Source: Desulfobacterales bacterium (GTDB lineage Bacteria; Desulfobacterota; Desulfobacteria; Desulfobacterales; UBA2156). Taken from it: DNA of 60,857 nucleotides. The stretch's first letter is position 1; the number at the start of each line of letters is the position of its first letter. Below, in pieces: positions 1 to 60,857 of the stretch. The notes under the pieces were generated by a model, which made no database searches, was not told the origin of the DNA, and saw only the letters and a program-made list of their open reading frames with translations. The position numbers and the translations under genes were made by a program. The stretch lies in contig JALVQN010000217.1 in NCBI GenBank assembly GCA_027025555.1, forward strand, positions 1-60,857, given 5' to 3'.

Positions 1-110
1 AAAGGTCAAAACACGGCTCCGGCCACCTGAACGCAACCCCAAAACCGGAACGAACGGCTCATCCCCTCATGTCCCAAACATGAATCGCTCAGATTAGGAA
101 TGCAAAAAAC

Positions 111-1379
111 GTGCAATTCTACCGCTGTCGATTTGTCTGCAATCAGGCCTATAAAGGGGGTGCCATTGCTTTTATGGCCGGAGGCTCCGAACCGTCCCTG
201 TTAGAGACTGAAGAATGCCTCCTGGATGAAAATACCGCGCACCAGGCGGGCGGAGGAATATACTGCACGGGCTCAATGGGAAACCTCATCCTCCAAAGAA
301 CCACCGTGTCGGGTAACAGAGCTTCGACTGTGGGAGGCGGCATTTTTTCGAGTGACTTTTCCTCTGTGTCTCTCCACACTTCCACCTTCTACCACAATCA
401 CGCCTCCGCGGGTGCGGAAATAAGGGCCCTCGATACGTCTGTGGCTTTGAATTACGTCACCCTGGTCGCTGCCGACCCTTTGAATGCATCCAATCCTTCT
501 CTTTTTTTTGGAGGATCCTGGAGCTCCCTTCATCTGTATGACACCATCCTTTGGGGAAATTGCCAGGATGTGGTGCTGTCTGGCACCTCTAAAAAGAACA
601 TGGGAGATCCATTGCGTACCTGCGGCCTGGGAAATTTTGATATCCTTGTGGATACGGATCCCTTGCTGCGGCCCCTGGCTAACTACGGCGGACCCACGCC
701 GACGGCCCCTCCGGCGTATGGCAGCGTGGCCATCGACCCGCCTTGGAATCTGACCAATTGCCCCTGGCCGGACCAGAGAGGCGTGGACCGGCCCCAGGAC
801 GGCAACGGGGACGGGGTGGCCAAATGTGACATCGGCGCGGTGGAGGTGCGCCCCCTGGACCTCAGGCCCTGGTGGCTGAGCCATCACGCAAAGATAGAGC
901 TCATCAACTTTTCTGAAAGCGCCTGCGACCATTTCAAAAACGGTGTGATCACCCAGATCCACGTGGAATTGTATGTCCTGGATGAAAGCCGGGACACGCC
1001 CTGGTTCTGGGATGAATTCGACTTCGACGGTCCCATCGGGCCCGGGGAATCGGACACGTTTTCCTTTGATTGGCCCATGCATAAGGAAGAGCCCGGCGCG
1101 AATGCCCGGCTGTTTTGGACCCTGACACTGACCCTTGAGGTCCCGGGGGAGACCGCCACAGAGGCCGTCAGGGGCTATCGTCCCACGCCCCCACCCACGC
1201 CCCAGAATCCTCAACGCTTTACCCTGTGGGCCTTTGATACGGACACCCCCCGGTTCCGGGAACAGCCGCCTCAGGTACCGGTGGACGTGGATGAAAACCA
1301 TCGCCGGGCAACATTTTTTCTCTTCGGACCCGGGTGCCCGGAGTCGCCGGTGGGCAGGGCCTGTTTCCATGTGAGATAA
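111..1379 (+). CDS. Choice-of-anchor Q / polymorphic beta-helix repeat protein, probably 5'-truncated
   Basis: GGAI/GGGI..N.A repeats, then DPLLRPLANYGGPTPT...DQRGVDRPQDGNGDGVAKCDIGAVE (choice-of-anchor Q signature) and a Pro/Thr-rich linker. No signal peptide. In-frame TGA at 81-83. Confidence 0.6.
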   Translation: MQFYRCRFVCNQAYKGGAIAFMAGGSEPSLLETEECLLDENTAHQAGGGIYCTGSMGNLILQRTTVSGNRASTVGGGIFSSDFSSVSLHTSTFYHNHASAGAEIRALDTSVALNYVTLVAADPLNASNPSLFFGGSWSSLHLYDTILWGNCQDVVLSGTSKKNMGDPLRTCGLGNFDILVDTDPLLRPLANYGGPTPTAPPAYGSVAIDPPWNLTNCPWPDQRGVDRPQDGNGDGVAKCDIGAVEVRPLDLRPWWLSHHAKIELINFSESACDHFKNGVITQIHVELYVLDESRDTPWFWDEFDFDGPIGPGESDTFSFDWPMHKEEPGANARLFWTLTLTLEVPGETATEAVRGYRPTPPPTPQNPQRFTLWAFDTDTPRFREQPPQVPVDVDENHRRATFFLFGPGCPESPVGRACFHVR

Positions 1380-1468
1380 AAGGGGCCTTCGGGTGGATAT
1401 AAGAAGCCCGCCCCCGCCACCGAGGATCAGGAAACGCCCTGCTTAAAAAGAAAAGAGGTAAGGTGTAA

Positions 1469-2359
1469 ATGGAAACTTATCTCTGGATGCCGGGAATCGG
1501 ACTGGCGGCCCTGATCGCCACCTGGCGCTGGTGGTTTCTGGAGTTGATGGTTCCAAAGACCCTGGGGCGATGGCTCCTCGCCACCTGTTATCTTGTCCCG
1601 GTGGGGGCCCTTTTTTTCCTGGGCATTGGCGTGGACCTGAAAAAAACACCCTCTCCGGCAGGCGTGGCCTTCATTGCGGCCTTTTTGCTCGGCGTGTGGT
1701 TTCTGACGGGACTGCCCATGGCCATGTTCAAGCCCTTTGGCGCCATCGAAAGCCGAAAGGTGCGGCGGGCCTATGCAAAAAGGCACGGCCTTTCTTTTGA
1801 GGAAAGGCGAATCGACACCCACCTGCTTCCCGGTGTCACAGGTCTTTTCAGCCGCCGGCTGCGCAACGTGCTTGCGGTTGCCGGCAACGCCTATATCGCC
1901 ACGACGCTGCGATCCGTCACGGACCGGGACCGGGAGACGACCCTTTGCCGGGGCTTCGACTTCATCGCCGTGCAGGGGCTGCCCCTTAAAGGCCTGGGGA
2001 TCGTCGTCCATGAACGGCGCGAGTACCCGCCGGAAAAAGGGGAGATTCAATGGAGATTCAAGGGGGAAGTCTTCCGCATGCCCTTGGCTGAAGCCCTTGG
2101 GGTGATGAAAACCGGCGGCCGAAGCGTTCGCGGCGGCAACCAGGGTCCCCGGGAGGTCGTCGATGCCGTTCTGGAGACCGCAGCCGGCGGATCCATGGCA
2201 ATCTTGTCCCTTTTGAAGCGCTTGTACCTTTTCAACGGACGCATCACCCTGGAGCTGGAGTACCTCGACACGGAACAGAAGCTTTCCCAAGGGGTTCGCT
2301 GCGCCAAGAGGCTCGCCGCTTGGCATCCGCCGCCATCCCTTTTCGGCGAAGATTCTTAA
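1469..2359 (+). CDS. Hypothetical membrane protein (about 3 N-terminal TM helices plus a soluble domain)
   Basis: 296-aa ORF with GAGG/AAGG upstream and hydrophobic N-terminal segments. No recognised motif. Confidence 0.6.
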   Translation: METYLWMPGIGLAALIATWRWWFLELMVPKTLGRWLLATCYLVPVGALFFLGIGVDLKKTPSPAGVAFIAAFLLGVWFLTGLPMAMFKPFGAIESRKVRRAYAKRHGLSFEERRIDTHLLPGVTGLFSRRLRNVLAVAGNAYIATTLRSVTDRDRETTLCRGFDFIAVQGLPLKGLGIVVHERREYPPEKGEIQWRFKGEVFRMPLAEALGVMKTGGRSVRGGNQGPREVVDAVLETAAGGSMAILSLLKRLYLFNGRITLELEYLDTEQKLSQGVRCAKRLAAWHPPPSLFGEDS

Positions 2360-2402
2360 AGGCCGCGGCGCACGGCGGCAGACAAGCTGTCGGGTTTGCG
2401 GA

Positions 2403-3938
2403 TTATTCGACGCTGGCCCTTTCGATGCGCACATACCAGCGCCGCTTTTCCTTTTTACTTTTCACCCGAACGGGGGTGGGGACGGTGATGAAATCCCCGG
2501 CCTTGATCTTTTGGGAGACTTTGAACCGGAGTTTGTCTTTAAAGTTTCTGGACAAAACGAGGGAAAGGTTGGAAACCGTCACCGTGGTGGCATTTTTGAT
2601 GAACACGTGAAGGCGTCCGCCGCGTTCCTTCAGGTAGCACGTGAGATACCGGCCCGGGTGCCGGGGCAGGTCCAGGCGGTGGAGCATCCGCATGGCGGCC
2701 TTTCCGGATTCGGACCGGGCGTTGGCCGCTTTTCTAAAAAGCGCCACGGCCTTTTTTTTGTCTCCTTCGCGCAAGGCGATTTGTCCCAGGAAAAAATGGG
2801 CGTCGGAGGTGGGATACAGGTCGATGCTTTTGTTGAAGTCCCGACGGGCCAGGGCGTAATGCCCCATGGCGGCGTGGAGCCGCCCCCGTTCCAGGGGATG
2901 CCGGAAAAAGGTGGGATCCCTCCGGATGGCCTCGTTGAAGGCGGCCAGGGCGGCCCTTCGATCTCCCCCGAGGGAAAGGGCCGATCCCAAAAGGCCGTAA
3001 AAGAGCGCTTCTTCCGGTTCTATGGCAAGGGCCCTGCGGGCCAGGGCGCGGGCTTTATGGGCCTTGCCTTTTTTCAAGGCCGCAAGCCCCTTGTCGTACA
3101 TGGCGTAAGCGGCCTTGGTTTTCAACAGTTTTGCGATTTTTTCCCGATAGCGCCGGACCCCGCGCTCCCGGCGGCCGCCGGCGAGCTTGGCCGCTGTTTC
3201 CCTGTTTTTTTCAAGACGCTCGGCAGTGGGGGGGTGGGTGGAGAGCAGCCCCTCGAGCCAGCTTTTCTTTTTCTTTTTGGCCATCTCCAGGAACTTTTCC
3301 TGGAGGCTCACGGCGGCTTCAGGATCGTATCCGGCCCGGTTCAGGTATAAGATGGAATAATAATCGGCTTCCAACTCGTCTTCCCGGGAATAGGCCTGCT
3401 TGATCAGTGTTGTCCCCACCACCGCGGATCCCACGGCCAGCACCGAGAAATCACTCCCGCCGGCGGCGATGGCGGCTGCGGTGACCAGGCCTTGAAACAC
3501 CAGGTTTCTTTGGGCGCTCTTGGCGCCGTGGCGTGCGGCGGCGTGGACGATTTCATGGGCCAGCACGGCGGCCAGCTCGGCTTCACTGTCCAATTCCACG
3601 AGCAATCCCCGGGTGATGGCGATCTTGCCGCCGGGAAGGGCCCAGGCATTGGGTGTGGAGTTGTTCAGGATCACAAATTCATAGGCAAGCACCCGATCGC
3701 TGATGCGGGCGATCCGGTTTCCCACCTGCCGGACGTAGCGGCTCAAGTCCGGATCCAGGAGATAATCGCCGCCGGACATCTGACGGGAAGGCCGGTATTG
3801 CTTTTCCCCGATATCCTTTTCCATGGATTCGGACAAAAGCACCAGTTCCTTTTTGTGCGTGACCGGGTTGGCGGCGCATCCGTAAAGGCCCAGCAGCGCC
3901 AAAAGCAGGGCAATCAGACGGATGGGTTTTGTTTGCAT
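2403..3938 (-). CDS. M48-family Zn metalloprotease lipoprotein with TPR repeats (BepA/YfgC-like)
   Basis: Lipobox LYGC, NAWALPGG, HEIVH zinc motif, YSREDELEAD, STHP, C-terminal TPR-like helices. Confidence 0.88.
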   Translation of the reverse strand: MQTKPIRLIALLLALLGLYGCAANPVTHKKELVLLSESMEKDIGEKQYRPSRQMSGGDYLLDPDLSRYVRQVGNRIARISDRVLAYEFVILNNSTPNAWALPGGKIAITRGLLVELDSEAELAAVLAHEIVHAAARHGAKSAQRNLVFQGLVTAAAIAAGGSDFSVLAVGSAVVGTTLIKQAYSREDELEADYYSILYLNRAGYDPEAAVSLQEKFLEMAKKKKKSWLEGLLSTHPPTAERLEKNRETAAKLAGGRRERGVRRYREKIAKLLKTKAAYAMYDKGLAALKKGKAHKARALARRALAIEPEEALFYGLLGSALSLGGDRRAALAAFNEAIRRDPTFFRHPLERGRLHAAMGHYALARRDFNKSIDLYPTSDAHFFLGQIALREGDKKKAVALFRKAANARSESGKAAMRMLHRLDLPRHPGRYLTCYLKERGGRLHVFIKNATTVTVSNLSLVLSRNFKDKLRFKVSQKIKAGDFITVPTPVRVKSKKEKRRWYVRIERASVE

Positions 3939-3967
3939 GGATCGGTCGAGGGCTTTTACGGGACGAT

Positions 3968-4435
3968 TCAGTCCCCCATCTTGGCCATATAGTCGTCGTA
4001 AAGGGTTTCCAGGGTGAGCTTGTGTTTGGCCTCTTCCTGGCAGAGGATCTTGAAGACCTTCTTGGCGGCCTCGGTTTCCGCCTGCCCGAGGAGGTCGTTG
4101 TACAGGGCCAATGCCTTTTCCTCCCGCTTCATGGCCAGCATGAGGATTTCATGGTAGCCCATGTCCTCGTGGTATTCGGTGTCCACCACATAATTGCTTC
4201 GTTTGATATCCGGAATCCATTTGAACCGATAGGACTCCACCATGGAGTCGGCCTGGCCGGTCTTGATTTTGGTCAAAAGCTCCACGTGCTTTTTTTCCTG
4301 CTCCACGAAATCGGCAAACATCTCCCTGGAACCGGGCAGGGACTCTTTTTGGGAAAGATCGCGGTAAAAGGCAACGGCTTCTTTCTCCCTTTCAATGGCA
4401 AAATCGAGGATTTCTTCCACACTGTTAAACTTCAT
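3968..4435 (-). CDS. Rubrerythrin/ferritin-like diiron protein
   Basis: Start reassigned to MKFNSVEEILDFAIEREKEA (ATG at 4435, AGGA upstream). Two E...ExxH modules (EKKH, EAKH). Confidence 0.85.
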   Translation of the reverse strand: MKFNSVEEILDFAIEREKEAVAFYRDLSQKESLPGSREMFADFVEQEKKHVELLTKIKTGQADSMVESYRFKWIPDIKRSNYVVDTEYHEDMGYHEILMLAMKREEKALALYNDLLGQAETEAAKKVFKILCQEEAKHKLTLETLYDDYMAKMGD

Positions 4436-4616
4436 GGGCTTTTCCTTTCTTTCGTATGGGATGATCGGCATGAGCCATTGATTCTCTGTAAAAAGTATCG
4501 TTTCAGATGTCAAGATTTGTCCATGAAAAACGCTTGACACGAAATGAAAATTTATGTCAAGGTACCCTCTTCGCCTTTTTGCGGCAACCCCAAATCCGCC
4601 GACCAAGGAGTGTGTG

Positions 4617-5231
4617 ATGACAGTGCCCGTTCACGAATACGACCCCCAAGAGGCCCGCTCCCTCATCGAGGAGGTGAGTGAACGTTCCGGGCAGAACCTC
4701 TTGGCATGCTATCAGTGCCGCAGATGCGCCGCCGGATGCCCCGTGGCCGAAGAGACCGAATATGTGACCCCGGACCGGCTGATCCGGAGGATCGCCCTGG
4801 GGGACCGGGAAGGGGCCCTGACGAACGAACTGGTATGGCGCTGTGTTTCCTGTTACACCTGCGGCACCCGGTGCCCCAACGACATCCAGACGGCCCGGAT
4901 CACCGAAACGTTGAAGAAAATGGCCAAGGAAGCCCATCTGGAACCCTTGAGGCCCAGGATCGCCGCCTTTCACAGCGCCTTCATGGCATCCGGCGTCCGG
5001 TGGGGCCGGGTGAACGAGATGGAATTCATGGGGATCTATGAGACGAAAACCGCGTTGGAGTCTCTCAAACGCATGGATCTCAAGGCCGTTGCCGAGGAAC
5101 TGAAGGCCCAGGTCGATTTCGGCCTGGCCATGTTCAAGCATAAACGGATGCACATGGGTCTCCAGATGGCCAAGGGGCGCAAGGAGATCCACCGCCTGAA
5201 AAAGAAGGCGGAGCAAAGAAGAGGGAAATAA
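4617..5231 (+). CDS. hdrC: Heterodisulfide reductase subunit C-like, 2x[4Fe-4S]
   Basis: CYQCRRCAAGCP and CVSCYTCGTRCP. AAGGAG RBS before ATG 4617. Directly upstream of hdrB. Confidence 0.88.
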   Translation: MTVPVHEYDPQEARSLIEEVSERSGQNLLACYQCRRCAAGCPVAEETEYVTPDRLIRRIALGDREGALTNELVWRCVSCYTCGTRCPNDIQTARITETLKKMAKEAHLEPLRPRIAAFHSAFMASGVRWGRVNEMEFMGIYETKTALESLKRMDLKAVAEELKAQVDFGLAMFKHKRMHMGLQMAKGRKEIHRLKKKAEQRRGK

Positions 5232-6115
5232 TGGATATCGCCTATTATCCCGGTTGTTCCCTGAAAGCCTCTTCCGCCCTGTACGATGTGCAAAGCCGGC
5301 GGGTTTTCGAGGCACTGGGAGTTCATTTGAAGGAGATTGAGGACTGGAACTGCTGCGGCGCCACTTCCGCGGGCAAGGTGGACGATTTCCTGGCCGTGGC
5401 CATGCCGGCGCGCAACCTCGGCATCGCCGAGGCCACGGGATTGAGCGAAATGGTCATTCCCTGTTCGGCGTGTTATTCCAGGACCCTGGTGGCCCAGGCC
5501 CAGTTGGAAAAGGATGCGGACTTGAAGGAGGCCGTCAATGAAGCGCTTGCCGCGAAGGTGACAGGCGGCATCAAGGTTTCTTCCATTTTGGAGGTCCTCC
5601 TTGCCGTGGTGGCCTCGGGGGATATGAAGCAAAAGATCCAAAAGGACAAGAAGATCCTCAAGGCCCTGAAGCCCGCCTGTTATTACGGCTGCCTGCAGAC
5701 CCGATTTCCTTGCGCGGTGCCGGTGCCCGACGACGTGGAGAATCCCCAGGGCATGGAAAAGGTGCTCCGGGCCATCGGGATCCAGGCCATGGACTGGAGC
5801 TACAAAACGGATTGCTGCGGCGCTTCCTCGGCGGTGACGGATGAAGAGGCTGCCGACGCCCTCATGGCCCGGATCGTGAAAGACGCCGTGGCCCGGGGCG
5901 CCCACTGCCTGGTGGTCACATGCCCCATGTGCCAGTTGAACCTGGATGCCCAGCAGGATCGGTTCGGCCCCAAATACGGCATCCAAAAGCGGCTCCCGGT
6001 CTTTTTCATCACCGAAATTTTGGGCCTGGCCATGGGGATGAGCGTGGAGGAACTTCAAATCGACCGCCACCTGACGGACGGCACCCAGTTATTAAAGGAG
6101 TTGGAATGGATATGA
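5231..6115 (+). CDS. hdrB: Heterodisulfide reductase subunit B-like (CCG domains)
   Basis: YYPGCSL, DWNCCGA, PCSAC, YYGC, DCCGA, TCPMCQLNLD motifs. Confidence 0.92.
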   Translation: MDIAYYPGCSLKASSALYDVQSRRVFEALGVHLKEIEDWNCCGATSAGKVDDFLAVAMPARNLGIAEATGLSEMVIPCSACYSRTLVAQAQLEKDADLKEAVNEALAAKVTGGIKVSSILEVLLAVVASGDMKQKIQKDKKILKALKPACYYGCLQTRFPCAVPVPDDVENPQGMEKVLRAIGIQAMDWSYKTDCCGASSAVTDEEAADALMARIVKDAVARGAHCLVVTCPMCQLNLDAQQDRFGPKYGIQKRLPVFFITEILGLAMGMSVEELQIDRHLTDGTQLLKELEWI

Positions 6116-9100
6116 GCCCAGATACCCCCGACCAGACGACAAAGCGCGGATCGGTGTTGATCGTGGGCGGCGGCATCGGCGGGATGCAGGCCGGCCTCGA
6201 TCTGGCGGACAGCGGCTTCAAGGTCCACATGGTCCAGAGGGACTCTTCCATCGGCGGGACCATGGTCATGCTGGACAAAACCTTCCCCACCGGGGACTGT
6301 TCCATGTGCATGATCTCCCCCAAGATGGTGGATTTGGGCCGGCACATGAACGTGGACATTCATACCCTGGCCACGGTGACCGGGGTGGAAGGGGTGCCCG
6401 GGGACTTCACGGTGAAGATCCGGCAGGAAGCCCGGTATGTGGATCCGGAACTGTGCACCGGGTGCGGCATCTGTGAAGAGAAATGCCCCAAGAAGGTCAC
6501 CAGTGAATACGAGCAGGGATTGACGGTGCGAAAAGCCATCTTTTCCCTATTTCCCCAGGCCCTGCCCAACACCCGGGTGATCGACCGGGACAACTGCATC
6601 TATTTTAAAAAGGGCAAATGCCGGGCCTGTGAAAAGTTCTGTCCCTCCAAGGCCATCCGATTCGAGGATACCCCGAAGGAATTCGAGATTCGGGTGGGCG
6701 CCATCATCCTGGGTCCTGGCCTGGACCGGTACAACCCCCGGGTACGCCAGGAGTTGGGTTTTGAAAGGTGGCCCAATGTGGTGACCTCCATCCAGTTCGA
6801 ACGGATCCTGTCGGCTTCCGGGCCTTACAAGGGGGAGGTGAAGCGACCCGGTGACGGAAAGCATCCCAAACGGGTGGCCTGGATCCAGTGTGTGGGATCC
6901 AGGGACTCTCACAACGCCAACCCCTGGTGCTCTTCTGTCTGCTGCATGTATGCCACCAAGCAGGCCATCATTGCCAAGGAACACGACAGCCGGATCGAGC
7001 CCACCATTTTCTATATGGAGATGCGGGCCTTCGGCAAAGACTTTGACAAGTATGTGAGCCGGGCCAAGGAGGAATTCGGGGTCACCTACCGCCGGGCCAT
7101 GGTCTCGGCGGTGCGCGAGGAGCCCGGCACCGGAAACCTCCTGTTGCGCTATGCCCGGGAGGACGGCATCCTGAAGGACGAGTCCTTCGATCTGGTGGTT
7201 TTGTCCATCGGGTTCCAGCCCCATGCCGATGCCCGCGACTTTGCCGAGATCTTCGGCATCGAACCGAATGCTTACGGCTTTGCCAAAACCACCCAGTTCA
7301 ATCCGGTGGAAACCTCCAGGCCCGGTGTTTATGTCACCGGGATCTACCAGGGGCCCAAGGACATCCCGGAGACCGTCATGCAGGGGAGCGCCGTGGCCGG
7401 ACGGGCCATGGCCCTGCTGGGGGAGGCCCGGGGCACCGAGGTTGCCGAGAAAACACTCCCGCCGGAAAAAGACGTCAAAGACGAGGAACCGCGCATCGGA
7501 CTCTTTGTATGCCACTGCGGCATCAATATCTCCCAAACCGTGGATGTCAAGAAGGTGGCCCAGGAAGGGGCCTCGCTGCCCAACGTGGTCCATTCCGAGG
7601 ATTTGCTCTATGCCTGCGCCCAGGACAGCCAGGAGAAGATCAAGACCCTCGTCAAGGAAAAGAACCTGAACCGGGTGGTGGTGGCTTCCTGCACCCCCCG
7701 CACCCATGAACCCCTCTTCCAGGAGACCATCCGGGATGCCGGGCTCAACAAGTACCTCTTCGAGCTGGCCGACATCCGGGAGCAGTGCTCCTGGTGTCAC
7801 ATGGGGCAGCGGGAGGTGGCCACGGAAAAGGCCATGGATATCGTCAAGATGAATGTGGCAAAAGCCAAGCGATTGGAGCCGGTGGCCTCCGGCTCGGTGG
7901 GCGTCACGCCGGCGGCCCTGATCATCGGCGGCGGGATCGCCGGGATGGTCACGGCCCTGTCCCTGGCGGATCAGGGGTATCACGCCCATATCGTCGAAAA
8001 GGAAGCCCGGCTGGGCGGGCTTTTGAAGGACCTCCATCGCACGCTGGACCAAAGCGATGTCCAAGCCTATTTGAAAGAAACCGTTGCCAAGGTCGACGCC
8101 CATCCCCACGTGACGGCCCATACAGGCACCCAAGTCCAAAAGACCGATGGATTTGTGGGCAATTTCAAGACCCTCCTGACCAACGGCGAAACCCTCGAGC
8201 ACGGCGCCATCGTGATCGCCACCGGTGGCGTGGAATATGAGCCCAGCGAATATCTTTTCGGCCAAAACGACAGGGTGATGACCCAACGGACGCTTGAAAA
8301 GCGCCTGGCCGCGGGCGGCCCCGGAATCGGGGGGCGGTATGTCATGATCCAGTGCGTGGGATCCCGGGAAGAACCTTACAATTACTGTTCCAGGGTCTGC
8401 TGCCAGGATGCCATCAAAAACGCCATCGCCATCAAGGAAAAGGCGCCGGAGGCCCAGGTCACCATCTTGTACCGGGATATCCGTACCTACGGGCTTCGGG
8501 AAGACTACTACAAGAAAGCCCGCGACCTGGGGGTCCTCTTCGTCCTTTACAAGGAGGACCGGAAACCGGTGGTGGAAGAAACCGGTGACGGACTCAGGGT
8601 GAGGGCCTTTGACTATCTGCTGGGAAAGGAGATCGCCTTCAGGGCCGACCATGTGGTGCTTTCGACGGGCTTGAGGCCCCATCCCACCGCGGCCAAGGTT
8701 GGAGAAATGTATAAATTGACACGGAATCCGGAAGGGTACTTCCTGGAGGCCCATGTCAAGCTGAGGCCGGTGGATTTTCCCAGTGAGGGCATTTTTGTCA
8801 CCGGCCTGGCACACGCCCCCAAGAATCTCGATGAAACCATCAGCCAGGCCCTGGCGGCGGCAGGCCGCGCGGGGGTGCTCTTGTCCCATGAACGGCTGGC
8901 GGTTTCCGGGATCATTTCCAAGCATGACCGTGATCTTTGCATGTCCTGTCTCACCTGTTTCCGGGTCTGTCCCTTCGGCTCCCCGTTCATCGATGAAGAC
9001 GGCAAGGTCAGTCATAACGAGGTAAAATGCGTGGGTTGCGGGATCTGTGCATCCGTCTGCCCCATGAAGGCATTTCAGGTCAACAACTTCAGGGACGACC

Positions 9101-9144
9101 AGATCGTGGCGATGATCGACGCCCTGACCGAAAGCGCGTCCTAA
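6106..9144 (+). CDS. hdrA: Heterodisulfide reductase subunit A-like flavo-Fe-S protein, tandem-domain form (~1012 aa)
   Basis: GGGIGG, LDKTFPTGDCSMC, inserted ferredoxin, IQCVGSR..CSSVCCMY, GPKDIP. Second module VCHCG..SCTP..REQC, GGGIAG, IQCVGSR..CSRVCC. C-terminal 2x[4Fe-4S]. AAGGAG RBS at 6095-6100; alternative start 6112. Confidence 0.92.
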   Translation: MDMSPDTPDQTTKRGSVLIVGGGIGGMQAGLDLADSGFKVHMVQRDSSIGGTMVMLDKTFPTGDCSMCMISPKMVDLGRHMNVDIHTLATVTGVEGVPGDFTVKIRQEARYVDPELCTGCGICEEKCPKKVTSEYEQGLTVRKAIFSLFPQALPNTRVIDRDNCIYFKKGKCRACEKFCPSKAIRFEDTPKEFEIRVGAIILGPGLDRYNPRVRQELGFERWPNVVTSIQFERILSASGPYKGEVKRPGDGKHPKRVAWIQCVGSRDSHNANPWCSSVCCMYATKQAIIAKEHDSRIEPTIFYMEMRAFGKDFDKYVSRAKEEFGVTYRRAMVSAVREEPGTGNLLLRYAREDGILKDESFDLVVLSIGFQPHADARDFAEIFGIEPNAYGFAKTTQFNPVETSRPGVYVTGIYQGPKDIPETVMQGSAVAGRAMALLGEARGTEVAEKTLPPEKDVKDEEPRIGLFVCHCGINISQTVDVKKVAQEGASLPNVVHSEDLLYACAQDSQEKIKTLVKEKNLNRVVVASCTPRTHEPLFQETIRDAGLNKYLFELADIREQCSWCHMGQREVATEKAMDIVKMNVAKAKRLEPVASGSVGVTPAALIIGGGIAGMVTALSLADQGYHAHIVEKEARLGGLLKDLHRTLDQSDVQAYLKETVAKVDAHPHVTAHTGTQVQKTDGFVGNFKTLLTNGETLEHGAIVIATGGVEYEPSEYLFGQNDRVMTQRTLEKRLAAGGPGIGGRYVMIQCVGSREEPYNYCSRVCCQDAIKNAIAIKEKAPEAQVTILYRDIRTYGLREDYYKKARDLGVLFVLYKEDRKPVVEETGDGLRVRAFDYLLGKEIAFRADHVVLSTGLRPHPTAAKVGEMYKLTRNPEGYFLEAHVKLRPVDFPSEGIFVTGLAHAPKNLDETISQALAAAGRAGVLLSHERLAVSGIISKHDRDLCMSCLTCFRVCPFGSPFIDEDGKVSHNEVKCVGCGICASVCPMKAFQVNNFRDDQIVAMIDALTESAS

Positions 9145-9157
9145 GGAGGAACCACGG

Positions 9158-9658
9158 ATGGGAAATCAAGCAGAAGCGGCCGCCCTGGACGAGGCCCCGA
9201 AAATAGAAAAAGAGGCCGACATTCCGGAAGGGTGGGAACCCAATATCATTGCTTTTGCATGCCATTATTGCGCCTTTGCCGCCGCCGACCTGGCCGGCGT
9301 CATGCGGCTGTCTTACCCTCCCAACGTGAAGGTGATCCGTCTTCCCTGCACGGGAAAGCTGGACGAATACTATGTTCTGAGGGCCTTTGTCCGGGGGGTG
9401 GACGGCGTGTTCGTGGCGGGCTGACTGGAAGGTCAGTGCCATTTCCTGGAAGGAAATCTCAACGCCAAGAAGAAAGTCGCCCGTCTCAAGCATCTTTTGG
9501 CCGAAGTGGGCATCGACCCCCGGAGGGTGGAGATGTTCAATCTTTCCGCCGCCATGGGTCCCCGATGGGCCGAGATCTGTACCACCTTCACCCAGACCAT
9601 AAAGGAGCTGGGGCCCTCCCCGGTAGGGTTGGCCGGTCGCAGGCCCAAAGAAGGATAA
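9158..9658 (+). CDS. mvhD: MvhD/FlpD [2Fe-2S] hydrogenase delta subunit, selenoprotein (Sec89 at TGA 9422-9424), 166 aa
   Basis: FACHYC..AADLAG..YPPNVKVIRLPCTGK..GVDGVFVAG-U-LEGQCHFLEGN..IDPRRVEMFNLSAA..KELGPSP. The TGA is at the conserved Cys of GCxxGxCH and the frame continues to TAA 9656-9658. Confidence 0.9.
9441..9457 (+). promoter_or_regulatory. Putative bacterial SECIS apical hairpin
   Basis: ATTTCCT-GGA-AGGAAAT perfect 7-bp stem. The first loop G is 24 nt after the in-frame UGA. Confidence 0.6.
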
Positions 9659-9668
9659 CGGAGGAGCT

Positions 9669-10352
9669 ATGATCGTTGCAAAGAGAAAACCCATCGAAGA
9701 AATCAAAGAGATGGTCAAAGGGTATCAGAAGGTCCTGAATGTGGGGTGCGGCACATGCGTGTCCGTCTGCCTGGTGGGAGGCGAAAAGGAGGTCAACATC
9801 CTCAATGCCGAACTCGAAATGGCTCGGAAGATGGAAGACAACCCCATTGAGATGGGCGCTGCCAGCGTGGAACGCCAGTGCGACCGGGAATTTTTGGCCG
9901 AACTGGACGACAAGGTGGGGGAATACGAGGCCCTCATGTCCATGGCCTGCGGGGTGGGCATCCAGTTTCTGGCGGAGCGCTTTCCGGACAAGCCGGTGCT
10001 GCCGGCGGTGGATACCACGGGACTGGCCGTGAACCAGGATGTGGGATGGTACGAAGAACGGTGCCGCTCCTGCGGCAGTTGCGTTTTGGGATGGACCGGG
10101 GGCATCTGCCCGGTGACCCTGTGCGCCAAGGGGCTTTATAACGGCCCCTGCGGCGGGACCAACAACGGAAGCTGTGAGATCGATCCCGAGCAGCCGTGCG
10201 CCTGGTTCAAGATTTACGAGCGGCTGGCCGGGCAGGGACGCTTGGACTTGATCAAGGAATTTCATCCGGCCAACGCGTGGCAGGATCAGGTCCCGCGGAC
10301 CCTGATTCAACCGGGATACGAAAAGGCGGAGGCGACCGGTCAAAAGACCTAA
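9669..10352 (+). CDS. metV: MetV, Zn/Fe-S small subunit of methylene-THF reductase
   Basis: GCGTCVSVC, ERQCD, MACGVG, ERCRSCGSC..GICPVTLCAKGLYNGPCGG..CE..PCAW. Directly upstream of metF. GGAGG RBS. Confidence 0.9.
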   Translation: MIVAKRKPIEEIKEMVKGYQKVLNVGCGTCVSVCLVGGEKEVNILNAELEMARKMEDNPIEMGAASVERQCDREFLAELDDKVGEYEALMSMACGVGIQFLAERFPDKPVLPAVDTTGLAVNQDVGWYEERCRSCGSCVLGWTGGICPVTLCAKGLYNGPCGGTNNGSCEIDPEQPCAWFKIYERLAGQGRLDLIKEFHPANAWQDQVPRTLIQPGYEKAEATGQKT

Positions 10353-10426
10353 GAGGCGGAATCCATGGGGTGCCGAGGCATGAAGGGTCGCATCGTTGAA
10401 ACGAAACTTTTCGGGGAAAGGCGAAA

Positions 10427-11353
10427 ATGAAATCAGGAAGCAACTTGGAAAAGGTTCTGAAGAAAGGACATTTTGCATTTACCGGCGAGTTGGGTCCCCC
10501 CAGGGGCGCCAACGCCGAAGAAGTTCGGAAAAAGGCCGCCTTTTTGAAGGGGAACGTGGACTCGGTCAATATTACGGACAACCAGACCGCCATGGTCCGC
10601 ATGTCCAGCTGGGCTTCCTGCCTCCTGTTGATCCAGGAAGGCCTCGAACCCAATTACCAGATGGTGTGCCGGGACCGGAACCGTCTGGCCATGCAATCCG
10701 ATATCCTGGGCGCCTACGCCCTGGGGATTCGCAACATCCTTTGTCTTTCCGGCGACCATTGCAAGTTCGGGGATCATCCCCAGGCCAAGGGGGTCTTCGA
10801 TATCGATTCCATGCAACTGATCGCCATGGTCAAGAAGATGCGTGACGAAGGGCAGTTCCTCAGCGGTGGCGAACTGGATGAAGCCCCCAAGATGTTCATC
10901 GGTGCGGCGGCCAATCCCTTTGCCGATCCCTTTGAGTGGCGGGTGTACCGGCTGGCCAAAAAAGTCTCGGCGGGTGTGGATTTCATCCAGACCCAGTGTA
11001 TTTACAACATGGAAAAATTCAGACAATACATGAAACAGGCCAATGACATGGGGCTCACGGAGAAGGTCTTCATCCTGGCGGGCGTCACCCCCATGAAAAG
11101 CGTGGGCATGGCCAAGTACATGAAAAATAAAGTCCCGGGGATGGATGTCCCGGACGAGATCATCAAACGTCTCCAGGGCGTGGAAAAGAAGAAGCAGGCC
11201 GAAGAGGGGATCAAGATCGCCGTGGAGCAGATCGAGGAATTCAAGGAGATGAAAGGGGTCGCCGGCGTGCATCTCATGGCCATCGAATGGGAGCACAAGG
11301 TCCCCCAGATTGCCGAGATGGCCAAAGTCCTTCCCCGCCCCAAGCTGGAGTGA
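10427..11353 (+). CDS. metF: Methylenetetrahydrofolate reductase, MetVF type
   Basis: TGELGPPRG, NITDNQTAMVRMSS, CRDRNRLAMQSD, LSGDH, KKVSAGVDFIQTQ, GVHLM. Confidence 0.93.
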   Translation: MKSGSNLEKVLKKGHFAFTGELGPPRGANAEEVRKKAAFLKGNVDSVNITDNQTAMVRMSSWASCLLLIQEGLEPNYQMVCRDRNRLAMQSDILGAYALGIRNILCLSGDHCKFGDHPQAKGVFDIDSMQLIAMVKKMRDEGQFLSGGELDEAPKMFIGAAANPFADPFEWRVYRLAKKVSAGVDFIQTQCIYNMEKFRQYMKQANDMGLTEKVFILAGVTPMKSVGMAKYMKNKVPGMDVPDEIIKRLQGVEKKKQAEEGIKIAVEQIEEFKEMKGVAGVHLMAIEWEHKVPQIAEMAKVLPRPKLE

Positions 11354-11414
11354 CAAGGATGCGGCCGCGGCAAACCCGGGCCCTTTCCGGGCGCGGCCGA
11401 TGCCCTGGATGTTG

Positions 11415-11453
11415 ACGGCCTGATTCCCGGTGGGGGATCGGGCCGTTTTTTTT
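11415..11453 (+). terminator. Rho-independent terminator of the hdr-mvh-met operon
   Basis: ACGGCCTGATTCCC-GGTG-GGGGATCGGGCCGT followed by a T run. Confidence 0.8.
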
Positions 11454-11525
11454 GCCCTTTACAACCCTTCCCGTTCAACCCCTTTTTCCCCTCAGCGCAT
11501 TATTTCCTTGACAGGCGCCTCGCGA

Positions 11526-11574
11526 TATGAAACAAATCCTTCATAAATTTATTTTATGAAATAAATTCCTCATA
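11526..11574. promoter_or_regulatory. Twin 20-bp palindromic operator-like sites upstream of the RpiR regulator
   Basis: TATGAAACAAATCCTTCATA (11526-11545) and TATGAAATAAATTCCTCATA (11555-11574). TTGACA at 11508-11513. Confidence 0.6.
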
Positions 11575-11579
11575 TTCCA

Positions 11580-12500
11580 ATGAATACCCACGACATCTTC
11601 CAACAGATTTCGGCGAACTATGAAAGGCTTCCGCCCAGTCAAAAAAAGGTTGCCGAATATATCTTCCATCACCTGAATCAAGCCATCCTGCTCAATGCCA
11701 ACCAGGTGGCCCTCAAGGCCAAGGTTTCTGAGGCCACGGTCATCCGCTTTTTCAATGGCCTCGGCTTCTCCGGGTTTGCGGAGTTTAAGCGGGTCCTCGG
11801 CCGGAAGATCATGGCCGATCATTCCACTTCCTCCCGGTTGATCGAATCGGCCAAGACCCTGGAGGGCCGCGATTCCCTTTTTTCAGACATTTTGCTGGAA
11901 GACATTGAAAAGATCAAAGCACTGGCGTCTCGGATTCCGGATAAGACCTTCAACACGGCGGTGGAGAAACTCTGCTCGGCCAGGAGGCTCTACGTCCTGG
12001 GATTGCGATCCAGCCATGCCCTGGCCTTTTACCTGGCCTTCGACCTTCGCTTTTTCCTGGATTCCGTTCGGTTGATCCAGCCGGGGGTGGGGGATATCCC
12101 CGAGCAACTGCGGGACATGGGCCCCCCCGATGTCCTGGTCGTCATCAGTTTCAAAAGACACACCCGAACCACGGTGGAGCTTACCGAAAGGATAAAACCG
12201 AAAGGGCCCTTCATCATTGCCATCACCAACAGCGCGCTTTCTCCCACCGCCCAGTTGAGCGATATGGCGCTGATCGCCGAAACAAAGATACCGGCCCATT
12301 TCGAATCCTATACGGCCCCCATGAGCCTGATCAATGCGCTTATCACGGCCATTGCCCTGCGGAAAAAGGACCAGGCCATCCCCGTGCTGAAGCGCCTGGA
12401 AGAGGAATTTTCAAGATTCAACACCTTCGTCAAACAGGGCCCGGACGCGTTTGACCGAGCGCCCTTGAAACAGGGGGATTTCTTGCAGGAGGAAAAATGA
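11580..12500 (+). CDS. MurR/RpiR-family transcriptional regulator (HTH + SIS)
   Basis: LPPSQKKVAEYI..VSEATVIRF..LGFSGFAEFK HTH. SIS domain GLRSS, DVLVVISF, IIAITNS. Confidence 0.9.
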   Translation: MNTHDIFQQISANYERLPPSQKKVAEYIFHHLNQAILLNANQVALKAKVSEATVIRFFNGLGFSGFAEFKRVLGRKIMADHSTSSRLIESAKTLEGRDSLFSDILLEDIEKIKALASRIPDKTFNTAVEKLCSARRLYVLGLRSSHALAFYLAFDLRFFLDSVRLIQPGVGDIPEQLRDMGPPDVLVVISFKRHTRTTVELTERIKPKGPFIIAITNSALSPTAQLSDMALIAETKIPAHFESYTAPMSLINALITAIALRKKDQAIPVLKRLEEEFSRFNTFVKQGPDAFDRAPLKQGDFLQEEK

Positions 12501-13261
12501 CCTTCGAATGTATTGTCTATGAAAAGGAAGACGGTGTTGCCACCATCAAGTTGAACCGACCCCGGGTCCTCAATGCCATGAACCGGCAGCTGTGGCTCGA
12601 CTTCCAGGAAGCCCTGGCCGATGCAAAGAGGGACGCGGCCGTCAAGGTCGTGATCGTCACGGGGGAGGGACGGGCGTTTTCCACCGGTGCCGACTTGAAG
12701 GATTCAAAGGGGCGGAGCCTGCGCGATTACCGGGCCTACCTGGAGGCGTTGCAGGAAACCTCCCGGACCATCATCCGCTTCGAAAAACCCACCATTGCGG
12801 CCATCAACGGCTATGCCCTGGGGTCGGGGTATGAACTGGCCCTGGCCTGCGACATCCGCATTGCGGCTGAAGAAGCCAAGATCGGCTCTCCCGAAGCCAA
12901 GGTGACGTCCTCGGTGACCGGCGGCGCCATGCGCCTGGTCCAGGATTTAATCGGACCGGGAAAGGCCCGGGAACTCCTCTTCACCGCAGAGTACATCGAT
13001 GGCCGGGAGGCTGAACGAATCGGGCTGGTCAACAAGGCCGTGCCCCTGGACCGGCTCATGGAGGAGGCGCGAACCATGGCGGCGAAAATCGCCCGAAACT
13101 CGGCCTTTTCCATTAAACTGATCAAAAAAGGCCTCCTGATGGCCAAAGACAATGTGAGCATGGAGGCACTCATGGATTTTGAGGTGGAAGCCTGTCTGGC
13201 CTGTGTGTCCACCCAGGAGCGGGAGAAATCCTTGGAGGCCTTTGCGGAAAGGAAGCGATAG
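12497..13261 (+). CDS. Enoyl-CoA hydratase/isomerase
   Basis: LNRP..LNAMN, AFSTGADL, KPTIAAINGYALGSGYELALACD, PEAKV. Both catalytic Glu positions are present. Confidence 0.92.
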   Translation: MTFECIVYEKEDGVATIKLNRPRVLNAMNRQLWLDFQEALADAKRDAAVKVVIVTGEGRAFSTGADLKDSKGRSLRDYRAYLEALQETSRTIIRFEKPTIAAINGYALGSGYELALACDIRIAAEEAKIGSPEAKVTSSVTGGAMRLVQDLIGPGKARELLFTAEYIDGREAERIGLVNKAVPLDRLMEEARTMAAKIARNSAFSIKLIKKGLLMAKDNVSMEALMDFEVEACLACVSTQEREKSLEAFAERKR

Positions 13262-13269
13262 GAGGAAGC

Positions 13270-15411
13270 ATGTCCCTTGAAAGGGTGTTGAATGCCGGGT
13301 CGGTGGCCATTGTGGGGGCCTCGAAAAACGAAACCAAGCGGGGGTATCAGGCCATTCGTACCCTGCTTTCGGAAAACTACGCCGGGAAAATCTTCCCCGT
13401 CAATCCCAAGGAAAAAAGCATCTTGGGGTTGATGTGCTATCCAAAAGTGTCGGAGATTCCAGACCCGGTGGATCTGGCCCTGATCACCACACCGGCAAAG
13501 ACGCTGCCGGCCATTTTGGAAGATTGCGGGGCCAAAGGGGTGAAGGGGGCCGTGATCATCGCCGGCGGCTTCCAAGAGCTGGGAAAGGAGGGTAAAAAAC
13601 TCCAGGACACGGTGGTGGCAACGGCGAAAAAGTATGCCATCCGGCTCATCGGCCCCAACACTTCCGGGATGATGAACCTGAAAATAAACCTGAATCTCGT
13701 GGGCATGCGGGACGTGCCCAAGGGGGATATCGCCCTGCTGACCCAGAGCGGCAACATGGCCCTGACCATGATCACCGAGGCGAAGAACAACAGCAAGAGG
13801 GGATTTTCCTACTACGTGGGCGTGGGGAACGAAGCGGACATCCATTTCCACGAGTATCTGGCCCATTTCCGGGCGGATCCCGACACACGCGCCGTATTGA
13901 TGTACGTGGAGGGCATGCGGGACGGCCGCGCCTTTTTGGCCGAAGCCCGGCGAACCACGCGGGAAAAACCCATCGTCCTGTTGAAAAGCGGGCGGTCCGA
14001 CACGGGCCGGCGTTCGGCAGGCTCCCACACCGGGGCCCTGGCCGGAATGCCGGAAGTGGCGAAAGGGGCCTATACCCGGGCGGGGGTCATCGTTTTGGAA
14101 CACAGCGACGAGCTGTTTCCCGTGACCGAAACCGTATCGAGCCTGCCGCCCATCACCAACAATGCCGTGGCGATTTTAGCCGATGGGGGCGGGCATGCCA
14201 CCATCGCTTCCGATTTGTTGACGGATATGGGCATAAAGATTCCCATTCTCCACGACCAAACCCAAAAGAAGTTGAGAGAGATCCTGCCCTTTGCCGCCTC
14301 CGTGCCGAACCCCGTGGACGTGGCCGGGGGCGGCGACGCCGATCCTTCCATCTTTGCCGAATGCGCCAGGATCATCCTGGAAGATCCGGCTGTTGGAGGA
14401 CTCTTGATGGTGGGGCTTTTCGGAGGCTACGGGATCCGGTTCGCCGAAAGCCTGGCGGCCATCGAAGAAGCGGCCGCCCGCAACATGGGACAACTGGTGC
14501 AAGCGGTCAAAAAGCCCATGGTGGTGCACAGCCTTTTCAATTCGGCCAAGCCTCCCGCCCTCGACATCCTCAAGTCCCGGGGGATCACGGTCTACGATTC
14601 CCTCGATATTGCTTGTAAAAGCATCAGCGCCCTGGCGCAATACGGGGCCTACTTGAATTCGCCCCCCCAAGAAGGAGGGCTCGTGTTTCAGTGGGGGGCC
14701 AAAGCCACACCTGAGGGGAAAAAGATCCTGGAGACCGCCCGGGCCCAGGGCCGATGGGCGCTTTTGGAACACGAGGCCATGGCGTTGTTGGGCGCCCACG
14801 GGTTGCCCGTTTTTCCGGCCCCGCCCTCCCAATCCGCCGAAGAAGCCGTGGCAGCGGCGGAGAAAATAGACGGCCCGGTGGTCATGAAGATTGTTTCTCC
14901 GGACATCCTGCACAAGAGCGACGCCGGAGGGGTTCGATTGAATTTGTCCACGGCCGGGGAAATCCGGCAGGCCTTTGAAGAAATCCGCGCCAATGCAAAA
15001 AAGTTTAATCCAAAGGCCGAAATCCGTGGCATAAGCGTGGCGCCCATGGCCGAGCCGGGCGTCGAGATCATTGTGGGGACCAAGGACGACGATCAGTTCG
15101 GACCCATCATCATGTTCGGGCTGGGGGGGGTCCTGGTGGAGATCTTCAAGGATGTCACCTTCCGGGTTTTGCCGCTGACCCCCCTGGGGGCCCAGGGGAT
15201 GATACGCGAGTTCAAGGCAAGGGCCATCCTGGATGGCGTACGCGGCAATCCGCCGGTGGACAAGGAAGCCATTAAGGCCTTGTTGCTGAAGGTCTCCGAA
15301 GTCATCGAATCGTATCCGGAAATCGCAGAAATGGATCTCAACCCGGTCATGGTCTATGAAAAGGGATTGCACATCGTGGATGCCCGGATCCTACTGCAGG
15401 AAGCGTCTTGA
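13270..15411 (+). CDS. ADP-forming acyl-CoA synthetase (acetate-CoA ligase family), fused alpha-beta
   Basis: VAIVGAS, PVNPK, IGPN, TQSG, SHTGALAG (phospho-His), NPVD, and a C-terminal ATP-grasp (KIVSPDILHKSDAGGV, FGPIIMFGLGG, MDLNPV). Confidence 0.92.
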   Translation: MSLERVLNAGSVAIVGASKNETKRGYQAIRTLLSENYAGKIFPVNPKEKSILGLMCYPKVSEIPDPVDLALITTPAKTLPAILEDCGAKGVKGAVIIAGGFQELGKEGKKLQDTVVATAKKYAIRLIGPNTSGMMNLKINLNLVGMRDVPKGDIALLTQSGNMALTMITEAKNNSKRGFSYYVGVGNEADIHFHEYLAHFRADPDTRAVLMYVEGMRDGRAFLAEARRTTREKPIVLLKSGRSDTGRRSAGSHTGALAGMPEVAKGAYTRAGVIVLEHSDELFPVTETVSSLPPITNNAVAILADGGGHATIASDLLTDMGIKIPILHDQTQKKLREILPFAASVPNPVDVAGGGDADPSIFAECARIILEDPAVGGLLMVGLFGGYGIRFAESLAAIEEAAARNMGQLVQAVKKPMVVHSLFNSAKPPALDILKSRGITVYDSLDIACKSISALAQYGAYLNSPPQEGGLVFQWGAKATPEGKKILETARAQGRWALLEHEAMALLGAHGLPVFPAPPSQSAEEAVAAAEKIDGPVVMKIVSPDILHKSDAGGVRLNLSTAGEIRQAFEEIRANAKKFNPKAEIRGISVAPMAEPGVEIIVGTKDDDQFGPIIMFGLGGVLVEIFKDVTFRVLPLTPLGAQGMIREFKARAILDGVRGNPPVDKEAIKALLLKVSEVIESYPEIAEMDLNPVMVYEKGLHIVDARILLQEAS

Positions 15412-15579
15412 TAAAAAGGGTTGCCCCGTAAGCTGGGATTTGATAAAAATCTTGGGCCTGTATCCTTGTGATTACTAAAAGGTTTCGCGGTACATCAACA
15501 GAAAGGAGGTGTTCATTTCCCGCCGTTTTTTTCCACCGGAATTTTTTTCCAACCCCATCCCTCATGGAAAGGAGGTCAC

Positions 15580-16560
15580 ATGAAAAAAGGATTTGTTTTA
15601 TCCATTGCGCTGGTTTTCGGTTTGGGAATCCTCATGGGTGCCGGGCCGGCGCCGGTCAAGGCGGAACAGAAGTTCGTCACCATCGGAACCGGGGGGGTAA
15701 CCGGTGTCTACTACCCCACAGGCGGTGCCATTTGTCGATTGGTCAATAAAACCCGGAAGGTCCACGGCATCCGTTGCTCCGTGGAGAGCACCGGAGGGTC
15801 CATTTACAACCTGAACGCCATTGCCGCCGGAGAACTGGACATGGGTGTGGCCCAGTCCGACTGGCAGTACCACGCCTATCACGGCACCAGCAAGTTCAAA
15901 GACAAGGGGCCCAACAAGGACCTGAGATCGGTCTTTTCCATTCACCCCGAGCCGTTCACCGTTGTGGCGCGAAAAGATTCGGGCATCAAAAAGTTCCAGG
16001 ACCTCAAGGGCAAACGGGTCAACATCGGCAACCCGGGGTCCGGACAGCGGGGCACCATGGAAGTGGTCATGAAAGCCTTTGGATGGACCAAAGCCGATTT
16101 CAAACTCGCCTCGGAGCTCAAATCCGCCGAGCAGTCCAAGGCCCTTTGCGACAACAAGATCGATGCCATGGTCTTCACCGTGGGGCATCCCAGCGGATCC
16201 ATCAAAGAGGCCACCACGTCGTGCGACTCCGTGATCGTTGAAGTCTCCGGCCCGGAAATCGACGCACTGGTCAAGAAGCATCCCTACTACCGATACGCGG
16301 TGATTCCCGGCGGGATGTACCGGGGGACGGATCATGACGTGAAGACCTTCGGCGTGGGCGCCACTTTCGTGACTTCCGCAAAAGTTCCTGAAGAGATCAT
16401 TTACTATGTGGTCAAGGCGGTCTTTGACAACTTCGATGAGTTCAAGAAGCTGCATCCGGCCTTCAAGGTTCTGAAAAAAGAAGAAATGATCAAAGACGGC
16501 CTTTCTGCACCGCTGCACAGGGGCGCCGTCAAATACTACAAAGAAGCCGGGTTGATGTAA
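15580..16560 (+). CDS. TAXI-family TRAP transporter solute-binding protein
   Basis: Signal peptide, [47 protein letters not shown]. Confidence 0.92.
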
Positions 16561-16567
16561 GAAAAAA

Positions 16568-16620
16568 GGATACCGGGGGTGCGCCGGCGCCATCGAGCGC
16601 ACTCCCGGATCCCGTTTTTT
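16568..16620 (+). terminator. Terminator/stabilising hairpin between the TAXI binding protein and the permease
   Basis: GGAT-A-CCGGGGGTGCGC ... GCGCACTCCCGG-ATCC followed by GTTTTTT. Confidence 0.6.
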
Positions 16621-16866
16621 GACGCTTCCCGGCAAAAAAAGAGGCGTTTGATCCGTTTCAATCCTACGCTCTGCCTTACGCCTCTCCGCTTTGCTGAAAA
16701 GGACGCATCCGCTCAAGGCAAAATAGCTTTTTCCCCGGAAAGGAGTTGCGCCCGCGATGACGGGTTGGAAGGGAGGCCTTTTGGGGATGAAACGGATCGT
16801 TAGACCAGACCCTGCAACATGCGAGCATAGGACCCCTGGCATCATTATCATCAAAGGATCAATGCC

Positions 16867-19452
16867 ATGACCGAATCGAAAAGCAGCCTGAAATCCGAAG
16901 AAGAACTCCAGGAGATGATCGCCGAGACGGAGTCGGGCGCCCGAAACCCCACGGGTGCGATTTCAAAAAACGTGCTCTTTTTTGTACCGTTGGCCTGGAC
17001 CCTCTTTCAGCTCTGGTACGCCTCCCCCTTGCCTTTTGTCTTTAATTTCGCCGTATTCAACTCCACCGAGGCCCGGGCGATCCATCTTGCGTTTGCCATC
17101 TTCCTGGCTTTTACCGCCTACCCCACGTTCAAATCCTCCCCTCGAAGCTACATCCCTTTCCAGGACTGGGCCGTGGCCCTCATCGGCGCCTTTTGTTCCG
17201 CCTATCTTTTGATTTTTTACGAGGCCCTCTCCGCGCGTCCCGGAAACCCGACCCCCCTTGACTTAATTGTTGCGGTTGTGGGCCTGCTCGTGCTCCTGGA
17301 GGCCACGCGCCGCGCCCTGGGACCCCCCCTGATGGTGGTGGCCGGCGTCTTTATCATTTACACCTTTGCCGGGCCTTACATGCCGGATGTCATCGCCCAC
17401 AAGGGCGCCAGCCTCAACAAGGGAATGTCTCATTACTGGCTGTCCACCGAGGGGGTCTTCGGTGTGGCCCTGGGGGTTTCCACGGAGATGGTTTTCATGT
17501 TCGTCCTCTTCGGGGCGTTGCTGGAGGCCGCCGGTGCCGGCAACTACTTTATCCGGGTTGCTTTTGCGGGTCTCGGTCATCTGCGCGGCGGCCCGGCAAA
17601 GGCCGCCGTGGTCTCCTCCGGATTGACCGGGCTTGTTTCCGGGTCTTCCATCGCCAACGTGGTCACCACGGGCACCTTCACCATCCCGCTCATGAAGAAA
17701 GTGGGGTTTCCGCCTGAAAAAGCGGGTGCCGTGGAGGTGGCCTGCTCCACCAACGGCCAGTTGATGCCGCCCGTGATGGGGGCGGCGGCCTTTTTGATGG
17801 TGGAGTACGTGGGGATCTCCTACATCGAGGTGATCAAGCACGCTTTTCTGCCGGCTGTCATTTCCTACGTGGCCCTGGTGTACATCGTCCACCTGGAGGC
17901 GCTGAAGATGGGGCTTGAGGGTATGGAGAAGCGGCACACCAAGCCGCTGCCCAAAAGGCTCCTCGGGTTCGTCATGACCTTTCTTTTTTTGATCATCATG
18001 GGCGGGGCCACCTATTACGGCATCGGCTGGATCAAGACCGTGGCCGGCGGGGCCGCCATATACATTGTGAGCGTCCTGCTGGTGGCCGCTTACTTGCTCC
18101 TTCTTGCCTTTGCCTGCAGGGTGCCGGAGCTGGATACCAGCCATGAAATCAAGGAGCTCCCGGAAATGGGGCCCACCGCCCAGTCCGGATATTATTTCCT
18201 GCTGCCCGTGGTCGTCTTGATGTGGTGCTTGACGGTGGAGCGCCTTTCGCCCTCCCTTTCCGCTTTTTGGGCCACGGTCCTGCTGATTTTCATCGTCATT
18301 ACCCAGAGGCCCCTGAAGGGGTTTTTCCGCAAGGCCAAAGGGGAGATGTATTCGGTGAGACGGGGCTTTGAAGACCTGATCTCAGGCATGGTGGCCGGTG
18401 CCAGGAACATGATCGGCATCGGCGTGGCCACTTCCGCCGCCGGCATCGTGGTGGGCACCGTGACGCTCACCGGCATCGGTCTGGTGATGACCGAATTCGT
18501 GGAGTTCATCTCGGGCGGGAACCTGGTGTTGATTCTCCTTTTTACCGCCGTCATCAGCCTGATTTTGGGCATGGGCCTGCCCACCACGGCCAATTACATC
18601 GTGGTCTCCACCCTCATGGCCCCCGTCATCGTCAGTCTGGGCGCCAAAGCCGGTCTGATCGTGCCCCTGATCGCGGTCCACCTCTTTGTCTTTTTCTTCG
18701 GCATCCTGGCCGACGACACCCCACCGGTGGGCTTGGCGGCCTTTGCCGCGGCCGGAATCTCCGGAGGGGATCCCATCAAGACGGGCATCCAGGGGTTCGG
18801 CTACGACATTCGAACCGCGATCTTGCCGTTTATCTTCATTTTCAACAACGAACTGCTGCTCATCGGCGTGGGCACCTGGTATCACCTCCTCCTGGTGATC
18901 GCTTCCGCCGTGGTGGCCATGATGTTGTTCGGTGCGGCCACACAGGGGTATTTCTTGACGAAGAACCGGATCTGGGAGACCGCTGCCCTGTTGCTTGTGG
19001 CCTTCACCCTCTTGCGGCCCGGGTTTTGGTGGGACATGATTTACCCCCCCTTGCAGGAGGAGCCGGCGGCGAAGCTGGAAGAAATGGTGGCGGCCATGGA
19101 GCCCGGTTCCCAGTTGATCATCGAGGTCAAAGGGGAGGACATGAAAGGCAAGAAGTACACCAAGGCCGTGATGTTGAAGGTGGGCAGTGAAAAGACCGGG
19201 GCGGAAAGGCTGGCCGCCATCGGGATTGAGACGCGCCGTGAAAACGGGAAGATCCTGGTGGACAACGTGGTCTTTTCCAGCCCGGCGGAGAAAGCCGGCA
19301 TCGACTTTGATCAGGAGATCCTCAATATCAAAGTACCGAGCCAGCGACCGCCGAAGCAGTTGATGTTCATTCCGGCCGCCCTTCTCGGGGCCCTGGTCTG
19401 GTATGTCCAGCGCAACAGGCGCCAACGCCTGAAGACGGCGCCGGCTGCTTGA
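16867..19452 (+). CDS. TRAP transporter fused permease (4TM/12TM, DctQM-like)
   Basis: LEATRR, EGVFG, GGPAKAAV, SGSSIANVVTTG, GQLMPPVMGAAAF, ILGMGLPTTANY, TPPVGLAAF. Confidence 0.93.
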   Translation: MTESKSSLKSEEELQEMIAETESGARNPTGAISKNVLFFVPLAWTLFQLWYASPLPFVFNFAVFNSTEARAIHLAFAIFLAFTAYPTFKSSPRSYIPFQDWAVALIGAFCSAYLLIFYEALSARPGNPTPLDLIVAVVGLLVLLEATRRALGPPLMVVAGVFIIYTFAGPYMPDVIAHKGASLNKGMSHYWLSTEGVFGVALGVSTEMVFMFVLFGALLEAAGAGNYFIRVAFAGLGHLRGGPAKAAVVSSGLTGLVSGSSIANVVTTGTFTIPLMKKVGFPPEKAGAVEVACSTNGQLMPPVMGAAAFLMVEYVGISYIEVIKHAFLPAVISYVALVYIVHLEALKMGLEGMEKRHTKPLPKRLLGFVMTFLFLIIMGGATYYGIGWIKTVAGGAAIYIVSVLLVAAYLLLLAFACRVPELDTSHEIKELPEMGPTAQSGYYFLLPVVVLMWCLTVERLSPSLSAFWATVLLIFIVITQRPLKGFFRKAKGEMYSVRRGFEDLISGMVAGARNMIGIGVATSAAGIVVGTVTLTGIGLVMTEFVEFISGGNLVLILLFTAVISLILGMGLPTTANYIVVSTLMAPVIVSLGAKAGLIVPLIAVHLFVFFFGILADDTPPVGLAAFAAAGISGGDPIKTGIQGFGYDIRTAILPFIFIFNNELLLIGVGTWYHLLLVIASAVVAMMLFGAATQGYFLTKNRIWETAALLLVAFTLLRPGFWWDMIYPPLQEEPAAKLEEMVAAMEPGSQLIIEVKGEDMKGKKYTKAVMLKVGSEKTGAERLAAIGIETRRENGKILVDNVVFSSPAEKAGIDFDQEILNIKVPSQRPPKQLMFIPAALLGALVWYVQRNRRQRLKTAPAA

Positions 19453-19527
19453 CACTTCCAATACAGATATCGGCAAAACGGATCAAACGGATGAAAGGGA
19501 TTTCCACGAGGCCCTCAGGAGCATCTC

Positions 19528-19962
19528 ATGTTTAAAAAGATTCTTGTGCCCGTTGACATTGACTACCCGAAAACAGCAGCAGCCGTGTATCAAAAGGCCG
19601 CTGCCCTGGCTCAGATGAGCAATGCCGAAATCAGACTCCTCAGCGTGATGCCGGATTTCGGCATGCCCATTGTGGCGTCTTTTATTACGGAAGAAGTTCG
19701 GAAAGAGGCCCTGAAGCGATGCGAAACCTCCCTTCGGGCATTCATCAAAGACACGTGTGACCCATCCGTTTCTTATACCATCAGGACGGGAAAAAATTGG
19801 GAGCAGATCCTCAAAGCGGCCGATCGGTGGGGCGCGGACCTGATCGTGGTCTATCATAATCGACAGCGCGAGGTGAACGAGGTCTTCAGTCGTTCCTGCG
19901 CCCAGAGGGTGACCGATCATGCCTCATGTTCTGTTTTGAGGTTGCGCAATATCGAAGCCTGA
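19528..19962 (+). CDS. Universal stress protein (UspA family)
   Basis: MFKKILVPVD, ADLIVV, C-terminal ASCSVL. Usp genes commonly follow TRAP permeases. Confidence 0.85.
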   Translation: MFKKILVPVDIDYPKTAAAVYQKAAALAQMSNAEIRLLSVMPDFGMPIVASFITEEVRKEALKRCETSLRAFIKDTCDPSVSYTIRTGKNWEQILKAADRWGADLIVVYHNRQREVNEVFSRSCAQRVTDHASCSVLRLRNIEA

Positions 19963-20088
19963 ACTTCAGCGCCCCGCCAGGAAAGGGGTGCAAGCGGAAG
20001 GACGGTGCCGCCCGCCCGCCTTTCAAAGGGATGGAAAGAGCGTGCGATGTTTTCAACGAAAAGGCTTTCTAAATTGAAGGAGGAAACC

Positions 20089-21081
20089 ATGTCTGCCCGG
20101 ATACAGGGAGGAAGCATCCGTTTTTTCCGGTTTTTCCGCATGCTATGCCTGGCCGTGCTCGTGCTTTTGGGCGTGGCGTCCACCGGTGCAAGTGCCCTGG
20201 AGATCCTTTTTGGAACCGGCAAAAGCGGCACGTTTTCGCATTTTGTGGGGCGGGGCGTTTCCAGGATCATCAATCAGCAATCCCGGGATTTGGTCTGCAA
20301 AGTGGTACCTGCCTCGGATGCCGTTTACGCCCTGACCAACCTCCGCAGCGGATCATTGGATATTGCGCTCATCGATTCGCGCATGCTCTATGATGCGTTT
20401 CATCAAGGGGGCGCTTTCCGGTTTATGGATATCGGCTACAAAAACCTGAGAAGCCTTCTTCCTTTGTATGAAATGCCGTGGGCTCTGGTTGTGCGAAAGG
20501 ATGCAAAGATCGAGTCGTTGCGCGATTTGAAGGGGAAACGGATCAACATGGGGGCCCCGGCGTCACCGGAACGGATGGCCATGGAGGCCCTTTTTGAAGC
20601 GAAAAGCTGGACCCGGAAGGATTTTGGCCTCGTCGTGGAACTCCCTCCTTCCCAAGCCCAGGACACCCTGGCGTTCTGTCAGGGTGCGGTTCAGGCGATG
20701 GGGCTTCTCCAGGTCCATCCCAATGCATCCGTCAAAAAGCTGTTGCAGCGTTGCGATGCCGCTCTCATCGGGATCCCCCCCCAAGACATTGAAAAGGTGG
20801 TGACCCGGCATCCGGCTTTTTCACAAATGGAGATTGCCGGAAATACCTATCCTTTCCAGGCGGAAAGGATTCAAACCTTCGGAACACGGGGCATCCTGGT
20901 GACCTCTGAAGACCTGGATGAAGACGTCGTTTACCAAATCCTGAAGATCCTTTCCGGCAACGCGAAACGCCTGCAAGGGGTGCATCCCGCCCTTTCTCCG
21001 GCATCCCCCCAGGACATCCGGCAAAATTCCCTGGGCATCCCTTTCCATCCGGGGGTGGCCAAATACCTCTCGGAGCATTGA
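20089..21081 (+). CDS. Second, divergent TAXI-family solute-binding protein
   Basis: AAGGAGG RBS, signal peptide (ASA-LEI), FGTGKSG, DLKGKRINMG, IPFHPGVAKY. Confidence 0.8.
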   Translation: MSARIQGGSIRFFRFFRMLCLAVLVLLGVASTGASALEILFGTGKSGTFSHFVGRGVSRIINQQSRDLVCKVVPASDAVYALTNLRSGSLDIALIDSRMLYDAFHQGGAFRFMDIGYKNLRSLLPLYEMPWALVVRKDAKIESLRDLKGKRINMGAPASPERMAMEALFEAKSWTRKDFGLVVELPPSQAQDTLAFCQGAVQAMGLLQVHPNASVKKLLQRCDAALIGIPPQDIEKVVTRHPAFSQMEIAGNTYPFQAERIQTFGTRGILVTSEDLDEDVVYQILKILSGNAKRLQGVHPALSPASPQDIRQNSLGIPFHPGVAKYLSEH

Positions 21082-21094
21082 ATCGGAAAGATCC

Positions 21095-21319
21095 ATGGAA
21101 AAAGCACAGAAACGGATCCTCGACCTGGAAGGAGTGAACGCCCTCAACGCGAAAGGCTGTCCGGCCTGCGGCAAGAAATTTTCCCTGGGGGATACCGTGG
21201 TGCTGGCCTGCGGCGCATGGGAAGGTCCCCCCCGATATATCCACGAAAGTGAAGCGGTCTATGACCCCAAAAGCCGCACTTACGTGGAGCGGCGCTGTTA
21301 TGAGGCCTCCTTAACGTGA
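21095..21319 (+). CDS. Small Cys/His-rich hypothetical protein, possible zinc finger
   Basis: 74 aa, CPACGKKFSLGDTVVLAC..YIHE..RRCY. Starts 13 bp after the TAXI gene. Confidence 0.6.
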   Translation: MEKAQKRILDLEGVNALNAKGCPACGKKFSLGDTVVLACGAWEGPPRYIHESEAVYDPKSRTYVERRCYEASLT

Positions 21320-22351
21320 GGGGCTGTTTTGGGATGTTTCCCACACCCCTTCGATGACGGTTTGGCATTGGGGACACCGGCCGGCATCAAGAACGTTTCT
21401 TTCGACCCTGAAACCCCATCGGTCGATCAGCAGCATCTTGCAGGTCGGGCAAAAAGTCTTTTCACCGTCTTGGCCCGGGACATTGCCCAGATAAACGTAT
21501 TTCAACCCCGCCTCCTGGCCGATACGGCGGGCGGTCGTGAGACTTTGGATCGGGGTGACGGGCCGGTCCGTCAACCGGTACGTGGGATGAAACCGGCTGA
21601 CGTGCCACGGCGTTTCCGGGCCCAGGGAGTCGACTAGAAAAGCGGTCAAGTCCTTTAATTGGCCGGGATCGTCGTTGAGCCCCGGGATCAACAGGGTGGT
21701 CACTTCCACAAAGATTCCCAGGGATTTCATGTGGACCAGGGACGCTTTCACCGGTTCCAGCCTGGCGCCGCATTGCTTTTTGTAGAAACCATCACGGAAC
21801 GCCTTGAGATCCACGTTGGCTGCATCCAGATAGGGATGGATTTTGTCCAGTGCGTCCCGGGTCATGTATCCGTTGGTCACAAAGACGTTTTTCAGGCCCC
21901 TGGCATGGGCGCGGCGGGCCGTGTCAAGGGCGAATTCGAAGTAAACGGTGGGTTCCGTATACGTATAAGAGATGCTGGCACAGTGGTGGCGCAGGGCGGC
22001 TTCCACAACGGCCTCGGGCGTGGCATCCTCCCCCAGGATCCGGCCGTCCCCCTTTGCGGGCAGTTGGGAGATGTCCGCATTCTGGCAGAAATCACACCGG
22101 AAGTTGCAGCCGACGGTGGCGATGGAATAAGAAAGACTTTGGGGTAGAAAATGAAAAAGCGGTTTTTTTTCTATGGGATCCACGTGCCGGGCAATCAGCT
22201 TGCCGTAAACCAGGGTCTCCAGCACACCGGATCGGTTTTCCCGGACGGCGCAGATTCCACGGCGCCCTTCCGGGATGAGGCAGCGATGGCTGCAAAGAAG
22301 GCATCGCACCGATGCCGGGTCTTTCGCTTTTTCGTATAAAATCGCTTCCAT
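21311..22351 (-). CDS. amrS: AmmeMemoRadiSam system radical SAM enzyme
   Basis: CLLCSHRC..GICAVR, VDPIEKKPLFHF, GCNFRCDFCQN, YTYTEPT, VTNGY, WHVSRFHP, C-terminal CPTC..CPQC. Confidence 0.9.
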   Translation of the reverse strand: MEAILYEKAKDPASVRCLLCSHRCLIPEGRRGICAVRENRSGVLETLVYGKLIARHVDPIEKKPLFHFLPQSLSYSIATVGCNFRCDFCQNADISQLPAKGDGRILGEDATPEAVVEAALRHHCASISYTYTEPTVYFEFALDTARRAHARGLKNVFVTNGYMTRDALDKIHPYLDAANVDLKAFRDGFYKKQCGARLEPVKASLVHMKSLGIFVEVTTLLIPGLNDDPGQLKDLTAFLVDSLGPETPWHVSRFHPTYRLTDRPVTPIQSLTTARRIGQEAGLKYVYLGNVPGQDGEKTFCPTCKMLLIDRWGFRVERNVLDAGRCPQCQTVIEGVWETSQNSPSR

Positions 22352-22354
22352 GGC

Positions 22355-23101
22355 TCATCCTGCCAGCGGTGTAACGGAATGCTTGGGCCCGTATTCCAGA
22401 GGCAGGAGGCGGGTTGTGAAACGGGGCGTCAGGCTCACGGCAACGGCTGCAAATGCGCCGAAGGGACATCGCTGCATGACCCGGGAGGCCTCAATTTTCC
22501 CGGTGATCCGACTCCCCAAGACCGGAAAGCGGCATGCCGTCCGCCAGGAAACAGGGACTTCCCCCAGCAGGGAAAAGGTCATCCGCTTGATTTCCCACAC
22601 GCTGAAAAAACGGGCCCGGTTGTAGATGCTGGGGCTGAACATGCCTTTGATACGCCGTTTTACCCCCTTAAGGGCGTAACGATTCAAAATCCCCAGGATC
22701 ACACGGTCCTTGGCCACCCGAAACGCTTCTTCAAGGGCCTTTTGGGGATGATCCACAAATTCCAAGGTGGTGATCAGCGAGGCGTAATGGAAGGCATTGT
22801 CCTCAAAGGGAAGATCTTCGGCGATGCCCCGATGGAGATCCACCCGGTTTCCCAGCCTGTTGCGGGCCGCATCCAGCATGTAGGGCGAGGGATCGAGGCC
22901 CGTGACAAGGAGCTTTGCCTTTAAGAAGGCCGACAGGTGGAATCCGATACCGCAGCCGATGTCAAGGAGTCTTTCCCCGGAAAAGGGCCGGAGTAAATCA
23001 AGGAGAAGCTGCGTTTGGTGCTCCAGCGTGGCCCGATTTTTTGGATCTGAAAGCCAATCCTCATACGCCCGCGTATCCTTGAAGTCAAAGACATACCCCA
23101 T
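22355..23101 (-). CDS. Class I SAM-dependent methyltransferase
   Basis: LLDIGCGIG, GLDPS, AEDLPFED, LEFV. Confidence 0.87.
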   Translation of the reverse strand: MGYVFDFKDTRAYEDWLSDPKNRATLEHQTQLLLDLLRPFSGERLLDIGCGIGFHLSAFLKAKLLVTGLDPSPYMLDAARNRLGNRVDLHRGIAEDLPFEDNAFHYASLITTLEFVDHPQKALEEAFRVAKDRVILGILNRYALKGVKRRIKGMFSPSIYNRARFFSVWEIKRMTFSLLGEVPVSWRTACRFPVLGSRITGKIEASRVMQRCPFGAFAAVAVSLTPRFTTRLLPLEYGPKHSVTPLAG

Positions 23102-23366
23102 ATTTCATGTTTAAGGAAAAGAGCCGCTTTTTTCAATAAGAAAAAGGCAGTTTCCCGTGCCGGAGGAAACCGGTCGGTTCCAGCCCTGCGGTTTTTAATT
23201 GACAAGCAAAGGGGCTGATCCGCTAAGATGCACCACCGGTTTCAAGAACCGACCCGGCGATCTTTCCCGCTGCAGGGAGAAGGGATCGCCGGCCCGACCC
23301 ATTTTCGGCAATGGCGGGGCGCCCATGCACATGCCGAAGCGGCCTTGAAGGAAGAAGCGGTTTTTC

Positions 23367-25595
23367 ATGAAAAAAGGAAGAGGATCCGGCCCTGGAAAGG
23401 GGTGCCAGAGGCGGCATCGCGCCTGTTTTAAGAAGCCCCCGTTTTCAGGGATCCCCCTTTTTCCCGGCGTCTTTTTATTTTGCCTTTCCCATTTTCTGGG
23501 GATGCAGGGGTGCGCGCCCGTGGCCCGCCGGGCCGTTCTCAAGCTCAGGGACCCCGACCCTGAAGTCCGGATGGCCGCAGCCCAGACCTTGGGAAAAACC
23601 CGGGATCCCCGGTGGATGGCCGCCCTGAAGGCATTGTTGACGGATCCGGATCCGGAGGTGGTTCAAAGCGGGATCGCGGCCCTGGAAAAAATCGGGGATC
23701 CGCAAGCCGTGGGATCCTTGATTTCCCTGTTGAATCATAGGGATCCCGGTGTACGGTATTTGGCGGAAAAGGCCCTTCTGGGATTCGGACCCGAGGCGGT
23801 TTCCCCCCTGATCGCTTCTCTCGCCCATCCCGATGTCCACATTCAAGAAGCCTCTGCCCGGATCCTCGGAAAAATCAAGGACCCTTCGGCGGTCTTTCCC
23901 TTGATTGCGGCCTTTCAGGCGCCTTTTGCGGATCGGGTCCGGATCGCCGCAGCCGTTGCCCTGGGGGACTTGGGAGACGCGCGGGCTGTGGCGCCCCTCA
24001 TGGAGGCCCTTTATGAAAAAACGTCTCCGGCGTTGCATGAGGTTCCCCGCGCCCTGGCGAAACTCGGCGCTTGCGCTGTTTCCCCCCTGATTCAGGCCCT
24101 GGGGGACGCCGATGGTCAGGTGTCCCGAATGGCCATGGCCGCATTGGGAGAAATCGGAGATGCGCGTGCCATCCCACCGTTGATCGGGCGGCTCAAAAGT
24201 GATGCCCCTTTCATGAGCCGCGCAGCCGCCGATGCCCTTGTGGAAATCGGAGAAGCCTCGGTGTTGCCCCTTATGTCCGTGGCCTCGGAAAAAGGAAAGG
24301 CGCGACAGAGAGCCCTTGATACCCTGATCCGAATCGGCGCAGACGGCGTGGCCCCTTTGCTTGAAGGACTCCAGTCCGATCCTGCCCGGTACGAAGCCGT
24401 GGCGCTGGCGGTTTTGCCTGAAATAGGGACGCCGGCGGCCGAGGCTGTGGCAGCCCTTTGGAAAGCGCCGGATTCTTCTGGAAACGATTTATGGGGGAGG
24501 CTCCTTTTGGCCATGGGCCCGCCGGCCGTGCCGTTTTTGGTGGAAGCCTTAAAGGGCCGGGACCTGCACCTTGCCCTCCAAGGCGCCAGGATCCTCGGGA
24601 AGATGGGCGATGAAAGGGGGGTTGCGCCCTTGATGGAGGCCCTGGCATCCGACGAGCCGGTCCTGCAGGCCGTTTCCGCCAAGGCCCTGGCGGATATGGG
24701 CGAGCCCGCCGTTTCCGCCTTGGTTTCCGTCCTGGCCGACCCGGAGTTTTCAGCCCAGGGCATGGTCCGGGCCGTTTTAAAAGAAATGGGTGCCCCTGCG
24801 GCGGAGCCCTTGATCCGGGTGCTGAACAGCGATGATGCCTTGTTGGTGAAAAGGGCGGCGGCGATTCTGGTGGAAATGGAATCGGCGGCCGTGCCGGCCT
24901 TGATCCGGCACCTGTCGGATCCCGACCTTGCCGTGCAGCGCCACTGCGCCGAGATCCTTGTTGAAATCGGAGCGCCCGCCGTGTCTTATGTGACCGAGAT
25001 CGTGGACAGGGCGGATCCGGGGCGCCTCTGGCTTGCGGTGAAAATTCTCGGAGAAATGGGCGACCCCAGGGCGGTGGAGGCTTTGACGGCCGTAAGTGAC
25101 CATCCGGACCCGAAGGTCCGATACTTTGTCGTGGAGGCTCTGGGAAGGCTCAGAGATCCGGCGGCGATTCCCGTCTTGGTGGCTGCCCTGAAAGATCCGA
25201 GAATGAAATTTCATGCAGCAGCGGCGCTTGCCGGACTGGGGTGGCGACCAAAGACTCCCTCTGAAAGGCTCTATTTTACATCGGCCTCAAAAGACGGCGG
25301 GATCTCCGCCTCCCAAAAAGCGGCGTTCCGGGCCCGGTTATGGTCTGATCTGGAAAAAAAGCCTTTTCCCGAAAAGGCCTGTGCCTTTCATGCACTTTTG
25401 AATCTTTTCGGGGAACCGGTCGCTTCTGAATTGGCCCGATTCTTGGAAAGGCAAGGCTCTTTGAAAATGGCAAGGCTTTTCATCGAATCAGGCCTCGGCC
25501 CCCTTGTGGAATCGGGCCTTGATTGGCTCGCACGCAACATCCCCCAAGCCTTTTATGACGATCCCGAGGCCTGGTTGAGGCCCCTTGCCCCTTGA
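23367..25595 (+). CDS. HEAT/PBS-lyase repeat protein, possible lipoprotein
   Basis: Many L.D.D..VR..AA.ALG.IGD.RAV.PL repeats. Hydrophobic stretch ending MQGC near the N-terminus. Start uncertain. Confidence 0.8.
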   Translation: MKKGRGSGPGKGCQRRHRACFKKPPFSGIPLFPGVFLFCLSHFLGMQGCAPVARRAVLKLRDPDPEVRMAAAQTLGKTRDPRWMAALKALLTDPDPEVVQSGIAALEKIGDPQAVGSLISLLNHRDPGVRYLAEKALLGFGPEAVSPLIASLAHPDVHIQEASARILGKIKDPSAVFPLIAAFQAPFADRVRIAAAVALGDLGDARAVAPLMEALYEKTSPALHEVPRALAKLGACAVSPLIQALGDADGQVSRMAMAALGEIGDARAIPPLIGRLKSDAPFMSRAAADALVEIGEASVLPLMSVASEKGKARQRALDTLIRIGADGVAPLLEGLQSDPARYEAVALAVLPEIGTPAAEAVAALWKAPDSSGNDLWGRLLLAMGPPAVPFLVEALKGRDLHLALQGARILGKMGDERGVAPLMEALASDEPVLQAVSAKALADMGEPAVSALVSVLADPEFSAQGMVRAVLKEMGAPAAEPLIRVLNSDDALLVKRAAAILVEMESAAVPALIRHLSDPDLAVQRHCAEILVEIGAPAVSYVTEIVDRADPGRLWLAVKILGEMGDPRAVEALTAVSDHPDPKVRYFVVEALGRLRDPAAIPVLVAALKDPRMKFHAAAALAGLGWRPKTPSERLYFTSASKDGGISASQKAAFRARLWSDLEKKPFPEKACAFHALLNLFGEPVASELARFLERQGSLKMARLFIESGLGPLVESGLDWLARNIPQAFYDDPEAWLRPLAP

Positions 25596-25602
25596 TGCGG
25601 GA

Positions 25603-28600
25603 TTAGACCTTCTTGAACCGGGCGACGATCTGCTCGCCGATCTTTTCCGCCGACCTTCCAAAGAGTTCTTCCAGGGCCACACCGTCCAGATAGGCGTCTT
25701 CCCAGGTCAGGCTGTTTTCCTGGACAATATTTTTGATTCGCTCATATTTGCCGCCCAGGGCCTTGATCTTGTCCGGCAGCGGTACCGCCTTTTTGAAAGA
25801 GACATCCAAAAGAAGGAGGTATTCCATGAAGTTCGGGCGATCCCCGGTCCCGGAAATGATGGGAATGATCAGGATGTTGCGATTGTCTTTCCGCCCCTTG
25901 CCGATGTAGACATTGCCTTCCCGGACGATGATGTGCTTGGTCCCTTTGAGGGTGCGGTCTTTTTCCACCCGGGAAGGAATCGCCGTGGAAGTGCCTTTTT
26001 TGCTGATCAACTCGATGGTGGTGCCATCCGTGGGCTCGCCCAAGATGTTCAGCCCGTGAACGCGGTACAGGGTCGAGCCCTTGATTTGTTCAATGACCGC
26101 GTGCAGATTTTTCAATACCAGAACGTTTCTGTTGGTGATCTGAGAGATGTTGAAGCCTTGGGAGAAGAGAGCCTCGAAGAGGATGCCCTCCACCTTTTCG
26201 GGGATCCGGCTGGTCCCCACGGTCACGGTTTTGGCTTGATGCTTGATGGCATCCACGGGCCGGGCCATCTGATTGATGGACTCGCCGAGGTGATGGAACA
26301 AGGCGCGCAGCATGTTGGAGGGCGTGCCCTTGACCCCGAAGTCGAGTTCAAAGTCTGTCACCGGGAGCCTTCCGGAGAGGTATTTCAGTAAAAGGGGAAG
26401 GTCCGAGGCGGTATCGAACCCGATGATGCTGGGAAGACGGTGCTGGGCTTTCTTCTTGCGGAAGGTTTGGTAAAAAGAAGCAATCTTTTCCCTGAAACCC
26501 TTCTCCAGGACCAGTTCGTAGACGTCGAGCCCCTTTGCCAGGTGCGTGTCGATGGTCTCTTGGAGTGTCTTTCGGAAGTCAAAAAAGAATCGGGAGCCTT
26601 CGTGGATGGCCAAGGCAGCGTAATAGCCCCAGATGTGTCCCACCAGGGTGTTCAACAGGGGGGAAAGGTGCTGTCCCACTGTGGGCACGTGGAAGACATC
26701 AGCGGCGTACGGGCCGAACCGATGATCCCCTTCGTCGGCGATCACGATGGGCGTCGCCTTGTGGGCATGGAAGATGGCCGTGTCCTTGACGATGTCGCCG
26801 ATGACCGTGCTTTTGGTGCCGGCGGCGCATACGATGATCAGGGGCTCGGAAGAAAGGTCGATGTGTTTTTTATCTTCCACGTAGTCTGAGGAGATGGTCT
26901 TGTAGCACAATTCGCTCAATTTGATCCGGATCTCGTCCGCGGCGATCTTGTTGGGGCCGCTTCCCACCGCGGCCCAATAGGTTTTGGAAGGGGCCAGGCG
27001 CCTGGCCGAAGCAGCGATTTTGTCCTGCATTGAAAGAATGGCTTCCATGTGCTCCGGGAGCTGGAGCAGGGCCTGGATTTCCCTGGAAACAAAGGCCGCA
27101 TCCCGCCGCTTTTTCAATACCGCGATATGCAACCCCAAGAGGGCCCCGGCCACGATCTGGGAATAGAAGGCCTTGGTGGAGGCCACGGACATCTCAATGT
27201 CCCGGCCGCTGCTGGTGTAAAGGACGCCGTCCGTCTTGAAGGTGATATCCGAATCCCTTCGGTTCACAATGGCCAGGGTGTGGGCGCCCCTTTCCCGGAC
27301 CATATCCACGGTCCTGTTGGTATCGGTGGTGGTCCCGGATTGGGTGATGGCCACCACCAGGGTATCGGCCATGTCGGTCTTTCCGGCGTCTTCTTCAAGG
27401 CCGAAGCCGCTCAACTCGGAGGCCTTCAGCGCGCTGACCTGGAACCCGGAGCCGTTTAAGTAGAAATTCAGGATTTCGGCGCAGGCGCAGGCGGCGACCC
27501 CGGCCGTGCCCTGGCCGATGAAAAAGATCCGCCGGATTCGGTCCTCGATGAAGGCCTGGTGCAAGGAGGGGGGGAAGGCCTTTTCTTCCAATCTTACGCC
27601 GTAACGCCGGTGATCCCCGCCTTCTTTTTGGTACCATCGATTCCGGAGGGTGTATTTCACCGATCGCGGGGATTCGGAGATTTCCTTTAAAAAGTAATGG
27701 GGAAAGCCCTGGCGGTCGATGTCCCGTGACGTGATGGCGGTGGTTTTGATGTCGCTTTCCTGGAGGGCCACGGGAGAACCGTCATAGCCCATGGCTTCAA
27801 TGCCGGAAAGCCCGCCGTTTCCGGACTGGTGGAGGATGAAGATCTGCCCCTGGGGTTTCCCGTTTTTCCCGGATTGTCCGTTTTCACCTTCTATTTTGAC
27901 ATAATGGGGGGTTTCCTCCACGAATCCGTACACCTCGGAGGTGGGAATATAGTGATCCGGCGCGATTCCCACGAAGAGGGCCTGTCCGCTTCCTTTCTGG
28001 GCCAGGAAGAGCTTTCCCGGCGCCAGATCCGTGTGCATGGCGATGGCGTGGGACCCTTCAAAGTCGTTGACGGCCCTTCGGAACGCTTCTGGGACGTCGA
28101 ATCCCTCCTTGAGGTACTTTTCAATCTGAAGCGGGATGATTTTGGTGTCCGTGGTGACGTCGGGATGGATGCGGATACCCCTTTCGTCGAATCGCTGTTT
28201 CAACTCCAGGTAATTGTCGATGTCCCCGTTTAAGCAGACGTGAATGATGCCCGATGGCCTCTGGCGCCGGGCATCGCGGCAATCATTGTCCACGGGATGA
28301 CAGTTGGCCTCCGTGATCGCCCCCACGGAAGCCCAACGGGTGTGGGACAGGATGCTGTAGTGTCGGACAAGGCCATGGATCAGGGTAAAGAGGATGGGAT
28401 CGTTTCGGATTTCATCCCTCAAAAAGCGCACGTTGTCTCCCAGGCTCCCGATTTCAGAGGCGATCTTGTAGGTCAATGTCACACAGAAAAGGGGCGTGTG
28501 GGTTTCATCCAGGGTTTCACGGCAATCGATGCACCCGTTTGCCAGGTATTCTTTTTCCTGACGCTTTAAAAACGCCTCTTTCAATCCCCGGGCATCCAGG

Positions 28601-29361
28601 GTTTTCGAGAAATCCGAAAAGACCGGTTTTTCGAGAAGGATCATGATGGAGATGCCCGCGGAATCCCGGCCCCGGACTTCGAGTCGGTCGATGCTGTTGA
28701 GCACGGCATTGATCTTCTTAGCCACGAGGATGGCATGAAAGGGGCACTCCTTTTCTTTGTTGTTTAACAGGGTCTTCACCTTGGCCACGTTTTCGCCCAC
28801 CTCTGAAAGCAGAGACCAGGAGACATCTTTCAAAGCTTCAATCGTCTCCACGGCATATTCCACGGCCGCGGGTTTCAAAGTGCCCATATTCCCGGCGAGC
28901 CAGGCGTCTTCGGATGCCGCAAAGTCGGCGATCTTGCGGCCAAGGGCCGTCACCTGCCGGTGCAGCCGGGGGTCCCTGAGGATGGAACAAAAAGGCGCGT
29001 CTTGTTTCAGGGTTCCGACTGCCTTGGTCAGTTGCTTCCGCAGGTTCTCGGCATCACGGCGCGGGGCCGCCTTTTGAACCTGGGTGGAAAGCGGATGGGA
29101 CCGGATGCGGGCAAAGAGATTTTCCATGGCCTTGATATCCGGGTCGCTTTCGGCTTTCCTTTTGGGGACAAAGGACACGATGCCCGAAATGCCGCAACAC
29201 AGGCGGTTTGGATCCACGGGAAAAAAGACAAGGGCATTGCCGGGCACCCGGGACACGTTTTTTGCGAAAAAGATGCGTATCTCAAAAGAGCCTTCAAGCC
29301 ACCCGGCCAGGCAACGCATCACGGTCCGTGCCTTTTTTTCAAAAAAATGCAAAATCTTCAT
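25603..29361 (-). CDS. Giant GlmS-like glutamine amidotransferase/SIS protein (~1252 aa)
   Basis: CGISG, LEVRGRDSAG, SHTRWAS, NCHP, LNGDIDNY, TDT, KEISE, QSGTTTDT, SVASTKAF, KLSE, KKH and AKTVTV all map to GlmS motifs, with insertions and N/C extensions. Start uncertain (29361 or 29319). Confidence 0.8.
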   Translation of the reverse strand: MKILHFFEKKARTVMRCLAGWLEGSFEIRIFFAKNVSRVPGNALVFFPVDPNRLCCGISGIVSFVPKRKAESDPDIKAMENLFARIRSHPLSTQVQKAAPRRDAENLRKQLTKAVGTLKQDAPFCSILRDPRLHRQVTALGRKIADFAASEDAWLAGNMGTLKPAAVEYAVETIEALKDVSWSLLSEVGENVAKVKTLLNNKEKECPFHAILVAKKINAVLNSIDRLEVRGRDSAGISIMILLEKPVFSDFSKTLDARGLKEAFLKRQEKEYLANGCIDCRETLDETHTPLFCVTLTYKIASEIGSLGDNVRFLRDEIRNDPILFTLIHGLVRHYSILSHTRWASVGAITEANCHPVDNDCRDARRQRPSGIIHVCLNGDIDNYLELKQRFDERGIRIHPDVTTDTKIIPLQIEKYLKEGFDVPEAFRRAVNDFEGSHAIAMHTDLAPGKLFLAQKGSGQALFVGIAPDHYIPTSEVYGFVEETPHYVKIEGENGQSGKNGKPQGQIFILHQSGNGGLSGIEAMGYDGSPVALQESDIKTTAITSRDIDRQGFPHYFLKEISESPRSVKYTLRNRWYQKEGGDHRRYGVRLEEKAFPPSLHQAFIEDRIRRIFFIGQGTAGVAACACAEILNFYLNGSGFQVSALKASELSGFGLEEDAGKTDMADTLVVAITQSGTTTDTNRTVDMVRERGAHTLAIVNRRDSDITFKTDGVLYTSSGRDIEMSVASTKAFYSQIVAGALLGLHIAVLKKRRDAAFVSREIQALLQLPEHMEAILSMQDKIAASARRLAPSKTYWAAVGSGPNKIAADEIRIKLSELCYKTISSDYVEDKKHIDLSSEPLIIVCAAGTKSTVIGDIVKDTAIFHAHKATPIVIADEGDHRFGPYAADVFHVPTVGQHLSPLLNTLVGHIWGYYAALAIHEGSRFFFDFRKTLQETIDTHLAKGLDVYELVLEKGFREKIASFYQTFRKKKAQHRLPSIIGFDTASDLPLLLKYLSGRLPVTDFELDFGVKGTPSNMLRALFHHLGESINQMARPVDAIKHQAKTVTVGTSRIPEKVEGILFEALFSQGFNISQITNRNVLVLKNLHAVIEQIKGSTLYRVHGLNILGEPTDGTTIELISKKGTSTAIPSRVEKDRTLKGTKHIIVREGNVYIGKGRKDNRNILIIPIISGTGDRPNFMEYLLLLDVSFKKAVPLPDKIKALGGKYERIKNIVQENSLTWEDAYLDGVALEELFGRSAEKIGEQIVARFKKV

Positions 29362-29369
29362 TGTTGAAT

Positions 29370-30437
29370 TCACATGCGCAAATAGAGGTCTTTGATCCGA
29401 TCCCGGGTCATGATCCTTTTCCAGTCTTTTCCCAGGGCATTTTCCCAAAGTGGATCCAGCGTCAAGGAGACATCCACCATCTTTTCCAGCTTTTCATCCT
29501 CGATTCCCGCGACTTGACCCTTTGGCAGGGCAATCCCGTTTGTGTCCATCATTTGCCTGAATTGGCGGACCCCTTCGGGATAGAATTCTTCCAGCTGATT
29601 GAAAACGATGGAGTTGCCGATGCCGTGATGGATGCCCAGGATGAAAGAAAGGCCGTAGGAAAGGGCATGGCACACCCCCACCTGGGAATAGACGATGCTC
29701 ATCCCCCCGAAGTAAGAGGCCATCATCAGCTTTTCATCGGCGTCGGAGGCGGCCTGTAAAAAGACTTCCAGACACAGGTCCAGGGCCTTTTCGCCGAAGG
29801 CCCTGCTGAACGCATTCAGGTACGTTCCGGACAGGGACTCCACGCAATGGATGAAACAATCCATGCCCGTGTAAAACCGCTGGTCCGCGGGCGCCGATGC
29901 CGTCAGGTCCGGGTCGAGGAGAATCTGGTCGAATACGGTGTGGTCCGAGTTGATGCCCAGTTTCCTCTCCGGCCCGATCAGGACGGTTGTCCGGGACACT
30001 TCGGCGCCGGTTCCCGAAAGGGTGGGGACGCCCACATGATAGACGGCAGGCCTTTGAATGAGGTCCCAGCCTTGATAATCGGATGCCGAACCCGGGTTGG
30101 TCAGCATCAATGAGACCGCTTTCGCCAGGTCCATGGTGCTTCCCCCCCCGATGCCGACCACGGCGGTGGGAAGCCTTTTTGAAAACCGTCGCACCCTTGC
30201 GGTCAAATCGTCCACGTGGGCGGTGGTGGGTTCTTCATCCACGTTGACCCAGAGCATAAGGTCCGTTTCTTTTTGGGGGATCCGGCGCGCCAAAGGAGTG
30301 TCCTTGAAGACATCATCCACCAAAAAGGCCATGAATGCCCCGTTTTCCCTGCGTGCCTCCTGGAGGACATCCTCCAACCGATTGAAGCTCCCCCGGCCGA
30401 AGGCGATCCGGGGCACGGTTTTAAAGTTGCGAAACAT
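29370..30437 (-). CDS. kdnB: Kdo 8-oxidase KdnB (iron-containing alcohol dehydrogenase family)
   Basis: FRNFK..FGRGSF, VNVDEEPTT, GGGSTMDLAKAVSLMLTNPGS..YQGWDL, YTGMDCFIHCVESL, SQVGVCHALSYG..HHG closely resemble Shewanella KdnB as recalled. Adjacent to kdnA. Confidence 0.8.
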   Translation of the reverse strand: MFRNFKTVPRIAFGRGSFNRLEDVLQEARRENGAFMAFLVDDVFKDTPLARRIPQKETDLMLWVNVDEEPTTAHVDDLTARVRRFSKRLPTAVVGIGGGSTMDLAKAVSLMLTNPGSASDYQGWDLIQRPAVYHVGVPTLSGTGAEVSRTTVLIGPERKLGINSDHTVFDQILLDPDLTASAPADQRFYTGMDCFIHCVESLSGTYLNAFSRAFGEKALDLCLEVFLQAASDADEKLMMASYFGGMSIVYSQVGVCHALSYGLSFILGIHHGIGNSIVFNQLEEFYPEGVRQFRQMMDTNGIALPKGQVAGIEDEKLEKMVDVSLTLDPLWENALGKDWKRIMTRDRIKDLYLRM

Positions 30438-30541
30438 GCGTTTTTATTCCTTTCCTTCTCGATTCGAGCTGAGATGCAGCATCCTTTTCAAATTCTCTTC
30501 CCGGTGCCGGGCGGAATCTCCTTGGAGCAAGACGTGTGGGC

Positions 30542-31732
30542 TTAAACCTGGGAAAAGACTTCGGCCATCAGATCCATTCTCTTTTTAAGATCGTCATCCG
30601 ACCAGGAGAGTTTGATCAGCATGGATATGGTCCGGCCCATGATGCGGTCCGATTGGGGGAGGCGGAGCCCTTGGTAGTCCGGACGGGGGGCCGACAGCAT
30701 GATGGGGAGTCTTGCCGGGGATCGGAGCCCCTTGAGGTGATCCCACTGACGGTGGTAATGCCAATTGTTGTCATACCAATAAAAGCAGCTGTCCACGCCT
30801 TTTCTGCTCAGTGCCGCGGCGGTTGTTCGGGCGCTGGTTTCATCCGGAAGAAAAAAGGAGAAGAAGGTGGCTGAATCACCGGCCTCGTCCGGGATCCGCC
30901 TGGGGGTGATTTTGGGAAAGGCCCGAAGCATGTCCATGAGCTTGCCCTTGTGGGCACGCTGGGTCTTTAGAAAGGCATCCAGCTTTCTCAACTGGGCCAG
31001 ACCCACGGCGGCGTTGAGCTCACTGATACGAAAGTTGGTTCCCATGATCGGATGCCCCTCGAGGCCCCGGTCGCCGCCCCTATGATCGTGGCCGTGGTCG
31101 GCATACCTTGCCGCGGTCAGATACCGGTTTTCATCGTCGCAGACCACGGCGCCGCCTTCACCGCAGGTGAGGGTTTTCACCGGATCGAAGGAGAAACACC
31201 CCATGTGACCGAAGGTCCCCAGGGCCTTGCCATGAAATGTGGCGCCCATGGCCTGGCAAGCGTCTTCGATGAGAATCACCTCATGTTCCCGACACAGGGC
31301 TGCGATCTCGTCGATTCGGGCCATGGCCCCACACATGTGGACCACGAGAACCGCCTTGGTGCGGGGGGAAAGGACGTGCTTCAGGGCATCCGGATCCATG
31401 CAGAGGGTTTCATCAATTTCGGTAAAAACCGGGATCGCCCCTGCAAGCAGGACCGCCTCGATGGTGGCCACGAAGGTAAAAGGCGGGACGATGACCTCAT
31501 CCCCTGCACCGATGCCGCAAGCCGCCAGGGCAATGCTGAGGGCGGCGGTACCGCTGGAACACAGATGGCAATATTGAACCCCCAAACGGGCGGAGAGCGC
31601 CTTCTCGAACTCGAGGGCTTTCCAGCGCCCCTTTCTGGCTGCATCGAATCCGTATCGAAACAAGACACCGGTCTCAAGAACCTCCTGGACTTCTTTTCGT
31701 TCTGCATCGTCGAATCGTTCAAATCCGGGCAT
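30542..31732 (-). CDS. kdnA: 8-amino-3,8-dideoxy-manno-octulosonate transaminase KdnA (DegT/DnrJ PLP family)
   Basis: MPGFE..E.KEV..V.E.G..FRY.FD, SSGTAAL, IEDACQ, SFDPVKTLTCGEGG, DHGHDH, FYWYDNNWHY. AAGGAG RBS. Confidence 0.8.
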   Translation of the reverse strand: MPGFERFDDAERKEVQEVLETGVLFRYGFDAARKGRWKALEFEKALSARLGVQYCHLCSSGTAALSIALAACGIGAGDEVIVPPFTFVATIEAVLLAGAIPVFTEIDETLCMDPDALKHVLSPRTKAVLVVHMCGAMARIDEIAALCREHEVILIEDACQAMGATFHGKALGTFGHMGCFSFDPVKTLTCGEGGAVVCDDENRYLTAARYADHGHDHRGGDRGLEGHPIMGTNFRISELNAAVGLAQLRKLDAFLKTQRAHKGKLMDMLRAFPKITPRRIPDEAGDSATFFSFFLPDETSARTTAAALSRKGVDSCFYWYDNNWHYHRQWDHLKGLRSPARLPIMLSAPRPDYQGLRLPQSDRIMGRTISMLIKLSWSDDDLKKRMDLMAEVFSQV

Positions 31733-31788
31733 GTCCAATCTCCTTGCAATCTTCCATGAAGGATCCGGGGGATCCCCGTCTCCGGGCT

Positions 31789-33264
31789 TCAGGAGCGCCG
31801 TTTTTCTCCCCCGGCCACCGATTTTCCCTCGAAGTAGGCCTTAAAGTACGCCTTGATGGCCAGCCGGGCATAGGACCCGGCCCTTGGTCCGAGTTTTTCA
31901 CCGTGAACCACCAAAACGGAAACGGCCACATTCTTGATGCCTTTTTTTTCTTTGGCAAATCCAATGAACCAGTCATATTTGGAGGTGTGCTCCCGGTTGG
32001 AGATGGAGCCGGTTTTCCCCCCGATGATCAGTTTTGAGAGCACTTTGTCGCGTCGGTATCCCCTGAAAGCTCTCCGCAAGGTGCCGGAGCGGACCGTGGC
32101 CTGCATGAGATCCGAAAGTACGGAAACCGTCCTTGGAGAAAGCACCCGGCGGATGGGAAAGGCGCGCCTGCGGTACACCTTTTCATGGGATTCGTTGGTG
32201 ATGGCGTCGATGAAGATCGGTGCCATGAACCGCCCGCCGTTGGCGATAACCGAGGCAATGAGAGCCCCATGGAGGGGGGACAGGGTCGTCTCTCGGTTGA
32301 AACCGCTGGCGATCTCCGCCAGATGATACGGTTTATCGGAGACAAAAAGGCGGCTTCGGGAGCGGCCCAGCACGCATTGAATGCCTTCACCGAACCCGAA
32401 TGCCCGGGCGTACTTTTCGATCTGGGACATGCTCAGATAGTGGACCCCCAACTTTCCGAATACGGGATTGATGGACTGGGCGAATGAATCCCGAAGGGTG
32501 ATGCGGCGCGTGTATTTGTTCCTTTTGTTTTTCAGCTGGGACTTGTACAGGGTATGCTTCCGGCCGTTGTAGTAAAGGGGTGTTGACGGTGTAAATCCGT
32601 GTTTTTCCACCACCGCAGAGACGGTAACGATTTTAAAGAGGCTCGCCGCCGGAAAGTCCCTCAGCCAAAGCGGGATATCCCCGCCGGGGTGCCCATCGTA
32701 TCCCGCCAGGGCCAGGACGCGGCCGGTGAAAGGATCCATGAGGACGACGGCGATCTGCTTGGAATACCTCCGGTCCAATTGGGCGTTCAAATACGCTTGC
32801 AGGGAAGCATCCAGCGTGGTTTTCACGAAATAGCGCTTCCCGTCTTTGTAAATGGGCCATTCGACTTTCGTTTCTTGGAGAAAAAGCGAAGGGTCCACCA
32901 ACGCCGTCCATGGGTTTTGGATGTCCGTCGGTTCCGCTCCTTGACTTTTCGGGGAGGGACTCGGGCTTGGAGGGTCAAAGGCCGTCGGCATGGGCCGGGG
33001 AGGATTTGCCGGAAAACTCCAGGACCCATCGCGCCCCACGGAAAATCCGTAAATGGAGGCGATCAGGATCAAAAGGGGCAGCGCGATGCAAAAGACTCTC
33101 CGGGACCATGTTTTGCGGGTTTTCTTCCGTTTTAACACCGCCTGATATTCCTGCCAGGTGCGTCGGGGCGCCTGCGATAAAAAGCGTTTTTCTTCAGAAG
33201 AATCGGGCTTCATGGATTTGAGTATCCGTTTTTGATGACCAGAAGGCCATGGTCGATGATCCAC
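31789..33264 (-). CDS. Penicillin-binding protein, transpeptidase domain
   Basis: One TM helix plus Pro-rich linker. SxxK (ASLFK), SxN (QSIN) and KTG motifs. Start uncertain. Confidence 0.85.
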   Translation of the reverse strand: MDHRPWPSGHQKRILKSMKPDSSEEKRFLSQAPRRTWQEYQAVLKRKKTRKTWSRRVFCIALPLLILIASIYGFSVGRDGSWSFPANPPRPMPTAFDPPSPSPSPKSQGAEPTDIQNPWTALVDPSLFLQETKVEWPIYKDGKRYFVKTTLDASLQAYLNAQLDRRYSKQIAVVLMDPFTGRVLALAGYDGHPGGDIPLWLRDFPAASLFKIVTVSAVVEKHGFTPSTPLYYNGRKHTLYKSQLKNKRNKYTRRITLRDSFAQSINPVFGKLGVHYLSMSQIEKYARAFGFGEGIQCVLGRSRSRLFVSDKPYHLAEIASGFNRETTLSPLHGALIASVIANGGRFMAPIFIDAITNESHEKVYRRRAFPIRRVLSPRTVSVLSDLMQATVRSGTLRRAFRGYRRDKVLSKLIIGGKTGSISNREHTSKYDWFIGFAKEKKGIKNVAVSVLVVHGEKLGPRAGSYARLAIKAYFKAYFEGKSVAGGEKRRS

Positions 33265-33265
33265 T

Positions 33266-35191
33266 TCAGGTTACGGAGGTTCCGGGTTTTACAGGTTGAT
33301 CCACGGTGAGCACCACGGGCTTTCCGCCGTCCACGGCGGCAAGCAGCATCCCTTGGGAAAGGACCCCCATGATTTTGGCCGGTTTCAAATTGGCTGCCAG
33401 GACGATCTGTTTCCCGGTAAGGTCTTGCGGTCGGTAATGTTGGGCGATGCCCGCCACAACGGTCCGTTTTTCTCCCATGTCCACCTCCAGTGCCAGCACC
33501 TTTTTGGCGCCGGGAATGGCTTCGGCCTTCAAAATGGTGGCGATGCGAAGGTCCAGTTTCTGGAGGATTTCCAGATCGATTTCGGGCTTGACGGGCTTCA
33601 AGGCTTCCCCATGAGGGGCGGCTTCGGCGCTTTCCGCCCGGGTTTTCTTCCATTCGATTCTCGGAAAAAGGGAGATCACCTTGGGAAGCGGGGTCCCGGG
33701 CCGGATCCTGCTGAAGGACCCCAGCCCATCCAGTTCAAAAAAGCGTTCACGGGGGTCCAGTCCCAGATGCTTCTGCATGGTTCGGGCCGTGTCGGGCATG
33801 ACCGGATAGATCAGGGCCGAGACGATGGCGAGCCCTTCCATGAGGTTGGAGAGGACGGCGGCAAGGAGATCGCGCTGGGAGGGCTCCTTTGCCAGCATCC
33901 ATGGGGCCGTGACATCGATATATTTGTTCATCTGGTTGATGAATTCCCACACCGACTCCAGGGCCTTCCGGAAGGCAAAGGATGCCATGGCTTGTTCGAA
34001 TTCAGAGATCGTTTCCCGGGCCGCTTTTTCAAGGTGGAATCCGGCTTTGTCCCTGGCCCCAGGAGCGGTTTCCGGGACGCGTCCCTTGAAGTATTTGTGG
34101 GTCATGGTGAGCGTTCTCGAAAAGAGGTTGCCCAGGTCGTTGGCCAGATCGGAATTGATGCGCGCCACCAGGGCTTCTTCGGAAAAGCTGGCATCGAGTC
34201 CGAAGACCATTTCGCGCATCAAAAAGTAGCGGCAGGCATCCAGGCCGTAAGACTGGATGAGCACCAGGGGATCCACCACGTTCTTCAGGCTTTTGGACAT
34301 TTTACTCTTGTCCACGTTCCAGTATCCATGGACATTGAGATGCTGATAGACCGGAATCCCGGCCGCCTTGAGCATGGTGGGCCAATAGATGCCGTGCGGC
34401 TTCAGGATATCCTTGGCAACGATGTGCTGGGCATGGGGCCAGAATTTCAAGAAGCGTTCGCCGGTTGGATATCCCAGGGCGGAGACATAGTTTAAAAGGG
34501 CATCGAACCACACATAGGTCACGAACCGGTCGTCAAAGGGCAGGGGGATGCCCCATTCCAACCGGGACTTGGGACGGGAGATGCAGAGATCTTCCAGGGG
34601 GTCTTTCAGGAACGCCAAGACCTCGTTCCGGTACCGGGACGGCCGGATAAAATCGGGGTGGGATTGAACATGGTCGATGAGCCATTCCTGGTACTTGCTC
34701 ATTTTGAAAAAATAGTTGGCTTCCTTGATCCTTTCGGGTTCTGTTTCATGATCGGGGCATTTCCCGTCTTCCAGTTCGTGTTCGGTATAAAAGCGTTCAC
34801 ACCCGAAACAGTAGAGCCCCTCGTATTCACTGAAGTAAATATCCCCGCGGTCGTAGATCTTTTGAAGGACATGCTTCACCACGGCCATGTGCCGGGGTTC
34901 CGTGGTCCGGATGAAATCGTTGTTGCGGACGTTGAGTCTGGGCAAAAGATCCCTGAAAAGGCCGCTGATCCTGTCCACATAGGTCCTGGGATTTTCTCCT
35001 TCTGCCTTGGCGGCCTGGACGACTTTGTCGCCGTGTTCATCCGTTCCGGTGAGCAGAAAGGTCTCTTGCCGCTTCATCTGATGGAACCGGCATAAGACGT
35101 CTGCCACAAGGCTGGTATAGGCATGTCCCAGATGGGGCCGGGCATTCACATAATAGATGGGCGTGGTGATGTAAAAGGGGTTGCGTGTCAA
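33266..35191 (-). CDS. metG: Methionyl-tRNA synthetase with C-terminal tRNA-binding domain
   Basis: FYITTPIYYVN, HLGH, GTDEHG, YVWFDAL, KMSKS, NLKPAK. TTG start at 35191 overlaps the upstream stop codon. Confidence 0.95.
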   Translation of the reverse strand: MTRNPFYITTPIYYVNARPHLGHAYTSLVADVLCRFHQMKRQETFLLTGTDEHGDKVVQAAKAEGENPRTYVDRISGLFRDLLPRLNVRNNDFIRTTEPRHMAVVKHVLQKIYDRGDIYFSEYEGLYCFGCERFYTEHELEDGKCPDHETEPERIKEANYFFKMSKYQEWLIDHVQSHPDFIRPSRYRNEVLAFLKDPLEDLCISRPKSRLEWGIPLPFDDRFVTYVWFDALLNYVSALGYPTGERFLKFWPHAQHIVAKDILKPHGIYWPTMLKAAGIPVYQHLNVHGYWNVDKSKMSKSLKNVVDPLVLIQSYGLDACRYFLMREMVFGLDASFSEEALVARINSDLANDLGNLFSRTLTMTHKYFKGRVPETAPGARDKAGFHLEKAARETISEFEQAMASFAFRKALESVWEFINQMNKYIDVTAPWMLAKEPSQRDLLAAVLSNLMEGLAIVSALIYPVMPDTARTMQKHLGLDPRERFFELDGLGSFSRIRPGTPLPKVISLFPRIEWKKTRAESAEAAPHGEALKPVKPEIDLEILQKLDLRIATILKAEAIPGAKKVLALEVDMGEKRTVVAGIAQHYRPQDLTGKQIVLAANLKPAKIMGVLSQGMLLAAVDGGKPVVLTVDQPVKPGTSVT

Positions 35192-36006
35192 TTTGTCTTT
35201 TCCTTTGTGGGGGGTTCCTGAATTTCGTCTTTTTGGATTTCGACTTCCTGGCCGTCCTCCAGGCGGATGAGCAGGCGGTCGCAAATCACGTTGTGGCGCA
35301 GGACTTTTCCCTTACCGCGATGGGTCTTCACCATCCGACCGGGGGGCGGGAAGGTTTTTTTTAATTCCAGATAGGTGTCGTTCTCATAGGTCAGGCAACA
35401 CATCAATCGGCCGCATTGCCCTGAGATCTTGGTGGGGTTCAAGGAGAGCCCCTGTTCTTTGGCCATCCGAATGGAAATCGGTTCGAACTTTTCGATGAAG
35501 GTAGAGCAGCACAGGGGCCTTCCGCAACGACCGATCCCGCCGCACATCTTGGCCTGGTTGCGTATGCCGACCTGCCGCATTTCCACCCGGATGCCCAGTT
35601 CTTTCACCAGCATTTTCACCAGCTGGCGAAAATCGACACGGCCTTCGGCAGTAAAGAAAAAGGTCAGTTTATTGCCGTCAAAAGTACTCTCCACAGAAAA
35701 CAGGTGCATTGAAAGACCCAGCTTCCGGATACATTCCAGGCAAAAGGCATGGGCCCGTTTTTCCATTTCCCGGTTTCGCTCCACCTGACGGAAATCGTTT
35801 TCCACGGCCAACCGGTAGACCTTCTTCAGGGGCCTCTCCAAGGTCTTCTCATCACAAAGGAAAGGGGCCACCACCACGGTTCCCAACTCGAACCCCTGTT
35901 CCGTTTCCACGATCACGGCATCGCCCTTTTTCAGGACGAAGGCGCCGCAATCGAAGTGATAGATTTTTCCGGCGGGCTTAAACCGGATTCCGACGACTTT
36001 TTTCAT
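35188..36006 (-). CDS. PSP1/RicT (YaaT) domain protein
   Basis: VGIRFK..GKIY, FTAEGRVDFR, GGIGRCGRPLCC, MAKEQ.LSLNPTKISGQCGRLMCCL.YE. Confidence 0.92.
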   Translation of the reverse strand: MKKVVGIRFKPAGKIYHFDCGAFVLKKGDAVIVETEQGFELGTVVVAPFLCDEKTLERPLKKVYRLAVENDFRQVERNREMEKRAHAFCLECIRKLGLSMHLFSVESTFDGNKLTFFFTAEGRVDFRQLVKMLVKELGIRVEMRQVGIRNQAKMCGGIGRCGRPLCCSTFIEKFEPISIRMAKEQGLSLNPTKISGQCGRLMCCLTYENDTYLELKKTFPPPGRMVKTHRGKGKVLRHNVICDRLLIRLEDGQEVEIQKDEIQEPPTKEKTN

Positions 36007-37066
36007 GATAGGCTTTTCGAAGACAAATCATCATGGTTTCCAATGCCAGGCGGGGGTTCACATGGGCCTCAAGATCCCGTTGAGCCTTCTGAATCACCTC
36101 CATTTGGGTTAACAGGGTATCCAGTGAGAGGTGCCGGGAAACCTGCTGCATGTCCTGGAGCAGATCCCTGTTGAAGACGGCGTTGGATCCCTTCTTCAGT
36201 ACCACAAGATCCCGGAGGTAGGCCTGAAGAATCTCCAGGATCTCAAAGAGGTGTTCCTTTTCGGCCGCCAGGCGTTCGGCAAAGCGCAGACACCAAAGCA
36301 GTGAACCGGAGGCCAACGTTTCCGGGGAATCCAGACCGGAGGCGGAAATGAGGCGCTTTCTTTGATTCAACCAGCTTGCATCTTCAGATGCCAGACCTGC
36401 CATGGCCACGGCCTTGGGCAGGCTGCCGTGGGCCATCCGGGCCAGGACGGCCGCCTCGTCCTTTGAGAAGCCGCAGGTCTTTTGTAAAGTGGTGCGGATG
36501 CGGCTTTCAGGAAGGGGATGAAAGAAGATGACATGGCAACGGGACACGATGGTGGGGAGCAGGTCCGATCGCTGGGAGGCCGTGAGGATCCAGACGGTCC
36601 GGGAGGGGGGTTCCTCAAGTACTTTCAGGAGGCAATTGGCCGCTTCCTGGGTCATCCGGGGGGCATCCACAATCACGGCCATCCGCCTTTTTGCCTCAAA
36701 GGGTCGCAGGGACAGTTGATGGCAGAGACTCCGGATGCGATCGATCTTGATGACCGAACGAGCGGATTCCACCACATGGATGTCCGGATGATTTCCGGTG
36801 AGAATTTTTCGGCAGGGCAGGCACCGGCCGCAGGGGACGGTGCCGAAGAGGGCCTCCCTTGGGACCGTGTTCCCTTCCCTTGGGGCGCTTTTGCAGTTAC
36901 AGGCCATGGCAAAGGCCCGCGCCGCCTCTTTTTTCCCCACGCCTTCCATGCCGGTAAAGAGAAGGGCATGGGGGAGACGGCCGGTTTCAAGGAAAGCGCC
37001 GAGCAGGCGCCGTGCATGCGTCTGGTCTTTTACGATGTCGAGACCCGTTTCCAAAGAAGGCGTCAC
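35978..37066 (-). CDS. holB: DNA polymerase III subunit delta'
   Basis: HALLFTG.EGVGK, CGRCLPC, HPD, AANCLLKVLEEP, LLPTIVSRC. Confidence 0.92.
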   Translation of the reverse strand: MTPSLETGLDIVKDQTHARRLLGAFLETGRLPHALLFTGMEGVGKKEAARAFAMACNCKSAPREGNTVPREALFGTVPCGRCLPCRKILTGNHPDIHVVESARSVIKIDRIRSLCHQLSLRPFEAKRRMAVIVDAPRMTQEAANCLLKVLEEPPSRTVWILTASQRSDLLPTIVSRCHVIFFHPLPESRIRTTLQKTCGFSKDEAAVLARMAHGSLPKAVAMAGLASEDASWLNQRKRLISASGLDSPETLASGSLLWCLRFAERLAAEKEHLFEILEILQAYLRDLVVLKKGSNAVFNRDLLQDMQQVSRHLSLDTLLTQMEVIQKAQRDLEAHVNPRLALETMMICLRKAYHEKSRRNPV

Positions 37067-37141
37067 AGGACTCCCTTTTCCAGGATTTGGTTTCTAAAGC
37101 TTGAAGGTCACTTTAAATAAAAAAGACTCCTAAGACAAGAG

Positions 37142-37669
37142 TTACCCGCCGAAATGGGGGATCTTCTCCACATCGTCTTCTTCCACATCCACGGCGGCAT
37201 ATTGCCCCAGGGCCTCAATGTTGACGACAACGCGGCCCTGGCGCCGATATCGCACGAAAACCCCCGTCACGCCTGTGAAAGGCCCCCGCACCACCATCAC
37301 CCGGTCCCCTTTTTTAAAACGGTTCCCTGTGGAGACAGGTTGGTCGGTGTTGACCATGATTTGCAAAGAGGTCACGGTTTCCTCCGGAACCGGGACCGGC
37401 CCGAGTTTGTTGCCGATGAGCCGTACCGCGCCCACGGTCTTGACGATCTCCAGGTGCTCGTAAGGGTTCAAATCGGTCTTTACAAAGACATAGCCTGGAA
37501 ACAGGGGGACACGAATGACGCGTCTTCGATCCCGACGCCTGCTTTGGACCTGAATTTTGGGGAGAAAGACTTCCAGGGATTTTTTGGACAGGCCCTCCCG
37601 CACCACGTTTTCAAAACGGCTCTTGGTATGGAGCACATACCATTTCCGGACGAGCACATCGCTTTTCAT
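37142..37669 (-). CDS. NusG paralog, UpxY/RfaH/LoaP-type antiterminator
   Basis: WYVLHTKSRFE, PLFPGYVFV (NGN) and GDRVMVVRGPFTG (KOW). Start at 37669 overlaps the gmhA stop. Not in a secE-nusG-rplK context. Confidence 0.85.
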   Translation of the reverse strand: MKSDVLVRKWYVLHTKSRFENVVREGLSKKSLEVFLPKIQVQSRRRDRRRVIRVPLFPGYVFVKTDLNPYEHLEIVKTVGAVRLIGNKLGPVPVPEETVTSLQIMVNTDQPVSTGNRFKKGDRVMVVRGPFTGVTGVFVRYRRQGRVVVNIEALGQYAAVDVEEDDVEKIPHFGG

Positions 37670-38256
37670 GTAAGGGCATGCTCCTTTGGGTGCAGCCATG
37701 CGTAAAGGACCTGCATGATCATGTGGGCGGTAATAAAATGGAGATCCTCCACTTTTTGCATGTCCTCCATGCGGACCACCAGGGGCACGTGTACCATCCG
37801 GGCCAGCTTTCCTCCGGAAAAACCGCACAATCCGGCTGTTTTCCCGCCGTTCTCATTGGCAAAGGAGACGGCCTTCAGCACGTTTTCGGAATTTCCACTC
37901 GCCGAGATGCCGATGACCACGTCCCCTTTGATGAAAAAGTTCTTCATCTGTTCCACAAAGATGCTGGCATAGGACAGGTCGTTGGCGTAGGCCAGGAGGC
38001 TGGGGAGGTTGTCGTTGAGACAGATGACCTTGAACTTCTTGTCCCGGTCCAGGCAGCATCCTTTGTTGATATCACAGGCCAGGTGAGAGGCCGTTGCCCC
38101 GCTTCCGCCGTTTCCCATGACGAAAATACGGCGCCCTTCATCATAGGCATAGAAGAAAAGCTGCACCAATTTATCGAATTGGTCCTTGTCAAAGCCGGCG
38201 ATGGCCTTGGAAAGGTCGGTCAGGTAGCGGCTGGCGAATGTCTTGGAATCGATCAT
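37666..38256 (-). CDS. gmhA: Phosphoheptose isomerase (SIS)
   Basis: GNGGSGATASH, ANDLSY..IF.EQ, ISASGNSENV, GFSGG, QKVEDLH. Confidence 0.85.
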   Translation of the reverse strand: MIDSKTFASRYLTDLSKAIAGFDKDQFDKLVQLFFYAYDEGRRIFVMGNGGSGATASHLACDINKGCCLDRDKKFKVICLNDNLPSLLAYANDLSYASIFVEQMKNFFIKGDVVIGISASGNSENVLKAVSFANENGGKTAGLCGFSGGKLARMVHVPLVVRMEDMQKVEDLHFITAHMIMQVLYAWLHPKEHALT

Positions 38257-38268
38257 ATGGACCTCGTT

Positions 38269-39408
38269 TCAGGTTTTCATCTCTCGAATGACATGCATCT
38301 GTTTCATCTGCTGCTGCGCAAGGGTTAAGGCGTCTGCCTGCACCTTTTTTCGGGTGATGTACGCCCAGTAAGCCTCAATGCTGTCTTTCACGGTGCGCCG
38401 GGGCGACCACCCCAGGGCTTGAAGCCGGGAGGTGTCCGAAACGATGTGCCGGGTGTCCCCGAAACGGTAACACCCCGGAATCCGGGGTTCGATGTCCTTG
38501 TTCAGGGTTTTCTGCATTTCACGGTAAAAGTCGAGGACGGTCCAGGGAACCCCCCCTCCCACGTTGAAAACACACCCGTTGGCCGCATCGCTTTCCAGAA
38601 CCAGGAGGTTGGCCTCCACCACGTCCTGGATATTGATAAAATCCCGGACCTGCTGGCCGTCTTCAAAGATCACCGGGCCGGTGTCAAAGAGCAGGGAGAG
38701 GGCGAAGATCCGCATGGCCCCGGAATAGGCGTTGAAGAAGGATTGGCGCTCTCCCTGGACGATGGAATAGCGCAGGACCACGGTGGGGATGCCGTACCGG
38801 TTTCCCAGGTTCAAGGCGATCTGCTCCTGGGAATGCTTGGACAGGGCATAGGGATTGCAGGGATGGACCACGGATTCATCGGAGGGGACCCATTGAAGGA
38901 TCCTGTGGCAGACCGGGCATCGATGGTCCCATGCGCCCTTTAGAAGCTGGGCTTCCGGCCGGATGGCGGGATAGATGAAATGATCTCCGCCCGGGAAGCA
39001 GTCGGGACAGTAGTGGCGGCCTTCCCCCATGACCGCCTGGCTTGCCGCCACGATGATCTTTTTGATCTTGCCGGTCATCTGCTTTTCGACAAGGACTTCA
39101 TAAAGAAGCGCCGTGGATACGGCGTTGACATGGAAGAAGGTTGAAAAGTCGGTCATGTAGTCCTGGTAGGCGGCAAAGTGGTAGACCACATCCATGCCTT
39201 TGAGAGCTTCCTCCCAGGTCCCTTTTTCCCGGACATCGGCCTGCATCCATTGGGCCTTGACATTGAAGTGGTCCGGTCGCCCATGGGGATGCACCCTCTT
39301 GGAGAGGTTGTCCAAAACCCGTACCCGATGTCCTTGTCGGATGAGGGCATCCACGGTATGAGAGCCGATGAAACCGGCGCCGCCAGTGACCAGGATCCGA
39401 TACCCCAT
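38269..39408 (-). CDS. NAD-dependent nucleotide-sugar epimerase/dehydratase with Cys-pair insert
   Basis: VTGGAGFIGS, YALSK, FEDGQQVRDF, YRFGDTRH. CPDC..CPVC insertion. Confidence 0.88.
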   Translation of the reverse strand: MGYRILVTGGAGFIGSHTVDALIRQGHRVRVLDNLSKRVHPHGRPDHFNVKAQWMQADVREKGTWEEALKGMDVVYHFAAYQDYMTDFSTFFHVNAVSTALLYEVLVEKQMTGKIKKIIVAASQAVMGEGRHYCPDCFPGGDHFIYPAIRPEAQLLKGAWDHRCPVCHRILQWVPSDESVVHPCNPYALSKHSQEQIALNLGNRYGIPTVVLRYSIVQGERQSFFNAYSGAMRIFALSLLFDTGPVIFEDGQQVRDFINIQDVVEANLLVLESDAANGCVFNVGGGVPWTVLDFYREMQKTLNKDIEPRIPGCYRFGDTRHIVSDTSRLQALGWSPRRTVKDSIEAYWAYITRKKVQADALTLAQQQMKQMHVIREMKT

Positions 39409-39472
39409 GCTTACTGTTCTCCCGGAGTGTGTGGTGCCGCCCGTTGAAACAGGGCTTGATCCGCACCCGTTT

Positions 39473-40468
39473 TCATTTGCTCGAATAGGAACGGTCGTCG
39501 AAGATGACCTTGGATCCGCTTTCTTCCAGCATGAATGGAAGCTCCCTGTAGGGTCTCATGGCTTCCATGATTTGTTCCTGCCTTTCCCTGGATGCGATCA
39601 ACAGAAGAAAACCGCCGCCGCCGGCCCCGGCAATCTTTGTCCCCAGCGCCCCGGCTTTCTTGGCCGTTTGGATCATTTTTTCGATGGAATCGTTGGTAAT
39701 GGCTTCGGCCATCCGCTGTTTGAGGCGCCAATTTTCATCGAGGAGCCGCCCGCACTCCGTGATGTCCCCCGCGCACAGGGCTTCCCGGAAGGGATCCACA
39801 AGATCCGTCATTTGGATCATGGTTTCAAAGGCGGCTTTTTCAGAAACGTTTTTCTGCTGTGCGGCAAGGATCGTATCGGCCTTTCGGGTGATGCCGGTGT
39901 AGTAAAGAAGCAAAGACGCGGAAAATTTTCTTTTTGCGGCCGGATCCACGGAGATGGGGACCCGCGTGGTGGTGCCGTCTTCATGAAAAATGAACTGGTT
40001 GAGGCCGCCGTATGCGGCGGCATATTGATCCTGTTTGCCGATGGGTTTATTGAGAATGTCGATTTCGATCCGGCAGGCCGTTTCGGCCAGATGTTTTGCG
40101 GTGACAAGGATGTTCCGGTAGGCATAGAGGGCGTGCAACAGGGCGACGGTGATGGCGCTTGAACTCCCGAGCCCCGAACCGCTGGAGGGCACATCCGCCA
40201 AGGTGGTGATCTCGATGCCTTTTTCCACACCGGTGATCTTCATGGCCTCCCGCACCAGATCGTGTCGGATTTCAGAGACACGGTCCACGCACTCCTTTTT
40301 GGAGTAGTTGATATAAATCATGTCGTCGAAGCGTTCTTTGACGATGGCATAGACAAACTTATCGATGGCCGAGCAGATGACTCTGCCGGGCCGTGCGGCA
40401 TAGAAAGCCTTCATGTCGGATCCGCCGCCGGTAAAGCTCAACCGAAGCGGTGTCTTGACGATCACCAT
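39473..40468 (-). CDS. hddA: GHMP kinase, D-glycero-alpha-D-manno-heptose-7-phosphate kinase-like
   Basis: KTPLRLSFTGGGSD, GSGLGSS, GKQDQY, GAGGGG. Two genes from gmhA. Confidence 0.8.
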   Translation of the reverse strand: MVIVKTPLRLSFTGGGSDMKAFYAARPGRVICSAIDKFVYAIVKERFDDMIYINYSKKECVDRVSEIRHDLVREAMKITGVEKGIEITTLADVPSSGSGLGSSSAITVALLHALYAYRNILVTAKHLAETACRIEIDILNKPIGKQDQYAAAYGGLNQFIFHEDGTTTRVPISVDPAAKRKFSASLLLYYTGITRKADTILAAQQKNVSEKAAFETMIQMTDLVDPFREALCAGDITECGRLLDENWRLKQRMAEAITNDSIEKMIQTAKKAGALGTKIAGAGGGGFLLLIASRERQEQIMEAMRPYRELPFMLEESGSKVIFDDRSYSSK

Positions 40469-40505
40469 ATCTGCATCCTTGCGCTGTTTGGATGGGCCCG
40501 AGGGT

Positions 40506-42851
40506 TCATGGGGCTTCTTGTTTATCCTCCCCCAAGCTGCCCCCGAAACCCCCCAGACCGAAAAGATGGAGCATCACGGAATAGGTGCGATCTTCGAATT
40601 CGTCCATGTATCGAAAATCGATGGACCAGCACTGGGCCGTATAGATCACGCCGACGCCGCTTTTGATGTCCTCCTTGTCATAGAGGTTGCGCTCGTATTC
40701 CGTAAAGAGCAGCACTTGCGGCATCACGTGGACGGAAAGCCGGACGTAGATGGATTCCTTCCCGTCCGATTTTCCTTCGGCCGAATCCCGTTGATACCGG
40801 TATTCCGCAAAGAGCCTGTCTCCCCGGAAATCCCGCACCCTGCATTTGCCATTATACGACATCCAGTCGTCTTCGTAAACCGACCATTGGGCATTCGCTT
40901 CAAGGGAGAGGATTTCTTTCGGGCGGATTTCCAGGCGCCCCTTGATGTTGGAAAAGGGCTGTTTTTCTTCCTTGTCCTTGTCGGTGGCCTCATAGATGTC
41001 GTAGCTTTGACTGAGGGTGAAGCGCGCGAACTCCCGGTAGGTATACGGTGAGATTTCCCCGTTCGGGCTTTTCCCGGGGGACCTCGAAGTGAAGGTGTTT
41101 GTAATCGAGTAAGTGACTTGATTGATTCTTTTGATCCGGTCGACACCGTCAAAGTGTGGGAATTGATCCTGTTTTTTTTCGGGAAGATAGCGATAGCTTA
41201 CCCTTGGAAGGATGCTGTGTTTGATTTTATCGACGCCCTTTATGCCGACTGTGTAAATGCGATAGAATTCCGTGTTGAGTTTCAGGCCCGTATCATAGAG
41301 ATCCCTGAGATGGGTGCTGTCTCTTTCCTCATCGTTAGTTGCAAACTGGTCGATACTCCAGTAGGTTTCCCGGATCCCGAAAAAGGGTTCCAGATTCAGA
41401 TAGTTTTTGAGTTTTATGGGAAGAAAAAGCTTTGGATAGAAATCCACACGGTGGCCCCGGAGTTCGTCTTTTCTATAGAACCGAACATACTCGGAAGAGA
41501 GGTCGTAATAAAGCGGGGTACCCAGAAACCGTCCCTTTGAAATGTCGTATTCCACAAAGGGAAGGCGATGCAGGGTTGTGTCCAAATCGTCCGGGTCGCT
41601 GTGCCTTTTGAAGATGACGTTGTCGTACCATCGGGCTTCGATGTTCAGGTTGCTTCGGTTCCAACTCCGATTCAGATTCAGGCGGTTCAACCGGGTGGTG
41701 TCCGTGTAGTCATCCACGCCTCTGCCGAAGACGTTTTCGAAATACCGGTCGGTCTCGTCGAACCCATTGTAGCCGCTTTTGAATTCCACCAGATAATCCT
41801 GATCCGAGACAATGTCCAGATCGAGTTTGGCGAAAAAGTCCCAGGGAAGTGCCTGGTCGTGTTTCATCCGGAACCAGTACCGGTCCCGGTTGGGCCTTAA
41901 ATACCGGTCGTCCGGATATCCCCATCGGTCACTGGCGTCGTCGCGTCCGTCGTCCACCTGACGGTCTTTTAGAAAATCCCCCATGAGGGTCCCTTTAGAA
42001 TCGGGACTCAAGACGAATCGGTATTCAAAACCGACCTTTTCCCCCCGTCGATCCATGTGGTCCAGGTAGAAGGTGGCATCCGAACTCTCGTTGATGGCCC
42101 AGAAATAGGGTTGTTCATACTGCGTTCCCCGCCGGTCCGAGACCCCCAGCCGGGGCGGAAGGAATCCGGACTGGCGCTTGGTCTTGGCGGGAAAGATGAA
42201 GTAGGGGGTATAAAGGACCGGGACCTTTTTCAGCCAGAGTGTGCTGTGGGAGGCCACGCCGTATCCATCCAGCGTGACGGAAACGTTGTGTGCCGTAATT
42301 TTCCAGGCCGGATTTTCCCCGTCACAGGTGGAGAGACTGGCGGATCGGATGCGGTAGGTCTTTTTCCCGGTCTTTTGGATTTTATCCCCCCGGATGTGGA
42401 AATGGCTTTGCTTTAGAAATACCTTGCCGTGATAGGCGGTTCCGGTTTCCTCCTTCAGGTTTACCCGGATACGATCGCCGGTGAGGATGTCCTCCCCGGC
42501 GGTCAAGACCGCGTGTCCGATGGCCACGGCCTGGCCGGTTTTATGGTTGAGCTGAACAAAATCGGCGGAAATCCGGGTATCCTCCTTGAAAATGACGACA
42601 TTTCCGGCGGCCACGTAATGGTCTGCTTTTTGATCGTAAAAGAGGGAATCGGCGCTGATCTGCCAGAAAGATGCCGTGTCTGCAGCGCCGGATGGGAAGG
42701 CTTTTCCCAAAGGACTTGCGGCCTGGGCCAACCAGGCGTCGGCCGCCCCGAAACAGGCGAAAAGGGCGACGAAAAGAAAGGGCTTCGCTAGAATCCCCAA
42801 CGACCCGGAAAGGCATCTGGAAAAAAAATGATGGAGGTCTTTTGCGGGCAT
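40506..42851 (-). CDS. lptD: LPS-assembly protein LptD
   Basis: ISAD..YDQ..A.GNV, STCD..PAWKI.A, VPVLYTPY, RQSGFL.P, PYFWAI, beta-barrel C-terminus ending ..QCWS... Start approximate; the ORF-track extension to 43880 is antisense to surE. Confidence 0.88.
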   Translation of the reverse strand: MPAKDLHHFFSRCLSGSLGILAKPFLFVALFACFGAADAWLAQAASPLGKAFPSGAADTASFWQISADSLFYDQKADHYVAAGNVVIFKEDTRISADFVQLNHKTGQAVAIGHAVLTAGEDILTGDRIRVNLKEETGTAYHGKVFLKQSHFHIRGDKIQKTGKKTYRIRSASLSTCDGENPAWKITAHNVSVTLDGYGVASHSTLWLKKVPVLYTPYFIFPAKTKRQSGFLPPRLGVSDRRGTQYEQPYFWAINESSDATFYLDHMDRRGEKVGFEYRFVLSPDSKGTLMGDFLKDRQVDDGRDDASDRWGYPDDRYLRPNRDRYWFRMKHDQALPWDFFAKLDLDIVSDQDYLVEFKSGYNGFDETDRYFENVFGRGVDDYTDTTRLNRLNLNRSWNRSNLNIEARWYDNVIFKRHSDPDDLDTTLHRLPFVEYDISKGRFLGTPLYYDLSSEYVRFYRKDELRGHRVDFYPKLFLPIKLKNYLNLEPFFGIRETYWSIDQFATNDEERDSTHLRDLYDTGLKLNTEFYRIYTVGIKGVDKIKHSILPRVSYRYLPEKKQDQFPHFDGVDRIKRINQVTYSITNTFTSRSPGKSPNGEISPYTYREFARFTLSQSYDIYEATDKDKEEKQPFSNIKGRLEIRPKEILSLEANAQWSVYEDDWMSYNGKCRVRDFRGDRLFAEYRYQRDSAEGKSDGKESIYVRLSVHVMPQVLLFTEYERNLYDKEDIKSGVGVIYTAQCWSIDFRYMDEFEDRTYSVMLHLFGLGGFGGSLGEDKQEAP

Positions 42852-42936
42852 AGGCAATCGCTTGGACGACTTTGGGCGGATCCAGGCGCTTCCCAAAATC
42901 TTACCGGAGGCCGCGGCGCATCGGTGGATAAGTTTC

Positions 42937-42965
42937 TTGAACACCCATAAGGTTTTATGTATAAA
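42937..42965 (+). promoter_or_regulatory. Putative sigma70 promoter for the surE operon
   Basis: TTGAAC-N17-TATAAA. Confidence 0.5.
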
Positions 42966-43094
42966 TCCGACTCGTCGCCAAAAGTCAACATGAAGTTGAT
43001 CGCACCTGTTCAGCCGCAAAGGCGCCTCTGTGGGGTGCTCAAGAGACACGCAGTGCGCTTTTGGGTAAGGACACAACAGACGGGACCCAAGTCC

Positions 43095-43871
43095 ATGAAT
43101 ATCCTCTTGACCAATGACGACGGGATCCATGCACCGGGCATCCAGGCCCTTTATCGCCGTTTTGCGGTCCAGCATGCCGTGACCCTTGTTGCCCCGGACC
43201 GCCAGCGCAGTGCCGTGGGCCATTCCATCACGTTGCACAAGCCGATTCGATGTGATCGGGTGCCCCTTGACGGAGGCGGCCGGGGATACGCCGTAAGCGG
43301 TACCCCGGCCGACTGCGTCAAGCTGGCGGTCCACGAGCTCATGGAGGGCGTGCCGGACCTGGTCCTTTCCGGGATCAACCCCGGGGCAAATGTCGGTTTT
43401 AATGTGAACTATTCGGGAACGGTCTGTGCCGCCAAGGAGGCGGGGTATTACGGCATTCCCGCCATTGCGGTGTCCCACTTGGGGGCCGAAAGCCGGTTCC
43501 TTGAGGATGCCGCGGCATTTGTGGAGCGGGTGGCGGCGAGGATGTTCGGATCTCCCCTGCCCAAAGGATGCATTTTGAATCTCAATATCCCCGATGGCCC
43601 TTTTGAAAAAATTCCCGGGGTTCGGATCACCCGGCTGGAGACTTCCGTCTTTGAGGAGCGCTTCGAACGCCGGGTGGATCCCAGGAACCGGATCTATTAC
43701 TGGCAAGGGTGTGAACGCCACCGGGCCTTCAGCGGACCGGACACGGACGCGGCGGTCCTGAACAGCGGTTTCATCTCCCTCACCCCCCTTCGATGGGATC
43801 ATACGGAACTCCGGGTCCTGGAGGACATGAAGAGGTGGGCCTTGAACCCCCTGGGTGGCCATGGAAGATAA
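43095..43871 (+). CDS. surE: 5'/3'-nucleotidase SurE
   Basis: MNILLTNDDG, VAPD..RSAVGHS, GTPADCV, SGINPGAN, YSGTV. Confidence 0.95.
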   Translation: MNILLTNDDGIHAPGIQALYRRFAVQHAVTLVAPDRQRSAVGHSITLHKPIRCDRVPLDGGGRGYAVSGTPADCVKLAVHELMEGVPDLVLSGINPGANVGFNVNYSGTVCAAKEAGYYGIPAIAVSHLGAESRFLEDAAAFVERVAARMFGSPLPKGCILNLNIPDGPFEKIPGVRITRLETSVFEERFERRVDPRNRIYYWQGCERHRAFSGPDTDAAVLNSGFISLTPLRWDHTELRVLEDMKRWALNPLGGHGR

Positions 43872-44826
43872 GCGCTTCATGAAGCACCGGTTTGCAGTGG
43901 ACCTGAAGATCGGGGAGACCGTCGACGATGTCTTTTCGGTCTCCGAGAAGTCTTTGGGGAAGAAGAGGGACGGTGAGAGTTATCTCACCATGGTTCTGGG
44001 AGACCGATCCGGCAGCATCCGGGCCGTCATGTGGGAAGGTGCGGATCGCACCGCTTCTAAGATCCGGGACAGCGCATTCGTCCGGGTGAAGGGGTCGGTT
44101 TCGGAATATCAGGGACGACTCCAGGTGGTGGTGAAGGAGGCCATCCCTTTCCCGGAGAGCGAGATCGATCCGGAAGCCTTTCTTCCCAAGACCCCCCGGA
44201 ACATTGAAAGGATGTTTGCGCGCCTGGTGGAGATCGCCGACACCTTTCAAGACACCCCTTTGAAACGGCTCTTGACGGCTTTTTTCAGCGATGCGGACCT
44301 GATGGCCAAATTCAAGAGGGCGCCTGCGGCAAAGCGGATGCATCACGCCTATGTGGGGGGACTCTTGGAACATACGCTTTCCATGACCCTTCTCGCTGCC
44401 GCCGTTGCCGGGCACTACAGCGGTATCGATCGCGATCTCCTCTTGGCAGGCGCCGTTTTACATGATATCGGTAAAACCGAAGAATTTGTCTATCACCATG
44501 TGATCGACTATTCCAGCCGGGGCCGCCTGTTGGGGCACATCGTCATCGGCATGGAGATGATCGAGGCGAAGATACAGACGGTCAAGGGCTTTCCGGAGGA
44601 ACGGGCGGTTTTGTTGAAACATCTGGTGCTCAGCCATCATGGCAGCCGGGAATACGGGTCTCCGGAAGTCCCCAAAACCGTGGAGGCGGTGTTGCTTCAT
44701 TACATCGATGAAATCGATTCCAAGGTAAACGGCATTCGGGACTTCATCGAAGCGGAGGCGCCTGGTGAGGAATGGACGTCCTTTCACAGAATCCTGGGGC
44801 GGCAATTTTACCGGAAAAAGAGCTGA
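43861..44826 (+). CDS. yhaM: YhaM-like 3'-5' exoribonuclease (OB fold + HD domain)
   Basis: N-terminal OB fold (D.SG.I.A..W), PAAK.MHHAY.GGLLEHT, LHDIGK, GHI, SHHG..EYGSP. Confidence 0.87.
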   Translation: MEDKRFMKHRFAVDLKIGETVDDVFSVSEKSLGKKRDGESYLTMVLGDRSGSIRAVMWEGADRTASKIRDSAFVRVKGSVSEYQGRLQVVVKEAIPFPESEIDPEAFLPKTPRNIERMFARLVEIADTFQDTPLKRLLTAFFSDADLMAKFKRAPAAKRMHHAYVGGLLEHTLSMTLLAAAVAGHYSGIDRDLLLAGAVLHDIGKTEEFVYHHVIDYSSRGRLLGHIVIGMEMIEAKIQTVKGFPEERAVLLKHLVLSHHGSREYGSPEVPKTVEAVLLHYIDEIDSKVNGIRDFIEAEAPGEEWTSFHRILGRQFYRKKS

Positions 44827-44921
44827 AATGGAACAAAGGCCCGGCCCTCCCGGCATCCAGGCCGTCGTCTGAAACCGGTTTTCCCCTGACCCCCCCGACA
44901 CCAAAGGCATCCGGCTAAAAC

Positions 44922-45581
44922 ATGTTCATTACCTTTGAAGGCATCGAAGGCTCCGGAAAAACAACCCAGATCGAGCGGGCGGCGGCCCATATCCGGGCCT
45001 CGGGTCGTCCATGTGTCGTGACACGGGAACCCGGCGGAACGGAAATCGGTTTAAAAATCCGGGAGATCTTGCTGGATCGCAAACACACCGGGCTGGATGC
45101 GGATGCGGAACTGATGCTCTATATGGCGGATCGCATCCAGCATGTCAAAACGGTCATCCTTCCGGCTTTGGATCGAAAAAAGATCGTTTTGTGCGACCGG
45201 TTCCTGGATGCCACCCTCGCCTATCAGGGATATGGGAGGGGGCTGGACATTTCTTTCATCCGGAAGCTGCACCGGACGACCGTCGGCGGTATTGAACCGG
45301 ACCTGACGCTCCTTTTGGATTTGCCGGTGGAAAAAGGACTGGGCCGAGCTTGGGAAAGGATTAAAAAAGCGGAAAACGCCGGCGGGGAAAGCCGCTTTGA
45401 GGAAGAATCCCTGGTGTTCCATGAACGGGTCAGGAAGGGATACCTGGCGTTGGCCCGGGCCAACGTCGGCCGGATCCGGGTCATCGATGCGGCAAAGGAT
45501 ATGGAAACGATCCACCGGGAAGTGATTCAAATCGTATCTGCCGCGCTCGGGGTTGAGAAAAAGGTTCCGGCGCGGTTCTAG
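44922..45581 (+). CDS. tmk: Thymidylate kinase
   Basis: FITFEGIEGSGKTTQ, TREPGG, CDRF, AYQG. Confidence 0.95.
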   Translation: MFITFEGIEGSGKTTQIERAAAHIRASGRPCVVTREPGGTEIGLKIREILLDRKHTGLDADAELMLYMADRIQHVKTVILPALDRKKIVLCDRFLDATLAYQGYGRGLDISFIRKLHRTTVGGIEPDLTLLLDLPVEKGLGRAWERIKKAENAGGESRFEEESLVFHERVRKGYLALARANVGRIRVIDAAKDMETIHREVIQIVSAALGVEKKVPARF

Positions 45582-45662
45582 ACGCTGTTTTACAACCCTT
45601 TGGAGACGGAAGTGTCGGAACCGGACCAAATCCCCGGGACCGGGTGAAGGAGTCGCAAACGG

Positions 45663-47942
45663 ATGAATCGATCGATTCTGGATGCCATTGGCAACACGCC
45701 CCTTGTGGAGATTCGGAAGTTGAATCCCAATTCCAGGGTGAAGATTTTTGCAAAACTGGAATCCTTCAACCCCGGCGGCTCGGTGAAGGACCGACCCGCC
45801 CTTTACATGATCGAAGCCGGAGAACGCAGCGGCCTCCTGACGCCTGAAAAGACCGTGATTGAAGCCACCAGCGGCAATACGGGGATCGGTTTGGCCCTGG
45901 TATGTTCGGTGAAAGGGTACCGGCTCCTGTTGATCATGTCGGAGGCGGTGAGTGAGGAGCGGAGGAAGATCCTGAAGGCCCGGGGAGCAGAGATCCACTT
46001 GACGCCGGGCCACCTGGGCACGGACGGTGCCATAGAGGAGGCCTATCGATTGTCCCGGGAAAACCCGGGCCGGTATTTCATGCCGGATCAGTTCAACAAT
46101 GAAGCCAACTGGCAGGCCCATTACCACAGTACCGCCCGGGAAATCTGGGAACAGACCCGCGGCCGGGTCACCGCTGTCGTGGCGACCCTCGGGACCTCCG
46201 GGACCCTCATGGGTGTATCGAGGCGGATGAAGCAATACAATCCAGCCGTCCGGATCATCGGCGTGGAACCCTACCTGGGACACAAAATCCAGGGGCTTAA
46301 AAACATGAAAGAGGCTTACCGGCCTGAAATCTTCGACAAGGGCCGTTTGGACATCAAGATCAACATCGAAGACGAGGAAGCCTTCGAAATGGCCCGCCGG
46401 CTGGCCAAGGAGGAGGGGATCTTTGCAGGCATGAGCAGCGGTGCGGCCATGGCCATCGCCTGCAAGGAAGCCGCGCTCATGAAAGAGGGGGTCATGGTGG
46501 TGATTCTCCCGGACGGCGGGGAACGGTACCTCAGCACCACGCTCTTTGCAGTGAAAGAGAAGGTGGACTTGAGGCTTTTCAACAGCATGACCCGGAGAAA
46601 AGAGACATTCAAGCCCCTGGTGCCCGGAACCGCCACGGTGTATACCTGCGGTCCCACCGCCCATGACCGAATGGAGGTCGGAGAATGCCGTCGGTTCGTT
46701 TTTTCCGACCTGCTCTGCCGGTATCTCCGATATCGAGGCTATGCGGTCCATCATGTGGTGAACATCACCGATTACGATGATAAGACATTGGCAGGATCGG
46801 AATCCGCCAATCTCTCCCTGTCCCAATTCACCGATAAGTATGTGAAATGGTTTCAAAAGGACCTGGAATCCCTGGGCGTCCAACCGGCCGACCGCATTCC
46901 CCGCACAAGCAGGAACCTCCAAGAGATGGTCCAGATCACCCGTGACCTCAAGAAGGCCGGCTATGCCTATGAGAAGTTAAAATCGGTCTATTTCGATATC
47001 TCCCGGATTCCCGATTACGGAAAGTTGTCCGGAATCGATCTCGATAAGATCAAGCTCGGGGCCACCGTGGATCTTGAAGACTATGAAAAGGAGAATCCCC
47101 GGGATTTCACCCTTCTGAAACGCTCGAAGCTTTCCGAACTCAAGCGCGGCATCTTCGTTAAAACCGAATGGGGCAACGTCCGGCCCTCTTGGCACCTTCA
47201 GTGTGCGGCCACGGCCATGAAATTCATGGGGGAGCGCTACGACATCCATGCCAGCTGCCGGGAGTTCATTTTCCCCCACCATGAAAACCATATCGCCATT
47301 GCCGTGGCGTTAAAAGGACACCCCATGGCCCACTACTGGATCCACTGTGAACAGGTCCTGTTGGATGGCAATCGAAAGGCAACAACAAAGGGGGGAATGC
47401 GCCTCGAGACGCTCTTCGAGGAGGGATTCTCGGGTCGTGAAATCCGGTACTGGCTCCTTTCCAACCACTACCGAAAGCCCCTGGTGTTTGTGCGAAAACG
47501 CCTGGAAGAAGCCAGGCGCGCCTTAAAGCGGATCGATGCGTGTATCCTTTCCCTTAAGCGCCTTCGGGGCGGAACGCCCAATCCTGAAACCGATCAGCTG
47601 GTTTATGATATCAAAAATGGATTCACCTCGGCCATGGATGAGGATCTGAATACCCCCGGCGCCTTGGCCTCCCTCTTTGATAAAATCCGGAAGATCAACA
47701 TCGGCATCAAAGAAAAAAGCATCGATGCCACGGGCGCGGAAAAGATCCTGCGTACGTTTCAGGATATTGACGGTGTTTTGAACCTGTTTCGTTTCCCGGG
47801 GCCTACCCAGGACCCGGAAATCCTCGAGCTTATCCGGCAAAGGGAGGCGGCCCGACAGGCGAAAGACTGGGACACGGCGGACCGTATCCGGGACCGGCTT
47901 CGGTCCATGGGGGTTGAGGTGCGGGACACTCCAATCCGCTGA
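45663..47942 (+). CDS. Fusion of cysteine synthase (CysK/CysM-like, aa ~1-297) and a cysteinyl-tRNA synthetase-like region with degenerate ATP motifs
   Basis: N-terminal: IGNTPLV, NPGGSVKDR (PLP Lys42), ATSGNTG, GTSGT, DGGERYLS. C-terminal: FNSMTR, CGPT, NITDYDDK, RPSWHLQC, FPHHEN, DLNT, KDW..AD.IRD.L. HIGH reads EVGE and KMSKS reads KATTK. Confidence 0.9.
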   Translation: MNRSILDAIGNTPLVEIRKLNPNSRVKIFAKLESFNPGGSVKDRPALYMIEAGERSGLLTPEKTVIEATSGNTGIGLALVCSVKGYRLLLIMSEAVSEERRKILKARGAEIHLTPGHLGTDGAIEEAYRLSRENPGRYFMPDQFNNEANWQAHYHSTAREIWEQTRGRVTAVVATLGTSGTLMGVSRRMKQYNPAVRIIGVEPYLGHKIQGLKNMKEAYRPEIFDKGRLDIKINIEDEEAFEMARRLAKEEGIFAGMSSGAAMAIACKEAALMKEGVMVVILPDGGERYLSTTLFAVKEKVDLRLFNSMTRRKETFKPLVPGTATVYTCGPTAHDRMEVGECRRFVFSDLLCRYLRYRGYAVHHVVNITDYDDKTLAGSESANLSLSQFTDKYVKWFQKDLESLGVQPADRIPRTSRNLQEMVQITRDLKKAGYAYEKLKSVYFDISRIPDYGKLSGIDLDKIKLGATVDLEDYEKENPRDFTLLKRSKLSELKRGIFVKTEWGNVRPSWHLQCAATAMKFMGERYDIHASCREFIFPHHENHIAIAVALKGHPMAHYWIHCEQVLLDGNRKATTKGGMRLETLFEEGFSGREIRYWLLSNHYRKPLVFVRKRLEEARRALKRIDACILSLKRLRGGTPNPETDQLVYDIKNGFTSAMDEDLNTPGALASLFDKIRKINIGIKEKSIDATGAEKILRTFQDIDGVLNLFRFPGPTQDPEILELIRQREAARQAKDWDTADRIRDRLRSMGVEVRDTPIR

Positions 47943-48003
47943 AAAACGGTTTGCCGCCCCCTGACACATGGCACAGGAACAAAGAAGAAAGAGGCGTTTT
48001 GGC

Positions 48004-48993
48004 ATGGAAGCGATATATTTCCCCCATACCGTGATTCCGGAACCTGTTTTGGCCAACCTTGAACATTTGGTCGATTCGGTGGAGGTTCTTCAGCCGTGCC
48101 GCCGCGAGGTTCCTGAATTCATGGCCGCATACGCGGCAAAGGGATTTTTATCCATATATACAGTGATGGCGGACCATAAGGCGCGACTGGAAGCAGCCCT
48201 TCAGGGCTTTGAAGCCTTTGCACAGACGGCCGGACCCGGGGGCGATCTGGTGACCCGATTTGTTGCCCTGAGCAAGGGCTCCCCTGCCCCCGACGATGAA
48301 AGGGTGGCCTCCCAGATCGTCTCCGCCATGAAAAGAGGCCGTGCCGGAACAAGACGCCCGCCGGAAGATCCGGCCTTCGAAGCGGCCCTTTTCCTTTTCA
48401 TGGCCCAAACCTACGACCTCCGCAACATGGAGGTTCAGAAGGATTTGAAGTCCGCTGGCGACACCCAAAAAAAGCTCTTTCAAAGCCTCACGGGGGAGGT
48501 CCCCATGGACGAGAAGACCGACTTTCCCGGCCATGACGCCCCGGACGATTACATGCCCAGGCAACGGCTCGCGGCCTGGTCCAATTTGTTCTTCAACAGG
48601 CGTGCCCTTCAAGGCATGGATAAAGGCCCTGTCTGGATGACGCACAGCCGGCCGGTGGTGGAACACCTCCTGGAAGAGGCGCCGTTTTCCGTGCAGACGG
48701 TGCATCTTGAGGCGACCCCGGGCGCCCCGGTTCCGGAAGGGAGACAGGATCCCTGGAAAGCCGCCTTCCAGGAAGCCCTGTCAAGGGCATGGGAAGATCC
48801 CGGCTTTTGCCTTGACGATCCCCTTGTGGAAGCGTCGATTCCCTTTGGAGGCCCCGCACCCTTTGCGGCCACCGTCCATGCCGTTCACCAGGCCCCTGCG
48901 GCCCTTTTTGGGCGCCGGCTCGACGGTTCCCTCATCCCCGAAGGCCAAGAGGCCTTGGACGGCAAAACATTGTTGGTTTGCTTGGATCCATAA
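48004..48993 (+). CDS. Hypothetical protein
   Basis: ~329-aa ORF (MEAIYFPHT...) with GAGG upstream. It fills the gap between the fusion gene and the ferredoxin. Confidence 0.65.
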   Translation: MEAIYFPHTVIPEPVLANLEHLVDSVEVLQPCRREVPEFMAAYAAKGFLSIYTVMADHKARLEAALQGFEAFAQTAGPGGDLVTRFVALSKGSPAPDDERVASQIVSAMKRGRAGTRRPPEDPAFEAALFLFMAQTYDLRNMEVQKDLKSAGDTQKKLFQSLTGEVPMDEKTDFPGHDAPDDYMPRQRLAAWSNLFFNRRALQGMDKGPVWMTHSRPVVEHLLEEAPFSVQTVHLEATPGAPVPEGRQDPWKAAFQEALSRAWEDPGFCLDDPLVEASIPFGGPAPFAATVHAVHQAPAALFGRRLDGSLIPEGQEALDGKTLLVCLDP

Positions 48994-49140
48994 GGTCCGG
49001 CGGCTTTGAAAGAAATCCAAAAAAAACGAATATAGGGCTTGACTCGGAGTGGGGATTGGTATAAGTGGCTTGCCTTAATCTGAAACCCACAGATCCCTTA
49101 CCCGGGTCTTTAGGAATTTTAAGAAAGGAGGCGTTTTAAA

Positions 49141-49329
49141 ATGGGATACGACGTGACTGTTGACCAGGATAAGTGTGAAGGCTGCGGCGAATGCGTGGAG
49201 GTCTGCCCGGTGGAAGTCTATGAACTGGTGGACGATAAATCGGTTCCGGTGAATGCCGAAGAGTGCCTGGGCTGTGAGAGCTGCGTGGAAGTCTGCGAGC
49301 CTGGTGCCATCACCGTCGAGGAGACATAA
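49141..49329 (+). CDS. fdx: 2x[4Fe-4S] ferredoxin
   Basis: CEGCGECVEVCP and CLGCESCVEVC, acidic, AAGGAGG RBS. Confidence 0.93.
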   Translation: MGYDVTVDQDKCEGCGECVEVCPVEVYELVDDKSVPVNAEECLGCESCVEVCEPGAITVEET

Positions 49330-49344
49330 CCCGTACGGTGTTCA

Positions 49345-49376
49345 ATCCCCCTGGTCCTGGAGAGGGCCGGGGGGAT
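49345..49376 (+). other. Strong 3' hairpin after the ferredoxin (mRNA stabiliser or weak terminator)
   Basis: ATCCCCCTGGTCCT-GGAG-AGGGCCGGGGGGAT, 14-bp stem with G-U pairs and no U tract. Confidence 0.4.
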
Positions 49377-49504
49377 AAAGCGTTCCGGATACCTCCGGAT
49401 TTTCTCGGGGGATATCCCGTTTCCCCGTCCCGCCCCATTCCCCGCATGGATGGCCTGAAAGGGATGCCATGCCCCCTTTCCCTTTATCGCGTAAGCTGTT
49501 TTGG

Positions 49505-50041
49505 ATGAAGCAGGGGTATGCCTTCATTTTTCAGACACGCTTTGGATATTCTGCGGTCTTGTACCGGGAAAGTCCCTTCGCCGTTTTCAGGACCTTCCTT
49601 CCACGGCAGACGCTTTCCGGTCTCATGGAGGCCCTGGACGCTTCCGGCGGCCCGTTTCGGGAGGGCGCCCATGCGCATGCACGCACGCTGTCCCGGTCCA
49701 TCGTCGATTATTTCAAGGGCCTGATCCCTGAAATGGAGTGGCCGCCATGGTCCTGGTTGGATCTTGCCGGACTGACCCCGCTCCAGCGGTCTGTGCTCCG
49801 GGAAACCGCAAAGATACCCTATGGTAAACAAAGGAGCTACCGGGACATCGCCTGCGCCATCGGTCGGCCGAGGGCCTGCCGGTTCGTGGGATCCACCCTG
49901 GCCAAAAATCCCTTCCCGCTCCTGATTCCCTGTCACCGGGTCATCCGGAGTGACGGCACCCCGGGTCAATTCGGGGGCGGAACCCCCCTCAAACAGGCCC
50001 TCCTTGATCTGGAGGCAAGAAACCCGAGGTGTCGGGCTTGA
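49505..50041 (+). CDS. ogt: Methylated-DNA-protein-cysteine methyltransferase
   Basis: IPYG..SY..IA, NP.PLLIPCHRVI, K..LL..E. Confidence 0.88.
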   Translation: MKQGYAFIFQTRFGYSAVLYRESPFAVFRTFLPRQTLSGLMEALDASGGPFREGAHAHARTLSRSIVDYFKGLIPEMEWPPWSWLDLAGLTPLQRSVLRETAKIPYGKQRSYRDIACAIGRPRACRFVGSTLAKNPFPLLIPCHRVIRSDGTPGQFGGGTPLKQALLDLEARNPRCRA

Positions 50042-51038
50042 AGTGGTCCCATCCCGAGGGGAAAACCGGCAAAATGCGGCCCGAAGCGTCGGTGATCTCC
50101 AGCTTTTTAGACGGTGTGATCCGCCCGATGGCAAAAAGGGGGCGATGAAAGGTTTTTTCGAAGGCGGCCAGGACGCGCTTTTCCGCTTCGGGCGGTACGG
50201 TCATTAAAAGGACATAGTCCTCGCCGCCGGAAAGCGCGTAATCCAGCGGGTCCCCGGAAAACCGCGCGCAGAAGCTTTTGAGTGCCGGAGAGACGGGGAT
50301 TTTCGTTGCATCGAGAAGGGCCCCGACATTGCTTGATCTCAGGATATGACCCAGGTCTGAACTCAGGCCGTCGCTGACATCGATGGCGGCGTGAACGGCC
50401 CCCAGCGTTGCCAGAAACCGGCCTTCTTCTACATGGGGCCGCGGTTTCAGGTGGGCGTTGAGCAGTTTCTCGAGTGCCGGCGTATCGGGCGGGATGTCCT
50501 CCAGGATGAGATGCAGTCCGGCACGGCTGTCCCCCAGAAAGCCCGTGGAGAAAATCACATCACCGATTTGTGCGGTGTGGCGGAAAAGGATTTCCTCGGC
50601 CGGCATGGTGCCCAGGACCATGATGTTGAGGATGAGATCGGTTTTCGATGCCGTGGTATCCCCGCCCAGAATGTTGACCCGATGCCGGGCGGCAAGATGC
50701 TTCATCCCCGCGTAGAGCCCGTCCAGATAGTCGAGGGTGCAGTCTTCCGGAATTGCGATGCTGATAAAGGCTTCCCTGGGCTCTCCGCCCATGGCGGCGA
50801 TGTCACTCAAGTTCACGGCCAGGGCCTTGTATCCCAGGTTGAATGCCGAGGTGGCCTTTTTCAGGAAATGGACCCGTTCCACCAGCAAGTCGGTGGTGAC
50901 GAGGGTCGCCCTGTGGGGAGGGACATGGAAGACAGCCGCATCGTCTCCGATGCCTTTGAGGACCGCGTCCTTTCGCACAAGGCACCCTCTCCGGACCCGG
51001 TCGATCCATGCGAACTCACCGATGTCCTTCAGTTTCAA
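49989..51038 (-). CDS. thiL: Thiamine-monophosphate kinase
   Basis: IGEF, GIGDDAA, VNLSDIAAMGG.P, GGDT, DVSDGL, SGGEDY, GWDHF. Confidence 0.95.
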   Translation of the reverse strand: MKLKDIGEFAWIDRVRRGCLVRKDAVLKGIGDDAAVFHVPPHRATLVTTDLLVERVHFLKKATSAFNLGYKALAVNLSDIAAMGGEPREAFISIAIPEDCTLDYLDGLYAGMKHLAARHRVNILGGDTTASKTDLILNIMVLGTMPAEEILFRHTAQIGDVIFSTGFLGDSRAGLHLILEDIPPDTPALEKLLNAHLKPRPHVEEGRFLATLGAVHAAIDVSDGLSSDLGHILRSSNVGALLDATKIPVSPALKSFCARFSGDPLDYALSGGEDYVLLMTVPPEAEKRVLAAFEKTFHRPLFAIGRITPSKKLEITDASGRILPVFPSGWDHFKPDTSGFLPPDQGGPV

Positions 51039-51685
51039 CGCGCCCGGGCCTTCTGGATGAGAAGGGTCAGGTGACGGGCCGCCTCCATGGGATCCTTTGC
51101 ACAGACGATGGCCGATACCACGGCCACGCCGTCGGCCCCGTTTCGGAGGACCGCTTCGACATTTTCAGCATTCACCCCGCCGATGGCCACCAGGGGGGTG
51201 GACACCCTTTTGCGGATTTCTCTGAGCCCTTCCAAGCCGAGGGGAGGCGCCGTGTCGGTTTTCGTGGGCGTCGAAAAGACGGGGCTGACGCTGATGTAAT
51301 CCGCCCCTTGGGCCTCGGCTGCCATGGCATCCTCGATGGATTCCGCCGATATGCCGATGATCATGGAATTTCCAACGATGCGGCGGGCCTGGGGCAGCGG
51401 CATGTCCGTCTGTCCCAGGTGCAACCCGTCGGCATGCACCGCCATGGCCACATCCAACCGGTCGTTGATGATGAGAGGCACACGGGCTTGTTTCAGAAAG
51501 TCCCGTACGGAGAGGGCCTCGTCGAGGAATTTGCGGGTGGATCCTTTCTTTTCTCGAAGCTGAACGCAGGTGACCCCTCCCTTTACCGCGGCCTCCACGA
51601 TCCGGCGGGTGCTTTTCCCCCTTGCAAGGCCCCTGTCCGTCACCAGATAGAGGGAATAGTCCACGCTTTTTTGGGTTCGGTTCAT
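51035..51685 (-). CDS. thiE: Thiamine-phosphate synthase
   Basis: LYLVTD, VQLREK, IINDR.D, HLGQ.D, TPTK, AIGG. ATG at 51685 overlaps the thiM stop. Confidence 0.95.
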   Translation of the reverse strand: MNRTQKSVDYSLYLVTDRGLARGKSTRRIVEAAVKGGVTCVQLREKKGSTRKFLDEALSVRDFLKQARVPLIINDRLDVAMAVHADGLHLGQTDMPLPQARRIVGNSMIIGISAESIEDAMAAEAQGADYISVSPVFSTPTKTDTAPPLGLEGLREIRKRVSTPLVAIGGVNAENVEAVLRNGADGVAVVSAIVCAKDPMEAARHLTLLIQKARAR

Positions 51686-52494
51686 CGGGTTTCGGTGATG
51701 TTGCATCCGGATTCGAGTTGTTCGGGTGAAATCTCGTACAGGGCGTCCAAGAGCGCCACCATGAGACTCCCGGGTGCCTTGGCCTTCTCGGCGGCATATT
51801 CTCCGGCCAGGCCGAAATAGGCCAGGGCCGTCGCCGCCGCGCTGAAGGGATCCGGATCCACGGCCAAAAAAGCCCCGATGAGGGCCGTGGCGGCGCACCC
51901 GGTTCCTGTGACACGACCCATGAGAAAATGGCCGTTTGCGACTTGCGCGCGGCGCTGTCCGTCAGTGACCAGGTCCACGGATCCGGTGATGGCCAGGGTG
52001 GTGTTCCACTCACGGGCAAGGGATTCGGCTGTATCCGCCGCCGTCTCCACCGAGTGGACGGCGTCGACGCCCTTGGTTTTCGAGTCCGCGTTTTGCAGGG
52101 ACAATATTTCAGAGGCGTTTCCGCGCAACACACGGATGGGGGTTTGGTCCAGGATCTGTTTGGCCGAGCGGGTGCGCAAGGCGGTGGCGCCCGCACCCAC
52201 GGGATCCAGGATCACGGGAACATGCAGCGTGGCCGCCCGTCTTGACGCCCGGATCATGGAATCCACCCAGTCATCGGTCAGTGTGCCGATGTTCAGGACC
52301 AGCGCCCCGGCCGCGGCGACCATCTCTTCCACCTCGTTTGGCGCGTGGGCCATCACCGGCGAGGCCCCGGCGCATAAGAGGGCGTTGGCCGTGAAATTCA
52401 TGACCACATAGTTGGTGATGTTATGGATCAGCGGTTTCTTTTCCCTCAGTTGTTGAAGGTTGACCGCGGCCTGTCGGGGGAGCAGTGTCATCAT
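51682..52494 (-). CDS. thiM: Hydroxyethylthiazole kinase
   Basis: PLIHNITNYV, GASPVMA, NIGT, LDPVG, RGNASEI, VTGTGC. Confidence 0.95.
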   Translation of the reverse strand: MMTLLPRQAAVNLQQLREKKPLIHNITNYVVMNFTANALLCAGASPVMAHAPNEVEEMVAAAGALVLNIGTLTDDWVDSMIRASRRAATLHVPVILDPVGAGATALRTRSAKQILDQTPIRVLRGNASEILSLQNADSKTKGVDAVHSVETAADTAESLAREWNTTLAITGSVDLVTDGQRRAQVANGHFLMGRVTGTGCAATALIGAFLAVDPDPFSAAATALAYFGLAGEYAAEKAKAPGSLMVALLDALYEISPEQLESGCNITETR

Positions 52495-52527
52495 CGCCTC
52501 TCTTGTCAAATGGCCCTAAAGACTTCA

Positions 52528-52559
52528 AAGGGGCTGTTTTCCGGCAAAAACAGCCCCTT
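52528..52559 (-). terminator. Hairpin in the TPP riboswitch expression platform (probable attenuator)
   Basis: AAGGGGCTGTTTT / AAAACAGCCCCTT 13-bp perfect stem between the aptamer and thiM. The U tail is weak. Confidence 0.6.
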
Positions 52560-52582
52560 ATGATTCCTGAACGCCTCCACCG

Positions 52583-52664
52583 AATCATTTCCCTACGCTG
52601 GAATTACCCAGATCAGGTTCAAAGGGTCCCTTCTCAGGCCTGTTTTGCCGCCCCTGGTGGATTT
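52583..52664 (-). ncRNA. TPP riboswitch aptamer
   Basis: Minus strand reads AGGGG..CTGAGA..ACCCTTTGAACCTGATCTGGGTAATTCCAGCGTAGGGAA, upstream of thiM-thiE-thiL. Confidence 0.95.
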
Positions 52665-52670
52665 TCAGGC

Positions 52671-52699
52671 AGATTACCGGAAATAAAAGACTTTGTCAA
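52671..52699 (-). promoter_or_regulatory. sigma70 promoter for the thi operon
   Basis: Minus-strand TTGACA-N17-TAATCT places the transcription start just before the aptamer. Confidence 0.7.
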
Positions 52700-52802
52700 G
52701 GCGGTTGAGGCGCGGACCCGGGGTACCGTTTATAGGGTATTTTTTTCGGGACCCTGGATAATCATTGTAAGAAAACGAAAGCTATGGTATTGTTTTGAAG
52801 TT

Positions 52803-53135
52803 ATGAAACAATATGTTGTGGATGAACTCCGTCGGCAGGAACGGGAAAAGATCAAGAGCCATCTTGAACAACACTATGGCCGGGGGAGCGTTGAAGGGAT
52901 TTACTGGATCCCCCTTGATCCCCATATATTCACCCCTGTTCAGTCCCGGCACCGGGCCTGTCAACCGTTTTATTTTGCCCTGGAAGTGCTCAAGGACCGG
53001 CTCGTGTGTGAACTGCTGATTCGCACCCGGCACCGGGTGCGCTGTGACTGCATGGGATATGCCACCGAAAACCAGCGAAACTGGTTGATCCGGCTCGTTG
53101 ACGGATTCTTGGATGGGCTTGGAATCCGGGTTTAG
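52803..53135 (+). CDS. Hypothetical protein with Cys/His cluster
   Basis: 110 aa, MKQYVVDEL..H..CQPFYF..CELLIR..RCDCMGYAT. Confidence 0.6.
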   Translation: MKQYVVDELRRQEREKIKSHLEQHYGRGSVEGIYWIPLDPHIFTPVQSRHRACQPFYFALEVLKDRLVCELLIRTRHRVRCDCMGYATENQRNWLIRLVDGFLDGLGIRV

Positions 53136-53182
53136 CCGAGGGGAAAAAGGAGGACTGCGGTGTTGTGAAACGGGGTGGGGAC

Positions 53183-53914
53183 ATGATTCGAACCTTGGGG
53201 CTTTGTGCGGCCATTGTCCTTTTGACCGCGTTTTTGGGCATCATCGCCCTGACCGTGTCCCTGTTCGGGAGCCCGGAAAGGACCATTCACAGGATCGCCC
53301 AGATATGGGGCGCCCTGATTCTTTCAATGGGGCGGATCCGGGTTCAGGTGAAGGGACTTTCCCGTATTGATCCCAATCGAAGCTATATCTTCATGGCCAA
53401 TCACCAGAGCAATTTCGACATCCCGGTGCTCCTTGCCCACCTCAAGGTTCAATTCCGGTGGCTGGCAAAGGCCGAGCTTTTCAAGATCCCCATTTTCGGC
53501 CGGGCCATGCGGAAAGCGGGTTACATCAGTATCGACCGGTCGGATCGCAAGAGTGCCTTTTTGAGCCTGAAAAAAGCGGCCGAAACCATCCGGCGCGGCA
53601 CTTCAGTCCTCATTTTTCCCGAGGGGACCCGGAGTTTGGATGGGCGGATACGCCCTTTCAAGAAGGGCGGTTTCGTATTGGCCACAGAAGCCGGGGTCCC
53701 CGTCGTTCCGGTGGTTTTACGGGGGACGTGGTCCATTATGGCCAAGGACGGATGGACAATCCGGCCGGGGGATGTCACCCTCCAGGTGCTTCGCCCGGTC
53801 CCCACACGCGATTTTAACCGGAAGGCCAAAGATCTTTTGCTGAAAAAGATCCGGCATATCATGAAAAACGCCTTCGAATCGGATTTGGGGGGGAATGCAG
53901 CATGCTCAAACTGA
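53183..53914 (+). CDS. plsC: 1-acyl-sn-glycerol-3-phosphate acyltransferase
   Basis: NHQSNFD, AKAELF, IDR, FPEGTRS, FKKG. Confidence 0.92.
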   Translation: MIRTLGLCAAIVLLTAFLGIIALTVSLFGSPERTIHRIAQIWGALILSMGRIRVQVKGLSRIDPNRSYIFMANHQSNFDIPVLLAHLKVQFRWLAKAELFKIPIFGRAMRKAGYISIDRSDRKSAFLSLKKAAETIRRGTSVLIFPEGTRSLDGRIRPFKKGGFVLATEAGVPVVPVVLRGTWSIMAKDGWTIRPGDVTLQVLRPVPTRDFNRKAKDLLLKKIRHIMKNAFESDLGGNAACSN

Positions 53915-55551
53915 TTCCCCTGGGCGGCCTGGGAGAAATCGGCTTGAACATGATGGCCGTCCAGTACAACGAGACCCTTTTCGTCATCGATGCGGGTCTC
54001 ATGTTTCCCGAAGAGTACATGCTCGGAGTCGATTTCGTGATTCCCGACATGAGCTATCTGAAAAAGGCGGGACCTAAGGTCTCCGGCATCGTCCTCACCC
54101 ATGCCCATGAGGATCATATCGGCGCCCTTCCTTATCTCCTGAGGGACATCAATGTCCCTGTTTTTGGCACGGCCTTTACATTGGGCATCGCAAGGCATAA
54201 GCTCGAGGAGTATGGAATCCTGCCTTCCAGCAAGCTGCATGAAGTCTCTCCTGGAGAGCATCTCAAGATCGGAAAGCTCGAGCTCGAGTTTATCCGGGTG
54301 GGGCATAGCGTGGTGGATGGCGTGGGTGTGGCGATTCGGACACCTTATGGTCTGATCGTGCACACGGGGGATTTCAAGATCAACCACGCGGCGAGCGGGG
54401 GAATGACCACCGATGTGAATCGTTTCGCACGGTGCGGGGAAGATGGGGTGTTGGCCCTTTTATCCGATTCCACCAACGTGGAAAAGGAAGGGTATACCGC
54501 ATCCGCCGAAGAAATCGGCGAAGCCTTGTACCGGGCCACGGCCGGCCACAAGGGACGCGTGATCATCTCCCTTTTTGCCTCCAATATCGTCCGGATCGGA
54601 AAGATTGTCGACATCGCCAAATCCCAGGGGAGAAAGGTTGTTCTGGACGGAAAGAGCATCGAAACCAGTGTGAATATCGCAAAATCCTTGGGTCTGATGG
54701 ATATTCCTGAAAAGCTGCAGATCGACATCAATCGGGTCGGCGACTTTCCAGATGAAGAGATTCTCATGATCACCACCGGGAGCCAGGGAGAGCCCATGTC
54801 TTCTCTGGCGCGCATGGCCACCAGAACCCATAAAAGGGTGAGCATCCGGAAGGGGGATTTGGTGATCCTTTCCTCCAAGTTCATTCCTGGAAATGAAAAG
54901 GCCATCGGCAAGATCATCAACAAGCTTTACCGGCTGGGCGCCGATGTCATTTACGAGAAAATTTCCGACATCCATGCCAGCGGTCATGCATTCAAAGAAG
55001 AGCTGAAGCTGATGATGACCCTCACCCGGCCCAAATATTTCGTTCCGATACACGGGGAGTACCGGCACCTTGTCTTGCATGCCCATTTGGCTGAAAAAAT
55101 CGGGATACCCAAAGAGCGTATTCTCCTTGCGGAAAACGGGCAGGTCATAGAATTCGACCAAAAGGGAGGAAGAATTCGGGACCGGGTCTACACGGGGCGC
55201 ATCCTGATAGACGGGAAGGGAATCGGCGATGTGGGGAGAAGTGTCCTCAAGGAGCGCCGCCTTTTGTCGGAAGACGGTCTGGTCGTCGTAAACATGGCCT
55301 TTGATGAGGAGACGGGGATTGTCACCTACGGTCCGGAAGTGGTTTCCCGGGGGTTCATTTTTGAAACGGAATCCGGGCATCTGCTGGAAGACGCCAAATG
55401 CGTCATTTTGGAAATCGTGGAGGAGGTGCCTCCTGAAACGCCGAATCGGATCGAGAAGATCCGCACGAAACTCCGGACCGCCCTCAGGCAGTACTTTTAT
55501 TTTGCGATTCAGCGGCGTCCGGTGATCCTTCCGTTTATCGTTGAGGTATGA
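53902..55551 (+). CDS. rnj: Ribonuclease J
   Basis: PLGGLGEIG.N, THAHEDHIG, HTGDFK, DSTN, TGSQGEP, HASGH, PIHGE. Confidence 0.95.
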   Translation: MLKLIPLGGLGEIGLNMMAVQYNETLFVIDAGLMFPEEYMLGVDFVIPDMSYLKKAGPKVSGIVLTHAHEDHIGALPYLLRDINVPVFGTAFTLGIARHKLEEYGILPSSKLHEVSPGEHLKIGKLELEFIRVGHSVVDGVGVAIRTPYGLIVHTGDFKINHAASGGMTTDVNRFARCGEDGVLALLSDSTNVEKEGYTASAEEIGEALYRATAGHKGRVIISLFASNIVRIGKIVDIAKSQGRKVVLDGKSIETSVNIAKSLGLMDIPEKLQIDINRVGDFPDEEILMITTGSQGEPMSSLARMATRTHKRVSIRKGDLVILSSKFIPGNEKAIGKIINKLYRLGADVIYEKISDIHASGHAFKEELKLMMTLTRPKYFVPIHGEYRHLVLHAHLAEKIGIPKERILLAENGQVIEFDQKGGRIRDRVYTGRILIDGKGIGDVGRSVLKERRLLSEDGLVVVNMAFDEETGIVTYGPEVVSRGFIFETESGHLLEDAKCVILEIVEEVPPETPNRIEKIRTKLRTALRQYFYFAIQRRPVILPFIVEV

Positions 55552-55674
55552 TGGCCGGCCTGATAAAGGGACGGGAGATTCAGGGAAAAGAGAACGCTTG
55601 GAAGGTCCGGAAAAGCGGGAATCCACACTGCCCGCCCTTCATGGGATGATCGCGATGGAATCTGACGAGCGCCT

Positions 55675-57822
55675 ATGAGCATGCGAAAAGAGATTGTCGG
55701 CATCATTCTGTTTTTTCTGGTGGTTTTGACCCTGGTCAGCCTCTTGTCGTACAGCCCGCTGGATCCCTCCATTCACACCGCTGCAAGCGGCAGAAAAGTC
55801 CATAACCTCTTTGGGCTCTTCGGGGCCCACTTGGCCGGATTCCTGGTGGGACTCTTCGGTGTCGGGGCCTTTTGGATTCCGGTGCTTTTACTCCTTTGTA
55901 GCATTCACTTTTTTGGAGATCACCCTAAAAGCGCCATTATAACGACCCTGGCGGGCGGTATTCTTCTCATCATTACGACCGGAAGCCTTCTGGCCTTCAA
56001 ACACAAGACAGTCCGGATTCTGGGACAGGGATTTTCTTCAGGGGGCATGATCGGATTGCCCATAAAATCCTTCTTGACCGCCTATGCCAATACCGCGGGC
56101 GGGGTGATCACGCTGATGGTCCTGTGGGTCATCGGATTCGTCCTGGCCACCCGGTTTTCCCTGGTCGCCGCCTTCAAGCTCTTTTCGCGCGGCATGCGCG
56201 CTTTGATCCAGCGTGTGGCAGCCTTTATGATTAAATATAAGGAGCGGAAGGAAAAGGTCCGGAAGAGAAAAAGCCTGCCCCGGCAAGATCTTGGGAAAGC
56301 GTCCATCACCATCAAGGCCCCCAAACCAAAGCCCAGCCAAACGGTTCCCGTTCCCAAGCAGGCTGTTTTCGATTTCGTGATCAAGGATTCCGGTTTCCAA
56401 AAACCAGGCGGCGACCTGTTGATTGATCCCGACCACCGGCCTGTTCAGGTGGACGGTGAAAACCTGAAGATGCAGTCCAAGCTCTTGGAGAAGAAGCTGT
56501 CTGACTTCGGCGTGGACGGACGTGTCGTATCCGTGGCGCCCGGACCGGTCATCACCACCTTTGAATACGAACCCGCTCCCGGGGTGAAGATCAGCAAGAT
56601 TGCAAGCCTTTCCGATGACCTCTCCCTGGCCCTGCGTGCCCTGAGCGTTCGGATTGTCGCACCGATCCCCGGAAAGTCGGTGATTGGCATCGAGATACCC
56701 AACGCTGTGCGAGAACTGGTCCGGTTCAAGGAAGTCATCACTTCAATCGCCTTTGAAAAGTCCAAATCCAAACTGAGCATCTGTCTCGGGAAGGATATCG
56801 TGGGGGAGCCGGTGGTGGCGGACCTGACCCAGATGCCCCACCTGCTCATTGCCGGCGCCACCGGTACCGGCAAAAGCGTGGCGCTGAACGGGATGATCTG
56901 CAGCATTCTTTACAAGGCATCTCCTGACGAGGCGAAACTGATTCTGATTGATCCGAAAAGGATCGAACTTTCCCTGTACAATGGCATTCCCCACCTCATC
57001 GCCCCCGTGGTGACCGATGTGAAGGAGGCCAACAACGCCCTCTTCTGGGCCGTCCGTGAAATGGAGCGGCGATACGTGCTCCTTTCTGAAAAAAAGACGA
57101 GGAACATCCGCCAATACAACCAGGCGATCAAAAAGGAAGCCAAACAGAAAAAGGAAGAGACTCCCGAGACGCTTCCGTACATCGTGGTGGTTATCGACGA
57201 ACTTTCAGACCTCATGATGGTGTCCTCCCGGGATGTGGAGTTTGCCTTGATGCGCCTGGCCCAGATGGCCCGGGCCGCCGGGATCCATCTCATCATCGCC
57301 ACCCAGCGGCCGTCGGTGGATGTGCTCACCGGGGTGATCAAGGCCAATTTTCCCGCGCGACTCACGTTTCAGGTCTCATCCAAGACGGACTCCCGTACCA
57401 TCATTGACACCAATGGCGCCGAGTCCCTTTTGGGAAACGGAGACATGCTTTTTATGCCTCCGGGGACGGCCAGGCTCCAGCGCATCCACGGGGCCTATCT
57501 GGCCGAGGAGGAACTCGTCCGGATCGTGGAGTTTTTGAAAAAACAAAAGCCGCCCCAGTATTTGGAGGAGGTCACCCGGCCACCCAAGGAGGAACGGGAA
57601 GAGGGCGGCTCGGAAGAATACGATGCACGCTATGATGATGCGGTGGCCCTGGTCACAAAGATGGGTCAAGCCTCCATCTCCATGATCCAGCGCCACCTGC
57701 GCGTCGGATACAACCGTGCCGCCCGGATCATCGAGACCATGGAAAGAGAAGGCATCGTCGGGCCTTCCGACGGGGTGAAGCCCAGAGAGGTCCTCGTCCG
57801 GAGTTACGACACCGATGCATAG
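55675..57822 (+). CDS. ftsK: DNA translocase FtsK
   Basis: 4TM N-terminus, PHLLIAGATGTGKS, IDPK, VIDE, ATQRPSVDV, gamma domain IQRHLRVGYNRAAR. Confidence 0.96.
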   Translation: MSMRKEIVGIILFFLVVLTLVSLLSYSPLDPSIHTAASGRKVHNLFGLFGAHLAGFLVGLFGVGAFWIPVLLLLCSIHFFGDHPKSAIITTLAGGILLIITTGSLLAFKHKTVRILGQGFSSGGMIGLPIKSFLTAYANTAGGVITLMVLWVIGFVLATRFSLVAAFKLFSRGMRALIQRVAAFMIKYKERKEKVRKRKSLPRQDLGKASITIKAPKPKPSQTVPVPKQAVFDFVIKDSGFQKPGGDLLIDPDHRPVQVDGENLKMQSKLLEKKLSDFGVDGRVVSVAPGPVITTFEYEPAPGVKISKIASLSDDLSLALRALSVRIVAPIPGKSVIGIEIPNAVRELVRFKEVITSIAFEKSKSKLSICLGKDIVGEPVVADLTQMPHLLIAGATGTGKSVALNGMICSILYKASPDEAKLILIDPKRIELSLYNGIPHLIAPVVTDVKEANNALFWAVREMERRYVLLSEKKTRNIRQYNQAIKKEAKQKKEETPETLPYIVVVIDELSDLMMVSSRDVEFALMRLAQMARAAGIHLIIATQRPSVDVLTGVIKANFPARLTFQVSSKTDSRTIIDTNGAESLLGNGDMLFMPPGTARLQRIHGAYLAEEELVRIVEFLKKQKPPQYLEEVTRPPKEEREEGGSEEYDARYDDAVALVTKMGQASISMIQRHLRVGYNRAARIIETMEREGIVGPSDGVKPREVLVRSYDTDA

Positions 57823-57899
57823 GCCCCCTTTTTCCCGCCCTTTCGTGGAGACCGAAAGGGGGAAAGGTCCCGTTTAAGCCCGTGGGAAATGGCATCACC

Positions 57900-58676
57900 A
57901 TGAAAGACCTGCGCCGATTTGCCGAGGCCTTTGTGTCTGAAGAATCGGAGCAATCGGGAAGGCCGGCATGGTGGAACGCACCGCTTTTGGCCGCTGCTCC
58001 GTCGGATTCAAGATTTGACGCATTGCCCAAGATCGCGGCGGCCGATCATTTCCTGCCCCGGGATCTGCTGCCCACCGTGAAATCCGTGATCGTCTTTTTT
58101 ATCCCGTTTAAAAAGGCCCTGGTCATGGAGAATGCAACCGGCGATCGCCCCTGCCGCAACTGGGGGGCGGCGTATGTGCAGACCAACAATCTCATCGAGC
58201 GTTTGAGCCGGGGCCTGGCGGATCTTTTATCTGAAAGTGGATTTGCATGCGCCCTGACGCCCGCCACCCATAACTTTGATGAAGTCCGGTTGATGGCCCG
58301 GTGGTCCCACAAACACCTGGCCCATCTGGTCAACCTGGGGCGATTCGGCACCCATCATATGATGATTACGCCGTCCGGTTGCGCCGGTCGCCTGGGAAGT
58401 CTTGTCAGCGAAATGGACTTGGGGGATCACCCGTTGATTGAAACCGATCAAGCGTGTCTGTCCAAAGCCGGCCATGAATGTGGCCGGTGCATCCAGGCTT
58501 GCCCGGTGGCGGCGTTACAACCAAAGGCCTTTGACCGGAAGCGTTGCTGGAATCGGCTCAAGGACAACCGTCACACCCTTGTCTGTCTGGCCGATCTCCC
58601 GGAAACCACCCACGTCTGCGGCAAGTGCGCAGCCTCGATGCCCTGCAGCTTCATAAACCCCGTGGCGGAGATTTGA
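57900..58676 (+). CDS. Epoxyqueuosine-reductase-like (QueG-related) Fe-S protein
   Basis: WSHKHLA...GRFG, GRLGS, C..CGRCIQACP, C..CGKC...PC. Confidence 0.7.
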   Translation: MKDLRRFAEAFVSEESEQSGRPAWWNAPLLAAAPSDSRFDALPKIAAADHFLPRDLLPTVKSVIVFFIPFKKALVMENATGDRPCRNWGAAYVQTNNLIERLSRGLADLLSESGFACALTPATHNFDEVRLMARWSHKHLAHLVNLGRFGTHHMMITPSGCAGRLGSLVSEMDLGDHPLIETDQACLSKAGHECGRCIQACPVAALQPKAFDRKRCWNRLKDNRHTLVCLADLPETTHVCGKCAASMPCSFINPVAEI

Positions 58677-58800
58677 TTGGGGGATGTTTTTTCCGAACCG
58701 TCTTGCGGGTTGTTTGTAAAACTTTTACAGGGGGTTCTTTTTTTGCTTGTATCTTATCCGCCTTTCCCGTAGTCTGAATCCCTTAAGGCGGGTGTTCAAA

Positions 58801-58841
58801 CCGCTTCCGGTAACAGCGTACCGGAGGCGGAACATTTTTTT
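58801..58841 (+). terminator. Terminator-like hairpin upstream of the nitronate monooxygenase-family gene
   Basis: CCGCTTCCGGTA-ACAGCG-TACCGGAGGCGG followed by AACATTTTTTT. Confidence 0.45.
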
Positions 58842-58877
58842 AAGGACCCTGAAGAGCGATTCTAAAAAGGAGTATCC

Positions 58878-60023
58878 ATGACGTTGCCGGTACTTCAGTT
58901 CGGTGATTTGATCAGCCCCGTGCCGATTATTCAAGGCGGCATGGGGGTGGGTATCTCCATGTCGGGGTTGGCCTCCGCCGTGGCCAATGAAGGCGCCGTG
59001 GGGGTCATCTCTGCGGCCATGGCCGGTATTGACGAACCCGATATCCGGGAAAACCCCGTTGGAGCCAACTGTCGATCTGTCAAACGTGAAATTCGAGCCG
59101 CCCGTAAACTGACCCGGGGTGTCCTGGGGGTTAACATCATGGTGGCCCTTACCCATTACGCGGAATTGGTGCAAACAGCCATCAAAGAGGGCATCGACAT
59201 CATATTTGCCGGTGCCGGCCTTCCGTTGGATCTTCCCAAATACCGGGCACCCAGCGGGAAGACAAAACTGGTTCCCATCATTTCCTCGGCCCGCGCCGCC
59301 ATGGTGATCTGCAAGAAATGGATTTCGAAATTCAATTGCCTGCCTGATGGATTCGTGGTGGAAGGCCCCAAGGCGGGCGGGCACCTGGGGTTTAAGGCCG
59401 ATCAGCTTGAAGATCCCAGATTTTCGTTGGAAAACCTCGTCAAAGAGGTCGTTTCCGCTGTAAAACCCTTTGAGATCAAATATAAAAGGCCCATTCCGGT
59501 GATTGCTGCAGGCGGCATATACACCGGTGAAGACATTCGGAGGTTCATCCAGCTGAAAGCGGCCGGGGTGCAAATGGGGACGCGTTTTGTGGCCACCCAT
59601 GAATGTGATGCCGATCCGGCCTTCAAACAGGCCTTTGTCAAGGCGAAAAAAGAGGATCTGGTGGTGATTAAAAGCCCTGTGGGGATGCCTGGGAGGGCGC
59701 TGCGCAACAGTTTTATCGATTCGGTGAACGCTGGAACGAAGAAACCCTTCCGCTGCGTTTACCACTGCATCAAACCCTGTCGACCAGATCGCAGCCCTTA
59801 CTGTATCGCAACGGCACTGGCGGCGGCAAAGAAAGGGTTGCTGAAAAAAGGATTTGCCTTTGCAGGCGTCAATGCCTATCGCATTGATAAGATTATTTCC
59901 GTAAAACAACTCATCGACTCTTTAAAAGCCGAATATACGGCGGCCTGCCGCCGACGGAACAAGACCCCTCGGGACCTGGCGACCCCGTTGGCGCCTCCGG
60001 TCCAGCATCCGGTTTGTTTTTAA
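58878..60023 (+). CDS. Nitronate monooxygenase / FabK-FabX-like FMN enzyme with C-terminal Cys cluster
   Basis: PIIQGGMGVG, GAGLP, VEGPKAGGHLG, AAGGI, VQMGTRF, SPVGMPGRA, C..HCIKPC....YCI. AAGGAG RBS. Confidence 0.87.
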   Translation: MTLPVLQFGDLISPVPIIQGGMGVGISMSGLASAVANEGAVGVISAAMAGIDEPDIRENPVGANCRSVKREIRAARKLTRGVLGVNIMVALTHYAELVQTAIKEGIDIIFAGAGLPLDLPKYRAPSGKTKLVPIISSARAAMVICKKWISKFNCLPDGFVVEGPKAGGHLGFKADQLEDPRFSLENLVKEVVSAVKPFEIKYKRPIPVIAAGGIYTGEDIRRFIQLKAAGVQMGTRFVATHECDADPAFKQAFVKAKKEDLVVIKSPVGMPGRALRNSFIDSVNAGTKKPFRCVYHCIKPCRPDRSPYCIATALAAAKKGLLKKGFAFAGVNAYRIDKIISVKQLIDSLKAEYTAACRRRNKTPRDLATPLAPPVQHPVCF

Positions 60024-60290
60024 TTTCTCTGAAAAGCACCAACGGGAAAGGTTCAAGGGCGCTACACTTGCCCCTTAACCATTGTCTACTGTCTGACAAG
60101 CAGTTTAATCACTTGCTGATAGAAACTTGGTGGAAAAATATAGAAGCTGTTTTAACGCTTCCTTTTCAAATGTACGACGTGCCCGCCGTTTTGGTTTGAA
60201 CCCCAAGCCGAGAGCGCATTCCCCGTTGCTTGCGGCGGGGGATCTTCAAGGATTGACAGCCCGGGCCTTGGAAATAAAAGTGCCGGGTGG

Positions 60291-60779
60291 ATGATGAGCA
60301 ACATAGAGAAATACAAACCTGCCGTCAGGAAGGAGATCCTCATATTGTTTGCAGGCCTTGTGTGGATCGGTGTCGGCGTCATGCTTTTAATGCTGGCCTT
60401 TTCATGGTTGTCGAGGACTTATTCTCCTGACGTTTTTTTGTTTTCAGGCATCGGGACGGTCTTCGCATTGCTGATTCACCACTTTGGGTTCTTGAGGATT
60501 GTCAACAGTAATTTGAAGAGAATCCTTTCGATGACGGGGAAGCGATGTTTGTTTTCCTTTTTCCCTTTCAAGAGTTATTTTCTCATTGGAATTATGGTGG
60601 CCATGGGCATGATGCTGAGGCATTCGGCGGTTCCCAAGCGCTATTTGGCCATATTGTACATCGCCATCGGACTGGCGCTCCTGTTATCGAGCATCCGATA
60701 TATCAGATGCTTTGTGAAAACAGGGAGAGGCGGGCAAATGCAGGGTGACGGCCGCCGTCCCAGCGCCAATGGGCCTTAA
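60291..60779 (+). CDS. Hypothetical membrane protein (4 TM)
   Basis: 162 aa with four hydrophobic segments. Confidence 0.7.
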   Translation: MMSNIEKYKPAVRKEILILFAGLVWIGVGVMLLMLAFSWLSRTYSPDVFLFSGIGTVFALLIHHFGFLRIVNSNLKRILSMTGKRCLFSFFPFKSYFLIGIMVAMGMMLRHSAVPKRYLAILYIAIGLALLLSSIRYIRCFVKTGRGGQMQGDGRRPSANGP

Positions 60780-60792
60780 GGACGGCGGTGTC

Positions 60793-60857
60793 CTAAACCA
60801 CCTCTTTTCGGATCAACTCCTGGATTTCTTCTTCTTTAAAGGCGGGCTCCTTTAAAA
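60793..60857 (-). CDS. 3' end of a gene entering from beyond the window (partial)
   Basis: Open frame ..LKEPAFKEEEIQELIRKEVV-stop, convergent with the previous gene. Loosely resembles the C-termini of family III CoA-transferases. Confidence 0.35.
   Translation of the reverse strand, partial: LKEPAFKEEEIQELIRKEVV

Follow-up and report, generated by a model that had tools for sequence, protein, structure and literature searches.

A cysteine synthase fused to a putative pseudo-cysteinyl-tRNA synthetase with conserved anticodon-reading residues in Desulfobacterales

The window that we analysed, a stretch of 60,857 nucleotides from a bacterium of the Desulfobacterales, encodes on its forward strand (45663..47942) a protein of 759 amino acids, P0001, in which a cysteine synthase dependent on pyridoxal phosphate (PLP) is joined to a cysteinyl-tRNA synthetase (CysRS)-like half. 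This second half appears to be a pseudo-CysRS, which has kept the fold, the residues that read the GCA anticodon and, in the clade of P0001, a predicted zinc/thiol pocket, and which has lost the elements that make cysteinyl adenylate (Cys-AMP). With the ATP motifs gone and the anticodon readers kept, the fusion probably links cysteine production to tRNA-Cys and does not charge it. The explanation that we favour, tentatively and with somewhat less than even confidence, is that the second half, as a pseudo-synthetase, binds tRNA-Cys (and probably, in the clade of P0001, cysteine as well) and couples or regulates the fused synthase in the manner of HisZ or GCN2. The pseudo-CysRS half would then serve to bind tRNA-Cys and, in P0001's clade, possibly also cysteine or the cysteine-bearing end of charged tRNA-Cys, and in this way the activity of the synthase would be adjusted to the charging state of tRNA-Cys, or the two would be physically linked; the proposed regulatory effect on the PLP site takes its logic from HisZ and from the HisRS-like sensor of GCN2. 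Among the roles suggested by a sequence-only reading of the same DNA, that of a sensor or coupling device fits the data best, and persulfide or S-sulfocysteine chemistry, Cys-tRNA deacylation and editing of cysteine versus selenocysteine find no direct support.

The reading frame is uninterrupted and is preceded by a Shine-Dalgarno-like AAGGAG (45647..45652, +) 10 nt 5' of the ATG; a promoter and terminator scan returned no promoter-like sites, and terminator-like sites were not commoner than in shuffled sequences. Pfam places PALP at residues 5-284 (1.2e-73) and then tRNA-synt_1e at 316-618 (5.9e-72), so that frame and domain search together bear out the earlier claim of a single 759-residue ORF made of a PLP cysteine synthase and a full-length CysRS fold. 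The CysM/CysK-type synthase domain comprises residues 1-296 (45663..46550, +; PALP, TIGR01136 and AF2 model match) and is followed by a short interdomain linker at residues 297-302 (46551..46568, +), where the pLDDT of the AF2 model drops below 50 at residues 297-299 only. The CysRS-like class I catalytic domain (Rossmann and CP) spans residues 316-618 (46608..47516, +), the DALR_2 helical domain residues 654-709 (47622..47789, +; 8.1e-11) and the CysS_C anticodon-binding domain residues 717-756 (47811..47930, +; 5.6e-10), the last two being the DALR-like region and anticodon-binding tail that had been said to be kept. BLASTP gives 33% identity to the canonical CysRS of the same genome over residues 297-757. 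In the AF2 model of the fusion (mean pLDDT 87.5, pTM 0.76), the C-terminal half matches the CysRS structure 8qhp (TMt 0.91), and its alignment with the tRNA-bound structure 1u0b covers 481 columns.

Adenylation by class I aminoacyl-tRNA synthetases (aaRS), that is, Cys-AMP formation, needs the HIGH, GGG and KMSKS elements. Alignment to the genome's own canonical CysRS shows that P0001 has EVGE at the HIGH position (residues 338-341; 46674..46685, +), DIHASC instead of DIHGGG (47241..47258, +) and KATTK at the KMSKS position (from residue 572; 47376..47390, +), in agreement with the sequence-only reading, as is the finding that the MetRS of the window (33269..35311, -) has HLGH and KMSKS. At the zinc/thiol site, for which we take the E. 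coli CysRS ligands to be C28, C209, H234 and E238, the alignment upholds the earlier description as well: Cys329 of CGPT (46647..46649, +), equivalent to Cys28, Cys514 of WHLQC (residues 510-514; 47190..47204, +) and His539 of FPHHENH (residues 537-543; 47271..47291, +) are kept, and the fourth position, the equivalent of Glu238 and the Glu of ENE, is His. The statement that the residues of this site are largely kept holds for P0001 and its clade, Cys329 being Cys in all 120 close homologues and in 41 of 45 diverse fusions, and fails for three other fusions (f50) that have lost both zinc cysteines. Of the 120 close homologues, 5 have H543 and one has E338, the clade consensus being H[VL]GE (H-x-G-E) at the HIGH position and ENE at the zinc site; as judged from the alignment, only the small sub-branch of P0001 shows the Glu-to-His change at 543 and has lost the first His of HIGH.

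The N-terminal half is predicted to be a catalytically intact-looking O-acetyl(phospho)serine sulfhydrylase of the CysM type. It scores 364.2 against the curated HMM TIGR01136 (cysKM; cut-off 344.15) and stays below the equivalog cut-offs of cysM, its best equivalog (367.8; cut-off 394.2), and of cysK (316.8; cut-off 350.95), and in the AF2 model it matches the CysM structures 2jc3 and 2bhs with a TMt of 0.96. The PLP Schiff-base lysine, Lys42 of SVKDR (45786..45788, +; assigned from conservation in homologues), is Lys in 120/120 close homologues and 45/45 diverse fusions, and GTSGT is likewise present; K42, S70, G71, N72, T73, Q143, G177/T178/G180/T181 and S258 are invariant in the 45 fusions. 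We take the substrate (Asn) loop T-S-G-N-T and the Gly-rich phosphate loop G-T-x-G-T to be the CysK/CysM fold-type II motifs. Identity of fused homologues to P0001 is 60-78% in the PLP half versus 35-58% in the CysRS-like half. CysM (OASS-B) thus shares its fold and its PLP and substrate-loop residues with the N-terminal half, whereas the fusion lies under the cysM equivalog cut-off and continues beyond the PLP domain into a 460-residue C-terminal pseudo-synthetase.

In E. coli CysRS, according to the accessible portion of PMC13449415, the GCA anticodon is contacted by R427, W432, D436 and R439. Their equivalents in P0001, R731, W736, D740 and R743 (47853..47891, +; alignment to 1li5/1u0b), are conserved in 120, 119, 120 and 120 of the 120 close homologues respectively, and in all 45 diverse fusions the four positions are R/K, W/F/Y, D and R, the three zinc-less f50 fusions included. 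By alignment, what is invariant across the 45 fusions is the PLP site together with the four GCA-contact residues, and because motif loss is uneven and three fusions are without the zinc cysteines, tRNA recognition, and not the thiol/Zn site, would be the family-wide constant. From these four residues and from the overall conservation we infer that the pseudo-CysRS half binds tRNA-Cys; in P0001's clade the anticodon-binding domain lacks the final strand (G..W) that canonical and type A rows have, which could weaken anticodon binding there.

The four conserved positions coincide exactly with the residues that touch the bases in the E. coli complex, which argues against a reading that we consider unlikely, though still deserving of some weight, namely that the CysRS fold is a scaffold for contacts other than with tRNA, be it with protein (oligomerisation, c1 or another partner) or with another RNA, the anticodon residues then being conserved for structural reasons. 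What speaks for such a scaffold is the neighbouring gene c1 (48004..48993, +; 329 aa, its start assigned by means of homologues and an AAGAGG), a conserved candidate partner that adjoins the fusion in either of two arrangements: it comes immediately after the fusion in 7 of the 8 same-order loci examined, that of the window among them, and immediately before it in f28 and f94 genomes. Among the matches listed, c1 occurs in 74 of about 120 fusion genomes versus 4 of about 181 others, a count that overstates the link because related genomes are not independent samples, and in three genomes (G195, G106 and G294) c1 homologues lie only a few kb away from other CysRS-type genes; in most c1-bearing genomes, however, c1 is not adjacent to the fusion. 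It may be a partner of the fusion. Searches with c1 gave no Pfam or NCBIfam match and no usable ESM Atlas match, and a profile search of a large protein database found 6 proteins whose names go no further than 'hypothetical'. Its AF2 model (pLDDT 76.6) had no Foldseek match in the PDB at E <= 0.001, and a wide VIA-align search returned helical-hairpin matches only (Z <= 6.1) at residues 120-195, the rest of c1 being barely covered; runs predicting a complex of c1 with the CysRS-like half scored 0.02, 0.38 and 0.00, values that speak neither for nor against such a complex. The gene upstream of the fusion, the thymidylate kinase gene tmk (44922..45581, +; Pfam), is syntenic within the order and probably functionally unrelated.

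A further alternative, which we regard as improbable, takes tRNA binding one step further: the pseudo-CysRS would keep tRNA-Cys bound, and the aminoacyl group carried by the tRNA's 3' end would be the substrate of the PLP site, which would convert, for example, Ser-, O-acetylseryl- or phosphoseryl-tRNA-Cys into Cys-tRNA-Cys, or Cys-tRNA-Cys into a persulfide or selenocysteinyl form, much as SepCysS or SelA do but with a fold-type II enzyme. The conservation of the anticodon head and CP domain and the very short linker are consistent with this, as are the varied nucleophiles that CysM-type enzymes take. The pocket, moreover, is remodelled in a conserved way, with E341 in 115 of the 120 close homologues, C342 in 105, R343, R344 and Q513 in all 120 and C562 in 116, C342 and C562 being two new cysteines; an altered active site so conserved within the clade hints, at the level of the alignment, at a new ligand or chemistry and not at a passive sensor. 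One may picture, with the same considerable doubt, a tRNA-Cys-dependent sulfur enzyme in which the anticodon docks and the 3' end reaches the PLP site, perhaps with the participation of Cys342/Cys562 and c1, and which would build or alter the residue on the tRNA, be it by cysteine synthesis, persulfidation or Cys/Sec exchange. Against tRNA-dependent chemistry stands the fact that the PLP-site residues for a free substrate are invariant, as in ordinary cysteine synthases, and so does the genome itself (96.8% complete), where Cys-tRNA is already supplied by a canonical cysE-cysK pair (C188) and a canonical CysRS with HIGH, DIHGGG and KMSKS (C174). Its tRNA set includes one tRNA-Sec and a single tRNA-Cys(GCA) of ordinary make (G1:C72, U73, GCA), so that an extra or odd tRNA-Cys or selC* was rejected, and the window holds no tRNA gene. 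The search of this genome for SepRS found at best a TIGR00470 match of 23.2 bits against a cut-off of 380.65, on which ground a Sep-tRNA route was rejected as well, and the conserved neighbourhood of the fusion has no candidate mischarging enzyme.

The canonical cysS on C174 also settles a point that had been left for a genome search, in that the fusion is not the only cysS, and housekeeping charging of tRNA-Cys would be the job of this separate enzyme. It weighs, too, against a bifunctional enzyme whose CysRS half still charges tRNA-Cys weakly or conditionally and channels newly made cysteine to the tRNA, a possibility that we rate as very doubtful. Such an enzyme gains some plausibility from the zinc/thiol pocket of P0001's clade and from fusions whose motifs are near-intact, such as P0133, another PALP-CysRS fusion (HIGN and KMSKS; 390 bits on PF01406), and the type A fusions (HLGN and KMSRS); the latter, to go by their motifs, may still adenylate, and hence the family may not have a single common function. 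In P0001, however, all three ATP elements are replaced, and the CysRS equivalog TIGR00435 scores 338.1, under its cut-off of 340. The last His of HIGH is Glu in 115/120 close homologues, and KMSKS is absent from all 120, the loop being variable within the clade and modelled with a pLDDT below 50 (residues 571-577). Across the 45 diverse fusions, H-x-G-H is found in none, H-x-G-N in 6 and KM[SA][KR]S in 9, and the middle Gly of GGG has become Ser or Ala in 43, versus Gly in 27/27 canonical rows. Shared loss of the ATP motifs, which had been named as a point to check, is thus seen among the close homologues and does not extend uniformly to the wider set. The latter forms a graded series: in some members the motifs are close to intact, others have lost the ATP motifs, and others again the zinc site as well, and no fewer than three lineages (P0001's clade, f39 and f50) are degenerate on separate branches. 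Mean pairwise identity in fused versus canonical rows, two sets that differ in phylogenetic breadth, is 0.54 versus 0.71 in Rossmann-C and 0.34 versus 0.68 in the KMSKS loop, whereas it is 0.53 versus 0.49 in CP, 0.46 versus 0.41 in the SC-fold, 0.30 versus 0.26 in the helical bundle and 0.43 versus 0.44 in the ABD. The drop in conservation is confined to the catalytic core and the KMSKS loop, a pattern that points to lost catalytic constraint.

Of the 301 genomes sampled from the phylum, which comprises sulfate reducers and their relatives, at least about 120 carry the fusion, almost always alongside a canonical CysRS; among the matches listed, this count comprises 118 ORFs of at least 629 aa, one of 440 aa (G286) and those of G080 and G294, with the presence of PALP verified by BLAST in 33 distinct fused ORFs of fetched loci (35 rows, two of them from duplicate loci). 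All but 4 of these roughly 120 genomes have at least two CysRS-type matches among the matches listed, the four with a single match being 66, 79, 62 and 95% complete, and of 13 second copies that were checked 12 have H-x-G-H and KMSKS and one HIGN and KMAKS. In the tree, the phylum's 34 fused rows all group in one clade (SH-aLRT 99), separate from the phylum's HIGH-type CysRS, with family-specific changes where canonical rows are conserved (Y334H, R468T, G531S and an LKRG insertion at 493-496), which type A rows carry as well. A search of a contig collection with the CysRS-like half gave four distant matches only (32-41% identity) and no close relatives. Extra domains in the long frames of G170 (1403 aa) and G191 (at least 1072 aa) were rejected as GC-rich low-complexity read-through.

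Both halves are under purifying selection, with dN/dS below 1: it is 0.06-0.16 in f28 pairs and, for the pairs of the window with G145 and G264, 0.13 and 0.10 in PALP and 0.25 and 0.20 in the CysRS-like half, the values for pairs of P0001's clade being rough owing to a dS near saturation (1.26-1.85); the pair G059-G191 gives 0.54 and 0.58. Neutral evolution of the CysRS half, which had been named as a possible objection, is therefore not seen, and the conserved fusion, the constrained CysRS half and the canonical cysS elsewhere in the genome agree with the earlier view of a repurposed paralogue, not a decaying one. That the fusion is an assembly artefact, absent from relatives, or a decaying pseudogene has next to no likelihood, for although the window comes from a 226-contig assembly and one relative (G016) has a truncated frame, the fusion occurs in many relatives, among them seven single-contig genomes (G264, G112, G039, G017, G030, G106 and G257), and this reading is rejected by these genomes, by 119 full-length homologues of 758-773 aa from many sources, by the dN/dS values and by the many invariant columns in both halves.

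Public sources label the fusion cysteine--tRNA ligase or cysteinyl-tRNA synthetase, which in most lineages it cannot be, and correcting the label alters counts of aaRS as well as metabolic models. A tRNA-Cys-binding pseudo-synthetase of the kind that we favour would be a clear example, from bacteria, of a class I pseudo-synthetase with cognate anticodon recognition that is fused to an enzyme of its own amino acid, and it would give a testable link, at the protein level, between tRNA charging and amino-acid supply, so far the role of T-boxes, HisZ and GCN2. The graded series of motif loss would offer a natural experiment on the passage from synthetase to binding module; a tRNA-Cys-dependent sulfur enzyme, if true, would add to the known ways of transforming amino acids on tRNA a new one that uses a fold-type II enzyme.

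Among known systems, the HisRS-like domain of GCN2 is a pseudo-synthetase that is fused to an effector enzyme and senses tRNA, as the favoured reading would have it here, where the adenylation motifs are absent and PALP is covalently linked in one ORF. GCN2 is eukaryotic, has a kinase as effector and binds many uncharged tRNAs, whereas the anticodon contacts of the fusion point to tRNA-Cys alone and its effector is the cognate amino-acid synthase. HisZ, which is not known to have an anticodon-binding domain, is an aaRS paralogue without adenylation activity, as the fusion is predicted to be from its motifs, and it too works in physical association with the enzyme that makes its own amino acid; it is, however, of class II, a separate subunit of the ATP-phosphoribosyltransferase HisG, and binds the amino acid and not tRNA, whereas the fusion is a covalently joined class I paralogue with its anticodon head kept and a regulatory role that is proposed by analogy. 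HisZ itself is inactive in adenylation, and histidine synthesis is allosterically inhibited through it (PMC9437257, accessible portion). For CysRS, the aaRS-paralogue review in PMC9437257 names, in its accessible portion, only CysRS* and MshC. CysRS* of Desulfobacterales, in what is accessible of Mukai et al. (NAR 2017; PMC5389517), is likewise a second CysRS-type gene in related delta-proteobacteria, has no anticodon-binding domain, follows selC*/selB* and has an opal-suppressor tRNA-Cys as its proposed substrate, whereas the fusion keeps CysS_C, is joined to PALP and has tmk and c1 as neighbours in a window that is free of tRNA genes. MshC, the mycothiol ligase, is an ATP-dependent, tRNA-independent CysRS paralogue (accessible portions of PMC2922099 and PMC9437257), and it resembles the fusion in its non-translational role, a probable one in the fusion, and in a model match (3c8z, TMt 0.85), the fusion scoring 163.4 on TIGR03447 (MshC), far under the cut-off of 485.1. 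A PALP-CysRS fusion was not found described in the accessible portions of the full-text literature (PMC2922099, PMC5389517, PMC9437257, PMC5424206, PMC11580382 and PMC13449415 included), supplements such as Figures S14/S15 of Mukai 2017 on CysRS variants lying outside this statement. Compared finally with the E. coli CysRS itself (1li5/1u0b), the fusion shares the full-length fold, the Cys/Cys/His residues of the putative zinc site (in this clade) and the anticodon contacts, and it differs from canonical CysRS in its replaced HIGH, GGG and KMSKS, its family-specific changes and LKRG insertion, its absent C-terminal strand, its score under the equivalog cut-off and its coexistence with another CysRS-type gene in the same genome.

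The fusion gene fills 45663..47942 (+) of the window as one unbroken open reading frame of 759 aa, with AAGGAG 10 nt 5′ of its ATG, and its Pfam matches run from PALP (aa 5–284, 1.2e-73) through tRNA-synt_1e, the catalytic domain of cysteinyl-tRNA synthetase (CysRS; aa 316–618, 5.9e-72), and DALR_2 (aa 654–709) to CysS_C, the CysRS anticodon-binding domain (aa 717–756). Against NCBIfam profiles, the N half scores 364.2 for the cysKM subfamily, above the cut-off of 344.15, with cysM the nearest, and the C half narrowly misses the cysS equivalog cut-off (338.1 vs 340). Aligned with the canonical CysRS of the same genome, to which it is 33% identical, the fusion has EVGE for HIGH, DIHASC for DIHGGG, KATTK for KMSKS, and HHENH for HHENE, and it retains CGPT Cys329, WHLQC Cys514, and FPHH. 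An intact cysteine synthase is fused here to a CysRS paralogue from which, in the window's lineage, the adenylation motifs are gone. The alignment bears out the motif states, including His for Glu, that a sequence-only reading had given; every coordinate of that reading for the fusion is right. The MetRS of the window carries HLGH and KMSKS, and a tRNA-Sec is present in the genome.

The fusion is a CysRS paralogue and not the housekeeping enzyme. A second, canonical cysS was sought in the organism's own assembly (226 contigs, 96.8% complete) and is present on contig C174, encoding a 483-aa CysRS with HIGH, DIHGGG, and KMSKS; the same genome carries a cysE–cysK pair on contig C188 and one ordinary tRNA-Cys, with G1:C72, U73, and GCA, and SepRS was not found in this 96.8% complete genome, the best match, at 23 bits, falling below the cut-off of 380. 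A canonical CysRS accompanies the fusion elsewhere as well: at least two CysRS-type matches occur in all but four of the approximately 120 fusion-bearing genomes, the exceptions being 66, 79, 62, and 95% complete, and among 13 second copies fetched, all three motifs, H-x-G-H, DIHGGG, and KMSKS, occur in 12, the remaining copy carrying HIGN and KMAKS. On contig C33 of one sampled genome (G092, locus L051), the fusion and the canonical cysS share a strand, with approximately 3 kb between them.

The PALP–CysRS fusion is widespread and mislabeled in databases. A collection of 5.8 billion proteins yielded 119 other full-length homologues (758–773 aa, 65–79% identical), all with PALP and tRNA-synt_1e and, where named, entered as 'cysteine--tRNA ligase' of Deltaproteobacteria or Desulfobacterales MAGs. 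Among the matches listed for the 301 sampled genomes of the phylum, 118 genomes have a CysRS-like-half match within an open frame of at least 629 aa (440 aa in G286), and two more from a later search (G080 and G294) bring this count, made by hand from the listed matches, to about 120; several fusion-bearing genomes are single-contig. The fused architecture was absent from the solved structures searched. In genome G016 (L059:1246-3063 (+)), the fusion frame ends early (open frame 704 aa), its CysRS-like part stopping at approximately residue 283 of 463, which may reflect a pseudogene or a frameshift.

The loss of the ATP motifs holds in the window's clade, here called type B (H-x-G-E, PSWH(I/L)QC, DIHTSS, KMSKS gone), but is not uniform in the family. 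The motif table covered 33 fused rows, 13 canonical rows of ordinary unfused CysRS, and 23 representatives, and the count was made over 45 diverse fusions (alignment A3), in none of which H-x-G-H occurs; H-x-G-N is kept in six and KM[SA][KR]S in nine. The near-intact type A fusions have HLGN or HLGL, DIHTSG, and KMSRS, family f39 has HIGL and KKLSS, and f26 has PPDLGL and KKANR. Similarly, the thiol/Zn site, which the sequence-only reading took to be largely kept, survives in the window's clade, but both zinc cysteines are lost in three f50 fusions. The altered states are themselves conserved among 120 close homologues (E341 in 115, C342 in 105, R343, R344, and Q513 in 120, and C562 in 116), and in the small sub-branch of the window (P0002–P0004, 77–79% identical), the first His of HIGH is also lost and His543 is shared.

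In a maximum-likelihood tree (IQ-TREE quick, LG+G4) built on 68 CysRS domains, the phylum's 34 fused rows all fall into one clade (SH-aLRT 99), joined there by seven representatives, some of them fragments and some apparently unfused; the sister of this clade (SH-aLRT 99) is a HIGN-type CysRS clade containing the protein P0133, and the phylum's HIGH-type CysRS stand apart from the fused clade. Judged from this sequence tree, the fusion family of the phylum has one origin. Separate long branches carry the degenerate states (f50 at 0.91, f39 at 0.86, and type B); the catalytic residues were thus lost more than once. The family-specific changes are already in type A, namely Y→H at 334, R→T at 468, and G→S at 531, positions kept in canonical rows, and a four-residue LKRG insertion at 493–496 common to the family. 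P0133 (768 aa) is a separate PALP–CysRS fusion in which HIGN and KMSKS are both intact (390 bits on PF01406); it groups with HIGN-type CysRS and may be genuinely bifunctional. A third CysRS-type gene of genome G279 (L044, C1:3664800-3667000; 475 aa, HIGN and KMAKS) falls in the HIGN-type clade and not with the phylum's HIGH-type CysRS, and the protein P0199 (711 aa) fuses a hexapeptide (CysE-like) domain to a full CysRS (456.8 bits).

Identity to the window fusion is 60–78% in the PLP half vs 35–58% in the CysRS-like half, and the catalytic residues of the PLP half (K42, S70–T73, Q143, G177/T178/G180/T181, and S258) are invariant in all 45 fusions. Mean pairwise identity of fused vs canonical rows falls in catalytic regions only, namely Rossmann-C (0.54 vs 0.71) and the KMSKS loop (0.34 vs 0.68), the values being 0.53 vs 0.49 for the CP insertion, 0.46 vs 0.41 for the SC-fold, 0.30 vs 0.26 for the helical bundle, and 0.43 vs 0.44 for the anticodon-binding domain at the C terminus, a comparison that is indicative only, the breadth of the two row sets being unequal. 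According to the accessible part of the source, E. coli CysRS contacts the anticodon through R427, W432, D436, and R439 (PMC13449415); numbered by alignment to 1li5/1u0b, the equivalents in the fusion are R731, D740, and R743, each kept in 120/120 close homologues, and W736, kept in 119/120. With R/K and W/F/Y allowed, all four positions are kept in 45/45 diverse fusions, those lacking the zinc cysteines included, and the anticodon-binding tail is conserved as had been claimed, type B rows stopping short of its last G..W strand. Constraint on the parts that contact tRNA, and most of all on the residues that read the anticodon, is the same as in real CysRS.

The family is also old and under purifying selection. 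By the Nei–Gojobori method, in which saturated-dS pairs yielded no value, dN/dS is 0.06–0.16 in both halves of four f28 pairs; comparison of the window copy with G145 and G264 gives 0.13 and 0.10 for the PALP half and, below 1 here too, 0.25 and 0.20 for the CysRS-like half, at a dS (1.26–1.85) near saturation. One f26 pair (G059–G191; L061, L058) gives 0.54 and 0.58 for its two halves, far above the others. An AF2 model built from 45 sequences (pLDDT 87.5, pTM 0.76), with low confidence only at the linker 297–299, at 466–477, and at the KMSKS loop 571–577, matches CysRS 8qhp (TMt 0.91), the E. coli CysRS–tRNA complex 1u0b (481 columns, TMt 0.78), and the CysM structures 2jc3 and 2bhs (TMt 0.96).

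Across 21 loci, the sole neighbor conserved beyond the local synteny (tmk, HD-OB protein, surE, LptD) is c1, at 48004..48993 (+), which probably begins with the ATG at 48004 (AAGAGG 9–10 nt upstream) and not at 47968. In seven of the eight same-order loci examined, the window included, it is immediately downstream of the fusion (elsewhere in G112); in the f28 genomes, as in G223 of f94, it is immediately upstream and on the fusion's strand; and in most c1-bearing genomes it is not adjacent to the fusion. Its profile is present in 78/301 genomes, 74 of them with the fusion, a co-occurrence in which related genomes are non-independent samples; the four without are G292 (weak), G058, G071, and G278. 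Pfam, NCBIfam, a protein-database profile search, and Foldseek on the AF2 model gave no family and no recognizable fold for c1, the invariant residues of which include P7, R188, and W192. In genome G195, a 718-aa ORF (L065:6842-8998 (-)) approximately 1.7 kb from a c1 homologue combines a family 2 glycosyltransferase with the catalytic domain of CysRS (PF01406, 336.7 bits) and may represent an MshC-like low-molecular-weight thiol system. The flanks in the window, 42957..45581 (+) and 49469..51038, are ordinary (surE, OB-fold + HD-domain protein, tmk, Ogt-type methyltransferase), with a ThiL/AIR-synthase-like gene on the minus strand; the ORF at 40506..43880 (-), which groups with 747–835-aa neighbors syntenic in relatives, is putatively LptD, a name taken from its sequence.

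We tentatively favor, at a little short of an even chance, a reading in which the C half binds tRNA-Cys and thereby couples or regulates the fused synthase. The pseudo-CysRS half would bind tRNA-Cys, and this binding would in turn couple or regulate cysteine synthesis by the N half; since the Zn pocket is kept in the window's clade, cysteine, or the cysteinyl end of Cys-tRNA-Cys, may there be a further ligand of the C half. The main observation that this sensor model leaves unexplained is the conserved remodeling of the type B pocket, with its new Cys342 and Cys562. A non-tRNA scaffold role for the CysRS fold, perhaps with c1, is unlikely, though the best placed of the alternatives, and somewhat more doubtful still is tRNA-dependent chemistry at the PLP site, for which there is no source of mischarged tRNA-Cys and against which stands the ordinary free-substrate site of the PLP half. 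Residual aminoacylation or channeling is improbable for the window protein and more credible for type A, and artefact or decay can practically be dismissed.

A full-text literature search, with supplementary files outside its reach, returned no description of the PALP–CysRS fusion in the portions of text it covered. The sections available of a 2022 review of aaRS paralogues have CysRS* and MshC as their only CysRS entries (PMC9437257), and the fusion differs from CysRS*, which, in the accessible part of its description, is without the anticodon-binding domain and adjoins selC*/selB* (PMC5389517). The fusion is a pseudo-synthetase attached to cognate amino-acid biosynthesis. For its regulatory reading, the nearest precedents are HisZ and GCN2, which carries a HisRS-like tRNA sensor. 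HisZ, in the available sections of the same review, is a paralogue of HisRS that lacks adenylation activity and through which histidine synthesis is subject to feedback (PMC9437257).
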